Shown one piece after another: positions 1 through 64,000 of a DNA stretch of 64,000 bases. The translations under genes were made by a program, and so were the position numbers. The notes below the pieces were generated by a model, which saw nothing but the letters and a program-made list of their open reading frames with translations, did no database searches and was not told the origin of the DNA. Positions within the stretch are counted from its first letter, which is position 1; each line of letters starts with the position of its first letter. This stretch comes from Octopus sinensis (Eukaryota): NCBI RefSeq assembly GCF_006345805.1, contig NC_043010.1, positions 43,648,001 through 43,712,000 of the forward strand, given 5' to 3'.

Positions 1-3000
1 CTAGTGATCTTCGACTGCGGTAGGATGGATGCTACTTGTTGATTCTGCTTCAAGAACGTTTCCACGAAACAAAACACATCAACATTTTGAAGAGTGTTGT
101 CCGCTTTCAAGTCTTGTTCATGTTCAAAGTAGGACCTGATATTGAGCAGTCTGATCTGCAGTCCTCCGTGAGAAACTCTGGGAGCATCAGAAGGCAAAGT
201 TTCAGACAACGTTTGCTGTCGAAGCCTGTCGATTTCAAGAACAACAGATGGAATAGTGCGGATTGCACTGACATCAAATCCAAGCAAGAAGAGGCCACTC
301 AAGTGTTGGACACGACTCAAGGCAAAATACGCCTGACCAGGCATGAAGGAACCTTTTCCTTGCATGGCAACAACAATCTTATCCATGGTCTTGCCCTGGA
401 CTTTATGTATGGTGCAACCCCAGGCCAGTGAGAGAGGAAATTGCGAACGCTTTGCCTCCACAGATCGTCTACCCCTCCCGGCATAGAACTGAACATCCAG
501 TCGTTTGATGGGAACTACTCCCGGGAATGACTTCTTGTACTGGTTGTCAGCGATGGCCTGCTTACCTACCCGTTCACTGTTAAATTTGACGAGGATTGTA
601 TGGACGTCACTACCGGTGTTGTCGATCCCAACATCTGTGCCACAGATGCCATTTGCCAGACCGTCAGAGACGTCTATGTTGACAGGTATCATCACTCTAG
701 CGCTAACTGCTACAGACACTACTTCCCTGGGGCCGCCAGTGTCTGACGCCTTAGTGGAAATGGTAACATCAATAAGGCCAGTCTGGACGCCTTTCTTTTT
801 GGTCGATAGCTTTGATGTCATAAATCGGATCAAGCAGCTTGAGGTGTTCTGTGTTGTGTTCATCAATCTCTTTGTTCGTCTTAAACATGTGAAGGGTGCT
901 CACTGGGTAGTCAGTGTCTTCTTTCTTTGGCGATGACTCTGGTCTTAAGCAAGGTTATATCATCTTCCGTGCAGGTGGCTGTCCTGACCCTCATCAACAA
1001 TTGGGCAAAACGTTGATCGTCCTTTTGTCGCATGCTCTCTGTGAGTTCCATCAATTTGAAATTTTCCTCCCACAGAGATCCATGCAAACGGGTGTAGTTG
1101 TCTCTCGGGAGGCCAAAGACGTGATTCTGGCCTACAGGTTGCAGTTGGTAGAGATCCCCAACGGCCATCACACTGACTCCTCCAAATCGGGAATCTTGGT
1201 CAGAGTTCCCACAGATGTATTGGAGTCGGCGATGGATGTAGTTGAGGAAGTCAGCTCCAACGAAACGAACATGAAGCTCTGAGCGATTACCCGACACCTC
1301 TGGAGCTAGATAGACATTTCTTAATTGATCTTCCTGTGGGAGCTCCCTTTCTTGTACAACACCTTCGTTTTCTTCTTCTGCATGTTGGAACTCCACATTT
1401 GGGGCCACAGCATCCCAGGCATCCTCGGGAGGACTCATCCTTTTCAAATCGTCATAGGCTCTGTCCAGTTCATCAGCGTTAACACTGAACATGGCTTCGT
1501 TAGAATGGATAGTAGCTTCGACGCTTTCGTAGTGTTCTTGGTAGATGGATAGTCAACTTTCAAATCAATTTCTTCATCTCGCCATGGATAGTAAAGAATC
1601 AACAGGTTCCTGTATCTGCCTTCTCCTTCCTTCTTTTCTTTGTGGAACCTTATGATGCAGCGGTAGAGCGATAACTTTCGCGAGTTTGTCTGCAATTTCT
1701 TCGGTATCTGAGTTATTGCCACCACCTTCGATGTCATCACATCCGTGTAAAACATCAGAGATGTGGTCAGCTGCATCATCAGGAGCATCTTTTCCTCCAA
1801 TTGTGTAAGTGGCTGCAAATTCTGCAAAGCACATATCTTCGAGGGCATCAGGTCGCATGGCACAGCGGTCAAAGGGTGACTTACAAAAGATATCTTCATC
1901 GTCTTCGTCCATACCTTCAAGGATCTTCTGCGGCTTAAGCATGGACACACCTTTGCCTTTTGGTGCAGTGTTGATAAACACCACTTTTCGCCTGGCCCTC
2001 TTCAGTGGCAAGGAGAGGATCCTGTAAGCAGCCTCCTGAGCACTAACTTCCTTGTTGTTCAGAAAAACTGATCCTACTTTTCTCAGATTTGATTTCAAGT
2101 CTTCACCTCTGCTTTCTTCAGCTACTTTTCTCAGCAGTTCACTCATAGCCCTCTCGCTTTTCATCATGATGCACGAGTATAGGTCCATGATGAACAGCAG
2201 GTCTATGTTGGCACGCCAGGTTTTAAGGATCTTCGGACACCTGTTTCCCCGATTTCACTAGTTTCACTACACCCTGGTATTCCTGCGGGTTTACATCAGC
2301 CTTTTGCAAGAAATCTTCGAAGGAAGTATCCTCGGGAACGTCCTTGTCTTCCATGACATCGCTGACATTTTTGAAGATATCCGCTTTAGCGTTGAGCATG
2401 AGCTTTGCAACTATAAAGTTGTCTACCTCAGGCTGGTGAGCAATCACAATTTCAGAAGAGGGTTAATGAGGGAAATGGAATCTACATGATCCACCTTTCT
2501 TCGGCATGTTGTTGAGTGCACATGCTTCTGAAGAGAGAGAACGACCTGTCTCAAATCGCTCTCTTCTTCCCCTGGAATGACACGTCTGGTGCTGGTCGAT
2601 GAATGCCGCGATTTCTTCATCAATGTTCACATCAAGTTTCGGCGCATCTTTAATCTACTAGCACGCCAATGGGATGTGCCCTTCCATCCATGAACTCTTT
2701 GAAGAATATGTCCAATCTGTGTTTGAACTGTCAGGCTGCTGTAACTGGGTTGCATCTGAGCCAGTTGCACTTTTGCTCCCACGGCATTTTCCTGATGTCA
2801 TCAGCTGTCAGCTCTTTTCCATACTGATGAGCTATACTCTTGATGACTTCTGGCCACTGCATGTCAGCTGCTGACAGGGTAAGGAACCACGTGGGAATTT
2901 CAAGTTGCCGCACCATGGCAAGCAAATCTAGCAATACAGTATTCCAGTATGCAGGAGAACCTCGAATGTCCTTCATGAACTTGAAAGCGGCGTCGGTGCG

Positions 3001-3600
3001 AAGCATAGCCGGAACATTTTCAGTGATCTTCATAAGTCCTGCATTTACCTTTCTATTTTGAAAACGTCTGTCCTCGTGTCTGCCTCAGAGATATTTGAAT
3101 ATCATCGCGGACTTGCTTGCCTTCTATAGCATACTGGGCTGCAAGAAGGTAGTCAATATTGCTGGCAACTCTCCCGTCTTTGTTCAGTAGCCGCTGATTG
3201 AAGTATTTTCCTGGCGTTATCTTCTTTTCTCTCTCCTCAGACAGTCCTGGAAGGATTTGCCAACTCTTCAAAGTTTCTGTCTGTGAGGAAAGGGCAGGGC
3301 TTTTGGTTTTCCCTTGGAGCCGCAGAAAACGTGGTGTTCTTCTTGCAGCAATGTGTCATATGGAATGCCTCGCAATTTGCTTGTCTGCTCAAGTGAATCC
3401 TGTCTTTCTCATCTTCCAGCGCTTGTGTTTTCTTTCTGCCTTCTGTTTCCTGAGTGAACCGAGACTTGGCATCATCTAGTGCTACATAATGCTCCTCACC
3501 TATCAGCCCAATTGTTATTGTCCTCTCGCTTCTTTGTCCTCGAGGATGAATATCATGTGGCCATTCAGGAGGGTAGTGTTGATGACCTCGATGTTGAGAT
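1..3600 (-). mobile_element. Decayed Helentron (Helitron2) transposase region: OTU-like remnant, Rep, Pif1-like helicase and AP-endonuclease. It is 5'-truncated at ~3600 and runs off the window start.
   Basis: Minus-strand translations across frameshifts give Helitron_like_N motifs (LRGIPYDTLLQ, FEELANP, KYFNQRLLNKDGR, IRGSPAYW, PTWFLTLSAADMQWPE, LRCNPVTAA). Rep motifs are KHVHSTTCRRKGGSCRFHFP, WRANID and EVSAQEAAYRIL. Pif1 motifs are FGGVSVMAVGDLYQLQPV, LTESMRQKDD, SQFPLSLAWGCTIHKVQG and GQAYFALSRV. An EEP endonuclease start (LLNIRSY...DVFCFVETFL) follows. The region is visibly more GC- and CpG-rich than its flanks. Confidence 0.93.
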
Positions 3601-3812
3601 TCCTAAATTCTTAATTCCTTACTACTAACCCTCTCTCTGCCCCATCACTTAGACTCTATCACTACACATTTGTCACTCCTTTACCTTTTATCACCCTCCC
3701 CCATTCCTTCTATCTTTTTACACTCTAATACCTTTCTCTCTCTATCATCCTTTATCTCCCCACTCCTACTTTCGAATTTTTCTCCACTGACCACTTTCCC
3801 TTATCTATATCT

Positions 3813-4035
3813 AAGCTGGCAGAAATGTTAGCACGCCGGGCGAAATGCTTAGCGGTATTTCGTCTGCCGTTACGTTCTGAGTTCAAATTCCGCCGAGGTC
3901 AACTTTGCCTTTCATCCTTTCGGGGTCGATAAATTAAGTACCAGTTATGCACTGGGGTCGATATAATCGATTTAATCCGTGTGTCTGTCCTTGTTTGTCC
4001 TCTCTGTGTTTAGCCCCTTGTGGATAGTAAAGAAA
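3813..4035 (+). mobile_element. tRNA-derived SINE family A. Other copies: ~10080(+), 11800-12025(-), 13683(+), 19515 and 19665-19890(-), 28905-29120(-), 63925(-).
   Basis: Shared agctggcagaa...gagttcaaattccgccgaggtcgactttgcctttcatcctttcggggtcgataaa. B-box-like GAGTTCAAATTCC. Confidence 0.9.
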
Positions 4036-5869
4036 TATATATCTTTGTTTTTCTTTTTGCTTTTTTTCCTTTATTCCTCTCTTCCTGTTTCATATTTTAT
4101 TATTATTATTATATTCTTACTTTCTTCTCTTTTCTCTCCTTTTTCTCTTTCTTTATTCTTCTCTTCCTGTTTTCGATTTGACCCTACTAATACACTCCTA
4201 ATTTTAGGTCACTTTAAATAAAACCCTTGATTCAATAACACTGGGTATAAACTCTATACTTGGAATGACCAATTTTAAATACTATTGGATTTTACTCATA
4301 AGGTATTGGAATCTTATCTGTATACCATTCTGCCTAAAAAAATAGATCTACAAATACAATATCCCTACACATCTCACATCTATTTTCTCTCCTCCACCTC
4401 ACTCTCTATTTTGTATCTTATCTAAATTAACTATTACTTAACCACCCTCTCACACCGTCTCCAATGAAAAGATATAATAAATATCCTCGAAACAGCTGTA
4501 AGACCTTCTATCTATAAATGTTCTAAAATCTACACAGCCTTGGTTTTTTATCTCATTACAAAAAAAAATTTTATATATATATATATTATACAATGTATGT
4601 ATATAACCTCATATATACACATGCATATTTATATACATCAATGCATATGCATACATATATGTGTGTATGCATGTGTGTGTCTGTCTGTCTGTACCTGAGT
4701 GCATGTTTGTGTATGTGTGTGAATGTGCATGTACACATGTTTGTTTACATTTCTTAGTTCGATGAAATCAGTGTTGTTGAACAATGTCCTAAATATATAA
4801 ATGTTATGTGAACAATAATATTTTGAAAACAAAAGAATTTAAAACTTAATAGTCAGAATAATTACAAAGTTGAAAGAGAATAGTAAAAAGGGCAAAGGAC
4901 TTTATTTTCAATGTATAAGAAATTCAATTAACTTAAATTGCAAAATATTCATCAGCCAATTTGGAAGTACCTAAAACTATGGTTCTTGCAATGCTTAATC
5001 CACATACCATAATAAATTAGTACAGAATCAAATTGTCTTATTAAGTTAAAAAAATCATGAATGTTTAAAAAGTTGTTATCTTGATCAGATGTGCAAAGGA
5101 CAATTTTAGGTTGATAACATGTGTGACAGAAAAATGTTAGGCATATGTCTGGTACACTTATACAAGTGGAGAAGTATACTAGAAATGCAAGATGATAAAG
5201 AAGGAGGTAACCCTAACCCTAACCTTTCTCCTTTGAAATGGTGGAAGTGAGGGTGATGGTTGTTAATCATAACACACAGGTCAATAAAATATCACTGGCA
5301 GGTACCTCCAATGAAATTCATGTTATTTCTATCAACTCAAGCCAGACTCATGGTTTCCCCACATTTTTTTCTTATGCAGCTACTGACCAACAGAAAGTTC
5401 AGATTGAAACATCACCACATTAGTCTCACCAGTTTGATTTGGGTCTGAAATGATTATGGCCACTACTTCTTTCTTGATTAACCTAAAAGCAAAGAGTGGT
5501 TGTTGGCAGAGGAAAAGATTGTTCCTTGTGAGGATAGAATACGTGATTGTATGTTTCCACGGACAGAGGTAGATCATCATAAACATGGAAAAATTTTAAA
5601 GTTTAGTGAGGATAAGAGCTAGCCTAGTAGTACATTTTCTGAGGATAGTGAAAGGATTTGTTGCCTAAGCCTAAAATGCTATGTAACATACACATCATCA
5701 TCATCATCGTTTAATGTCTGCCTTCCATGCTGAACTACTTCAATTACATTTCCATATACTTATGTCATCTGCTCAAAAGACAACTGATAAATGGTCTTGT
5801 TCCCAGTTAGGAAAATGGCAAAATACATTATTTCAACCAGGAAACCCTGAGTAGCTGTATTTAACAAGA

Positions 5870-6050
5870 TTTCTGGTCTTTTATTATAATATGAACAGGT
5901 TGCGGTCTTAAAGCGACGAAAATATTTTGACAAATTAAACTTAAATGTTGAAGTGAATCGAACGGCTTTTGTGTGTTTCTTAAATGGCTTACAAACACCT
6001 TCCATGCTGCACAATTGTTTTTGTTTCAGCACACGATCTCAGATCAAATC
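5870..6050 (-). repeat. Interspersed repeat with an inverted copy at ~37735-37890
   Basis: ttgaagtgaatcgaacggcttttgtgtgtttcttaaatggcttacaaacacc matches the reverse complement of ggtgtttgtaagccatttaagaaacacacaaaagccatttgattcacttcaa. Confidence 0.8.
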
Positions 6051-6986
6051 ACTTGCTATGCAAGTACATCTCCGTAATATCTTTACTCTCTTAGCTGATT
6101 GAGTGCTTTTCTACTTGTTGAAGCCTTAACAAATAATACTGTATATATTAAGCCCCTACAAATCCCAATACAGTCACCAACTTCATCCTATGCATCACTA
6201 TCGTAAATACCACAGTATTGTTAATAATTCAATGCCAAATCCAGTAATAATAATTGTAAATAAACTTGCTTCACAACTTTGTGGTTTGGAGTTCCATCTC
6301 ACCACATGATGCCTTGAGTGTCTTCCATCATAACTTCATACTAACCAAAATATTGCAAGTGAAATTTAGTATATGGAAACTGCAAAAACCCATCAAAAGG
6401 ATCATTCTTGTTTTGCAATTGTAGACTTAATCTGTCACTCAGTTTAACTGCACCACAAAGCCCAGAGATGCTTTTAGTAGAGTCCACTCACATGCAATTT
6501 TTTCAAGCCAAATACCTAGTCTGAGAATAACTTATTCCTATCAGTCTCAAAGGCCCTGAAGGTCATTGGTACAATCCTTCCTCTTCCAACTAAATCATAA
6601 TTTTTTTTTTTATAAAAAGGAGACATGTTCTAAACACCATTCTTCACAGCCACATAACCAAACACTGCATTGTATACAAACTGATGTTCAATACATCAAT
6701 GATACAAGTCCTGTCAGCTACTCCTAACAGCTGATCAGCCACTTCTCCATACCATAGATTTATTTGAGCAGAGGTAACCGATATTACTTAGTATCACATT
6801 CTAACTGCCATACTGCACATTATTAACATACCCTGACTGTCACATTGCATGTCACACAACCAGCCACTGTGTATGGTGTGGTCCAGACTAGATTGAAGTA
6901 TGTCCAGTTGAAAGGGTGTGTAAGCTGCTGTCAAGTATTTCATAGGTTACCTCAACAGGTAGTTGCTTACAAGCAACTGGCTGGAG

Positions 6987-8336
6987 TTAGTGAATAACAG
7001 CACCTGGATCAACAACATTAGTTTCTAGATCAATATCGTTTGTAATCATATTGGTAACAGTAGCTGGATCACATACATTTACCTGTAGGTTGGTGATGTT
7101 GGTATCTGAATCAGTGATGCTGGGACTAGGATTGATGATATTTGTATCAGGATCAGAGACACCAACTTCTTGATGAGTAATACTTGATTCTGATCCAGTA
7201 ACATTTTCACTTGGATCAGTTGGATTATCAACAGGATTGACGACATCAACAACTGGGACAGTGAGATTGGTCACAATGGAATCTTGATTCACATCATTGT
7301 CATTAGAAGTAGTAACAGTAACATGTGGAGCAGTGACATTAATACATGAATCAGCAACTGAGAAATTTAGGTTTTTGATTGAGTCACACGGATCAATAAC
7401 ACCTGGATGAGTAATTGAGGTGCCAAGATCAGTAACATCTGCATGAGTGACAGCAATACCTAAGTTTGTAACTGGGACACAGAGATCAGTGATTGGGAGG
7501 TTGAGGTTATTAATAACAACACCTAGATCAGTCACAGTGACACCAGAGTTCGTAATAGTGACACTTGATGCTTCACTGACTGGCACATCCAGACCAGAGA
7601 TAACAACACCAAGATTATTTACAGCAGCAGTTGAATCAATAACACCTGTTACAGCATTTGAATCCCTGACCGGAACACTTGTATTATTAATATTAGAAAC
7701 ATCTGGATCAGAGGTAGCACAGTTCATGTCATCAGTTTGAGTATCTGGGTTAGAGATAACAATTGGATTAGTATCAGAATTCTCTGCACTCACATCCATC
7801 ATTGTAACACCAGGCTGAGTGACAGTAGTAAGAGACGGTAGGTAGCTAGATGGTGAATGATTCTCTTCAAATTGGTCAGAGACAGGAACAGGATTCTCAG
7901 GAGACAGCATCCAGGAAGAGGAAGTTGAGAGAGGTTCAGTAGTTGAAAGTTTTACACCAAGTGTTGACTGAACACTTGGTGATGAAGATTTAGTATCACT
8001 GCAGCAAGTCCAAGAGAGTGTCTCATTGACAGTATCAACAGCAACGTTTGACTCACAAGTGGTTTGTACCCTTGGTGACTTAAGTTTGGACAAATGAGTG
8101 TCACAGAGTAACTTTAGTTCTTCCATCTCCAAACAGACAGCAACTGTTCGCAACTGAGTCAAGATCTGTGGGTCAACATCTAGAATACCATTATACATGT
8201 AATCAGCAAAAGCATCCAGAGCAAGCTGGCTGATCCTTTTAGGGAAATTGACCCGCAGGAATTGACTTGAAGATATATCAGCACTTGGCATGGAAAGCAG
8301 TTTGGGACACATTGCCAACAAGACCACCTTGTGAAC
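6987..8336 (-). CDS. THAP-BTB gene, last coding exon: remainder of BTB plus a long Thr/Val/Asp/Ser-rich low-complexity tail
   Basis: Acceptor ttttgttttcctag|GTTCAC (phase 0). VHKVVLLAMCPKL...ALDAFADYMYNGIL...LEMEELKLLC is a typical BTB core. Open for 1350 nt to TAA at 6987-6989. Confidence 0.92.
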   Translation of the reverse strand, partial: VHKVVLLAMCPKLLSMPSADISSSQFLRVNFPKRISQLALDAFADYMYNGILDVDPQILTQLRTVAVCLEMEELKLLCDTHLSKLKSPRVQTTCESNVAVDTVNETLSWTCCSDTKSSSPSVQSTLGVKLSTTEPLSTSSSWMLSPENPVPVSDQFEENHSPSSYLPSLTTVTQPGVTMMDVSAENSDTNPIVISNPDTQTDDMNCATSDPDVSNINNTSVPVRDSNAVTGVIDSTAAVNNLGVVISGLDVPVSEASSVTITNSGVTVTDLGVVINNLNLPITDLCVPVTNLGIAVTHADVTDLGTSITHPGVIDPCDSIKNLNFSVADSCINVTAPHVTVTTSNDNDVNQDSIVTNLTVPVVDVVNPVDNPTDPSENVTGSESSITHQEVGVSDPDTNIINPSPSITDSDTNITNLQVNVCDPATVTNMITNDIDLETNVVDPGAVIH

Positions 8337-8844
8337 CTAGGAAAACAAAAAATGAAGAAAAGTAAATATGCATATACACATGTTCTTTAGTTTGTTTTGG
8401 CCATCATGGCCAAGGCTATGCTGGCTCTAAAATGTATATGAAATAGAGAGAGAGAAAAGGGGGATGTGCATATTGCATGCATGACAGAGTTAGAAACATG
8501 CCCCAAATAATAATTTGCTATTTAATCAGGATAAAAAAAAAAACATAAAAGAAGCCTGTTGAGAACTGGAAACTACATAATAAAATTTCAAGGATTCCAA
8601 CATCTGTAGATAATACTCTGGTGCTATTTGATGAAGGTTTTGCTATTTCTAACATGTAAGCAAGTTGATACTCCCTTGTTGACTCAACTTTGTGCAACAA
8701 GATTCAAAGATGCCAGTATAATAAACCTGTATACAAACATATAATATGTAGTTCCAGATTCATTGACTTGGATGGTCATGGCTGAAATGATTTTAATCAA
8801 AGATCTCCTTGGTCTTAATGGAGCAATTGCATTTTTATAAAGCA

Positions 8845-9148
8845 CTAGCAGTATCGCCTGGCGTTGATCGGGTTTGTAAGGGAAATAACTATATAAACAT
8901 TTTTAGAGAGTTACTTCCCTTATATAAACCGAGCAAAAAATGCATTGAAAAACGAAAAAACGATGGTAAATTTTTTTTTAAATCGTAGACTCATCGTAGA
9001 CGCACACTAATACTCAGAAGGGCTCAATATGAATCACGACTATAAGATACCCCCTTTTGGTTAAACTGCACCGCAAAATGTGAGAGTAGTTAGGAATCTA
9101 AATCGGAGGAGACAGACTCTCACACAACTTCAGTTTTATATATAAAGA
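8845..9148 (-). mobile_element. Non-autonomous Helitron in the last intron of THAP-BTB
   Basis: On the minus strand: 5' TC, 3' hairpin (cccgatcaacgccagg) plus CTAG, inserted at A|T. Homologous to the 40226 copy. Confidence 0.85.
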
Positions 9149-9252
9149 TATGTGAACTGCACTCTGCAAAACCACATAAACATATCAGAGACCATCATGA
9201 ATGCAAAAATGTCATTATACTCACCACTCCAATCTTCATATTGCCAACTTAC

Positions 9253-9400
9253 CATTATTGTAGCATTCTCATTACCAATGCCAGCATCACAGAATTTGCC
9301 ATCTTTCCAAAGCAATGCAAGGTTGTGCAACATACTGCGTGGATGACTTGCAACAATGTACACCTTCTTCAGTCGTTGTGGCTGTTCATTTCTATCATCA
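9253..9400 (-). CDS. THAP-BTB gene, coding exon 5, start of the BTB domain
   Basis: Acceptor atatttgcag|T (phase 2). Translation DDRNEQPQRLKKVYIVASHPRSMLHNLALLWKDGKFCDAGIGNENATIM matches the BTB N-terminal 'H...L..L....FCD' pattern. Donor ATG|gtaagt. Confidence 0.88.
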
Positions 9401-10504
9401 CTGCAAATATTGGGTGTTTTTTCTTTAATAATATATTTATGGGTGTACAAGAATATAAGTGTGAAAAAGCAGTGTGTGCTGAATTAAATATGATTTCAAT
9501 TGCTAGGGTGCACACGCACACATGCACACACCCATACACACACACACACACCACACACACACACACACACACACCCACATACACACAGCTACTTGGTACA
9601 TCTCTTATTTCTTTAGAATTAAACAAATAAGGAAAAAAAACTCTTCCTCTAAGTAGGACACCGGTCCATCATAAGCTGAGAAGAGATAGAAATAGTGGTA
9701 ATAAGGTGACTGGGTGGGCCCTCAAGGTATGGAAAGAAGGAAACCAGGACTGTAGGTGAGTAGAGCTTGCAAGAGAGTATTAGAGAGTAAGAGATGGGGA
9801 ATGGAGAATAAGTGTTGAAGGATGGATGTAATGAATGGTGGATAAGAAGGGTCCAATGATGTAGGAAGGTAAAGAACAGCAGAATAGTAATGTCGGTATA
9901 GTAAGTAGGGGGAGTAGGAGAAGGATGAGAATGTACCAGCACACTGATGCTACTGGTACAGAAGCCAAATCCTTTGCTAGTCTTAACTCCTTACTCCAAC
10001 TTCTTTCATCCCCTACTCACATTCCAAACCAGCACCCACCCACCCCCACCAAACATTCTCAATATCATTTTTATCTCTAAGGCAGCAACCTGGCAAAAAC
10101 GTTAGCACACCAGGCGAAATGCTTAGCAGTATTTCTTCTGTCCTTACGTTCTGAGCTCAAATTCCGCCGAGGTCGACTTTGCCTTTCATCCTTTCAGAGT
10201 CAATAAATTAAGTACCAGTTGCAAACTGGGGTCGATCTCTCAGAGATAACTTCTCTCTAGATGAGGTCCTCCTCTCCTTTAAAGAATGATATAACCTCTT
10301 TGAAAACAATTTCTTCCTTTCACCCTTTAGCATTCAGATTACTCTATTAAATATAATGATCATTTCTTCATATTGTTTTGAATTAATCATGCATTATCTC
10401 ACAGCTTTGAGATGTTGAAGATATAGTTGTTTATTTTTAGAATGACATTGTAGGATAAGTGTGAGAGGCCAGATCTGATTGTTTTAAACATAAAACAGCT
10501 AGAA

Positions 10505-10740
10505 TCATCATCTTCATCATCCTTTAATGTCTGTTTTGCATGTTGGCATGGATTAGACGATTTGACCAGAGCCATTAAGACAGAGAGTTGCACAAGGTTC
10601 CAGCCTGATTTAGCTTGGTTTCTATGGCTGGATGCCCTTCCTAATGCCAACCACTTTACAGTGTGTAGTGAGTGCTTTTAATGTGGCACTGGCATGAGCA
10701 CTTTATGTGGCGCTGGTATGAGTGCTTTTAAGCAGTACTT
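10505..10740 (-). mobile_element. RTE-tail short element. Related copies lie at ~12360, 20090, 30120, 31765, 32905, 36910 and 41005.
   Basis: Shared motifs catcatc...tttaa...ccatgctggcatggg and ggctggatgcccttcctaatgccaaccac. Confidence 0.75.
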
Positions 10741-10915
10741 TTAGCCAAATATGGACAGTTTAAAGGATTAAATAATGTACCCTTCTCGAAAACAGAGCTC
10801 CTATCAAAAATAAGATTTGTTCTGTAGACAACAATCCCTCACACATTTTACACAAGATCACATTAAGCAAAAATGATTTCCATCACAATAAATGAAAAAA
10901 CATAATTCAACAAAC

Positions 10916-11289
10916 CTATTCTGAAGTTTACCAGACACTTTTTCATGTTGACTGGAAGAATCTTCTCTAGTCGTTGGTGAAATCTGAGATGTTGCACAAA
11001 TCTGCTTCCGCATCTTACAAGACTTCTCTCCTTGTAACAAATCTGAAGACATAGACAAATTTGGGGACACTGCTACAGCTAGTGATGAACTTTGTCTTGT
11101 TGATATACTGTTGCTTTCACATCCCATAGCTGACTTTTTGGCATTTAGATCTTTACAAGCAACATTATTTACAGTTGTATTATCCTTTGAAGCCAACGTA
11201 AGCTTATTGTTTGCAGCTGCTTCAGACAGGTTAGCAGTAAGTGTACTGTCTGGTACATCAAGTACTTTCTGACTAGATCCAATGGTTGT
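10916..11289 (-). CDS. THAP-BTB gene, coding exon 4, Ser/Thr-rich linker
   Basis: Acceptor tgttttcag|ACAACC (phase 0), in frame with ORF 10858..11196. Donor AATAG|gtttgt (phase 2) is the one compatible with the next exon. An alternative donor G|gtaaac lies at 10932. Confidence 0.72.
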
Positions 11290-12864
11290 CTGAAAACAAT
11301 ATAGAAAGACAACAAGGTAATGGTGTTAGTAGGAGAGGTTAGACAGGTAAAGGCAGAGGATGAAATATTGTAACTGAATAAATCAGGGGATGTTAAGTTA
11401 AGAGCAGTTAAAAGTACTTAGGAACAAGACAAGAGATGGTGAAAAAATGAAAAAGCAGAAAATGAAAAAATTGAAAAACATGAAAAAGAGTGAACAGCTG
11501 AGAATTTTAGTCAGCACATTATGAAAAGAATAACTTGTGTCCTTGGATTTTATACTGAGATGTCCTAAGATGTATCTTTTAATTGCATCCTGTAAGTTCA
11601 TCCAGGGTATATATATTCTGCAAGATTTTTCCCTGCATCAGATAAACACTTTCAACCAACTAATAATTATGGCCAGATTTTTAAACGATGCATGACTCGC
11701 CTTTGCCACAAGTAGTAACCTAACCCAAAATATTGCAGTAAACAATAATAGGGCAGGGGCAAAGAATTCAATAATAAAAACCGAGTAAAAATGGATAATG
11801 AAATTAATATTGATTTCGGATTTTGGCACAAGGCCAGCAAGTCCAGGGGAGTAGATAAGTCAATTACATCAACTCCAGTGCTCAACTGCTACTTATTTTA
11901 TTGACCCCGAAAGGATGAAAGACAAATTCAACCTTGACAGAATTTGAACTCAGAATATAATGACGGACAAACTGCTGCTAAGCATTTTGCCTGGTGTGTT
12001 AATGATTCTGCCAGCTCACCGCCTTAATGATGAAATTAATATTAATAGTAATTATATGAGAGGTGGTAATAGCAACTATGCACATATATTGAATCTAAGG
12101 GGATTATAAACAACCAATGACTAACTACGTGAGTGAAAACAATGAACCTACAGTAGAGGGTGTAAGGGAAATAACTGAACCCAGACCAGACATTTAATGT
12201 AACTCTAAGAAATATTGAATGTAGTAATACACAAAATCTAGTGTATAGTCAAACTAACAATACTAGTGGGATAACAAGTAATGATATAGACGAGATACCT
12301 AATTCTTCTGCCAGTAGCAAGCATAGGGTTAATATCATCAAACATCTTTATAGCTGAAGAGCTGCCCAGGTTCCATGTCTGTTTAGGCATGGTTTCTGTG
12401 GCTGGATGCTCTTTCTAATGCCAACCACTTTACAGAGTGTACTGGGTGCTTTATGCAGCACTGGTACGAGTGCTTTTATGTGGGACCAGCACAGGTGTTT
12501 TTTACATGGCACCAGCACCCATGAGCCTGCAAGATTAGGATTGCTCAGCTGAAGAGGGGCATAGGGACATGCCTGTATGCAAAGATAATCATGATTTCAC
12601 TTAGATTGATGTGTCTTCTCAAGCACAAGTGCTTCAACTCATAACACTGATAAAATATACCGTCTAATGATAGCTATTTAGTTAGACAGACTGAGTTGTT
12701 GAGGATTAAGTGCAATACAAGTGACACAGTGCATTTCACCTACTTTCATACCTTTTGAACTCAGACATTTCCTGCTCTAAAATATTATCTTTTATCAAGT
12801 GTCAACTACACAAATCTATTGATATAACTCCATTGTTCTGGTTGAAAGTTCAAAGTTAACATAC

Positions 12865-12960
12865 CAAAGTTTTGCCTTTCGAAACAGAAGTCGTTGATTT
12901 TGTTGCATTCTTCAACTGCTGTTTTTCCCGCCGGCGTTGACCACTAACACTCACCTTTTT
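12865..12960 (-). CDS. THAP-BTB gene, coding exon 3 (KKVSVSGQRRREKQQLKNATKSTTSVSKGKTL), basic linker or NLS-like segment
   Basis: Acceptor ttttttgcag, 96 nt open in phase 0/0, donor TTG|gtatgt. A basic stretch directly after the THAP domain is typical. Confidence 0.8.
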
Positions 12961-15701
12961 CTGCAAAAAATAAATGACAACATAAGAATAATTAGCAATG
13001 TTTTAGATTGACTTATGAGGAAGTTGCTGTGTAATCTAAATAAAGTGTTGACCATATGTTATGAGATTAAGTAGTCATTGATCTGCAAAATTAGAATGGT
13101 TTAGCTGGCTTCTTTTATGAAGGCTCAACATGATATGTTTCAAACAATTGTCTTAACTATAATCCAGCTTTACATCATGTTCCTTGTTAAGCAGCTAAAG
13201 TTTTTTTGTTTGTTTGTTTGTTTGTTTGTTGTTTTTTCTTTTTTGGGGTTGTTTTTTTTTCATGGTTTAGTCAGAAGAGAAAAGTGAATATCCTTGATTT
13301 ATGTAGGACCTCTGGCATTGGTAAAAGAAAAAGAAGAAACCATAGTTCATCTGTTGTTGCAGTAGATATCATATTATTTATCTTCAAGCTAAGGACTTAG
13401 CTCAAATGCTTGCAACAGTGAGTTTCACTAAAGGTATCCAAGAATCAGCTGGGGTGTTACACTGGATAATGCATCACTTAGAATTTATATCCAAACGAGC
13501 GGAGAGAAGATGGCAGCAATAATTCATTTAAGGTTGTATTTCAATCTAGGTTCTGCTTATTTTATTGAAAACTAATAGAAATAAAAATACTTTAAGACAT
13601 GTCGTAATGGTGGTGGTGGTAATAGAACAATGCTCTGTTGTTCATAACAGTGCTATATGTTTATTAGAACTGTGTTGGGTAGGTGGTGAGCTGGCAGAAA
13701 CATTAGCACGCCGGGCGAAATGCTTAGCAGTATTTCGTCTGCCACTACATTCTGAGTTCAAATGCCACCGAGATCAACTTTGCCTTTCATCCTTTCGGGG
13801 TCAATTAAATAAGTACCAATTACGCAATGGAGTCGATATAATTGACTTGATCCGTTTGTCTGTCCTTGGTTGTTCCCTCTGTGTGTAGCTCCTTGCGGGC
13901 AGTAAAAGATAAGTACTGTGTTGGGTAGAACAAACTTGATGCCCAGAGTAAAACAGTAATACAACTTAAACCCAAACACAAATAGCCTAAATATTTTCAT
14001 GCAACCAAAGATCTTTACCACTAACACTCAAGTAATGTATAAAACCAATGAAAAAACTTCTACATGGTCCCTCAACTTGCAAGAATTTCCCTTACATCAC
14101 ACCCTACCATCTTCTTAAAAAGAAAGAATGCACTAAATAATGCAGTCTTAGACCTATTCTACAAAAGCAACAAGATGCCTTTGACTGACCAGGACAAAAA
14201 ACAACACTGGTGTATATAATTCCCAAGATTTTTCTACTCTTGTATATTTATGCTATTAAAAGTGACTTTAATAATTTTTGATGTTCTATGGTGTTATTGG
14301 TAGGTGTTACATAGAGTATGTTTGTTCAAGGCCAGATTTCAATGTGATCTATATTGTATTGGAATAGTTGTACTGCTTAATATGGAGAATAGTAGAATGA
14401 GATAACTGTGGTGTTTTCTGCATATGAATCTATGTGCATTTTATAACAGTATGTTAAAACACATTGTGCCTGAAAAAAGAGAGAATAATTAGTTAGAAAA
14501 CCATGAGTTCCTGTAGTATAAAGGACAAAAATTCTCTTACCTTACACTCTGGGAACAACTTCAAATGAACTCTTCAATTGCTAACTTGAATTTGCAATGC
14601 AACTCAAAGATCCTCACTACCCCAACGCACCAGCCAGAAGCTGGAATATGCAGAGACTCCAGCTGCATGTTAATTCCATCCCAGCCTGTATGATATAATA
14701 TATACTTGTTCAGCTCCCAAAAATCCAGACTTTATTTTTCATTGACAGAACCACTGCCATCATTGGCAACACACTGCTCTTTACCTCCTCTTTCCAACAC
14801 ATCAAGATACGTTCTACAATCCATCTGTTCCCCTTCTCTCTCAAACTTTCTCTGGCCTTTTTTTTCAATATATGCTCATAGCTGACCTTATTTCTCAATG
14901 TCAGGGATCTTCCCTTCCAGAACCATTTTGGTGCCCATCACTTGCCAGCAAACTCAATCTGGAAATAATAACTTCGATTCTATCAATGGCATTCCTTTCT
15001 TTAGAGTTCAATCCATCGATCCCACAGCCATAATTTTCCACTGCATGTTCAGGTGAACTCAGCAATTGAAAGTTAAGTATTTTGGTCATGGACACAATGC
15101 AAACCTTCCAGCATGTTGGCTGAACTATCCAATACCTCACTGATTCAGCTAATTGTTCTCTCTATGAAATATGTATCATAGTAATTATTTATAAGTAAGG
15201 TAACCAAAATGAATAAATAATCTATCTTGTTACTCATCTGATTGACATGAAATGACTCACAGACATGAGTCAACCTTTGACCTACAGGTGAACTGTCTCC
15301 TCTCCGCCTTTTCTATCACTACCATAATGGCCTCTGTTCTTCAAACTTGACTAGCTTTGTACCTCCATCAGATACTCCCAACCAAATCATCTTTCCACTT
15401 CATCAAACTTGTGTCCAGCTCCCATCCTAAGCCCTGCACAAACCACTATGCTTAGCCTTCTTCCTCAGAATACCATTCTTCTGAAATATCCACCCTGCTT
15501 ATGTCTTTCCTTCAGGTGTCAACTTGCAACACTTTAAACAGCATATTATTGGCATCAATCTCACTAGTATTGCAAAACCTATTAAGGCCATCAAAACAGA
15601 TACTTCTAGACCCAGGAGTAAAAGGGAAAAAAGCATGATATAATCACTGTAGTTGACTATATTCTTGTACAAATAATAAAAATATACAAACACTCCCTTA
15701 C

Positions 15702-15903
15702 TTTCATATGTGGTGGAAAATCAAAGATCGATGGAACAGCACCATCTCTAAGACGTGTTGTTTGTCCAGTACGGTCAAAACATTCTTCTGTAAAATGCTC
15801 ACTACACAGATATGTTTTATGCTCTGGTACCCAAATTTTACCATTCACTTGGTACTTGAGGGCATATGCCCACTCTTTTCTTCGTTTCAAATCCTTAGGA
15901 AAA
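15702..15903 (-). CDS. THAP-BTB gene, coding exon 2, C-terminal half of the THAP domain
   Basis: Acceptor tttgtag|T (phase 2 gives TG|T = Cys, FHCFPKD). Translation is FPKDLKRRKEW...YLCSEHF...RLRDGAVPSIFDFPPHMK, with THAP invariant P, W, CxxH-F and the AVPxIF box. Donor AAA|gtaagg (phase 0). Confidence 0.93.
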
Positions 15904-16257
15904 CTACAAATAGAGAAAGTAGTTGTCAAATGTTAGAAAAACTGAAGAAAAGGAAGGCAAATGAACAAGAGCCTCTTATATGAATCAAAGATAAGAAATA
16001 CATTAAGGGAGATAACTTGTACTAGGAGGGAATAGGAACAAACCACTAAGTAAACACGTGAAACTAGACAGTCAAGTTAAAATAAAAAGCAAGTAAGTAG
16101 CGAGAGAGACAAAAGGATTAAATATAAACCTTCAAGCAACTAAAAATAGCTGAAAGATATTATTAATCACATGTTTAGAGATCAGAACATTTTCAATAAT
16201 TAAATCTATACTACAATCAGTCAGATCATCAATCATCATTGGATGCCTTATTACTGG

Positions 16258-16660
16258 ATACTCTTTTACTTGTTTCAGCCATTTGACTGCGGCCATGCTG
16301 GAGCACCGCCTTTAGTCGAGCAAATCGACCCCATGACTTATTCTTTGTAAGCCTAGTACTTATTCTATCGGTCTCTTTTGCCGAACTGCTAAGTTACAGG
16401 GATGTAAACACACCAGCATCGGTTGTCAAGTGATGTTGGGGGGGGACAAACACAGACACATAAACATATACACACACATACATATATATATACATATATA
16501 CGACGGGCTTCTTTCAGTTTCCATCTACCAAATCCACTTACAAAGCTTTGGTCTGCCCGAAGCTATAGTAGAAGACACTTGCCCAAAGTGCCACGCAGTG
16601 GGACTGAACCCGGAACCATGTGGTTGGTAGGCAAGCTACTTACCACACAGCCACTCCTGT
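16258..16660 (-). mobile_element. tRNA-derived SINE family B, full length. Others: 42497-42870(+), 56950-57345(+), a split copy at 51588/53065, and partial copies at ~21590, 22475, 25215 and 32108.
   Basis: Head ggagtggctgtgtggtaagtagcttgc...ggttccgggttcagtccc with A and B boxes, internal (TA)/(TG) microsatellite, and tail gactgaaacaagtaaaagag. Confidence 0.92.
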
Positions 16661-16867
16661 GCCTTTATACAAATTGATCTCAACTAGAATCCTCTATTTC
16701 ATAATTGATAGTAAAAACGTTCTTAACCAGTAGTTCACAGATGTTTGTACACTAGTTATAAAATAAAGATTATCTACGTCAGTTTAGAAATAAAAATTAC
16801 TAGTTCAAATTCAATTTGATATTATTTCCTAATCCAGATGTAAGAAACTTGATCATGAGTGGAGATC

Positions 16868-17119
16868 ATTATCAGGTATCTTGTTTTTGGCAGTGTGGGG
16901 GTAACTATTAAAAATAATTTTTCATATAGTATTATCAGGTATCTTGTTTTTGGCAGTGTGGGGGTAACTATTAAAAATAATTTTTCATATAGTATTATCA
17001 GGTATCTTGTTTTTGGCAGTGTGGGGGTAACTATTAAAAATAATTTTTCATATAGTATTATCAGGTATCTTGTTTTTGGCAGTGTGGGGGTAACTATTAA
17101 AAATAATTTTTCATATAGT
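16868..17119. repeat. Perfect 63-bp minisatellite, 4 copies, intronic
   Basis: Unit attatcaggtatcttgtttttggcagtgtgggggtaactattaaaaataatttttcatatagt is repeated four times with no differences I can see. Confidence 0.97.
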
Positions 17120-17328
17120 CTAAAAATTTAATCCTAACAATTCATCTCATACATTTAGACATTGAGTGGTAAGTGTTAATAAAAACTACCCAAGTATAAA
17201 AATACTTGCTGAAACAATTCCTGTAGAAATTAAAAATTGGGAAATCAAGCAACCAATGCTACAATGGAATAATTTAAAATTAGCATAAACTGTATGAAAA
17301 CAAAATGAATATTCCAAAGCATACTGAC

Positions 17329-17408
17329 CAGTGAAATGTGATGCCTTGCTCACGTGCTTTTCGGTCACTACGATGTGTACATTTATATGCTGCACAGGAT
17401 GTTGGCAT
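17329..17408 (-). CDS. THAP-BTB gene, coding exon 1 (MPTSCAAYKCTHRSDRKAREQGITFH), N-terminal half of the THAP zinc finger
   Basis: Acceptor tttgcag at 17449-17450 (exon starts 17448), ATG at 17408, donor TG|gtcagt (phase 2). Contains the CxxxxC motif typical of a THAP N-terminus. Confidence 0.9.
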
Positions 17409-17453
17409 AACTTTATCTTACTCTCCCAGCTGCTGCAGCTAGACTCATCTGCA

Positions 17454-17489
<36 letters not shown>

Positions 17490-18759
17490 GATAACAATGA
17501 TTTCTTACAGTGTCACAATATTCAAATTAGTAGGGAAGGAAGTCTAGTGAACTAAATCTACAAATAGTAAATGACTGGCTAGATAAAAGACCATGACCCA
17601 AATTACTCTAAATCTTGAACTGAGCAAGTAACCCTATTTAGACAGATGGACAAGAATAAGTGGCATGTAAACAACACAATTCAGACAAACAATATATGAA
17701 GTGTAAACAGATAAGGGAACTTAATGTCTTTGTCAACATGAGTTGACCAATTTGTCAACAACCTTTTATTCATGAAACACCAAAATCAGATTGGGTCTTT
17801 TCTGGCAGGATTAACAAGAACAGCTCACTCAATGTTGAAGAAGTTGACAAATTCAAATTTGCCAAGTGATAAGACCACAGAGGCCAAGAAAATGCCGAAT
17901 ACTAGTTACTTGATGGTTTAGTCAGAAGAAATAAAACTGACATTTGCAAGACATTGTGGACTAGTGAAATCGATACAGTTTATGTTGAGCTTGGAAAATT
18001 TTTTGTTACCAGTTTTCATGTTTCATACAACTGCAATTACAATTCTGAAAGACTTCATGATATTTTCCTTTCTATTATACCCACTTCGCTTGCAAGGCAG
18101 ATGTAAAAGTAAAACTTACTGGGAAAATAATAGAATTGAGAAGAGCAGCATGCTAAAACGTAAAATACTGAATTTTAGGACAAAAAATTCTTTCATGGAA
18201 GGAAGGAAACACCTTGCCTTTTTTTCTTTCTCCATGAGGTAGTGATGGCTATTCCAAAAGTCCACCAATCAGAGATTACAATCATCTCACAAGATGGACG
18301 TAATAGTAAAACTTCACCAACTTTGGTGGGGGGTTATTTTGGTTTAAACATTCCATATAACCCCTCATAACTGTTATATTTTGGAGGAATTTTCAGAAAA
18401 TCTTTGCGAATTTGTCTTACACACTGGAATTCATACGACTATACCAGAATAAATATTTTTTGTGTGTCTAGCACATCTCACGACCACTTGATACCTTCCT
18501 CGTTTCTTTATCACTCTAACAATTATTGATGTTTTTCAATATTTTTCTCCCTATAAACACATTTAATGGAATAATGATGTACCCAAGGGTGGTCCATTGT
18601 TGGGATTTAAGCAAAAGATTCGGTCTGTCCGTATTTGAAACTTTGATTTTTTTTTAATCGAAAAGAGGGGAACTTTTAAGATTTGTGGGAAGGAGGGTAA
18701 AAAAATTTTTAATAGCATAATCGTATGAATTCCCATGTATAGAACAGAAATACGCTTAC

Positions 18760-19450
18760 AAGAGGTAGTGGATGCCCGATGCGAAACACAACGGTAAACA
18801 TATGCAAAAATAATCATTTCTTTGCGGTTTAAATTTTTTTTTTCTTTAATTACTAAATTTATTGGCTAGAGAGCAGAATACTTTAAAAATAAAAAATACA
18901 CTGACTTGATAGATTCTTCTTTTCGATAGTATTAGACTTGCAAAACAACTTGGAAAAAACGGAAGATTTAGAACCGTAAACAAACATAGCCACACGTTGA
19001 ACAGGAGAATTACCGGAAGTGTAATATACTCTAAATTATCTATCTCCAGTATTGAAGAACTCAGCCAAATTCGTCTGCTTTCAGTTATACTGTTACGGTT
19101 ATTAATTATGTCAATACTTCGCAAGGGAGCGCTTGCTAAGTGTAGTAAATATTCCTTGTGTATATGTCTAATTGTTTTTGTTGTAGGGCAGCAAAATGAA
19201 ATTGTACGACTTTCTTGCCGTTTTAGACTCTTCCTTCTTCAGCTTTCATGTACTTGACGAAAGTTAATAACAATGATCTTGATAAATACGGGTGACAATT
19301 CCAGACACATTTTTGTCTTATTGAAGCTCCTAGGCGAAACAAAATTTTTCCTACTTGCGAGATAAGGGATAAGTGAACTAGTATATTCACGTACAATAAT
19401 GTATACGTGTAGGTGTCAAAAATCGCCCAGAGACGCAATCTTCTGTCACA
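18760..19450 (-). promoter_or_regulatory. Candidate promoter and non-coding first exon of the THAP-BTB gene
   Basis: Locally CpG-enriched, unique-looking sequence with an ETS-type motif ACCGGAAGTG at 19012-19021. A minus-strand donor CTT|gtaagc at 18759-18758 could splice to the 17448 acceptor. Confidence 0.5.
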
Positions 19451-20639
19451 ATGATGATATTTAACACATCATGAACATTATTGTACATTAATATAATGAT
19501 TTCAAATTTTGCCACGAGGGCAGCGACTATGGGGAGGGGATGAGTCGAATGCATCAACCCAGTGTTCAACTGGTACTTATTTTATCGACCCCTAAAGGAT
19601 GAAAGATAAAGTCGACCTCAGTGGAATTTGAACTCAGAACGTAGAGGCAGGTGAAATACCTATTTCTTTATTACCCACAAGGGGCTAAACACAGAGGGGA
19701 CAAACAAGGACAGACATAGGTATTAAGTCGATTACATCGACCCCAGTGCGTAATTGGTACTTAATTTATCGACCCCGAAAGGATGAAAGGCAAAGTCGAC
19801 CTCGGCGGAATTCGAACTCACAACGTAACGCAGACGAAATACCGCTAAGCATTTCGCCCGGCGTGCTAACGTTTCTGCCAGCTCACCGCAGGTGAAATAC
19901 CGCTAAGCTTTTCATCAGCAGTACTTCACTGAAAGAAGAGGCCTGATAAGATTGGGAAATGGGCATTCCTTCAGAGAGAGGTCTTTCCACACACATTTAT
20001 ACACTATCCATGCTCTACAATATTAATAAATTTTACTGCTATTTCTAGCATGTTTGACAAAACTTATGGAAGTCAGCAAACTGCACCAATTCCTGCTGTT
20101 TGCATTGATATAATTTTTATGGCTGGATGGCTTCCTATGCTAACCATTTTACAGAGTGTACAGGGTGCTTTTTACATGGCACCAACAGCAGTGAGGTCAC
20201 CAATTAACTTACAAGACTTCTCAGTTGAGGTGGGGAGTAGTATTGAGGGACAGAAAAAAAAAAGGAGTCTGGCATTTGAGAGGAAACCTGGCTACCATAG
20301 GTGGAGAGAGAAGAGAGAGAAGACAGTGAAGATGTAACAGGAAAGAGAGTGAGTGAACCAGGGATTATCGAGGATGTAAGATTGCAAAAGAAGAATAGTA
20401 GGTGGATGGTGGGGGTATAATGAATGATCAAAGATAGAGGGAGGGACATTGGGAGAATTGGTTGAGGGAAAAATGATCAACAGGGACATAGTGTGTGCTA
20501 GTAGGTATGTGAAGGAGATCAGAGGGGAATACAAAGGATGGAAAGCATGAGAAAGAAAGGGTGTTGGGAAGCTGGGTTGTGGAGGAGGTTTGTTAGGGGA
20601 CAGACTGTGTGTAGGAGGTGGGGAGGCATGGACATATAG

Positions 20640-21070
20640 GGCATGCCTATATGGCTTCGATTTTACTTAGCTGGGTGGGTCTTCTCAAGCACACAAATCA
20701 TCAGTTGTCTTGGTCCTTTGTCATGTCCTCTGTGAAGTTCAACATCTGAGAATCATTTCTCACCACTTCATCCCACATCTTCCAAAGTCTCTATCTTCCA
20801 GATGACACACTGAGATCTCAGCACTTATTTATGCAGTTACCCTTACCCATATGCATCACATGACCATACCAGTACCGGCTTCTCTTTTGACACTATATTT
20901 AATTCCTCTTACACCCAGTTTTTCTCTTAAAACATTTACACTTTGTAGTACCTGTGCACTAACATTACACATCCAGTGGAGCATGTTGGCTTCATTTCTT
21001 TCAAACCTTTGTATTCCTCTGTTGTCACAACCCATGTTTCACAACCATGTAGCATAGCTATCCATAGATA
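20640..21070 (-). mobile_element. Decayed RTE LINE fragment
   Basis: Nucleotide similarity to 28170-28560 (gtcttctcaagcac, ccacttcatcccacatcttcc, acatgaccatacca, acattacacatcca). Confidence 0.7.
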
Positions 21071-21096
21071 GGCTCCATACATGAACAGCTATGCTC

Positions 21097-21129
<33 letters not shown>

Positions 21130-22659
21130 CTGTGTGTCTGTGTGTTTCATTATATACACTACTATGTTCAGTTTTTATCATTTTATATTTTCAAATTTTC
21201 TCACTAGCTATTTACTGTTGGTTTGGAACAGTAGAGTTCCTAAATCTATACCCAAATTTTGTACACCTTCACAATCTCATTTTCAAGAATTGAATTGAAT
21301 ATATTTGATGTTTGTGTTGTTTCTTATATACTGACTGAATTCATGTAGTCTTTCCTCCTGATGGTTTGTTGACCATTATGCATCTGCAGTCAAACATTGA
21401 TTTATTTATCAAGGTCGGATTTTGACTGCTAAATTTTTTGTTTTATGTCAATAAACACAAGTTAATTTTTCAGTTCAACAAAATATATTTTGCTCAAATG
21501 TTTATTCACTCTCAGACTTATCATTAATTTCTTTATTCAAAGTGGCCAGACATTTTTTCTTTGTTCTTGTCACTCCTGGAATATGTATTTTTTTTTTTTC
21601 ATTTCAGTCATAAGACTGCAACCATGCTAGGGTGCCACCTTGAAGAATTATAGTCAAATGATTGATCCCAGTATTTATTTTGCTTTTTACCAAACCACTA
21701 AGTTATGGAGATATAAGCACCCCAACACCAGTTGTCAAGCAGGGTGGGGGACAAACACAGACACAAAGACACATACATACACATAGATATATGGCCTTGT
21801 GGCTAGGCTTTTATGACCACAATACATTTCCCATAACGATAACAATCCTATTCTTTCTTCTTTCTTACTTTCACTTTCTCCTTTCCTTCCTACTCCTCAA
21901 CTCTAAACCACACCCACTCTTGCATATTTTGGGTCTCACTCTTTGCTATATTGCTCATTGTTTATCTAAACTTACTTCCTTGATTATTTTGTTGCTTTAA
22001 TTTTTTTGTACTGTAGTAGGTAGGCATGTTGTCATTCCTTTTCAGTTGGACTCACCATTGAGTTGTGGCTGGCTTAGAAATTCTGTGCGGCAATGTAAAC
22101 TTCATTAAGGTAATCTCAGCCTAACGATTAGCTATGTTGGATAGAGTTCATTGTGCAACACTTGCATAATGAGCTTCAGCTAGTTATGAAGCATATATAA
22201 CATATATTTTATTTATTCCACTCCCTCAATTTGGACTTTTATTCACATTTTTATCAGCCTTAGTTGCTAACAGTGAGTAATATAGAAACTATTTGCTTAT
22301 CAAATTTCTTTGAAACTTTGATATGGGAAAAAGTGTTGGGAAAAATTGTTTCTATATCTTTTCATAAACTGCCCACTTTTTGTTCTCAATACCAGTTGCT
22401 TACTATTTGAAGCTTATAAACTTCCTACACTTAGATCCTGGATCATTTTTGTATATATATATATATATTCTTTTATTTGTTTCAGTCATTTGACTGCAGC
22501 TATGCTGGAGCACCACCTTTAGTCAAGCAAATTGACCCCATTACTTATTCTTTGTAAGCCTAGTACTTATTCTATCACTCTCTTTTGCCAAACCGCTAAG
22601 TTACGGGGACTTAAATACAACAGTATCAGTTTGTCAAGCAATGTTGGGGAGGACAAACA

Positions 22660-22660
22660 T

Positions 22661-22734
<74 letters not shown>

Positions 22735-23260
22735 TATATACACACACACACACATACATTATACATATATATATTTATATATATATATATATACGAGCAC
22801 ATTTACATATATATATACAATACACGCTTACACACGTACAAACACACACGAATTTACATACACACCGACACATATACATACACACAACATATACCTCCAC
22901 GCACACATACACATACGTACATACATATAAGCACAGACACACACATACATACGCACACCAAAACATGCGCACACATACATACATGCACACAATTATACAT
23001 ATATGCACATACAAGCACACACACACACACCCACACATACACTTAGTTAAGCACAGTTACTCGCCATACACACAAAAAAACGCACACGTACACACACACA
23101 TACTACAACAAAACACACACACGAGACATATACACGCACACACACATTCCTCCCTGTTTCTGACCTGCCTTCCTGACTCCCTACTGCTGCTTGCCACTAA
23201 CCTTTGCCCACCATATACACACATACACACACACGCTCACACTCACACACACACCCTTGT
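22660..23260. repeat. Compound (TA)n/(CA)n/(CATA)n microsatellite
   Basis: Direct reading of the sequence. Confidence 0.95.
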
Positions 23261-23269
23261 CATCTCGCA

Positions 23270-23556
23270 CACCGTTGTTTACCATTCCTTCTTTGATTCC
23301 GCTCTCCTGTTTTTGAAAACCTGCTCCTTCTTTTTTACCACTTCCGCCTTTTCAGTATGTGACCTCGTGAAGACCACTAGCATTTTTTTTCCCTCTGTCC
23401 TCCCACCTCGGGATCTTTCTTTCTCCTATGTTTCCGACGAAGAGCTCCGCTCGAAACGTCATACCCTCCTTCTTCCCTTCTTTCCTGAGCGCCCAATAAT
23501 ACTTTATTTGTTCCACATCCTCGCGTTGTTGTCTTTTTGTTTTCTTGTTTGGATTA

Positions 23557-23560
<4 letters not shown>
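23270..23560. repeat. Possible Penelope-like terminal-repeat fragment
   Basis: ccgacgaagagctccgctcgaaacgt resembles the 'gacgaag...cgaaacgt' motif of Penelope-like LTRs. No coding evidence. Confidence 0.35.
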
Positions 23561-23637
<77 letters not shown>

Positions 23638-23764
23638 GTGTGTGTGTTTACATGTAGTGTACATACCATGTTGAGTCTAAGTTTTTTCTTATTTCAACCT
23701 TTTATTAACTATTTAAACAAATTACATATGAAAAGCATTTATTCATCATAATATATCCAATCAT

Positions 23765-24706
23765 ATTCTATAGTCTGTTGCCATCATTGCACCTGAAGCT
23801 CAATTCCATCCTTATACCACTTGACTGGTTTAGAGGTGAAAAATCTCCCTCTACCCATTTTCAACCTCATCCACATTGTTGAACCTCCATCTGAGCAGGC
23901 ATCTACCATATTGTGGGTCCTTATTTCTTTGGCCCCAGGATTATCCTTCTGATGGATTTCATTATAGAGTGTCCTAGCCACAAAATCTTGTCTCATCGGT
24001 AGATAATATCATGACAACATTTTCAGACAACCGCTTATGATGTGGGTGATATCTTTGCTGTGAACTCAATAAAGTCTGCATTGGTTGTCACATTTTACTG
24101 CTTTTCCTGTATCTCTATCCCTTTTGTGCATCAGGTATTTGGTTGATATTTCTTGTTCCTGTATTGCAAATATATACCTTTCAAAGTGTGAGATAGTAAT
24201 CCAGCTATTGGTCCATGATAAACAGCTTTGATGATTGCTGTTACTATCATCATGGAGCTTTCTACTAACATATCCATGCATAGTCTTCTGCTCATATATG
24301 CTCATCCTTTCATCTGATGATACATTGTGGTAGAGTCATGCAACTTCTTTGGGTATGTATTTTAGGTTATCAGACCAAGAAACATTGCTCATGTAGCTGC
24401 CTTCCAAGTCTTATGATGTTATCAGCCTCATGGTCAAGGGATGCACTTCAACACTTGCTGGTTAAAAGATGTTGGCGAAGGGATATGATGCAACATTCAA
24501 AGGCATTTTGGATCAATGTTTAACCTTTGTTGCTTTGTTTTCGTTTTAGGTAGAGGCGGTCTACATCACTGTTTATGTGGAAATTATGTGTACTTGTTAG
24601 TTTTTGGGGGTTTTCACATCAATGGGTCGGATCTCATCAAGCGTCCAATCAAGCAGCCTAAATGTTGGTATGAGTACTGGCACTGCAAACACATTGTGAG
24701 CCGCAT
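23765..24706 (-). mobile_element. Decayed R4/Dong-clade (restriction-like endonuclease) LINE fragment
   Basis: Minus-strand motifs NFHINSDVDRLY, TISHFERYIFAIQEQEISTKYL, and a CCHC-like KCDNQCRL...DITHIISGC...YYLPMR.DFVA. Contains stops and frameshifts. Confidence 0.75.
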
Positions 24707-24711
24707 GTATG

Positions 24712-24743
<32 letters not shown>

Positions 24744-24811
24744 TGTATTATGTATGTATGTATGTATGTATGTATGTATATATTATGTATGTATGTATGT
24801 ATGTATGTATG
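24707..24811. repeat. (TATG)n microsatellite
   Basis: Direct reading of the sequence. Confidence 0.95.
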
Positions 24812-25459
24812 CATTTTAGGTATGTGACATTGATAATGTTTACACTATGGAGTTGCTTCTAACAAAAACTTTGTCACATATTAAATATATGTCTTGTTAA
24901 ATGATTTATTTTACCTGTGCGCTGCTTTGGCACACCAGCAGGTGGATTTTATGTAACCCATACATACTTCAGACCAAGCATAAATAACTGCAAAATATCA
25001 ATATCTGTCATTCTTGTTCACCTCTGGAGCTGTTCAATTGTTTTGTCTGGCTTTAAAGTATACTTTGTTTTTTTAACACTCTGAATCTTCAAAGGGATCT
25101 TCTATGGACAAAAAATAACACAGCATAAATCTTTTACCAACACATATATAAAATATGTGATATTGATATTGTTTAAATTATAGAGCTGTTTCTAACACAA
25201 AATTTGTGTGTGTGTGTAACTTTTACTTGTTTCAGTCATTAGACTGTGGCCATGCTGGAGCACTGCCTTGATGAATTTCTAAGTCAATTGGATTGAGCAT
25301 GGTCCTTTTTTTGTTTCTCTATTTAAGCCTGGTACTTATTCTATCAATCTCTTTCGCTGAACCACTAAGTTACAGGGATGTAAACACACCAACACCAGTT
25401 GTCAGGTGGTGGTTGGGGACAAACACAGACACAAAGACACACATATATACATACATACA

Positions 25460-27510
25460 TCATCATCATCATCATCATCATTTAACGTCCGCTTTCCATG
25501 CTAGCATGGGTTGGACGGTTCAACTGGGGTCTGGGGAGCCCGAAAGCTGCACCAGTCCAGTCAGATCTGGCAGTGTTTCTACAGCTGGATGCCCTTCCTA
25601 ACGCCAACCACTCCGAGAGTGTAGTGGGTGATTTTATGTGCCACCGACACAGGTGCCAGACGAGGCTGGCAAACGGCCACGCTCGGATGGTGTTTTTTAT
25701 GTGCCACCGACACAGGTGCCAGACGAGGCTGGCAGACGGCCACGCTCGGATGGTGTTTTTATGTGCCACCGACACAGGTGCCAGATGAGGCTGGCAAACG
25801 GCCACGATCGGATGGTGCTTGTTACATGCCCACAGCACGGAGGCCAGTCGATGCGGTACTGGCTACGGCCACGTTCGGATGGTTTTCTTGTGTGCCACGT
25901 GCCACCGGCACTGGTACCACAAAGATACAAATTCCATTGATGTTCATCTATTTTGATTTGTTTTGATTTTCACTTGCCTCAACAGGTCTTCACAAGTGTC
26001 ACAAGAAGGAAGGTATGCACAGGTGGACTGACTACGTCCCAGGTAGGGGCCATGGGTTATGGCCTGACTAGTCTTGCCGGGTCTTCGGATGGTGTTTTTA
26101 TGTGCCACCGACACAGGTGCTAGATGAGGCTGGCGAACGGCCACGATCGGATGGTGTTTGTCATGTGCCCACCGCACTGACTACAGCACTGATGGATTTC
26201 TTGTGTGCCACAGGCACTGGTACCACAAGATACAAATTCCATTGATGTTCATCTATTTTGTCTATTTTGATTTGATTTGATTTGATTTTCACTTGCCTCA
26301 ACCGGTCTTCACAAGTGTCGCAAGAAGGAAGATATGCACAGGTGGACTGACTAGTCTTGCCGGGTCTTCGGAAGGTGTTTTTATGTGCCACCGACACAGG
26401 TGCCAGATGAGGCTGGCGAACGGCCATGATCGGATGGTGTTTGTTACGTGCCCACAGCACGGAGGCCGGTCGATGCGGAACTGGCTACGGCCACGTTCGG
26501 ATGGTTCTCTTGTGTGCCACCGGCACTGGTACCACAAAGTGTGTGCCACCGGCACTGGTACCACAAAGATACAGATTCCATTGATGTTCATCTATTTTGA
26601 TTTGTTTTGATTTTGATTTGGATTTTCACTTGCCTCAACAGGTCTTCACAAGTGTCACAAGAAGGAAGGTATGCACAGGTGGACTGACTACGTCCCAGGT
26701 AGGGGCCATGGGTTATGGCCTGACTAGTCTTGCCGGGTCTTTGGATGGTGTTTTTATGTGCCACCGAGACAGGTGCTAGATGAGGCTGGCGAACGGCCAC
26801 GATCGGATGGTGTTTGTCATGTGCCCACAGCACGGAGGCCAGTAGATGCGGTACTGGCTACGGCCACTTTCGGATGGTTTTCTCTTGTGTGCCACCGGCA
26901 CTGGTACCACAAAGATACAAATTCCATTCATGTTCATCTATTTTGATTTGTTTTGATTTGATTTTGATTTTGATTTTCACTTGCCTCAACAGGCCTTCAC
27001 AAGTATCACAAGGAGGAAGGTATGCACTGGTGGACTGACTACGTCCCAGGTAGGGGCCATGGTTTATGGCCTGACTAGTCTTGCCGGGTCTTCGGATGGT
27101 GTTTTTATGTGCCACCGACACAGGTGCTAGATGAGGCTGGCGAACGGCCACGACCGGATGGTGTTTGTTATGTGCCCACAGCACGATGGCCAGTGATGCG
27201 GTACTGACTACGGCCATGTTCGGATGGATTCTTGTGTGCCACCGGCACTGGTACCACAAGCGGTACTGACTACTTTTTATGTGCCACCGACACAGGTGCT
27301 AGATGAGGCTGGCGAACGGCCACGACCGGATGGTGTTTGTTATGTGCCCACAGCACGATGGCCAGTGATGCGGTACTGACTACGGCCACGTTTGGATGGA
27401 TTCTTGTGTGCCACCGGCACTGGTACCACAAGCGGTACTGACTACGGCCACGTTCGGATGGATTCTTGTGTTCCACCGGCACTGGTACTACAAAGATACA
27501 AATTCCATAT
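25460..27510 (-). repeat. RTE-LINE 3' tail with a nested higher-order tandem array: ~58-60 bp subunits inside ~300-350 bp units
   Basis: Starts with the (CAT)n RTE tail. The subunit tttatgtgccaccgacacaggtgc(c/t)aga(c/t)gaggctggc recurs many times. The marker gatacaaattccatt recurs at ~25925, 26229, 26569, 26915 and 27497. Confidence 0.92.
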
Positions 27511-27511
27511 T

Positions 27512-27544
<33 letters not shown>

Positions 27545-27546
<2 letters not shown>

Positions 27547-28630
27547 CATCATCGTTTAAACATCCACTTTCCATGCTGGCATGGGTTGGACGGTTTGACT
27601 GAGAACTGGTGAGCCAGAAGGCTGCACCAGGCTCAATCTGATCTGGCAAAGTTTCTACAGCTGGATGCCCTTCCTAACACCAACCACTCCAAGAATGTAA
27701 TGGGTGCTTTTACATGCCACCTGCATAAGGGCCAGTCAGGCAGTTCTGGCAACAACCATGCTCAAAAAGTGTTTTTTACATGCTACCTGCACGGGAGCCA
27801 GTCCAGCGGCACTGGCAACGAACATGCTCGAATATTGTTTTTCATGTGCCACTGGCACATATGCTGATAAGGCAACGCTGGCAACAATCACACTCGAATG
27901 GTACTTTTTACATGCCACCAACACGGGAGCCAATCCGTGGCCCTGGCAACGATCACGCTTGGATGTGCTTTTAACATTCCACTGGCATGAGTGCCATTCA
28001 GGCAGTATTGTCATTGGCCATGTCAGCAATTTTGATCTGATTTCACTTGCTTCAATAGGTCTTCGCAAGCAAAGTTTATTGTCCATTGAATGAGGGGTAC
28101 TCATAAGTGGGCTGGTTACACCCACTGGCATAGGCCACAGGCTATGGTCTCACTTGGCTTGCCGGGTCTTCTCAAGCACAACATATCTCCAAAGGTCTCA
28201 GTCACCTGTCATTGCCTCGGTAAGTCCCAACGTTCGAAGGTCATGCTTCACCACCTCATCCCAGGTTTTCCTGGGTCTACCTCTTCCACAGGTTACCTCA
28301 ACTACTAGGGTGTGACACCTTCTCACACAGCTGTTCTCATTCCTTCGCAACACATGACCATACCAATGCAGTTGTCTCTCTTGTATACCACATCTGATAC
28401 TTCTTAAATCCAACTTTTCTCTCAGGACACTTACACTCTGTTGTGTATACACACTGACATTACACATCCAGGGGAGCATACTGGCTTCATTCCTTGCAAG
28501 CTTACGCATGTCCTCAGCAGTCACGATCCATGTTCCACTGCCATGTAGCATTGCTGTTCGTACACATGCGTCATACAGTCTGCCTTTTACTCTAAATAGA
28601 GGCCTTTTGTCACCAGCAGAGGTAGGAGCT
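27545..28630 (-). mobile_element. RTE-clade LINE, 3' fragment (RT C-terminus plus 3' UTR and (GAT)n tail)
   Basis: ORF 28198..28707 contains VKGRLYDACVRTAMLHGS...RQLHWYGHVLRR...GRGRPRKTWDEVVKHDLRTLGL, the typical RTE C-terminus. The shared tail is catcatcgtttaa...ccatgctggcatgggttgg. Confidence 0.9.
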
Positions 28631-29227
28631 CTCTGAACTTTGCCCAGGTTATTCTTATTCTTTTTGTACACTGTATACACACTACTGTGTCCCTGCCAAG
28701 TTTGCAACTGCTATTTCCCCCTTCATCCAGACAACAGGGGTCCTCCCTCAAGCCACTTCCTATTGATACCTTTTCCTCATTCTACCATTGACTACTTCCT
28801 CACCCAAGTTTGTATCTTCACCCCTTATCATCCAATCACTCTCCTATCTACTGGATTATTCTGCTGTTGTAAGAAATGAAAGCAGATCCTGTTGCTACAT
28901 ACACCATATTGATTTCAAATTTTGGTACAAGACCAGCAACTTTGAGGGAAGAGGTAGGTCGATTACATCAACCCCAGTGTTCAACTGGTACTTACTTTAT
29001 CAACCCCGAAAGGATAAAAGGCTAAGTCGACCTCTGCAGAATTTGAACTCAGAACATAAAGACAGATAAAATGCCACTAAAGAATTTGCCCACACAGGCT
29101 GATTCTGCCAGTTTGTCGCCTTATATATCATGCCATATGGACATTATTGTACTGCTAGTTACCACTTCCTCTCTTCTATGTTACTCACAGTTTACATTCA
29201 TCCCTCACTCTTATCATCCCCCACTCA

Positions 29228-29575
29228 TTTACCATCCCCGAACGTGGCCGTTGCCAGTGCCACCCCGACTGGCTTCTGTGCCGGTGGCTCGTAAAAAGCA
29301 CCAACCCATCGTGGCCGTTGCCAGCCTCCGTGCCGGTGGCATGTAAAAAGCACCATCCAATTGTGGCCGTTTGCCAGCCTCATCTGGCTCCTGTGCCGGT
29401 GGCACGTAAAAAGCACCCACTACACTCATGGAGTTAGGAAGGGCATCCAGCCGTAGAAACATTGCCAGATCAGACTGGGCCTGTTGCAGCCTTCTGGCTT
29501 CCCAGACCCCAGTTGCACCGTCCAACCCATGCCAGCATGGAAAGCGGATGCTAAACGATGATGATGATGATGACT
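29228..29575 (+). mobile_element. RTE-family 3' UTR fragment with internal short repeats
   Basis: Reverse-complement match to the 25460 and 27545 elements. Ends in aacccatgccagcatggaaagcggatgctaaacgatgatgatgat. Confidence 0.85.
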
Positions 29576-30299
29576 TGTCCACTGTTCACTAAATTCATCT
29601 CCTATGAACATCAGTTCGCTCCATCCATGGTTATATCTATATCTCATTTTCCCCCAAGACATGTAACATTGCCCACCCTCCTTAATTTTTCTGCATCCAC
29701 ACTCTCTTCTGTTCACCACCTTGGATATGTTACCTTGAGGGCACGTTCGTCACTACCATATTTACCTTTCTTTTGGGCAACAATTCAACCTCCCCCTTCT
29801 ACCCATGAAAATGTGAGGTAGCCATGAATCTCCTCATATAAATTTCTTCCTGCTCTGCCCACCATACTTTCTGTGTCTTATTCTTCCTCATAGTTGAGGG
29901 GGCTCTTTAGTCTTGCAAGCTCCAAAACGACCTCACTAGTGGTGAGGCACCGGAAAAGTATTCCTTCAGCGTTAGGAAGGTCATGTAACAACTGAGACAC
30001 TGTAACAAGCTATGGTCTTCCGACCCGTTGGCTTCCGACGAAACGTCTAACCCATAGATTGAAGGGATAATATAATCTTGGCTATCACCTCACTAGCACA
30101 TCCTTTCAGATCCTGGCTAGCGTGTATGGAAGGGCATCCGGCTGTAGAAAACGCCGAAACAGACTGGAGCCTGGTGCAGTTCTCCGGCTTAGCAACTCCG
30201 TGGAAAACGGACGCTAAATGTTGATGATGATCACACACGCACACACACACACACATACACAACTTGCTATTATGAAAACAAAATTTCGAAAAAATCAAA

Positions 30300-31100
30300 T
30301 TTTTATTATTTTTCATATGATAATTACAGATATAAAAAAACTGAATTTTGTATATTATGAGATAATCAGAACGGACATCTCAAGCAACAAATCGAACCTG
30401 TATAAAAAAAAAAAGACAAAGTCACCTTTTGTTTGGTTGGAGGGGTTTTAAGGTACTACAGATTTTATATTTAACAACTTCAATGTGTTAGTAATTATTT
30501 TTAAATCTCTGAAACCATGAAAACTAGAGTGAACAACTGGTGCAATTGAAGACGGAAATAAAAAAATATATATATTTGAAATATAAACTGTAGATTGTTA
30601 GCTACGCACTTATTTTTATTTTTAAAAATTTACACGAAAGCCTAACCTAGAATTATTAAATTTTATTTGTAAATTTTTAAAAATTAAATGAGCTAACAAA
30701 GTGATTGCTAGTATATTCTATTTTTAGTTTTTGCTCGATGTTTTGTCGAACCGGAGTCGCCTGAGCGACCGTCCATGTTTGCAGACAGACTTCTGCAAAA
30801 AGAGGCGAAGGCGTACGAGCTTGACTTGTACTTCGTCTATAATTTTTTTTTTTAATTTCGGGGCTACCTGCTCAGAAATTCTTAATTCCGAGTCCCTTAC
30901 ATCAGGTAAGGATCTATCTTGATTTCTGCAAGGTTAACTTTTTAAAATTTTGTCTTAATATTTGCAATTGGCCGGTTTTCTTGTCTCTCTTGTAAGATTG
31001 GCTATAAAGTGAGGGATTATATTGTAACACACAAATTCTATAAACACGATCCCCCATTTATTATCTTGTTCGATTTCGCTCCTGTTGCAAAAATGTAATC
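30300..31100 (+). promoter_or_regulatory. Second CpG-enriched promoter-like island with a candidate plus-strand first exon (~30730-30905)
   Basis: Cluster of CpGs in non-repeat sequence, a CGGAA motif near 30553, and a strong donor CAG|gtaagg at 30906. Confidence 0.45.
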
Positions 31101-31621
31101 GTAGTTTATTATAGAATTCCTTTAGGTAAAACAGCCTTGGGTTTATAACCACTGAATATATACAATTATTAAGAATGAAAATTGGATCTAAAATAAGAGA
31201 ATGGTTTTGTAATTACTTGACTCAACAGTGTTTCGTTTTACATGACAAATCGACTTTACTTGTCTTTCCTTTCTGTTTATTAGTGATTGTACTTTCAATA
31301 GCAAACTTGCTCTTAGTGTTGACTGTTATTTTTCTACGTTTTCAAGACTTCCATGCCTTTAGCTCTGAGAAAAAATGTCCGACTCCAACTCTAGTTTACC
31401 GACTATTTTTTAAAATTATTACATACATGTTTATAAACTGTCCCACGCATGCAATGACATAGTATTTATTTTGACATTTTTTTTTGATCGTTAGTTTTAC
31501 TAAAAAATACTTTGCAACATAAACCTAATCCTATTATAATTTAGTATTTTGCTAACAGAGGATATAGGAAGAGTATAAGAAGACTGAGTCTCGTGAACAT
31601 TCTTACACTTATGTATGTGTG

Positions 31622-31662
<41 letters not shown>

Positions 31663-32038
31663 GATTTGTATTATGTATATATATCATATATGTGTGTTAA
31701 TAAATCATGTATTTGTATTGTATCATATTAAACATACATTATATATATATATACACATATATATATCATCAACATTTAGCGATCGTATGCTGGTATGGGT
31801 TGAACGGTTTGACGGGATCCGACAGGTCAGACGGTTGTGCGAGCTCATTTCTGTTTTGGCGTGGTTTCTACGGCTTAGTGCCCCTTCTTAACACAAACCA
31901 CTTTACAGAGTGTGCTAACTCCTTTTTTGTATTACTAGCAACGAGTAAAGTAGCTCGCAAAACAAGACCCTTTGGGTGAGTGGGGCTGTTGTGTGTGTGT
32001 ATCACGTAAACTATACATCTTATCCAGTGTGTGTGTGT

Positions 32039-32073
<35 letters not shown>

Positions 32074-32541
32074 ATGTATTGGCCAACAAAAGCCATATAA
32101 GGCAGATATGGCTGTGTGGGTAATAAGTTTGCTTCCCAACCACATAGTTTCAGATTCAATGTCACACTGTGGGACCTTGGGCAAGTGTCTCCTAGTAATA
32201 GCCTCAGTCCAACCGAAGCCTTGCGAGGGGGATTGGTAGGTGGAGATTGAAAGAAGCTTATCATATATATATATATATATTATAATAATATGTATGTGTA
32301 CGTATACTTGTGACTTGTCTTGATATTGCATGATAGTTGTAAATGAGCATCACTGTCATTTAAGCCGTAGTGTTTCAGTATTCTTGGCATGTAGATATAT
32401 TACCCTGCTTGGAAACAGGTGAATGTTGGTGACAGGAAGGGCCTCTAACTGTAGAAAATCTGCCTTCATAAAATCTATCTTACCTATGGAAGCATAAAAA
32501 GTTGATGTTAAAACTATGATGATATATATCTCATGATAATA

Positions 32542-32584
<43 letters not shown>

Positions 32585-32858
32585 CAAATATTTATACAAC
32601 CATAATTCTCCATTTTCTTTCTTTAAAGCTTATAAGCAATCACCATGTATTGACTAAAGAAAATAATCTAGTATTGGGGCATATAAGCCCTGGATGGAAA
32701 AAAAGTAGGGTTTTTGTACTCATGGGAGGTTATAAAACATTATTTACAGAATTATAAAAATCAACACTGCTCACCAAAAACCATCCCATATATATATGTG
32801 TGTGTATGTATGTATGTATGTATATACATATATATATGTATGTATATGTATATATATA

Positions 32859-32892
<34 letters not shown>

Positions 32893-33599
32893 ATCATGTC
32901 ATATCATCATCAATTAACATGTTTTCCATGCTGGTATGAGTTGGACAGTTTGGCAGGATCTGATCAGAGCTTCTTCAAGCTCCAGTGTCAACTTTGGCAT
33001 AGTTTCAATGGCTTGATGCCATTCAGATGCCAACCACTTTATAGTATGTACAAGGTACTTTTTCTGTTTTTTGTATGACACCAGCACTAGTGAATTCAAG
33101 TAACTTTCAAGAGAAAGAATGGAAAAGAGAAAAGCCTTCTCAACTGAGTAGGGCTGTGTTTGAGAGAATGGGAGGTGGCATTATGCCAAGTATTGAAGGC
33201 TAGGGTATGATTGAGGGACAATCTGAGGTAACATACAATAGAGGAGTTACATGGGTACCTTACATTATATTAGGATGGGTGAGAGTAGCCGGAAGGAAGA
33301 TAAAGAAGATAGGTAAGTGGTGTCAGTGGACTTTCAAGGTAAAAGAAAGTGAATATAAGGAAAGATATAGACTGGATTAGGGTGGAAGGAAAAGATGGGT
33401 AATTTTATAAGAGTGAGATGGGATTAGAGGCAGATGTAGTGAGTGTGGGTGGAGGTGTGGTTTATCATCATCATCATTTAACGATGTTAAATATCAGTTT
33501 GGAGTAGGTGAAGGAGGTGAAACAGATAGATGTAGCTCAAGGAGGATGAGTCAAGAGCAGTAGTACCATAATTCTGTAGATACATCTGAAAGTAGGGAG

Positions 33600-36330
33600 A
33601 CAATGTGCAGGGTGTGATAATCTCACACACATATATGATAGATCAGCAGCAAAAACAAAATCTCATATTTGAAGGATCTTTATGCAATGAAACTGTGCAT
33701 AGCACATACCATAAAGGATACAGAGACACACATATCTTAGTATGTCGTGTGTCATACAGACAGAAAAGATAGAAGCCATGGTAGAGTTGTCATGTGCATC
33801 TGTGAAGATGTTACACCTTTAACCTGTTTATCACATTCAAACTTAATCTGTAATACAATCATAGTGCATATAAAGCAACTTGATATGGTATATGTACACT
33901 ATATTGTCCACCTGGTGATTCAAATCGCAGTAGAAAATTTGAGGAAAGTCATAAAATGATAAACGAAGTACTAAAGAAACTAGGTCAAAACACTAATGTA
34001 CTTCTATGAGTAACTTCAACTTTCCCAACATTAGGTGATCTGAAGGTAACATAATCTCAAGAATGACATGCACAGAACAAAATCAAGCAAAATCCCTACT
34101 TGATCTCACGAAGAGGATGTTCATAGAACAAACAGTATTATCTTCAACTAGGAACAACAATGTCCTTGACCTCTACTTCAATAACACGAAACTACAATGT
34201 GAAGGTGTCGTCAGCAATTTTCTCAGATCGCAGCTTAATGGAATTAACAATGTATAGTCTGAAGCTAGAAGATGTATACCAAAAGGATCCACCTAAATTT
34301 TCTCCAGCCTGGACTTTCTACAAAGTTGACTGAAAATGGGTTCTTAAAGATATCCTCAAACAAAATTGGCCCAGTAGTCCATCTGTGCAAGATATGGACA
34401 CAAAACTCAATTTATGTCATTAATGCAAGCCATATTAAATTCCTCACTGAGGGAAGAGCCAATTCACACAAAAGCTTTATTTTCCAAAACCAGAAAGTCT
34501 TTATGAGATGATATGAAAAATAAAGATATCAAATTGCTTAAATAAACAACTTAATGACTACATGAAGTCCCACCTCAAAACGGCCCGTTTAGAGATATTT
34601 TCACCTCTCTGCTGAAAAATGTGCAACAAGCTGGCCTGATGAGTTTTTCAGTACTACACAGGGAAGAAACAACCATCACTTCAGTGACATAAAAGAAAAA
34701 GACATAAAATTAGTCGTTGATGAGATGAACTCACTCAGTAGTAGGCTCTGATAGTTTTTCAATTAAGACATGCAAGAAAGCTTGCGAAACCATTGCAGAT
34801 ACTTTTCCAGAGCTTCTTCGCATATGATGAACTTCCCATATGTCCTATCCACAAATGAGGGAGCAGAGCAGATGCTAAGGATTACAGACCTATCTCTTTG
34901 ACCTCACATATCAGCAAATCCAGGGAACACATTGTAAGAAGGAAGCTAGTTAAATTCCTTGAAGAAAATGGCTTGTTCACTCACTCACAGCATTATGACC
35001 TGGTATTGAAACAACTACTCAATTATTCAAATGTGGATGTGATATATCTCAACTTTGCCAAGGCCTTTGATAAAGTCAGTCATGGAATGATACGTCACAA
35101 ATTGTGTGACCTTGGTATTATTGGAAAACTAAAGGAGTGGCAACATGACTTTGTTAAAGATATGATTCAGGAAATCACAGCCAATGCCGTTCTGTCTGAG
35201 AAGATATCAATACTAAGCTAAGTCCTTCAGATCTGTACTGGGACCACTACAATTCATGGTGGCTCTTACAGAAATTCCCTTAGTCATACAGTTAGCCACT
35301 CATATCAGTTTTGCTGTTGGTACAAAAGTATCACAAGCTGCCAAGGACACTGATTATACCACAACTTTACAGAAAGGTGAGAATGCAATATACAAGTGGG
35401 CTAAAGAAAATAGCATGCAGTTTAATGCTGATAAGTTTCCAGGACTCTGCTATTGACCCACAGATTGCAATCAGAGTATTTACTCGGGATCAGAGGATTT
35501 TGCAATCCCATAGTCAGTTAGTGTGTAACCAGGGAACATGAATGGGGATGCATCACTGTGTGCATATCACTAAGATGGCAACAATATGTGGGCGACTGAC
35601 TAGTTGGATTCTGAGATCATTCAGAACCCAGGAAAACGGAAACCATGTTGCTCCTATGGAAAACACTTGTGCTCATTTGCTTGGGTTAATGCTCCCACAG
35701 TGTCAAATTAACAGCAGAAGTCAAGGCAATCCAGCACCACTACACTAAGAAAATTGCTTTGGTGCAACAGATGAGCTACTGGGAGAGGCTAAAAGAACTG
35801 AGGCTCTACTCCCTTAACCCTTTAGTGTTCAGATTATTCAATCAAACATAATGTTTACTGATTCCCATTGATTTGAATTAATCATGCATTATCTCATATC
35901 TTCAAGATCTTGATGGTGTAATTACTTAATGTAGAATAACATTGTAGGGTAGGTGTGAGAGCCTGGATCTGGTCAGTTTGAACAAAAAACAGATTAGCTA
36001 TTTTGGCCGGATATGGCCGGTTTAAATACTAAAGGGTTAAGAGAAGAGGTGAAATATATGCAGTAATATATGTGGAAGGTATGGCATCTAACTTTGGGAT
36101 TGTAAGCTATACTAATCATGAGACTGGACACCACTGCATAGTACCAAAAGTCCCACTTTCCCCATCTAGAGTAAGAACCCAGTATTGTAACAGCTTGGGG
36201 TTCGATGGCCTGTGACTTTTCAATACTTTGCTAAAGGCATTGGAGATCTAGGAGGTGTAGATGTGGATGTGTTCAAAGAACAACTTTAGGCAAATTTTTG
36301 TCTGATCACCAGGACCAATTCTGGAGTCAG
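33600..36330 (+). mobile_element. Decayed CR1-clade LINE (APE plus RT), interrupted by a MITE
   Basis: Broken frames give NFNFP.I, AKSLLDL..MFIEQ, R.NNVLDL.FN, DYRPISLTSHISK, NVDVIYL.FAKAFDKVSHG and FNADKF, with LYSL-ERR flanking the MITE. Confidence 0.85.
35818..36036. mobile_element. piggyBac-type MITE with TTAA target-site duplication
   Basis: TTAA (35814-17) CCCTTTAG ... CTAAAGGG TTAA (36037-40). Related copies lie at ~10320-10500, 56330-56530 and 59170-59350. Confidence 0.88.
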
Positions 36331-38129
36331 AGCCAGGATGAAAGATGAAAATAAGCAAACATTAGTGCCAATGGTGATTTTCCAGCATGACCACAGTCTC
36401 TGGCTGAAACTGATAAAAGAATAATTGAATAGTACATGTACATAACCAATGTGATCTCAACTCAGTTGCTTTACTTTCATTCAATTTCCCTCAACTTCAA
36501 TTGACAATTTCAGTAAATAATTAGGTGTTTTCATTAACATTAAATAACTTTCTTGTAAATTCTCCTTCGAAATTGCCATACTTTTAGTAATATTCCATCC
36601 ATCCATCCATCTTCTCCATCCACTATTCCTAGGAGGGTCATGAAGCTAGAGTTCTCAAGCACCACCTCCATAGAATCCTATCTGAAGCAGCTGTCATTAC
36701 ACTTTCCAGCTGGATTCCCAAGCATGACCCACTGAAACTGGATATTATCTGACCATCTGATTTTAGGTCTCCTACTGGTTAGCTTGACTTGAAAAATTTG
36801 TCTTGTGATTCTTTCCTGCAACATTCTAACCACATTCTTAGTACCAAAGCTCTAACCTCTCAATGCAGAGAAGTAACATTTTAACCTAGAGAGATTCCCT
36901 GGTCTCTGAGCTATGGACCATCATCAATATCCATTTTCCATACTTGCATGGGTTAAATGATTTGACAGGATCTGGCAAGCCGTAGTACTGCATCAAGCTC
37001 TAGTGTCAGCTCTGGCATGTTTTTTATGGCTGAATGCCATAAACACATGTCACCTTGTAATGTGTACTAGATGCCTTATTCATGTTACTGGTACGAGTGA
37101 GGTTGCCAAGTAACTTGCAAGATAGAAAGAGAATGAAAAAGGGGTAAAAGGAAAAGGCACCAAGGTACTTTATGTCAGGTGCTGAGAGGTTGAAATCTAA
37201 TAGAGAACAAGCACAGGTGTTTTACTATACAGGAGAGACATGGCTACTCCACATTATAAGGGAGAGTAGTAGTAGCTGGGAAGATGAAGTTAAAAAAGAA
37301 AGATGGTAGTGATGGGGTACCACAGCAAATTCTCGAGGGATATGGAGTGGGGGTTATTTTCATAAGAATGTGAGGGGAAAGAAGGAGGTAGAGGTGAAAG
37401 TATTGAGTGAAGAGCAAGAGTGGAGATGCTATTGTTGGGAAATATCTATATGGATACAGGGTAAGGTGAGAGATAACAGTGGTTCAGGAGGAGGATAGAT
37501 CAGAAGGTAGGGGGTTGATGTGCAAGGTGTAGGAGCAGCAGAGACAGAGAAATGTGGGAATACATAAGGATATCTGTAGTGGGTGGAGCATGATGGTGGA
37601 TATGGGTGGGTATTGAGAATGGTAGCAGATATGTGATAATACATCACATATCTGCTATCATGAAGTATGGCAGAGGAGAGAGATATCTGAAGGGATAGAA
37701 GGTGATCAGTGAAAATAGTTATGGAGATGTACTCGCATAGCAAGTGATTTGATCTGAGATCGTGTGCTGGAATGAAAGCAATTGCAGCGTGGAAGGTGTT
37801 TGTAAGCCATTTAAGAAACACACAAAAGCCATTTGATTCACTTCAACATTTAAGTTTAATTTGTCAAAATATTTTCGTCGCTAAAATCTGCGACCTGTTC
37901 ACTGACAAAAATCCATGAAAAGAGTGTAGAAAGGAAAGGATGGATAATGAAAATAAGGGATGGCAGGTTCCAGTGGGAGGGGAAAGTAAGTGAAAGTGCC
38001 AAGGATGATGGGGAAGTTATAAGTGCCATTTCTGCTCTCAAATGATTCCAACATGAAGTGATGCCGTGGATAGAAGCATGACAGAGCACTGAGTGTTAGG
38101 GGAATGGGGTGTGAAGGAATGTTTGACAG

Positions 38130-38800
38130 TGCAGAATGGGCTACAAGCCTACAAAGAATACTTTTAGGGCATCATTTTTGCTGTGATGGCCAAGTCTTCT
38201 TGAACTCAATTGCCATCATCACAGTCCTTTGTCATCTCACATCACCCTGGGCCTACTTCATCCCACATCACCCTGAGCCTCCCTCTTCCAGAGGTTTCAG
38301 CCACTTTAAGGAACTGGCACTTTATGTGACTGTCCTCATATGCATCATATGACCAAACTAGCACAGTCTTCTCTCTTGCACACTACATCTGCCTAATTTT
38401 TCTCCCAATACTTTAGCACTTTGTTGTGCATGCACATTGATATTGTCCATCAAATGGATCTTACTAGTTTCATTCCTCTCATGACTTTCCTTGTCCTTTG
38501 CATTCATGGCATGACTCACTACCATGTAGCATTATTGTTCATACACAAGCATCATATAATCTGCCTTCCACTCAGAGAGACATTTTGTAGTAGCCAACTG
38601 AGGTAATAGCTCCCTGAACTTCCACCCTATTCTTGTTCTAGCAACTATGCTTTCAGAACATTCTCTTCCACTGCTAATTAAGTCGCCTAGATAACTGAAA
38701 CTACTACCTCTAGGGAGCCTCCAGGACATTCAAGAAAATTTACTAGAGTTTAATGCTCCTGCACCTCTACATACAAAACTACTTTCTCGATTAACCTTCC
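38130..38800 (-). mobile_element. Decayed RTE LINE fragment
   Basis: YLGDLISSG..SESIVARTRIGW.KFRELLP motif, plus similarity to the 28.2-28.6 kb copy. Confidence 0.75.
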
Positions 38801-38856
38801 TATGGCAAGTATTTTTCTTTCCTTTAAAAATCAGTACGAACTTTCCGGACAACCCA

Positions 38857-38901
<45 letters not shown>

Positions 38902-39725
38902 TTTATACATAAATGTGTGTGTATGTATATATATATTCACACACACATATCCATGTCAAAATAAAAAGCTCAAAAGTCCTTCATGAGATAGAGGCTCATA
39001 AGGCTAGTTTCCAGATTTGGTGTGTATATTCCCCATCCTTCTACATGTATATATATGTATAGACAAATGATAGAAAATGGAATTAACAACATTCTTCTTT
39101 TAAAATCATTACAGTTGTTTAGACGTATGTGCAATCATTATATTATAGCCAATGCTCGTCCTCAGGTGATTGTTTAAATAACTTTGTTAGATTCTCTCAC
39201 CATTTTACTCAGTGTTATAATGCATACAAAATGTGATGTGTCTTCCCAGCAGTTTACTGACAAAACTAAAACCATAGATATAGTGACAGACAATATACAA
39301 TTATAATCATAATACAAAATACATAAATTTAAAAATAGACAAAAGAAGAGAAAAAGGTCAAGTTGACTATAAATTACGATTTTCTCTAAATGGTCAGGTT
39401 ATAAGGAAGAAAGTTCTAAACAGACTAAAGAATAAAATAAAGTGATAAGGAGATTAAGACTGACTATTTCAGTACTTTTCAACTGCTTCCTTGTCTTTTT
39501 TAAGAAATTCTCCTTTCTAATGCATCTGGTGTCACCAGATTGTCAATCTCACTTTAACAACACCTTATGACCTATCTTGACCAACAGCAGCCCAGTTTCT
39601 GTCTGCTATCTTGGAGTTCCTGTATTTCTCCATTCAATTATCTGGTTCTGAAGAAGCCAAGTTTCTGTAAGAAGTCTATGAAACTTTAAGTTGCATGGAG
39701 CCAAATCAATCTTGAATAATAATAA

Positions 39726-40052
39726 GAGCACTCAGAGAGCGCAAACCTCTGCCAAGGTAACACCAACGTCCTCTCAAAGATTATATTTAAAATGAGAATA
39801 TCTGAACTATATTCAACTGCTCTCACAAACGAGAATACTAAAATTGAACCTGACTGCTTTCAAAAATTAAGTGAAAAAACAGGAAAAATAATCCAGAATC
39901 TTTGTCTGGTACCTGATCAATCCCAATGGTAGTCATTGAATGTGAAGGTGGCTATAGAAAGTTTAGTAACTGTATTAAATAGTTTATCCTTATCTAATAT
40001 AAGCCAAAGTTAACAAATTCCCCATTCAATATAGTTTCAAAGGCAGAGGTAA
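39726..40052 (-). mobile_element. HINE-like (Helentron-associated) non-autonomous element
   Basis: Inverted repeats acctctgcc (39745) and ggcagaggt (40042-40050), with one copy subterminal and next to a short stem-loop gcactcagagagcgc. Both flanks are (AAT)n. A partial second copy lies at ~40835-40980. Confidence 0.6.
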
Positions 40053-40225
40053 TAATAATAATAAGTTCTACTCGGGAATTTTTAAATGAATAGCATGAGA
40101 CCTTTTGGTTTTCTCTTCTCTTAAATTCTGACCTTCCTTTAGTATTCCTGTTGTTTTAGATTGATATATAGATGTATGTATATATGTAAGTATACTGTAA
40201 AGTGTTAATATGTATGTATAATATA

Positions 40226-40624
40226 TCTTTATATATAAAAGTGAAGTTGTGTGAGTGTCTGTCTCCTACGATTTAGATTCCTAACTACTCCCACATTTTG
40301 CAGTGCAGTTTAACCAAAACCGGGTATCTTATAATCGTGATTCATATCGAGCCCTTCTAGGTATTAGCGCATGTCTACGATGAGTCTACGATTTAAAAAA
40401 AAATTTACCATCATTTTTTCCCATTTTTAATGCATTTTTTTGCTATTATATAAGGGAAGTAACTCTCTAAAAATGTATTTTTAAATCTCAGAACGTAAAA
40501 AGCTACAGTAACACCCCCCTTTGTAGTTAGCCATATTGAGATGGTTATTATACTTTACATCTCTAAAAATGCTTATATAGTTATTTCCCTTACAAACCCG
40601 AGCAACGCCGGGCGATACTGCTAG
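40226..40624 (+). mobile_element. Non-autonomous Helitron
   Basis: A|TCTTTATATATAAAA ... cccgagcaacgccggg hairpin ... CTAG|T. Confidence 0.9.
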
Positions 40625-41222
40625 TATATTATAAAAATATGTTAGTGTTATTTAATTACTGAACTGTTTTGCTGCTGTTTGTTCATGTAGTTTAATTTCT
40701 TTATCCATCAGTTTCTACTAAGATGGAGATACAAGTAAAATTAATAATAGAGAAACGAAAATAAAACTTTGGAAACAGCCTGAAGGGTGATAATTGAGAA
40801 AGACTTGAAAGTCAACATAAGATTGTAATCATATAAAGTAAATATAACAAATAATCCGGAATCCTTGTCTGGTACCAGATCGATCCCAAAATATAATCAG
40901 TTTGTGCCAGTCACGAGGCCAAACATCCCTGAAAGTTTCATCCAAATCCATCCAGCTTCGCTAAGGCAGAGGTAATAATAATAATAATGTATGTGTGTGT
41001 ATATATGTATGCATATATGATGCTGGTACCACATAAAAAGCACCCAGTACACTCTGTAAAGTCTTTGGCATTAGGAACGGCATCCAGCTAAAGAAACTAA
41101 GCCAAAACAGACTATAGAACCTAGTGCGGCATCTGGCCTTGTCAGCTCTTGTCAAGCCATCCAACCCATGCCAGCATGGAAAACAGACATTAAATGATGA
41201 TGATGATATACATATATATATA

Positions 41223-42449
41223 TCAGGTCATCCCATAAATAATGTCTGAAATACATATGTAATTTCTATCAAATTTTACAGTACATTAAAATGTCAAATC
41301 ATATTAATTGAAACTCATATGAATTTGGAAACCTTTAGCTTAATATTTCTTTTTACAAAATAAACTAACCGAAGTAATTACTAATATTAATTCCTCAAAG
41401 ATGGATGTATTGAAGGAGCATTTAAGGCACATTTATGCTTTGTGGGTTCAATAAGGGAAACAGTGCAGCAGAAGCAACCCAAAATATCCATTCTGTTTGT
41501 GGGTAAGAGTGCTTGAATGAAAGAAGTTGCAGAAGATGGTTTGCAAAGTTCAAAAATAGTGATTTCAGTCAAAGAGAGAGGCCACGAACAGGACAGCCTG
41601 TTGAATTTGACCATTAGCTTCTTTTGTCACAGCTTGAGAAGGATAATGCTGTGTCAGTTAAAGAATTGGCAAGCAAGCTCAATTCAAGCCATTCAACTAT
41701 TCACTGCCATCTTCAACAGCTTGAAATGGTGCCCAAACTTAGAAAATGGGTTCCCCATGATTTGACAGATGCCAACCGAAAATCACAAGTGGATATTTGC
41801 TCATCTCTTCACTCTCATGAATGTATGACATCATTTTTGAACAGATTAGTGACTGATGATGAAAAATGGATTTTTTATGAAAATGTTAAACAACGCAGGC
41901 AATAGAGAACAGGCTAAACCACAACCCAAAAGGGACCTCCATGCAAAACAAGGTTCTTCTTTCTGTTTGGTGAAATTGCATTGGAGTGATCCACTTTAAG
42001 CTGCTACCAACTAAAAAAAAACAATTAATACTCACACCTATTGCCAACAATTAGAGCATTTGGATGCTGCTTTGAAAGAAGAAAAAGGCCTACTTTGGTG
42101 AATCGTAAGGGATTGGTGTTTCATCATGATAATACAAGGCCCTACACTGCAAAGATTATATCAGAAAAGATCAAAGAATTTGACTGGGAAAAAATTCTTC
42201 ACACACCTTATTACCCAAACCTCACTCCTGATTACCACTTGTTACAGAATCATTTAGCTGGATTAGTACTCAAAAGTCCCAAAGAGGTCAAAATTGACTT
42301 CTCTTCTCATCAAAATCAAAAGAGTTTTTCACCTATGAAATTTTAAAAACTGATGAGTAGATGGAAAGAAGTCATCCATAATGATGGGAATTATAAACAG
42401 GATTAAATTTTAATAAAACGTAAAAGTAGATCACTTTTTTCCTTACCCC

Positions 42450-42450
<1 letters not shown>
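41223..42450 (+). mobile_element. Degenerate mariner element
   Basis: MDVLKEHLRH, LRKWVPHDLT, RLVTDDEKWIFYENVK and FHHDNTRP motifs over multiple frameshifts. The left end resembles the TIR of the 60393 element; the right end does not match it. Confidence 0.85.
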
Positions 42451-42500
<50 letters not shown>

Positions 42501-43089
42501 TGCTGTATGGTAAGAAGTTTGCTTCCCAACCACCTAGTTCCAGGTTCAGTCCTACTGTGTGACACCTTGGGCATATATGTCTTCAACTATAGCCTCAGGC
42601 CAGCCAAAGCCTTGTTTGTGGATTTGGTAGAGGGAAACTGAAAGAAGGCCATCATATATATGTGTGTGTGTGTGTCTTTGTGTCTGTGTTGTCCCCCACC
42701 AAAACTTGACAACTGGTGTTTGTCAGTTTACATCCCCATAACTTAGCAGTTCAGCAAGAGACCAATAAAATAAGTACTGGGTTTGATTCATTCAACTAAA
42801 ATTCTTAAGGGTGGTGCCCCAGCATATCCACAGTCTAATGACTGAAACAAGTAAAGGATAAAAGATGTGTATGTGTGTGTGTGTATATATATATATGTAT
42901 GTATACATGTATGTGTGTGTGTGTATTTATATATATATATATATGCACACACACAAACACATATATATCACAGTATCAACCACACATGAGATGCTGTTAT
43001 ACACTGCTAGTCGCACTGCACTTCCAATTGTCTTGATTGCACCAATCTTTTCCATCTTGACCCAAATCACTTAACTAAATCATCTTCCC

Positions 43090-44040
43090 AGCATTGTAGA
43101 GGCCTTTCAAGTGGCCTTTTCTGAACTCTTGGGTACCATTTGGCCACTGCACTGATCCATATTTTGTCTGTGAACCTTGCAACATGTCCGACCCAGTAGA
43201 ACTTGTGTTTTCAGTACTCTGCAATCACATCATTCACTCCACTCCATTCTTTAATTATCTCATTTTGAATATATTCTCATAATGATATTTTTAGCATGAA
43301 TCTTTTTATGACCCTTTGCATCTTAGTCAATCAATGTTCTATACTCTTCATAGTAGCCCATGGCTCAGTTTAAAAGCGTAGGTAGAATGATGCTATTGAA
43401 GAGTCTGATATGCATGGTATTGTCTAGCTTTGTTTTGAGCATATCCTTTATTGAGTTAAATGCCTTCCATCCTGCCTTTATTCTCAGCACATATTCACTG
43501 TGTGCCCTATGTTGACATACTCCTTTACCTCATTAATTTCATTGCTTCCCACCTCTAATCAGCCTTTTGCTACATCTTCCGACAGCATATATTTTGTATT
43601 CATGCAGTTCATTTTAAGACCTACTACTAAGTTCTGAGTGTTCAACTCTGTCAGCATGATCTGCATCTAGTCTGTGATTTCAGTAATGAGTACAATGTCA
43701 TCTGTGACTTGGAGGTGTGTTGTTTGCCACTGATGGCAAACATCACCTGTCCAGTCCATGTCCTTGATGACCATTTCTAAACATGCGGTAAAAAGCTTTA
43801 GAGAGATGATTTCTCCTTGCTTGACACACTTCTCAATTGGGGCCCTTATTGGTGATGATATCAGAGTTATTGTTGTTCTGCATTTACAGTTCACATCTCT
43901 AAGTAGTTTGATGTATTGCACCTCAACAACTTGCATTTCCAGGGATTTCAATACTGTGTTTGAAGGCCTTTTTGTTATCAACAAAAGTGATACAGAGGAA
44001 GCTAGTATTCATTCACTCATTCTATGAGCTGTATTAGAAT
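43090..44040 (-). mobile_element. Decayed RTE/BovB-like LINE RT fragment
   Basis: VKQGEIISLKLFTACLE and HL..(A/T)DDIVL RT motifs in ORF 43667..43984 and adjoining frames. Confidence 0.75.
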
Positions 44041-44728
44041 GAATATGTGATCTATCATACTCTAGTTCTTATGAAAATTTGCTTCCTCTCTCAGCTGTTG
44101 GTTATTTTGCTGTCTATTCAGGTTCTGATGTTGTAAACAGCCAGCGGGCTAATTAATATAAAGGTAAATAACACAGTATCCTGTGTTCTAATATAACGTC
44201 CACATCAAGTAGGATATAAAAATTTCCTTTTAGTATTAATACTGCTTTTGTCGCCATTAATAATGTAGTGCTCTAACAATGTCCATGTTAAGTTGGATAT
44301 AACGGTTGCCTCTTGATATTAATACTGCTTCTCTTGCTGAAATTCTGTATACTGTTGACAGGGAGATACAGCTGTTATGTTGCTTCCAGATGTCTGCCAC
44401 TGAAGAGCCCAGGCAGGGCAAAATCACGTGGTCTGGCAGCTCCAGCAGCCATAACAGATGGCTCTCATATGTCAGTGACATAAATACAAGTGCTTTTATG
44501 CAATATGAGTCCTTATAACAAGTCCTCTCAAGGTAAATGATGCAGTATTCTGGGTTCTAACACAACATCCATGTTAAGTTGGATATAAAGATTGCCTTTT
44601 GGTATTAATACTGCTTCTCTTGCTATTATATGTGCACGTGTATATACATGTATATGTGTGCATATGCATACATGTATATATATATATATATATATCTGTA
44701 TATGTATATATATATAAATATATATATA

Positions 44729-45370
44729 CTAGCAGTATAGCCCAGCGTTGCTTGGGTTTGTTTTTTAGTTGGTTTTGAGCAAACGACGGTTCAGGTGATC
44801 TAATGCAGAGGAGTAATGTTCTGTCTTATGCTAATGCAATTAGTTTTTCTCACAAAAACTCAATTGAAATTGCTGAATTGTACTCAACGCTGTAACAGTT
44901 GACGACCTTGAAAATTAGTGCATTCATGCACCAAACATTACTCCTCTGCATAGGATCAGCTGATCCGTTGTTCGCTCAAAACGAATGACATCACAAAAAA
45001 ATTCTTTTTGACCCTTTAGAATTGGAATTTTTGGAAAGTAAAAATTGTGCATTATGTAGCTTGTTATTCTCTTTAAGTGAACATTTTTCTGGTTGAAATA
45101 CACCATGAGATGGCAACACAGCAGTAAAAAAATTGTAAAAAAAATAAGGATTTTCATAGAAAAAATGCACCTTTTTGGTGTAAATAATTTTTGGTCTTAA
45201 CATGGTCCGATTTGAATTTTTTCTTCTACAGAATGAAGAGCAAGCCTTCTATCATACTCTCAATTTTAGTCAACTTGCGCCACAGGGTCTCGGAGGAGAT
45301 AGTGTTAGTTGAAGGCTACCAAACCTGCCACACACAGAGACACAGACAACTTAAGCTTTATATATATAGA
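44729..45370 (-). mobile_element. Non-autonomous Helitron with the same 3' end and a different interior, set in (TA)n
   Basis: ctagcagtatagcccagcgttgcttggg at the left end and a TC/TATA 5' end at the right. Confidence 0.75.
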
Positions 45371-45748
45371 TATATAGATATACACATATGCACATATACA
45401 TATACACATACATTTATACATACACACACACACATATATATATATATATCTGTGTATATGTACCATCATTTACACACACACACACACACAAGGTGTTTGG
45501 TTAAATTAGAAAAAGTGTTTATGATGTCAAGGAAAGTTCTTTATGCATAAATTCTTCTTGTTTTAGGCTGGTTCAAGTTTGAATAACACTCTTATCATTA
45601 ACTAGCTTCACCTATTTTATTTACTTAACAAAGTAACAGTCACAATTCTTGTTGAACTTTATACTTACTGCTCATGATGAGAATCAAATTAATCACTGCC
45701 CCAGGATCCAGTTTATTATCTACCTATGTCAATGACATTATGCTGGAT

Positions 45749-45988
45749 CAGTGATTCTCAACCACTTTTTACCTACGAACACCCTTTTTAACTTCCTGTT
45801 TTATTTCAGTGGACCCCCACAACCATTCAAGGATTTTTTAAAATCCTATTATATTTTTATAATGAAATATTATTAGGAAACATATAAAAAATTGTTAAAA
45901 TATTTTGTATATTGTAGAAGTATAACCAGTTTATTGCACATAAATTTTACCAACAAAATCTTATGTGGACCCCAGTTGAGAGCCACTG
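45749..45988. mobile_element. hAT/Charlie-type MITE
   Basis: TIRs cagtgattctcaacc ... agttgagagccactg and an 8-bp TSD tgctggat / tgctagat (7/8 match). Confidence 0.85.
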
Positions 45989-48900
45989 TGCTAGATGATT
46001 TTATTACCTAATTTACATCTGTATAATTAGCTGAAATCAAATTTTGTGTTTTGAATCCACTAATAAAATTGCATTTTAATATTGATTTCAATCTTGTCTG
46101 GATGGCAACAGCATTAATATACAGAATTGATATAACTGAATATTAACCATACATTTCGATTTAAATAATTTGGCACTGTTTACAACTACAGTAAAACAGT
46201 TTTTTGTTTTTAAAATATACAGACAACTGAATCTGTACATTTATCATAACACAATTTATTCATAACACAATTGTTCTTGTTAAAATAAACAAAATTACAT
46301 AGACTATCCAAGTCCAGAATTAAACATTATTTTAGAACTTTTTTCATGATGAATCTACGCTTTATGTATTATGGCTTATAACGAACTATAATAAGATTTA
46401 AATAATCTGGAAATACCCATTGCCTCAATTTCAAAACTTAGCTGTAGTGATTTTGAATAGAGACTGGTTGTTGATAAGCAAATGTGCCCAGCATCTTCCA
46501 GAAATAATATTTCCAAAGCTGTGATAATGATATGCAAATTTGGGTCCAAAAAAATTTTTTAAACAAGAAGTCTGATTCATTTTGATTTTGGTACTAAAAA
46601 TATGGCTCTTGTGCACATGCAGAGAAATTATCCTTAAAGCTAACTCCAAATTTTATCCTAACAACCATAAACTCTTAACACTAATCCCTAACCTGACCAA
46701 ACCCCTACCCACAAGTAACCAAATCTAACCAATTTCATAAATTGTGACAAAGATTTTATTGAATGTATCGAACCATCTATTTGTTTTGAAAATTTTGTTT
46801 TAGACCTTAAAATGCAGGATCTCAATGATGTGTCCTTTATATATATATATATATATATACACTTATAACAGTAGGTTTTGATATGTGGGAAATTTGTCTG
46901 GTGTTTCTAGCAAGTTAAATGACTGTATAGAAACTCCCTTGGAGAGGTGTTTTACACCATTCACTCAGAGTATGAGTTCAAAGCTCAAAAAAGGCATTTT
47001 TTGCTCCCCTTCAGTCATTATATAGCTGAAAAAATAGGTATCATTTTGATATTATTGGTGAATTGTTATCATCAGGAAAGCCTAACTTAGTTTTTTTTAT
47101 TGATGCATGCATTTATCCTTCCTTTCTGCTGCTAATCGTTCAACTAAAAAAGACAATGGTATTTGATTTTCAAATAGGCAACATGAGGTGAGCAGACTGT
47201 CTTTGTTGACTATTGGTTTTAAACTGATAACCATATGTTCAGTAGTCCAGAATTTTCAAATCACAACCACAGTACCTTTTTAATTTGGATATTAATTATT
47301 CTTTGTAAATATTTGGAAGACAATTTGGATTTGATTGTAGATTCTTATATTTGCATTCTATAATTTAGATTTAAGATGAATTATAATTTGAAGAAAGCAT
47401 ATGAAATGTTTCATATTTCACTGTTAAAATGACAGTGTAAATAGACACTGCAATAAGAACCAGTGCCATTATAACATTGAGTGTGCCATTTGGTATGGTC
47501 AAATGAGGTAAAACCCACTAAAATTATCACAGCAGAAGCCATTACTTTTGACAGTACCTAACCATTTAACTCTGCCTCCTACAAGCAACTACTATGTAGA
47601 AATAGAACCTGTTGTTAAACTAGACAAACTGAGACAAGTAGGAAAAAAGAAAAGAAAAACATTACCCGAGCTCCTTTTATTTTCTGAAGTACTTTTGGTT
47701 GGCACTGAGCAAACTTGTAACATAAGATACTTTGTCAAAATACGTAGGAGCAAACCTGCAGGTACAGCACACCAGATATGCCATGTTGATGCAATATTCA
47801 GTCTCTCAATTTGGATTTTGTTGTTTAACCTAGATCAGCTCCAATCAAACTTGTTCAGCTGCAACTGTTTTTGTCTTTTTGTTTTCAGAAATAACCTATT
47901 TTGGACGACTTTGCTAAATGTGTCCTTCCTATTTTTTAAGACAGTTGGGTGTGATTTAAGTGAAATTGGCTGTTATTTCTACCAAGTCAAGCAACCATGT
48001 TAGCTTTCATCAATATGGGTTCTTAAAGGGTTCCATTCATATGGTTTTCACTTATGATGGTTAGAATTTGTTGAGGAAATTTTAAGAATGTCACACAGCT
48101 ACATAAGAGTTCCTTCACTAGCGGTAAAGACAGTGTAGTAGATACAAGTAGTGAGTAAATGATGCAAATTGAGAGGTGGAGAGACTCTAGTAGAGACATG
48201 GACTTTTAAGGAGATATGAAAGACATTACTTTACAATGAACCAATAATGACAAATTAGAAATCATGCTTATTCAGTAGATATTGGGTTGTGGGGTTATGT
48301 TTGAATTAAGTATTGCTGTAGAGCTCTGTAGAAGGGAGGCAAGTACAGTTTGACAATGCAAAAACCCACTTTTTGATTCATCGACTACATATGTAGGAAA
48401 TTCTGTCTGGGTGTGTTTGTGGAGTTGTTAGCTAACGCCTCCTACATTGTTTTATTGATTTTGATGAAACTTGACATGTTAATAGAACTCTTGTCTGGAA
48501 ACCTCATGGAAAAAAAAAATCAATAATAGGGCTCCTGGAAGGGATCCTTATATATAGCCAAAGGAAATAACCCATTTATTTTTCCTAAATTATTTGGTAA
48601 AAATGAAATTGAATATGCTTATTTCTTAGTATTTGAACTTTTAGAGTTATTTTCGCAATTTACCCAGTACAACCCTTTAACAAGTAAATAATATTTTCCT
48701 AAACAATAGATCCACTTATTTCGGTTAGTGATTTATTCACGAATATACCAACGCTGGCACCCCTGAGGATAATATTCTCTGGGAATGCACAAAAGCCCTT
48801 TTCAGAGTTATTTACTTTGAATTATTATCTCATATCTGATTAGCCTGTTATTAAGTAATTAAGTAACATGTTTCACAATTTTAGTACGCGTACCTTATTA

Positions 48901-50969
48901 GTATGTCCTCCTATGTTCTGTATACTCTGGGAATGCATTAAAGCCCTTTTCAGGGCTACTTTATTTGAATTCTTAATATCGGGTAACTAATTTCATGTTA
49001 TTACATAACTGACTTCACAATTTGGGTATTCATAACTTATTGGGAATTCCTAAAAACAAGATCCTGTGTAAGACAGTTCGGTTTTCTCTGTAAATGCACA
49101 AAAACCGTTTTAAGGGCTACATACTTTGTATTGTTGTTATTGGATGGATTAGAAAAACAATTATGAGAACGGAACCAAGAGATAAGCCCCGCTTTCCCGG
49201 GAATTACCAGGTACATCAGCTAGTAATTTATATGTCAGAATATATTTTTTCCATGGATAATTATGTATCATTTAAAAGTTCTGGATGTGAACTTTCTTCT
49301 CATACTTTTATCAAAATCCAACACATACCATGCCAGGTCCCCTCAGTCACCATCATATTCCCACTTGTTCACAATGTTTGTCCTGTTTTTGACTGCTGAA
49401 CGGTAGCCCCCGTCCTAGTCCAATGCACTAGAGCACTATAACTAAATTTGTGTTGAAAATGATAGATATGAAGAGGACTTTTTTTTTACTTTTTTTTAAT
49501 ATATAAAAATCAATGGGGGTAGGTCTGATAATCATTATGAAATATAAAAGTGAAAATTTTATTAATTTTCATCAAGATTATTATACTATAAGGAAGAAAA
49601 ATTTCTTGTGAATTCAATATAGTCATTGCCAAATCTTGCCGCAATCTGCCACAGCTGCTCGTGGGATTAACGTATACTGATGCAACTTTTCAAATGCCAG
49701 TTTCACAAGTTGTCTGCATGTGTGTGTGTAAGAAAAAACATATTTACTAACAGTAAAGTATGCTAGACAAAAAGATGAATGAAAGAAGATTTAGCTGGTT
49801 GTTTCTAGCATATCCTATGACCACCTGGTACCTTTCTCATTTCTCCTCCCCTCTTCCCCTAGCACCAAGCAAGGCTGTATGTGTGTGTGTAAGAAAAGAA
49901 CATATTTACTAACAGAAAAGTACACTCTTATATTTTGAAAAGATTGGAAATTTATTAATTTTTAAACCCCAACCCCCTTCTTTGTTTCTTGCTTATAGTT
50001 TAAAATATTGGAGAGCCAGAGATCATTGCTGGGATTTATTCAGTGATTTAAAAAATGTATGTAAATGATTTATTTATATAGCATACTTTTCTGTTAATAA
50101 ATGTCTTTTTTTCTCTCTCACACACACACACACACACAAATATATGGACTCACTTGATTTGGGGTGGGGAGGTTGAATTTAAATTACAGAATCTTTTGGT
50201 TGCTTAAATCTCAGCAAGGACCACGCTTGGGCTAAACAAAACCTGTGTATTACTTCTGCGTCATCAATCCATAGAATGTGTTTATGGGGAGAAAAATATT
50301 GAAAAACATCAATACATGTTAGATTGACAAAGAAACAGGGAAGGTACCAGGTGGTCGTGGGGCATGCTAGAAACACCAGCTAAATTTCCTTTAAACCACA
50401 CATCTTTTTGTCTGAAAATATTTTCAAAAATTTTTTTCTTTTTTACCAAAAAGTCTTCTCCTGTCATTTGAAGTGTGTAGGGTAAAAAAAATTGGCCAAT
50501 ATCGGTCTGGAAGTGGGAGACAAAATCATAAAGTTTCTAAAAAAAATTTTCATAAAAAGCTTCTCCCCATCCTTTCCAAAGCCATGGGGGGAAAAAATTG
50601 GAAAAATCCCTATCAAAATGGAGAAAATCCAACTTATGTGGGTGTCCTGATCCAAAACTCCACCGATTAGCCATTTTTAATAGTCCACTAAAGTCTTATT
50701 GAAATAGTATCATCCCAAAATCTCAGAATTTATATAGCTCCATACCTACTACAAATGTGCCAAAACTCAAGTTGCTGTGGCTTGTACTTTTGGATTTAGC
50801 TAGGTCTGAAAACACTGCAAAATTGACTTTTTTTTACATGCAACAAAATAGGCTTTATACAAATATTTTTTTAAATTGCCAAAAAAATAGTTTCATTTTC
50901 AAGAAACTGAAAAAAACAGGCAACTGCTATCCCATGAGCACTATTAATTTATGAAATTTAAAGATAATT

Positions 50970-51362
50970 GGTGGTGGAAGCACTCCGTCGGTTACGACGA
51001 TGAGGGTTCCGGTTGATCCGAATCAACGGAACAGCCTGCTCGTGAAATTAACGTGTAAGTGGCTGAGCACTCCACAGACACGTGCACCCTTAACGTAGTT
51101 CTCGAGGATATTCAGCGTGACACAGAGAGTGACAAGGCCGGCCCCTTGAAATACAGGTACAACAGAAACAGGAAGTAAGAGTGAGAGAAAGTTGTAGTGA
51201 AAGAGTACAGCAGGGATCACCACCATCCCCTGCCGGAGCGTCGTGGAGCTTTATTAGGTGTTTTCGCTCAATAAACACTCACAACGCCCGGTCTGGGAAT
51301 TGAAACCGCAATCCTATGACCGCGAATCCGCTGCCCTAACCACTGGGCCATTGCGCTTCCAC
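50970..51362 (-). mobile_element. tRNA-derived SINE family C
   Basis: Minus-strand head gcgcaatggcccagtggttagggcagcgg...ggtttcaattcccagacc with A and B boxes, followed by ~300 bp of non-tRNA body. Confidence 0.85.
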
Positions 51363-51759
51363 TTAAAGATGATTATCACCTCAGTTTCAAAGACCACAAA
51401 TATGGCTAATTATTCATTTAGGCCTAATTAGGCAAGATTACAACTAATTTGCTAACCATTCAAATTGTCATATTTCCTAAAATATTCATCTAAATTTCAC
51501 AAATGAGATATCAAAATGTTTCTTTTTGTTACTCTAGAAAAAGTATGTAGAAGTTAGATTTAAATATTTCCAAAACTTCATGATATAGGCGCAGGAGTGG
51601 TTGTGTGGTAAGTAGCTTGCTTACCAACCACATGGTTCCGGGTTCAGTCCCACTGCATGGCACCTTGGGGAAGTGCCTTCTACTATAGCCTCGGGCTGAC
51701 CAAAGCCTTGTGAGTGGATTTCATAGACGGAAACTGAAAGAAGCCCATCATATATATGT

Positions 51760-53058
51760 ATCTCTTATTATAAAAGGCAGATTTTATATGCCTCCCTTTG
51801 TAAGTTATAGAAATCTACAATATAGGATTTCTTCAATTACAATTTACCTAGCATTTTTAAGAGTAGAATGCATCGGGTCATGCCAGGTCCAGTTTTTAAA
51901 ATTTAAACTCCAATTAAGCAAAATTTACAGAAAACTCACATTCTGGTGTGTATGTCAAATGCTCTTCTTAATGTGGTTTACACCACACGCAAACGCACAC
52001 ACACACAAAGGGAACGAACTGTTCCACTGACGCTATCACCCTTCTCCTCCTTTGTCTTTGCAAGTTGGCAGCTATTAAAGTGAAAACAGTGAATCCGACA
52101 GCGATAAAGAAAACGAATTGGTACCTGAATGGAGTGAAAATTTAAAAACTGTTTCTTTTGGTGAGTTTTCTGAAGAAACTGGACCAAGCCACAGACTTTC
52201 CCAGAAGAGTAAAGCCTTAAACTATTTCTATTTACTTTTTTGAATGAGCCCATTTGAAATCATTACGGTGAAAATGAACCGTTACGCTAAAACTTAAACA
52301 AAATGAAAGAAAGGATAGTTTGTTATTTCCCACAACCTTAAATGAAATTAAGGCCTATTTTGCCATAAATATTATTATGGGTATCAGAAAGTTACCCAGA
52401 ATAACAAATTCTATCGTAAAATTTTGTTGTATACCCAATTGAATATTAGCTAATAACCCATTTTCTATAGCGATGTTTGAACAAAATTTTAATAATTTTA
52501 TATTTTGTTGAATTTACCTGTATCTACCTGCAATTAGAGTCACTTTGTGACAAAAATTATAGTATAGAATTGGTTGAGGACATTTCATTAAATTATCTTC
52601 CAAAAATCACATTAATATATTGATAAATAAAAAAATTATTGTTGTTTAATGAAACTAGACTAAATTTATGATTACGTTAGAAAATAATTGAAACACATAA
52701 GGGGTGTATTTTGGTCAGAAATATAGTAACGAAAGGGTTAAGAAAAACCAAACCGGGTATCTTATAGTCGTGAGTCATATCGAGCCCTTCTGGGTATTAG
52801 CACGCGTCTACAATGAGTCTACGATTTAAAAAAATTTACCATCATATTTTTCCATTTTAATGCATTTTTTCGCTATTATATAAGGGAAATAACTCTCTAA
52901 AAATATCTACGATGTGTCAACGATTTAAAAAGAAATTTACCTTAATTTTTTTTCCATTTTTAATGCATTTTTTTCCTATTTTTTGGCTATAACTCTCTAA
53001 AAATGCTTATATAGTTATTTCCCTTACAAACCCGAGCAACGCCGGGCGATACTGCTAG
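51760..53058 (+). mobile_element. Composite non-autonomous Helitron (~1.3 kb) inserted inside a SINE
   Basis: A|TCTCTTATTATAAAA 5' end. The last ~320 bp match the 40226 copy and end in cccgagcaacgccgggcgatactgCTAG|T. SINE 5' half lies upstream and 3' half downstream. Confidence 0.85.
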
Positions 53059-56000
53059 TATGTATATATATGTGTGTGTGTCTGTGTCCCCCCACATCGC
53101 TTGACAACCGATGCTGGTGTGTTTACATCCCCTTAACTTAGCAGTTCGGCAAAAGAGACCGATAGAATAAGTACTAGGCTTACAAGGAATAAGTCCTGGG
53201 GTCGATTCTCTCGACTAAATGCGTTGCTCCAGCACAGCCGCAGTCAAATGACTGAAACAAGCAAAAGAGTATACCTATTTAAACATAGGCAGTTATGCAC
53301 AATTCTTGATATATGAGCAGGTTTTTAGTATAGGACATTTAGATTTATAGAGAGTGATCAATTATCAAGAACTGAAGTATTTAATGAATGCAGAAACCAA
53401 ACTATTGTGAAGTGTTGGCCATAACAATAATGTGACAATTTGTCATGAAAGTTTAACATTTGCAGCAAAAGTATTGGTTTCTGCTGTGTCATACATAGAT
53501 AAAAAAGTGTGCGTTGTTGTCCAAAATCAGAGCTTTGACCTATTAGTTTATTTCCTTATACACAACATATACATATGTGCCACACCTATATCAATAGTAA
53601 GTATTTAGCTATTATATATTTACTCTAATCAGTTAGACAACAACCAAGACAAGAATTTGAAAGCAAAAGATATCTTGTTTTTATTAAATAAAATATTTTT
53701 TCTGCATAGTTCTGATTTATGTTAAATGATTACAGCCCAGACCTTAAGTTTAGGTAATTTACTAAGGGTTAAATTTAAATAGCTGATAAATTATATTAGA
53801 ATTTAGTTTTTGGGATGTGAATCCATATATGTTCTCACCAAATACTAGCTCACTGTTTATCCCTTTTCCCAGTCTCTTTTGAGGACCTCATCCAATTACT
53901 ACTTTCCCAGTCTTAAAGAAGATTAAGTAATCTATGAGTGCTGACTTTCCTTATTTTTTTTAATGTACCACACTAATGATGAAATAGGAAGACAGTGTGT
54001 TAGCTATCTAGCTTGTGTTTATATTTGGTGGGGGTGATTATGCTTTTTAAGAATTACGCTATTTGTGATTGAAAAAAATCAAAATTGGTTTCTCCTCCTT
54101 TTTGATTTTTCTTATGTAACATGCTTCTGTTGTAGTCAACCAAAGTTGCATCAAATAATGCTCATTATATGCAGTGATTTAAATACCCTCTACTTATTTT
54201 GTCTTCAAAGATTATGCATTACTTTCATAATATTATCTAGCATGTTGTATTACAGAAGATTCCTAAGTATTATGTTCGCTGAACGTTGTTCCATTAATTT
54301 ATTGGGCATACACTTGTAGATATATATGGGCTGATTAATAAAATATTTGGAAACTCAATTAAATTTTAGTGTGGCTGTTGTCTTTGCACAGCTTAACTAA
54401 CATTGTAAACAGCTAACAAAGAATATACAACTAACCACCACACTAAACACTTCTCAAGAAAATTATTTAGATATTTATACTCCAAAGATGTGAGCAATAT
54501 TCAGTGTTAGAGTGTAGTCTTTGAAGCTCCTTAGCAGTACATTTTGACCCTGAGAGGAAAAAAGTCTTTCTGAAAAAATTTTGGCTATAAGGAATATATA
54601 AGGTTTTATATTTATCGCTAGTTAATGGAGATCATAATAGGGAAGAAAAATATTGGATACATATCTGGAGTAGAATCATTGGACAACGCATTTAATAGAG
54701 TAGGGATTAAGAGAATACTGGGGGTGATAGAAAGAGGAGACATATGTACATGAATTAAATTTTGTTGGAGCAATATAGTCATCAAACTCAATGGGTCTGA
54801 GATCATTGTGTCAGAGGTGACAGCAGTTTCAAAAGTGATCCAATGGTTGAAGTGTGTTAGTAATGAAAATGCTCATATCTGGAAGATTCCAAAATAGCTC
54901 ACTCATTAAGTAGCACCATCACCTCTTCAATTTTACAGAAACTTTGCATAACGATAGATTTGAGGTAAAAATTAATTAGCAAATTTCCATCTAGATCTGA
55001 CCAATTATTCAAAAGTTACAAGTAAGGTCATTTTGAGATCAAGCATTGACCTTGCATTCTTCAAGTTGTAACTTTTCCTTCTTGGTTGTAGCTATATAAA
55101 AGTATACATATTTAGAATCACAATGGTTTTTGGATCTCAAAGAGGACATTGTTTTGATGTGTAATGAACAAAAATCTCTATAATAAATGAATATTTAAAA
55201 TGACCATTTGACCTTTCAGAAAGATTTTGGAAAAATTCATTGAAGATAATGTTCCCCTGCCATTTTTCTTTTGTAATTAGTTATAACAAATTTGCACACA
55301 ATCTATTACATAGGTCAAAAACATAATTTAAATAGTATTAACTTTTATTGTTTACTTTGAAATTTAATTTCACCTTATTTCCTGGGCTAGATATCCTAAG
55401 AGTTGGATGAGAAATATATGAAGGAGTTCTGCAAATATTTATGATGCACTATATGCATTGTTACATTATATATTCAATATTTGGCTTGTTAAGCACCATT
55501 ATGTTTTCCATTTATTTACCACTTTTTCCTACAGGGCATATGCTCTTATACAGTGAAAGAACTGAGCTTTAGATTATAAGGTAGATCATAGTACATATCT
55601 CCTTACAAAATATGAATATGAAATTTTGCTTGGATCCTCTGAAGAAACATAAGAATTTTTGAAGGTCTAAGTAAAATTAATCAGGACATTATTCTTAGAT
55701 GTCTTGGACTATTAAAAGAAAATACCCTATTATGTATAAAATGTCAGACAATAATATCAAAGAAATCAGGTATTCTTGTGCAGTAGTGGAGGATGATTTT
55801 TCCAATGGAAGGAAATGAACACTCATGTTCCATATCTGTTTCAAGCCTCTCTAGTTGTCTACATGTCTCCTTCAAAAAAATCTACAGTTTTCCATGGAGA
55901 TAAACTTCAGAAGGATATTATTTTCTACTTGAATGAAAGTTCCATAAAAATAAGTAAAGCTATTTTCATGTAAATAAAAATAGTCATAGCTCCCCCATGG

Positions 56001-56949
56001 AATATTGGGCAATGAGAGATTTCCATCCAGCATAGTTACAAACCCTGTCAAAAGGCCTACACTTTCCCAAGTCCTCTGTCACAGTCATCTATCATATTCA
56101 ACCAGGTCTTGACAAGTCCACCTTACTTCCTACTCTTCGTCTCTAGCTTCCACATGGGTATGCAGAACATATGGCCAAGCATCTTCTACTCCCTCATGGT
56201 GATGGTATGCTTTCCATGACTTCTTAATTTGTGATATGATTGCACCAAGAAATTCTTCATATGGGCCTAATGCAAGATCAGTAAACGAATGACATCTTCA
56301 GTTCTATAATAATTTTTAAAAATAACTAACCCATTAGCATTCAGATTACTCTGTTGAATGTAATGCTTATTCATTTACATTGTTTTCAATTCATCATGCA
56401 ACATCTCACAGTTTTAAAATTTTGATAATGTGATATTTTTTTAATAATGACATCATAGAGTAGGTGTAAGAGATTGGATCTGGCTGATTTCAACATTGAA
56501 TAGGTAGATTATTTGGGCCATTTAATGGGCTGAATATCTACTTTTCTATACTACTAATGATTAAATAAACAAACATTTGTACACTGAATGACATTTAGTA
56601 TAAATATACATAGTTTATTATATAAATAATATTCACTTGAACAAACAATGCTCTTTATATTTATGTTGTTTACAGCTGGTATGACCCCTAAGCAAAAGAT
56701 AAAACTTTTGACATCTCTGAACTGTTGAAGACAACAGAGAAAATGAAGAGATCTATAAAATTTGCGTATAGAGTAGAACCTCTGGAAATTGATCCATCAG
56801 CAAGCTCCTATCATGGCCGAAACAATTATGAATGAAGCTTAAGTACTATTATCTATAAACATTGTCCTGTATAGCTATGTGTATAATTATACTGAAGCTC
56901 CCAAATGCATAGGTTCAAGATACCACTAATTATTAAAATGAAATATCTA

Positions 56950-57345
56950 GGAGTGGCTGTGTGGTAAGTAGCTTGCTAACCAACCACATGGTTCCGGGTT
57001 CAGTCCCGCTGCATGGCATCTTGGGCAAGTGTCTTCTGCTATAGCCCTGGGCCGACCAATGCCTTGTGAGTGGATTTGGTAGACAGAAACTGAAAGAAGC
57101 CTGTCGTATATATGTATATATATATATGTGTGTGTGTATGTGTTTGCGTGTCTCTGTTTGTTCCCCTAGCATTGCTTGACAACCGATGCTGGTGTGTTTA
57201 CGTCCCTGTCACTTAGCAGTTCAGCATAAGAGACCGATAGAATAAGTACTGGGCTTACAAAGAATAAGTCCCGGGGTCGATTTGCTCGACTAAAGGTGGT
57301 GCTCCAGCATGGCCGCAGTCAAATGACTGAAACAAGTAAAAGAGT
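56950..57345 (+). mobile_element. tRNA-derived SINE family B, full length
   Basis: Same head, internal microsatellite and tail as the 16258 copy. Confidence 0.92.
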
Positions 57346-58109
57346 AATAATCTTGATATTTTGTGACTTGTTAGCTATCAACTAGCCAGTAACCTTTTCT
57401 TTTTTTTTTTTCTTTTTAGTTTTGTTACCATGTAATTTAATGCTCTAAATTTCACACATTGTAAATGGTGATAGTAATAAAATTTGTAATTTTAGCTTCC
57501 TGTTTTGTGCTGTGCTTAAGCCTCAAACATCAAGAGAGGTTCATGCCTCAAATTTTTTAAACACATCTGGTCTATGGATGTTAAATTCATTTTAATTGAT
57601 GCTACCTTGAAACTAGGTCCTGGGAGGTTTGACTTAATCATACACATAGCTATTAAGAATACATATTTATAAATATAGATATATAGTAATACTAAAGTAA
57701 TTCAGAATTGTTTAGGTCGCAATCAGAATTATTGATGGGCCTGTTTCCAGAAGTTCCACTCATATGTAGACTCTATAGATCCCTTCATTTTGTCTGTTGT
57801 CTTCAGTAATCCAATATCTTGCATTAGAAGAGAGGGATGGTATAGCTGTGACAGAAAGGGGATAGGGGCCATACATGCAAGTTACAGGGTGATGCATATA
57901 GTGAAGTGGACAGGGGATTGGAGAGGATGGGTAGATGGGTGAGTTCACAAGATTTTGGAAGGAGAGTAGGAGCTAGCAATGGGGGACAGGCAATTTAAGG
58001 GTGTTTTGTGTGCAGGTATGTAAGTGGATAGGTGGGGGAGAGTAGAGGGAGGGGAAAACAGTATTGAGCATGGGTGAGTTGTGGGGAGAGGGGTACACAG
58101 ACATGGATT

Positions 58110-58360
58110 TTACTTTGCTAGGCAGGTCTTCTCAAGCGCAGCATATCACCAGTTGATTTGGCCCTTTCTCATCCCTCTAAGATCATTTCTTGCCACCTCA
58201 TCCCACATCTTCCTGGGTCTTCCTCATCCATATGCTTTATGTTACCATACTGATGTTGCCTTCTCTCTTGCACACTACAGCTGATACTCTTACACCCCAT
58301 TTTACTCTTAAAACATTTACACTTTGTTGTACATGCACACTGACATTGCACAGCCAATGG
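58110..58360 (-). mobile_element. Decayed RTE LINE fragment
   Basis: gtcttctcaagc...ccacctcatcccacatcttcctgggtcttcctc matches the other RTE copies. Confidence 0.65.
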
Positions 58361-59458
58361 AGTATGATGGCTTCATGGAAAATTGTCTAGATCCTTGGAA
58401 GGTGATACAAGGACAACTGAGAGGTTTGAAACAGTTGAGGCCCATGAATCTTCATTGCTTTACATTAAGGATTCATTTTTCCACTGCTTCTTGCTTAACA
58501 CACAGTTTCTTTGATATAAAAATATCTGACAATTTATACATAATAGGAATTCTTTTCATAGTCCAAGACTTCTAGGAATTAACAAACAAAAAAAGAACAT
58601 AGAAAATTTTTCTATTCAGATATACATAACAATGCAGGAACATGCTAAATATATTGAATATATAATGTGATAATGTATAGATATGACATGGTGTGTAACT
58701 GTAGAACTCTTTATATACTTCTCATCTGGTCCTCAAGAAGTCTATCTCTTGAAATGAAGTGAAACGCAATGTTTATAGTTAAAAATACTGGAATTCATAC
58801 TACAAAAATCATGAGGTAGGGAAGCATTTTTATATTCAATGAATTTTTCAAAAATCCCTCTGAGAGGTCAGAGTCAGTTCAAGTATTCATTTATTATTGA
58901 AATTTTGATTCATCACAAATCAGAAACAATGGCATTTTTGAAAACTGTAAATTGCAATTTCAAATATGTTTTTATGTAGTTTATAAAGGTTATTAAAATT
59001 TGAAAAATGCAAGGTCACCCAACATTTGATCTCAAAGTGACCTTGTAACTCTTGAACAGTTGTTCAGATTTAGCTAAAAATTTGGGAGTGGGGGTCATTT
59101 TGGCCCTAAACCTGCCCTTGTATTAAGTTTCAACCAAGTTGAAGATGTGAAAGTGTTATTTTCTAATTTTAACCCTTTAACATTTAAACCTGCCAGATCC
59201 AGCTTCTCACACCTATTCTACAATGTCATTATAAAAATAAACAATCATGTTATCAAAATCTTGAAACTATGAGATAATGCATGAATTACTCAAAACAATG
59301 TGAATAAATAACTACTACATTTGACAGAGTAATCCGAATGTGAAATGGTTGTCAGGTGAACTGTCCTAGAATCACCCATGTGTGACTGAGAACATTGCTA
59401 AAAATAACAACACTCTATACTTGTAAATTAGCATTAAATCTACCTAGATCTATGCTAA

Positions 59459-59736
59459 TCTGTATCTATAAAACAGTCCTTGGACGAAAATTGTATGCAC
59501 ATTTTGCTTTGATGGTTAATGGCAGTCAAGCCGAGCTAGGATCGAGCTGAAAATTGGCAGGGACACTAAATGCGTGATGAGGATGAGACCCGCAATGGTT
59601 AAAATTCGCAAGCTATAAAGATGTGGTTGCTATGGCAAAAAGAGTGATTTTTTATTGATTCAATTAATATATAAAATATAGTTATAGTTATCATAATTAT
59701 GCCCTTATTATAATTTTATAATGACATTTATAAAAT

Positions 59737-59792
<56 letters not shown>

Positions 59793-59831
59793 CTAGCACT
59801 ATGATCCGGCAATGCCGGGTCATAGTGCTAG
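59459..59831 (+). mobile_element. Probable non-autonomous Helitron of a second family
   Basis: TC...TATAAAA-type 5' region, internal (TA)n, terminal hairpin ccggcaatgccgg and CTAG|T. Confidence 0.6.
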
Positions 59832-60392
59832 TTCATTTTTATATTTATGTAGCTGCTTACATAAGAATTACCTCAATAAGTGTTGATTTAGGAAGACATG
59901 GATAGTTCATAGCATCTAAATAAACCCATTCCTACACAGATCATATCACCTTTACTCTTAAAATCTCTGTACACAGGCTTCATTTATTTGCAACCTAGGT
60001 ACCCACACCATATACCCATTGTGTTCACGAATTGGAAACCTTTTCCAATGGAGATGTGAGAACCTAATCTAGATCAGTAGCAGTAGTTAATGTTCCTCTG
60101 AACTAGCAAATTGTTTATTACGCTTGCTGAATCTCACTTTAAGTGCCCTCCTCTCATCATTCCTACTGTGTCACGCTAATCAAGCCTCATATTTAAATGC
60201 TTCCATACCTCCATCCCAGAACTAGAGGTTCCACATTTTCCTTACAGGCATCAACCAGCAATTAAATTAGACATTAATTACATTGCGTCCGTTTGTAGGA
60301 GAAATGCTAAGTCTATAGACACTGCTCATCTCAATTGACACATGTGCGTATGCTTGTATGGGACAAGAAATATCTACGGTTGTACACATGTA

Positions 60393-61664
60393 TTGGGTTA
60401 TCCCATAAATAATGCGTCTTTTTCAATTGCATGAACTAAAAGTCAAGAGGGGATAAACTACCTGCATCACCTTGCTTTAGAAGCAGATAATAATACCATG
60501 TCCTTATTCTTAGTGCAAGTTTTGAAGAGTACAGTTCGATTTTAACAGTTATGTTTTCAAAGCTATAATGGAAGTGACAAAGGAGCATATTCGGTATATT
60601 TTTCTTTATGAGTTCAATAAAGGCAACAATGCAACAGAAAGTGCAAGGAATATTAATGCAGTATATGGGGATCGAACAATAAGCATAAACCAATGTCAAC
60701 GATGGTTCCAGAAATTCTGAGCTGGAAACTACAGCCTAGTAGACCAGCCTCATCCTGGAAGATCTGTAGAGCTCGATGAGGATGTCCTGCAAACCCTGGT
60801 GGAACAAACTCTCATAACTGTTGAGGAACTAGCAGAGAATCTTGGATTTGGTCATTCAACCATTCATCGACACCTGCGTGCCATTGGAAAAGTTAGGAAA
60901 TTGGGCCAATGGGTTCCTCACAAACTTTCCAAGTCTAGTCCCACGCAGAGAGTGAATGTGTGCAGTTCTTTGCTGTCACATCTCATGAATGAACCTTTTT
61001 TGGACCGAATAGTGACTGGTGACAAGAAATGGGTTCTCTGTAAAAATGTCAAGTGCCAAAGAGAGTTGGTAGGGAAAAGAGAAACACCGGCACCACATGC
61101 TAAAGAAAGTCTTCGCCCACATAAGGTGTTACTACCTGTTTGATGGGATATGAAACGTTTAGTCTGCTTTGAACTTTTAAACCCAAACCAAATGATAACA
61201 AATGTGATCTACTGTGAGCAGCTTAAGTCAGCATTAGAAGAAAAACAACCATCTTTTGTTTCAAGAAGAAAGGTGTTCTTCCAACAGGATAATGCTCTGC
61301 CACATTCAACAAGGATGACATTCCAAAGATTGGAGCAGTTTGAATGGGAAACAATGCTTTGCCCACCATATTCGCCGGACATTGCCCCATCTGATTATCA
61401 TTTATTCCACAGTTTTCAAAATCATTTTGATGGAAAAAATATGAATTCTGTAGATGAAGTCAAAACAGTACTGGAGGAGTAATTTTCATCACAGACAAGT
61501 GAATTTTGGAAGAGGGACCTTGCAATTCTACCAGATAGATGGAAGAGCATTGTAGAAAATGAAGGAGAGTATATTTTAGATGAGAAAAGAACTTTGTTTA
61601 TCTAAATTTTGAAAAATAAAAGCAGTATAAAATTAAAAACTGCATTATTTATGGGATGATCCAA
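60393..61664 (+). mobile_element. Full-length mariner (DD34D), transposase inactivated by stops
   Basis: TA-flanked TIRs ttgggttatcccataaataatgc / gcattatttatgggatgatccaa. ATG at 60568. Motifs WVPHKL, IVTGDKKW, QDNALPH and YSPDIAPSDYHLF. Confidence 0.95.
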
Positions 61665-62612
61665 TATGATTATATCTGTTGATGGTTATAGTTGCTATTA
61701 TACATAATAAATTATATAACTCTCTGCATTTGTAATTTTATTGGTCTCTGCATGTGTGTATGTATATACATAACAACATGAATGTGTTATTATTTGGGAT
61801 AATGCAAATTGTGAAAGCTTTGATCCCTGTCTTAGTCATTTTACTAATTCCACAAATGTTTTGAGAAAAGTATGAGTACTACAACTACCTCCTCAAATTA
61901 AACTGGACTACCATTTGTTGATAGATTCCTCTGATGAGAAAACTTAAGCACTTGACTATTTACTACATATGGAATAATAAATATGATTTTAATCCAAAAT
62001 TGTAGGTCTGCATAAATATGTTTGAAATAGTTTATAGAATAGTCATCAAAAATAAATTTGATTGTATGTAGACATATTTAAACCTATTTTAATCTTGTAA
62101 TAAAAAAGGAAAAAGCTTGCTTACAATTTTAGTGCATTGTAAGCAAGGATGGTTTTGATCATTATTATAGTTTCATCATGCATGATATAGTTGAGATCTT
62201 GATATGACTCTTACTATGGTTGTTAGTAAAAATAGCGTGTCTAGCCATAGTGAATGGCATCTACTAGAGAAAATGATGCACAAGTAATTTTACAATACAT
62301 CTCCAAATTGTATCAATCAATGTAGGAAAAGAAATGATTTTGTGTGAATAATGACTTTTCACATTGGCATAAAGCATTAAACATACTATGTAAAAATATA
62401 ATCTTTTAAACCATCATATTATATGTGTGGGGGGGGGGTTCTGGGTTGGATCAATGAAAGAAAGTCACACTGTGATGAGCTTTAAATTTAAGGGTTAGAG
62501 GACAGAACTAAATACTGAGAAGCATTTAGGTTGCATTTGTCTGTTTCTACATTTTAATGATAATGATATCAATTTCTTTTGAAGAGGCATGCTGCCAATT
62601 TTTGTAGAGATA

Positions 62613-63893
62613 CGAGGGGCGTTCAATAAGTAATGCCCCTGACCCACTTCCCATAGCAGTAGAGCAACGAAACTTGGCACAGTTATTAGTCTTTTTCTAC
62701 ATAGGAACCACCCAGGGTTACGTATTTCTCCCATTGTTTGATGCAGCTCTGAAGACCGTTTTTGTAGAAGACCCCAGCTTGGTCCTCCAACCACGACATG
62801 ACTTCAGAAATCAAGGCTGCATCATCTGGGAAACGCCTTCCTTTCAAAAACAACTTCATGGCTGGGAAGAGGTGAAAATCAGAGGGTGCAGGTCAGGAGA
62901 GTAGGGGGGATGAGTTCATAGCCGCACACCTGTGCTTCTGATCTGGCGACACGCGAGTTGTTGATCGGAGCGTTGTCCTGCAGGAGAATGCCTTTGCTGA
63001 TCTTGCCCCGCCTCTTGATTTTGATAGCTTCTCTTAATTTCCTCAAAAGTGAAGCATAATAGACTCCTGTAATTGTGACACCCTTTGCCAGGAAATCTGT
63101 CATCACTACTCCGTCCTGGTCCCAGAAGACTGTGAGCATGACCTTGCCAGCGGAGGGCTGCACCCTTGCCTTCTTTGGAGGGGGTGAGTCACGGTGCTTC
63201 CACTGCATTGACTGGGCTTTGGTCTCTGGATCATAGTGATGGACCCAGGTTTCATCCTGTGTAATCAGTCTTTTGAAAAATTTTGACTCATCTTCTTGGC
63301 ACATCTTCAAATTCATCCTCGCTCAATCGACACGTTCTTGCTTCTGGAAAGGTGTGAGCAACCTGGGAATCCATCTGGCAGACACCTTTTGCATATGCAA
63401 ATGGTCATGAATGATAGTTTCCACAGATCCGGTACTAATCTTGACCTCATGGGCTATTTGGCGAATAGTTATGCGTCAATCTTCCAAAATGGCAGCCTCA
63501 ACTTGACGAACAGATGCCTCATCAATGGCAGAAGGGGGCGACCAGATTTGGGAGCTGTTTCCACAAAGTTCCGACCATGTTTGAATTTACGATGCCAGCG
63601 TTTTACAAGGTCATATGATGGGGCATCATCACCATAAGTTACTTTTATTTCATCAAAAGTCTCCCGTGGTGTGCGTCCTTTCAAATACAAAAACCGCATC
63701 ACTGCTCGACACTCAACAGGCTCCGTTTCACACTTGACTCAGTTCAAACACCTGTAAATCAGAAACCACAATTAGTTCAGAGCTGTAATTTGCCACTTAA
63801 TCTATAGCGATATAAATAATTGCACATGCAAAATTTCAGCTAGATCAAACAACTGCAAGTGGGTCAGAGGCATTACTTATTGAACGCCCCTCG
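62613..63893 (-). mobile_element. Full-length irritans-like mariner, frameshifted
   Basis: TA-flanked 37-bp TIRs (cgaggggcgttcaataagtaatgccYctgacccactt, 1 mismatch). Motifs WIPRLLT, LITQDETWVHHYDPE, QDNAP and PDLAPSDF. Confidence 0.95.
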
Positions 63894-64000
63894 TAATATA
63901 AAGTTAACTAAATTGACATCTAAGTATAATTATTACTGGTATTTATTTTACCAATCCCAAGAAAATGAAAGACAAAATCAATAGTGCAGGGTTTGAACTC

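What the first reader, a model, noticed from the sequence alone, without database searches (positions are those of the whole stretch)
6987..17408. Single gene joining a THAP zinc finger to a BTB/POZ domain (749 aa)
Seen: six exons (80+202+96+374+148+1350 = 2250 nt) with GT/AG sites whose phases match at all five junctions. They give a complete C2CH THAP finger (C5, C10, CSEH, AVPSIF), a linker, a BTB domain and a low-complexity tail. Established: THAP is a P-element-transposase-like DNA-binding domain. BTB transcription factors normally carry BTB at the N-terminus followed by C2H2, BED/FLYWCH or Kelch modules. I know of no characterised THAP-then-BTB family. Inference: this may be a lineage-specific DNA-binding protein that oligomerises or recruits co-repressors or Cullin3 via BTB, possibly from a domesticated THAP fused to a BTB gene.
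Basis: partly seen in the sequence, partly recalled or inferred. Interest (0 to 1): 0.8.

Follow-up and report, generated by a model that had tools for sequence, protein, structure and literature searches.

The report
Octopus THAP–BTB gene, real but annotated
The six exons form a real octopus gene whose protein joins a THAP zinc finger to a BTB pairing domain, but it is already in public annotation and is one ordinary member of a cephalopod family of BTB regulators with swapped DNA-binding heads.

Summary
The six minus-strand exons (80+202+96+374+148+1350 nt) translate to 749 aa. This is 100% identical to Octopus sinensis XP_029645012.1, "uncharacterized protein LOC115219085 isoform X2". Pfam finds THAP (aa 5-87, E 8e-17) and BTB (aa 281-384, E 2e-8).

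The same architecture is annotated for the orthologs in O. bimaculoides, O. vulgaris and Argonauta hians. In Argonauta the gene spans only 6.1 kb and keeps the same intron positions and phases.

The THAP exons have the intron layout of a vertebrate THAP2-like gene. They therefore come from an old cellular THAP gene, not a fresh P element.

The BTB belongs to a subfamily whose named members are all cephalopods. O. sinensis has at least 23 such exons. Different members carry THAP, FLYWCH, CENP-B-type, DUF3504, FAR1-like or STPR heads. A second THAP-BTB paralog with the same exon layout lies on another chromosome piece.

A 2023 paper already noted that octopus THAP genes mostly carry BTB.

Spliced THAP-BTB mRNA contigs do exist for a cuttlefish relative.

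Most likely function: a nuclear DNA-binding factor that dimerises through BTB. Interest is modest.

The parts
17329..17408 (-). Coding exon 1 (80 nt). ATG at 17408. First 26 codons plus 2 nt of the THAP finger, including C5 and C10. Donor GTCAGT.
   Evidence: The intron falls after 'FH' plus 2 nt, as in Argonauta, the C24 paralog and a stingray THAP2-like gene.
15702..15903 (-). Coding exon 2 (202 nt). Rest of the THAP domain (C60, H63, AVPSIF). Ends in phase 0. Donor GTAAGG.
   Evidence: Pfam THAP on this exon alone: E 7.7e-12.
12865..12960 (-). Coding exon 3 (96 nt, 32 aa). Basic stretch (KKK...RRR), a possible nuclear localisation signal (inference). Conserved in Argonauta.
   Evidence: In Argonauta it is fused with exon 4 into one exon whose acceptor sits at the same position.
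10916..11289 (-). Coding exon 4 (374 nt). Fast-evolving linker with no domain. Weak donor GTTTGT.
   Evidence: Both splice sites are conserved in a second Octopus species. The donor position and phase are conserved in Argonauta. dN/dS is about 1.5.
9253..9400 (-). Coding exon 5 (148 nt). N-terminal strand and helix and the first part of BTB. Isoform X1 adds 36 nt upstream (to 9436).
   Evidence: The intron after 'ATIM' is shared with all paralogs.
6987..8336 (-). Coding exon 6 (1350 nt including the stop at 6987-6989). Rest of BTB (8336-8085), then a 365-aa tail rich in Asp, Asn, Val, Thr and Ser.
   Evidence: dN/dS is 0.14 for the BTB part and 0.32 for the tail.
7467..7547 (-). Conserved island in the tail (aa 564-590), nearly identical in Octopus and Argonauta while the rest of the tail has diverged.
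   Evidence: alignment. Its function is unknown.

Best explanation
This is one real protein-coding gene, Octopus sinensis LOC115219085. It encodes a nuclear DNA-binding factor. The N-terminal C2CH THAP finger, closest to vertebrate THAP2/THAP1, reads DNA. A fast-evolving linker follows it. The BTB domain, with its N-terminal strand and helix, pairs two chains, so the protein would bind DNA as a dimer. It may also pair with paralogs. A long acidic low-complexity tail with one conserved island probably recruits partners. Vertebrate THAP1/2 dimerise through a coiled coil; here BTB would take that role. The gene arose by exon shuffling. The first two exons of an old THAP1/2-type cellular gene were joined to the linker+BTB body of a BTB family whose known members are all cephalopods. 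That family has repeatedly taken on different, mostly transposase-type, DNA-binding heads. Shown: exon structure, domains, orthologs, paralogs, intron conservation, and purifying selection on BTB. Inferred: DNA binding, dimerisation in vivo, nuclear location, regulatory role.
For: The six-exon model is identical to XP_029645012.1. THAP and BTB both score above the Pfam cut-offs. Orthologs with both domains are annotated in O. bimaculoides, O. vulgaris and Argonauta hians. The Argonauta locus spans 6.1 kb, with e1 = 80 nt, e2 = 202 nt, the same phases, and the e4 donor at the same codon position. The linker length differs from Argonauta by 36 nt, a multiple of three. A second paralog on C24 has the same THAP exon breaks and the same BTB exon pair within 13 kb. 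The THAP is closest to human THAP2 (E 2e-21). Its intron 1 position and phase are identical to those of a stingray THAP2-like gene, and intron 2 lies within one codon, also in phase 0. BTB dN/dS is 0.14 and tail dN/dS is 0.32 against another Octopus species. The BTB homodimer model scored ipSAE 0.79 against a best control of 0.00. The mark was reached by 21 of 30 solved homodimers and 0 of 23 solved single chains; the runs agree in at least 94% of contacts; pLDDT is 81. The pass may be from memory, because BTB dimers have been solved. In a cuttlefish relative, 2.5-kb contigs from several runs of three accession series encode THAP+BTB. They align to the genome in 7 blocks over 46 kb, so they are spliced mRNA.
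Against: The e4 donor GTTTGT is weak. Exon 4 evolves as if unconstrained at the amino-acid level (dN/dS about 1.5). The Logan contigs of a related Octopus over e4 and e6 are unspliced, most likely genomic DNA. DNA binding, dimerisation and nuclear location are inferred from family knowledge and a model, not measured.
Confidence: 0.85

Rival explanations
1. Two neighbouring genes were wrongly merged by gene predictors: a THAP gene (exons 1-4) and a BTB gene (exons 5-6).
For: No reads could be laid. The e4 donor is weak. The linker exon shows no amino-acid constraint. Annotated isoform X1 implies a non-canonical AA acceptor at the e4/e5 junction.
Against: Exon 5 starts in phase 2 and so needs an upstream coding exon. 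The same collinear layout and phases are kept in Argonauta within 6.1 kb and in the C24 paralog. Four annotations of four species give the same protein. Every family member has a long N-terminal part before BTB. Cuttlefish mRNA contigs join THAP and BTB.
Confidence: 0.06
2. The BTB domain mainly recruits Cullin3. The protein would then be a DNA-tethered ubiquitin-ligase adaptor rather than a dimeric transcription factor.
For: The nearest solved BTB sequences include Cullin3 adaptors: IVNS1ABP, KLHL3, KLHL26 and gigaxonin.
Against: Transcription-factor BTBs (PATZ1, ZBTB17/BCL6) score about as well. Pfam finds no BACK domain after BTB. By eye, the loop that carries a hydrophobic-x-Glu Cullin3 contact in KLHL/SPOP reads I-S-S here (my reading, not a test).
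Confidence: 0.1
3. It is a recently domesticated or still mobile P-element-type transposase remnant fused to BTB.
For: THAP is the P-element transposase DNA-binding domain. Some of the best THAP matches in fish also carry P-element transposase domains.
Against: Pfam finds no transposase domain. The THAP intron positions match a vertebrate cellular THAP2-like gene. The gene is conserved as a single-copy locus across octopods. The own genome holds only one other close THAP exon.
Confidence: 0.02

Closest known systems
Vertebrate THAP2 / THAP1 (cellular C2CH THAP zinc-finger factors)
   Same: The THAP domain aligns over its full length (E 2e-21 to human THAP2). It is about 50-56% identical to fish and shark THAP2/6-like proteins. 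The split into two THAP exons matches a stingray THAP2-like gene: intron 1 is at the identical position and phase, and intron 2 is in phase 0 within one codon. The logic is also shared: a DNA-binding head plus a dimerising module.
   Different: There is no HCFC1-binding motif ([DE]HxY absent). There is no third exon of the THAP2 type. A BTB domain and a long tail stand where, from memory, THAP1/2 carry a coiled coil.
Cephalopod paralogs: O. sinensis LOC115209932 / O. bimaculoides LOC106877732 and the C3 tandem clusters
   Same: The BTB is 55-60% identical. BTB is split by an intron at the same place. There is a long terminal exon with a low-complexity tail, and a DNA-binding head lies N-terminal to BTB.
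   Different: That locus has many alternative head exons. Its THAP head lies in a single exon and is only about 34% identical. The window's gene has one head, made of two THAP2-type exons, and lies alone on C14.
Drosophila BTB factors with transposase-type DNA-binding domains: mod(mdg4) (BTB+FLYWCH), Pipsqueak (BTB+HTH_psq), lola
   Same: A BTB oligomerisation module is combined with a transposon-related DNA-binding domain.
   Different: The order is reversed: here the head is N-terminal and BTB is internal. The head is THAP. This gene has no variable 3' exons. (The fly facts are from memory.)
Vertebrate ZBTB/POK proteins (PATZ1, ZBTB17, BCL6) and the KCTD1 long isoform (Crypton-derived DUF3504 in front of BTB)
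   Same: The BTB is dimeric, with an N-terminal strand and helix. KCTD1 is a vertebrate precedent for a transposon-derived module placed in front of a BTB (from memory and earlier finding s1-105882).
   Different: There are no C2H2 fingers. In ZBTB proteins BTB is N-terminal. KCTD1 has a T1-type BTB and no THAP.

Membership tests
THAP domain (Pfam PF05485) | Score above the Pfam gathering cut-off over the whole model | tested here: met
   62.3 bits against a cut-off of 23.9; model positions 1-87 of 87; aa 5-87
THAP domain (Pfam PF05485) | C2CH zinc ligands with spacing C-X2-4-C-X35-53-C-X2-H, plus the conserved P, W, F and AVPTIF box | tested here: met
   C5-X4-C10-X49-C60-X2-H63, P29, W38, F64 and AVPSIF all align with THAP2 and THAP1 structures
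BTB/POZ domain (Pfam PF00651) | Score above the Pfam gathering cut-off | tested here: met
   35.1 bits against a cut-off of 20.5; model positions 4-108 of 110; aa 281-384
BTB/POZ domain (Pfam PF00651) | Self-association through the N-terminal strand/helix interface | tested here: inconclusive
   The homodimer model scored ipSAE 0.79 against a best control of 0.00. The interface uses aa 262-281 and 350-355. This is a model only, and may be memory of solved BTB dimers.
THAP1/2/3-type cellular THAP genes | THAP split over two exons, with intron 1 after 'FH' plus 2 nt and intron 2 in phase 0 just after the domain | tested here: met
   Octopus exons are 80 + 202 nt; stingray THAP2-like exons are 71 + 193 nt. 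Intron 1 is at the same position and phase. Intron 2 is in phase 0 within one codon.
THAP1/2/3-type cellular THAP genes | HCFC1-binding motif [DE]HxY, followed by a coiled coil | tested here: not met
   No [DE]HxY anywhere in the protein. The coiled coil was not tested. The stingray protein has EHSY.
ZBTB / POK transcription factors | N-terminal BTB followed by C-terminal C2H2 zinc fingers | tested here: not met
   No C2H2 family in Pfam. BTB lies 280 aa from the N-terminus, behind the DNA-binding domain.
Cullin3 adaptors of BTB-BACK-Kelch or MATH-BTB type | BACK/3-box after BTB, plus a substrate-binding Kelch or MATH domain | tested here: not met
   Pfam finds only THAP and BTB.
P-element / THAP9 transposase | Transposase catalytic domains (Tnp_P_element and relatives) after THAP | tested here: not met
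   Absent from the protein although present in some fish THAP relatives.
Cephalopod head-plus-BTB family | N-terminal DNA-binding head, linker, BTB split by an intron after '...IM', and a long terminal exon with a low-complexity tail | tested here: met
   The intron position is shared with all paralogs. BTB identity is 38-60%. With its orthologs it forms its own well-supported branch in the BTB tree (99/95). Every named relative is a cephalopod.
Variable-head complex locus (mod(mdg4)/lola-like) | Several alternative exons encoding different DNA-binding domains spliced to one constant BTB body | tested here: not met
   Only two annotated isoforms, both with the THAP head. 247 family and THAP proteins hit nothing else in the 64-kb window. 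Four of the long minus-strand ORFs upstream have no Pfam DNA-binding domain.

The most novel reading that the evidence does not exclude
This gene and its C24 paralog may descend from one exon-shuffling event. In that event the first two exons of an ancient THAP1/2-type gene replaced the head of a cephalopod BTB-body gene, so that BTB took over the dimerising role of the THAP coiled coil. It would then be one branch of a head-swapping system of transcription factors. Named members of that system are known so far only from cephalopods. Its extreme form is an array at least 180 kb long of alternative head exons in front of one BTB body. Such a system could have supplied regulatory novelty in cephalopods.
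Probability: 0.5. Interest if true: 0.5.

Novelty: new member of a known kind. Interest (0 to 1): 0.3.

Why it matters
On its own it matters little. It is an annotated, uncharacterised gene whose domain pair has been catalogued before. Its value is as a clean single-head case of how cephalopods build regulators: an old cellular THAP head is joined to a BTB body of a family so far seen only in cephalopods. The intron evidence separates exon shuffling between host genes from direct transposase capture. It would be a convenient member for first biochemical tests of the family: DNA motif, dimer or heterodimer formation, and partners of the conserved tail island.

Tried and rejected
Later calls stopped at 9470 or started at 9600. 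Local scripts used the whole window only as a BLAST subject.
2. The look-up of sequencing runs listed no run on record as RNA. The 'RNA?' labels are guesses.
3. Logan contigs L001-L004 (over e6) and L023-L026 (over e4) come from another Octopus. They are collinear with the genome including the introns, so they say nothing about splicing.
4. A word search with aa 1-330 looked for partial transcripts linking THAP to BTB. It found only THAP-only proteins of fishes and sharks.
5. The exhaustive search lists only its best 150 hits. Taxon names were obtained for about 20 clusters and all named ones are cephalopods. THAP+BTB outside cephalopods at low similarity is therefore not excluded.
6. The protein-atlas search gave no usable hit.
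7. Literature searches for 'THAP-BTB' style phrases gave nothing, and the search on 'host-transposase fusion' gave only noise.
8. The BTB tree leaves the deep branches unresolved. It cannot show whether the THAP-bearing members form one group.
9. No tandem repeat at the DNA level explains the low-complexity tail.
Full report
**Observation**

The gene lies on the minus strand. I read each proposed exon with its flanks and rebuilt the model by script.
- e1 17408-17329 (80 nt, ATG at 17408, donor GTCAGT)
- e2 15903-15702 (202 nt, donor GTAAGG)
- e3 12960-12865 (96 nt; among 96-nt open AG...GT candidates in the intron it has the only strong polypyrimidine acceptor)
- e4 11289-10916 (374 nt, weak donor GTTTGT)
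- e5 9400-9253 (148 nt)
- e6 8336-6987 (1350 nt including the stop)

The sum is 2250 nt, giving 749 aa and one terminal stop.

**Identity**

A word search with exon 6 found a 749-aa protein carrying Pfam THAP and BTB. The cluster look-up and a pairwise comparison show that the window's model is 100% identical to XP_029645012.1, "uncharacterized protein LOC115219085 isoform X2" of Octopus sinensis. The window is G000:C14:43648001-43712000.

Pfam on the full protein gives THAP at aa 5-87 (E 7.8e-17, 62.3 bits, cut-off 23.9). It gives BTB at aa 281-384 (E 1.6e-8, 35.1 bits, cut-off 20.5), and nothing else.

Isoform X1 (761 aa) differs only by 12 residues at the e4/e5 junction. These correspond to 36 nt upstream of the e5 acceptor, and the dinucleotide in front of them is AA, which is not canonical.

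**Is it one gene?**

The indirect evidence is strong.
1. Four annotations give the same architecture: O. sinensis, O. bimaculoides (XP_014778534.1, also UniProt A0A0L8GSG9, 748 aa, 96% identical), O. vulgaris (CAI9733027.1) and Argonauta hians (1010 aa).
2. The Argonauta genomic locus (L027) is compact, at 6.1 kb.
   - It has e1 = 80 nt ending after 'FH' plus 2 nt, and e2 = 202 nt ending in phase 0.
   - One fused exon (434 nt) stands in place of e3+e4 (470 nt). The difference is 36 nt, a multiple of three.
   - Its donor sits at the same codon position as the weak octopus donor (AAT GG|GTAATG against AAT AG|GTTTGT).
   - The e5 and e6 boundaries are the same.
3. A genomic contig of another Octopus species keeps exon 4 open, without indels, and keeps both of its splice sites.
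4. Exon 5 begins in phase 2 and so needs an upstream coding exon.
5. A paralog on C24 repeats the layout within 13 kb on one strand: a THAP exon 1 ending after 'FH' plus 2 nt, a THAP exon 2 ending in phase 0, then the BTB exon pair.
6. In a cuttlefish relative, Logan contigs of about 2.5 kb from several runs of three accession series encode a 777-aa THAP+BTB protein. They align to the Acanthosepion pharaonis genome in seven blocks over 46 kb, so they are spliced mRNA.

Two points weigh against.
- Exon 4 shows no amino-acid constraint: dN 0.103, dS 0.068, ratio about 1.5. The ratio is 0.14 for the BTB part and 0.32 for the tail.
- The contigs of the other Octopus over e4 and e6 are unspliced, most likely genomic DNA.

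I put the single-gene reading at about 0.9.

**The THAP head**

It is closest to human THAP2 (E 2.1e-21) and THAP1 among solved structures, and all zinc ligands and signature residues align. The best full-database matches are fish and shark 'THAP2/6/1/3-like' proteins at 49-56% identity.

I mapped one of them, a stingray THAP2-like protein, onto its genome.
- Its exon 1 has 71 coding nt and ends after 'FH' plus 2 nt.
- Its exon 2 has 193 nt and ends in phase 0 just after 'PPHIQK'.
- The octopus gene has the same intron 1 position and phase. Its intron 2 is also in phase 0 and lies within one codon.

The head is therefore the first two exons of an old cellular THAP gene, not a newly captured transposase.

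The other THAP heads in the family have different origins or histories. The head of the C3 locus lies in one exon and is about 34% identical. The cuttlefish one is about 30% identical and is split elsewhere.

The HCFC1-binding motif typical of THAP proteins is absent.

**The BTB body and its family**

The nearest solved BTB sequences are a mix of Cullin3 adaptors (IVNS1ABP, KLHL3) and transcription factors (PATZ1, ZBTB17/BCL6). All are weak, with E 2e-6 or worse.

A homodimer model of aa 255-400 passed the control test. ipSAE was 0.79 against a best control of 0.00. The mark was reached by 21 of 30 solved homodimers and 0 of 23 solved single chains. The runs agree in at least 94% of contacts, and pLDDT is 81. 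The interface is formed by the N-terminal strand and helix and by aa 350-355. Because BTB dimers have been solved, the pass may be from memory.

The O. sinensis genome holds at least 23 exons of this BTB subtype. Thirteen are in tandem at C3:139.54-139.74 Mb and at least five at C3:141.88-141.98 Mb. Singletons lie on C14 (this gene), C23, C24, C2 and C16.

Family members carry different heads before BTB: THAP, FLYWCH, CENP-B_N plus HTH_Tnp_Tc5, Brinker-type, DUF3504, FAR1/ZSWIM3-like or STPR.

Every relative that carries a source name is a cephalopod: Octopus, Argonauta or Acanthosepion. In the exhaustive search, all ten other two-stretch hits I scanned with Pfam, except the cuttlefish family member, were proteins with two or more THAP domains and no BTB.

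In a BTB tree this gene and its orthologs form a supported branch of their own (99/95). The deep order of branches is unresolved.

**Literature and earlier notes**

[quoted passage not shown] It treats BTB as a transposon source. No paper in the library uses a THAP-BTB phrase.

Earlier notes of this scan on other windows of the same genome describe the same family. They reach the same view: real, annotated, and heads swapped in front of a BTB body. They are not independent evidence.

**Mechanism and verdict**

The best reading is a nuclear, sequence-specific DNA-binding factor that works as a BTB-mediated dimer. Its tail evolves fast apart from one conserved island (aa 564-590), which may recruit partners.

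A Cullin3-adaptor role is possible but unsupported, because Pfam finds no BACK domain. A merged-gene artefact is unlikely, and an active transposase is excluded.

The finding is correct but ordinary. It is a new, uncharacterised member of a known kind, BTB regulators with transposon-type DNA-binding domains. It has the less usual head-first order, and it is already in public annotation.

Noticed in passing
Outside the window: G000:C3:139,741,494-139,922,160, minus strand (O. sinensis LOC115209932; ortholog O. bimaculoides LOC106877732): There is an array of single-exon head cassettes upstream of one BTB body, all on one strand over at least 180 kb. The cassettes are an unknown head (139,743,996), DUF3504-like (139,745,439), CENP-B type (139,752,782), another unknown head (139,757,932), DUF3504-like (139,786,947), DUF3504 (139,799,834), THAP (139,910,794), FLYWCH (139,920,469) and CENP-B type (139,921,675). 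The annotated O. bimaculoides isoforms share an identical C-terminal body of 534 or 596 aa. The layout is a mirror image of fly mod(mdg4)/lola. Earlier notes of this scan describe such loci.
   Followed up: partly
Outside the window: G000:C24:13,912,281-13,930,117, plus strand (loci L029, L031, L030): A second THAP-BTB paralog has the same THAP exon breaks as the window's gene. Its exon 1 ends after 'FH' plus 2 nt with donor GTGAGT, and its exon 2 ends in phase 0 with donor GTAAGA. It has the same BTB exon pair. The THAP exon is 43-47% identical and the BTB about 55% identical. I did not match it to an annotated protein.
   Followed up: partly
window 9401-9436, minus strand: Annotated isoform X1 adds 12 residues at the e4/e5 junction. 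The implied acceptor dinucleotide is AA, not AG. It may be a real non-canonical site or an artefact of the annotation.
   Followed up: partly
window 16868-17119: A perfect four-copy tandem repeat of a 63-nt unit (100% matches) lies in intron 1 of the gene. In the plus strand it creates an open frame with a repeated 21-aa peptide.
   Followed up: no
window 25627-29381: This is a G+C-rich block (0.46-0.50 against about 0.36 around it). It is made of diverged repeats of about 62 nt, plus higher-order units of 172 and 351 nt. Open frames on both strands have no Pfam match. It is probably a repeat family of the octopus genome.
   Followed up: no
window 914-1492 (minus) and 62879-63316 (minus): These are transposon remnants. 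The first is a PIF1-like helicase fragment (E 1.7e-7, Helitron-like). The second is a mariner-type Transposase_1 DDE fragment (E 2.8e-25).
   Followed up: no
   Followed up: no
window 10916-11289 against locus L023: Between two Octopus species the linker exon 4 has dN 0.103 and dS 0.068 (ratio about 1.5). Its nucleotide identity (91%) is close to that of the flanking introns (88-89%). The frame nevertheless stays open, and the length difference from Argonauta is a multiple of three.
   Followed up: yes
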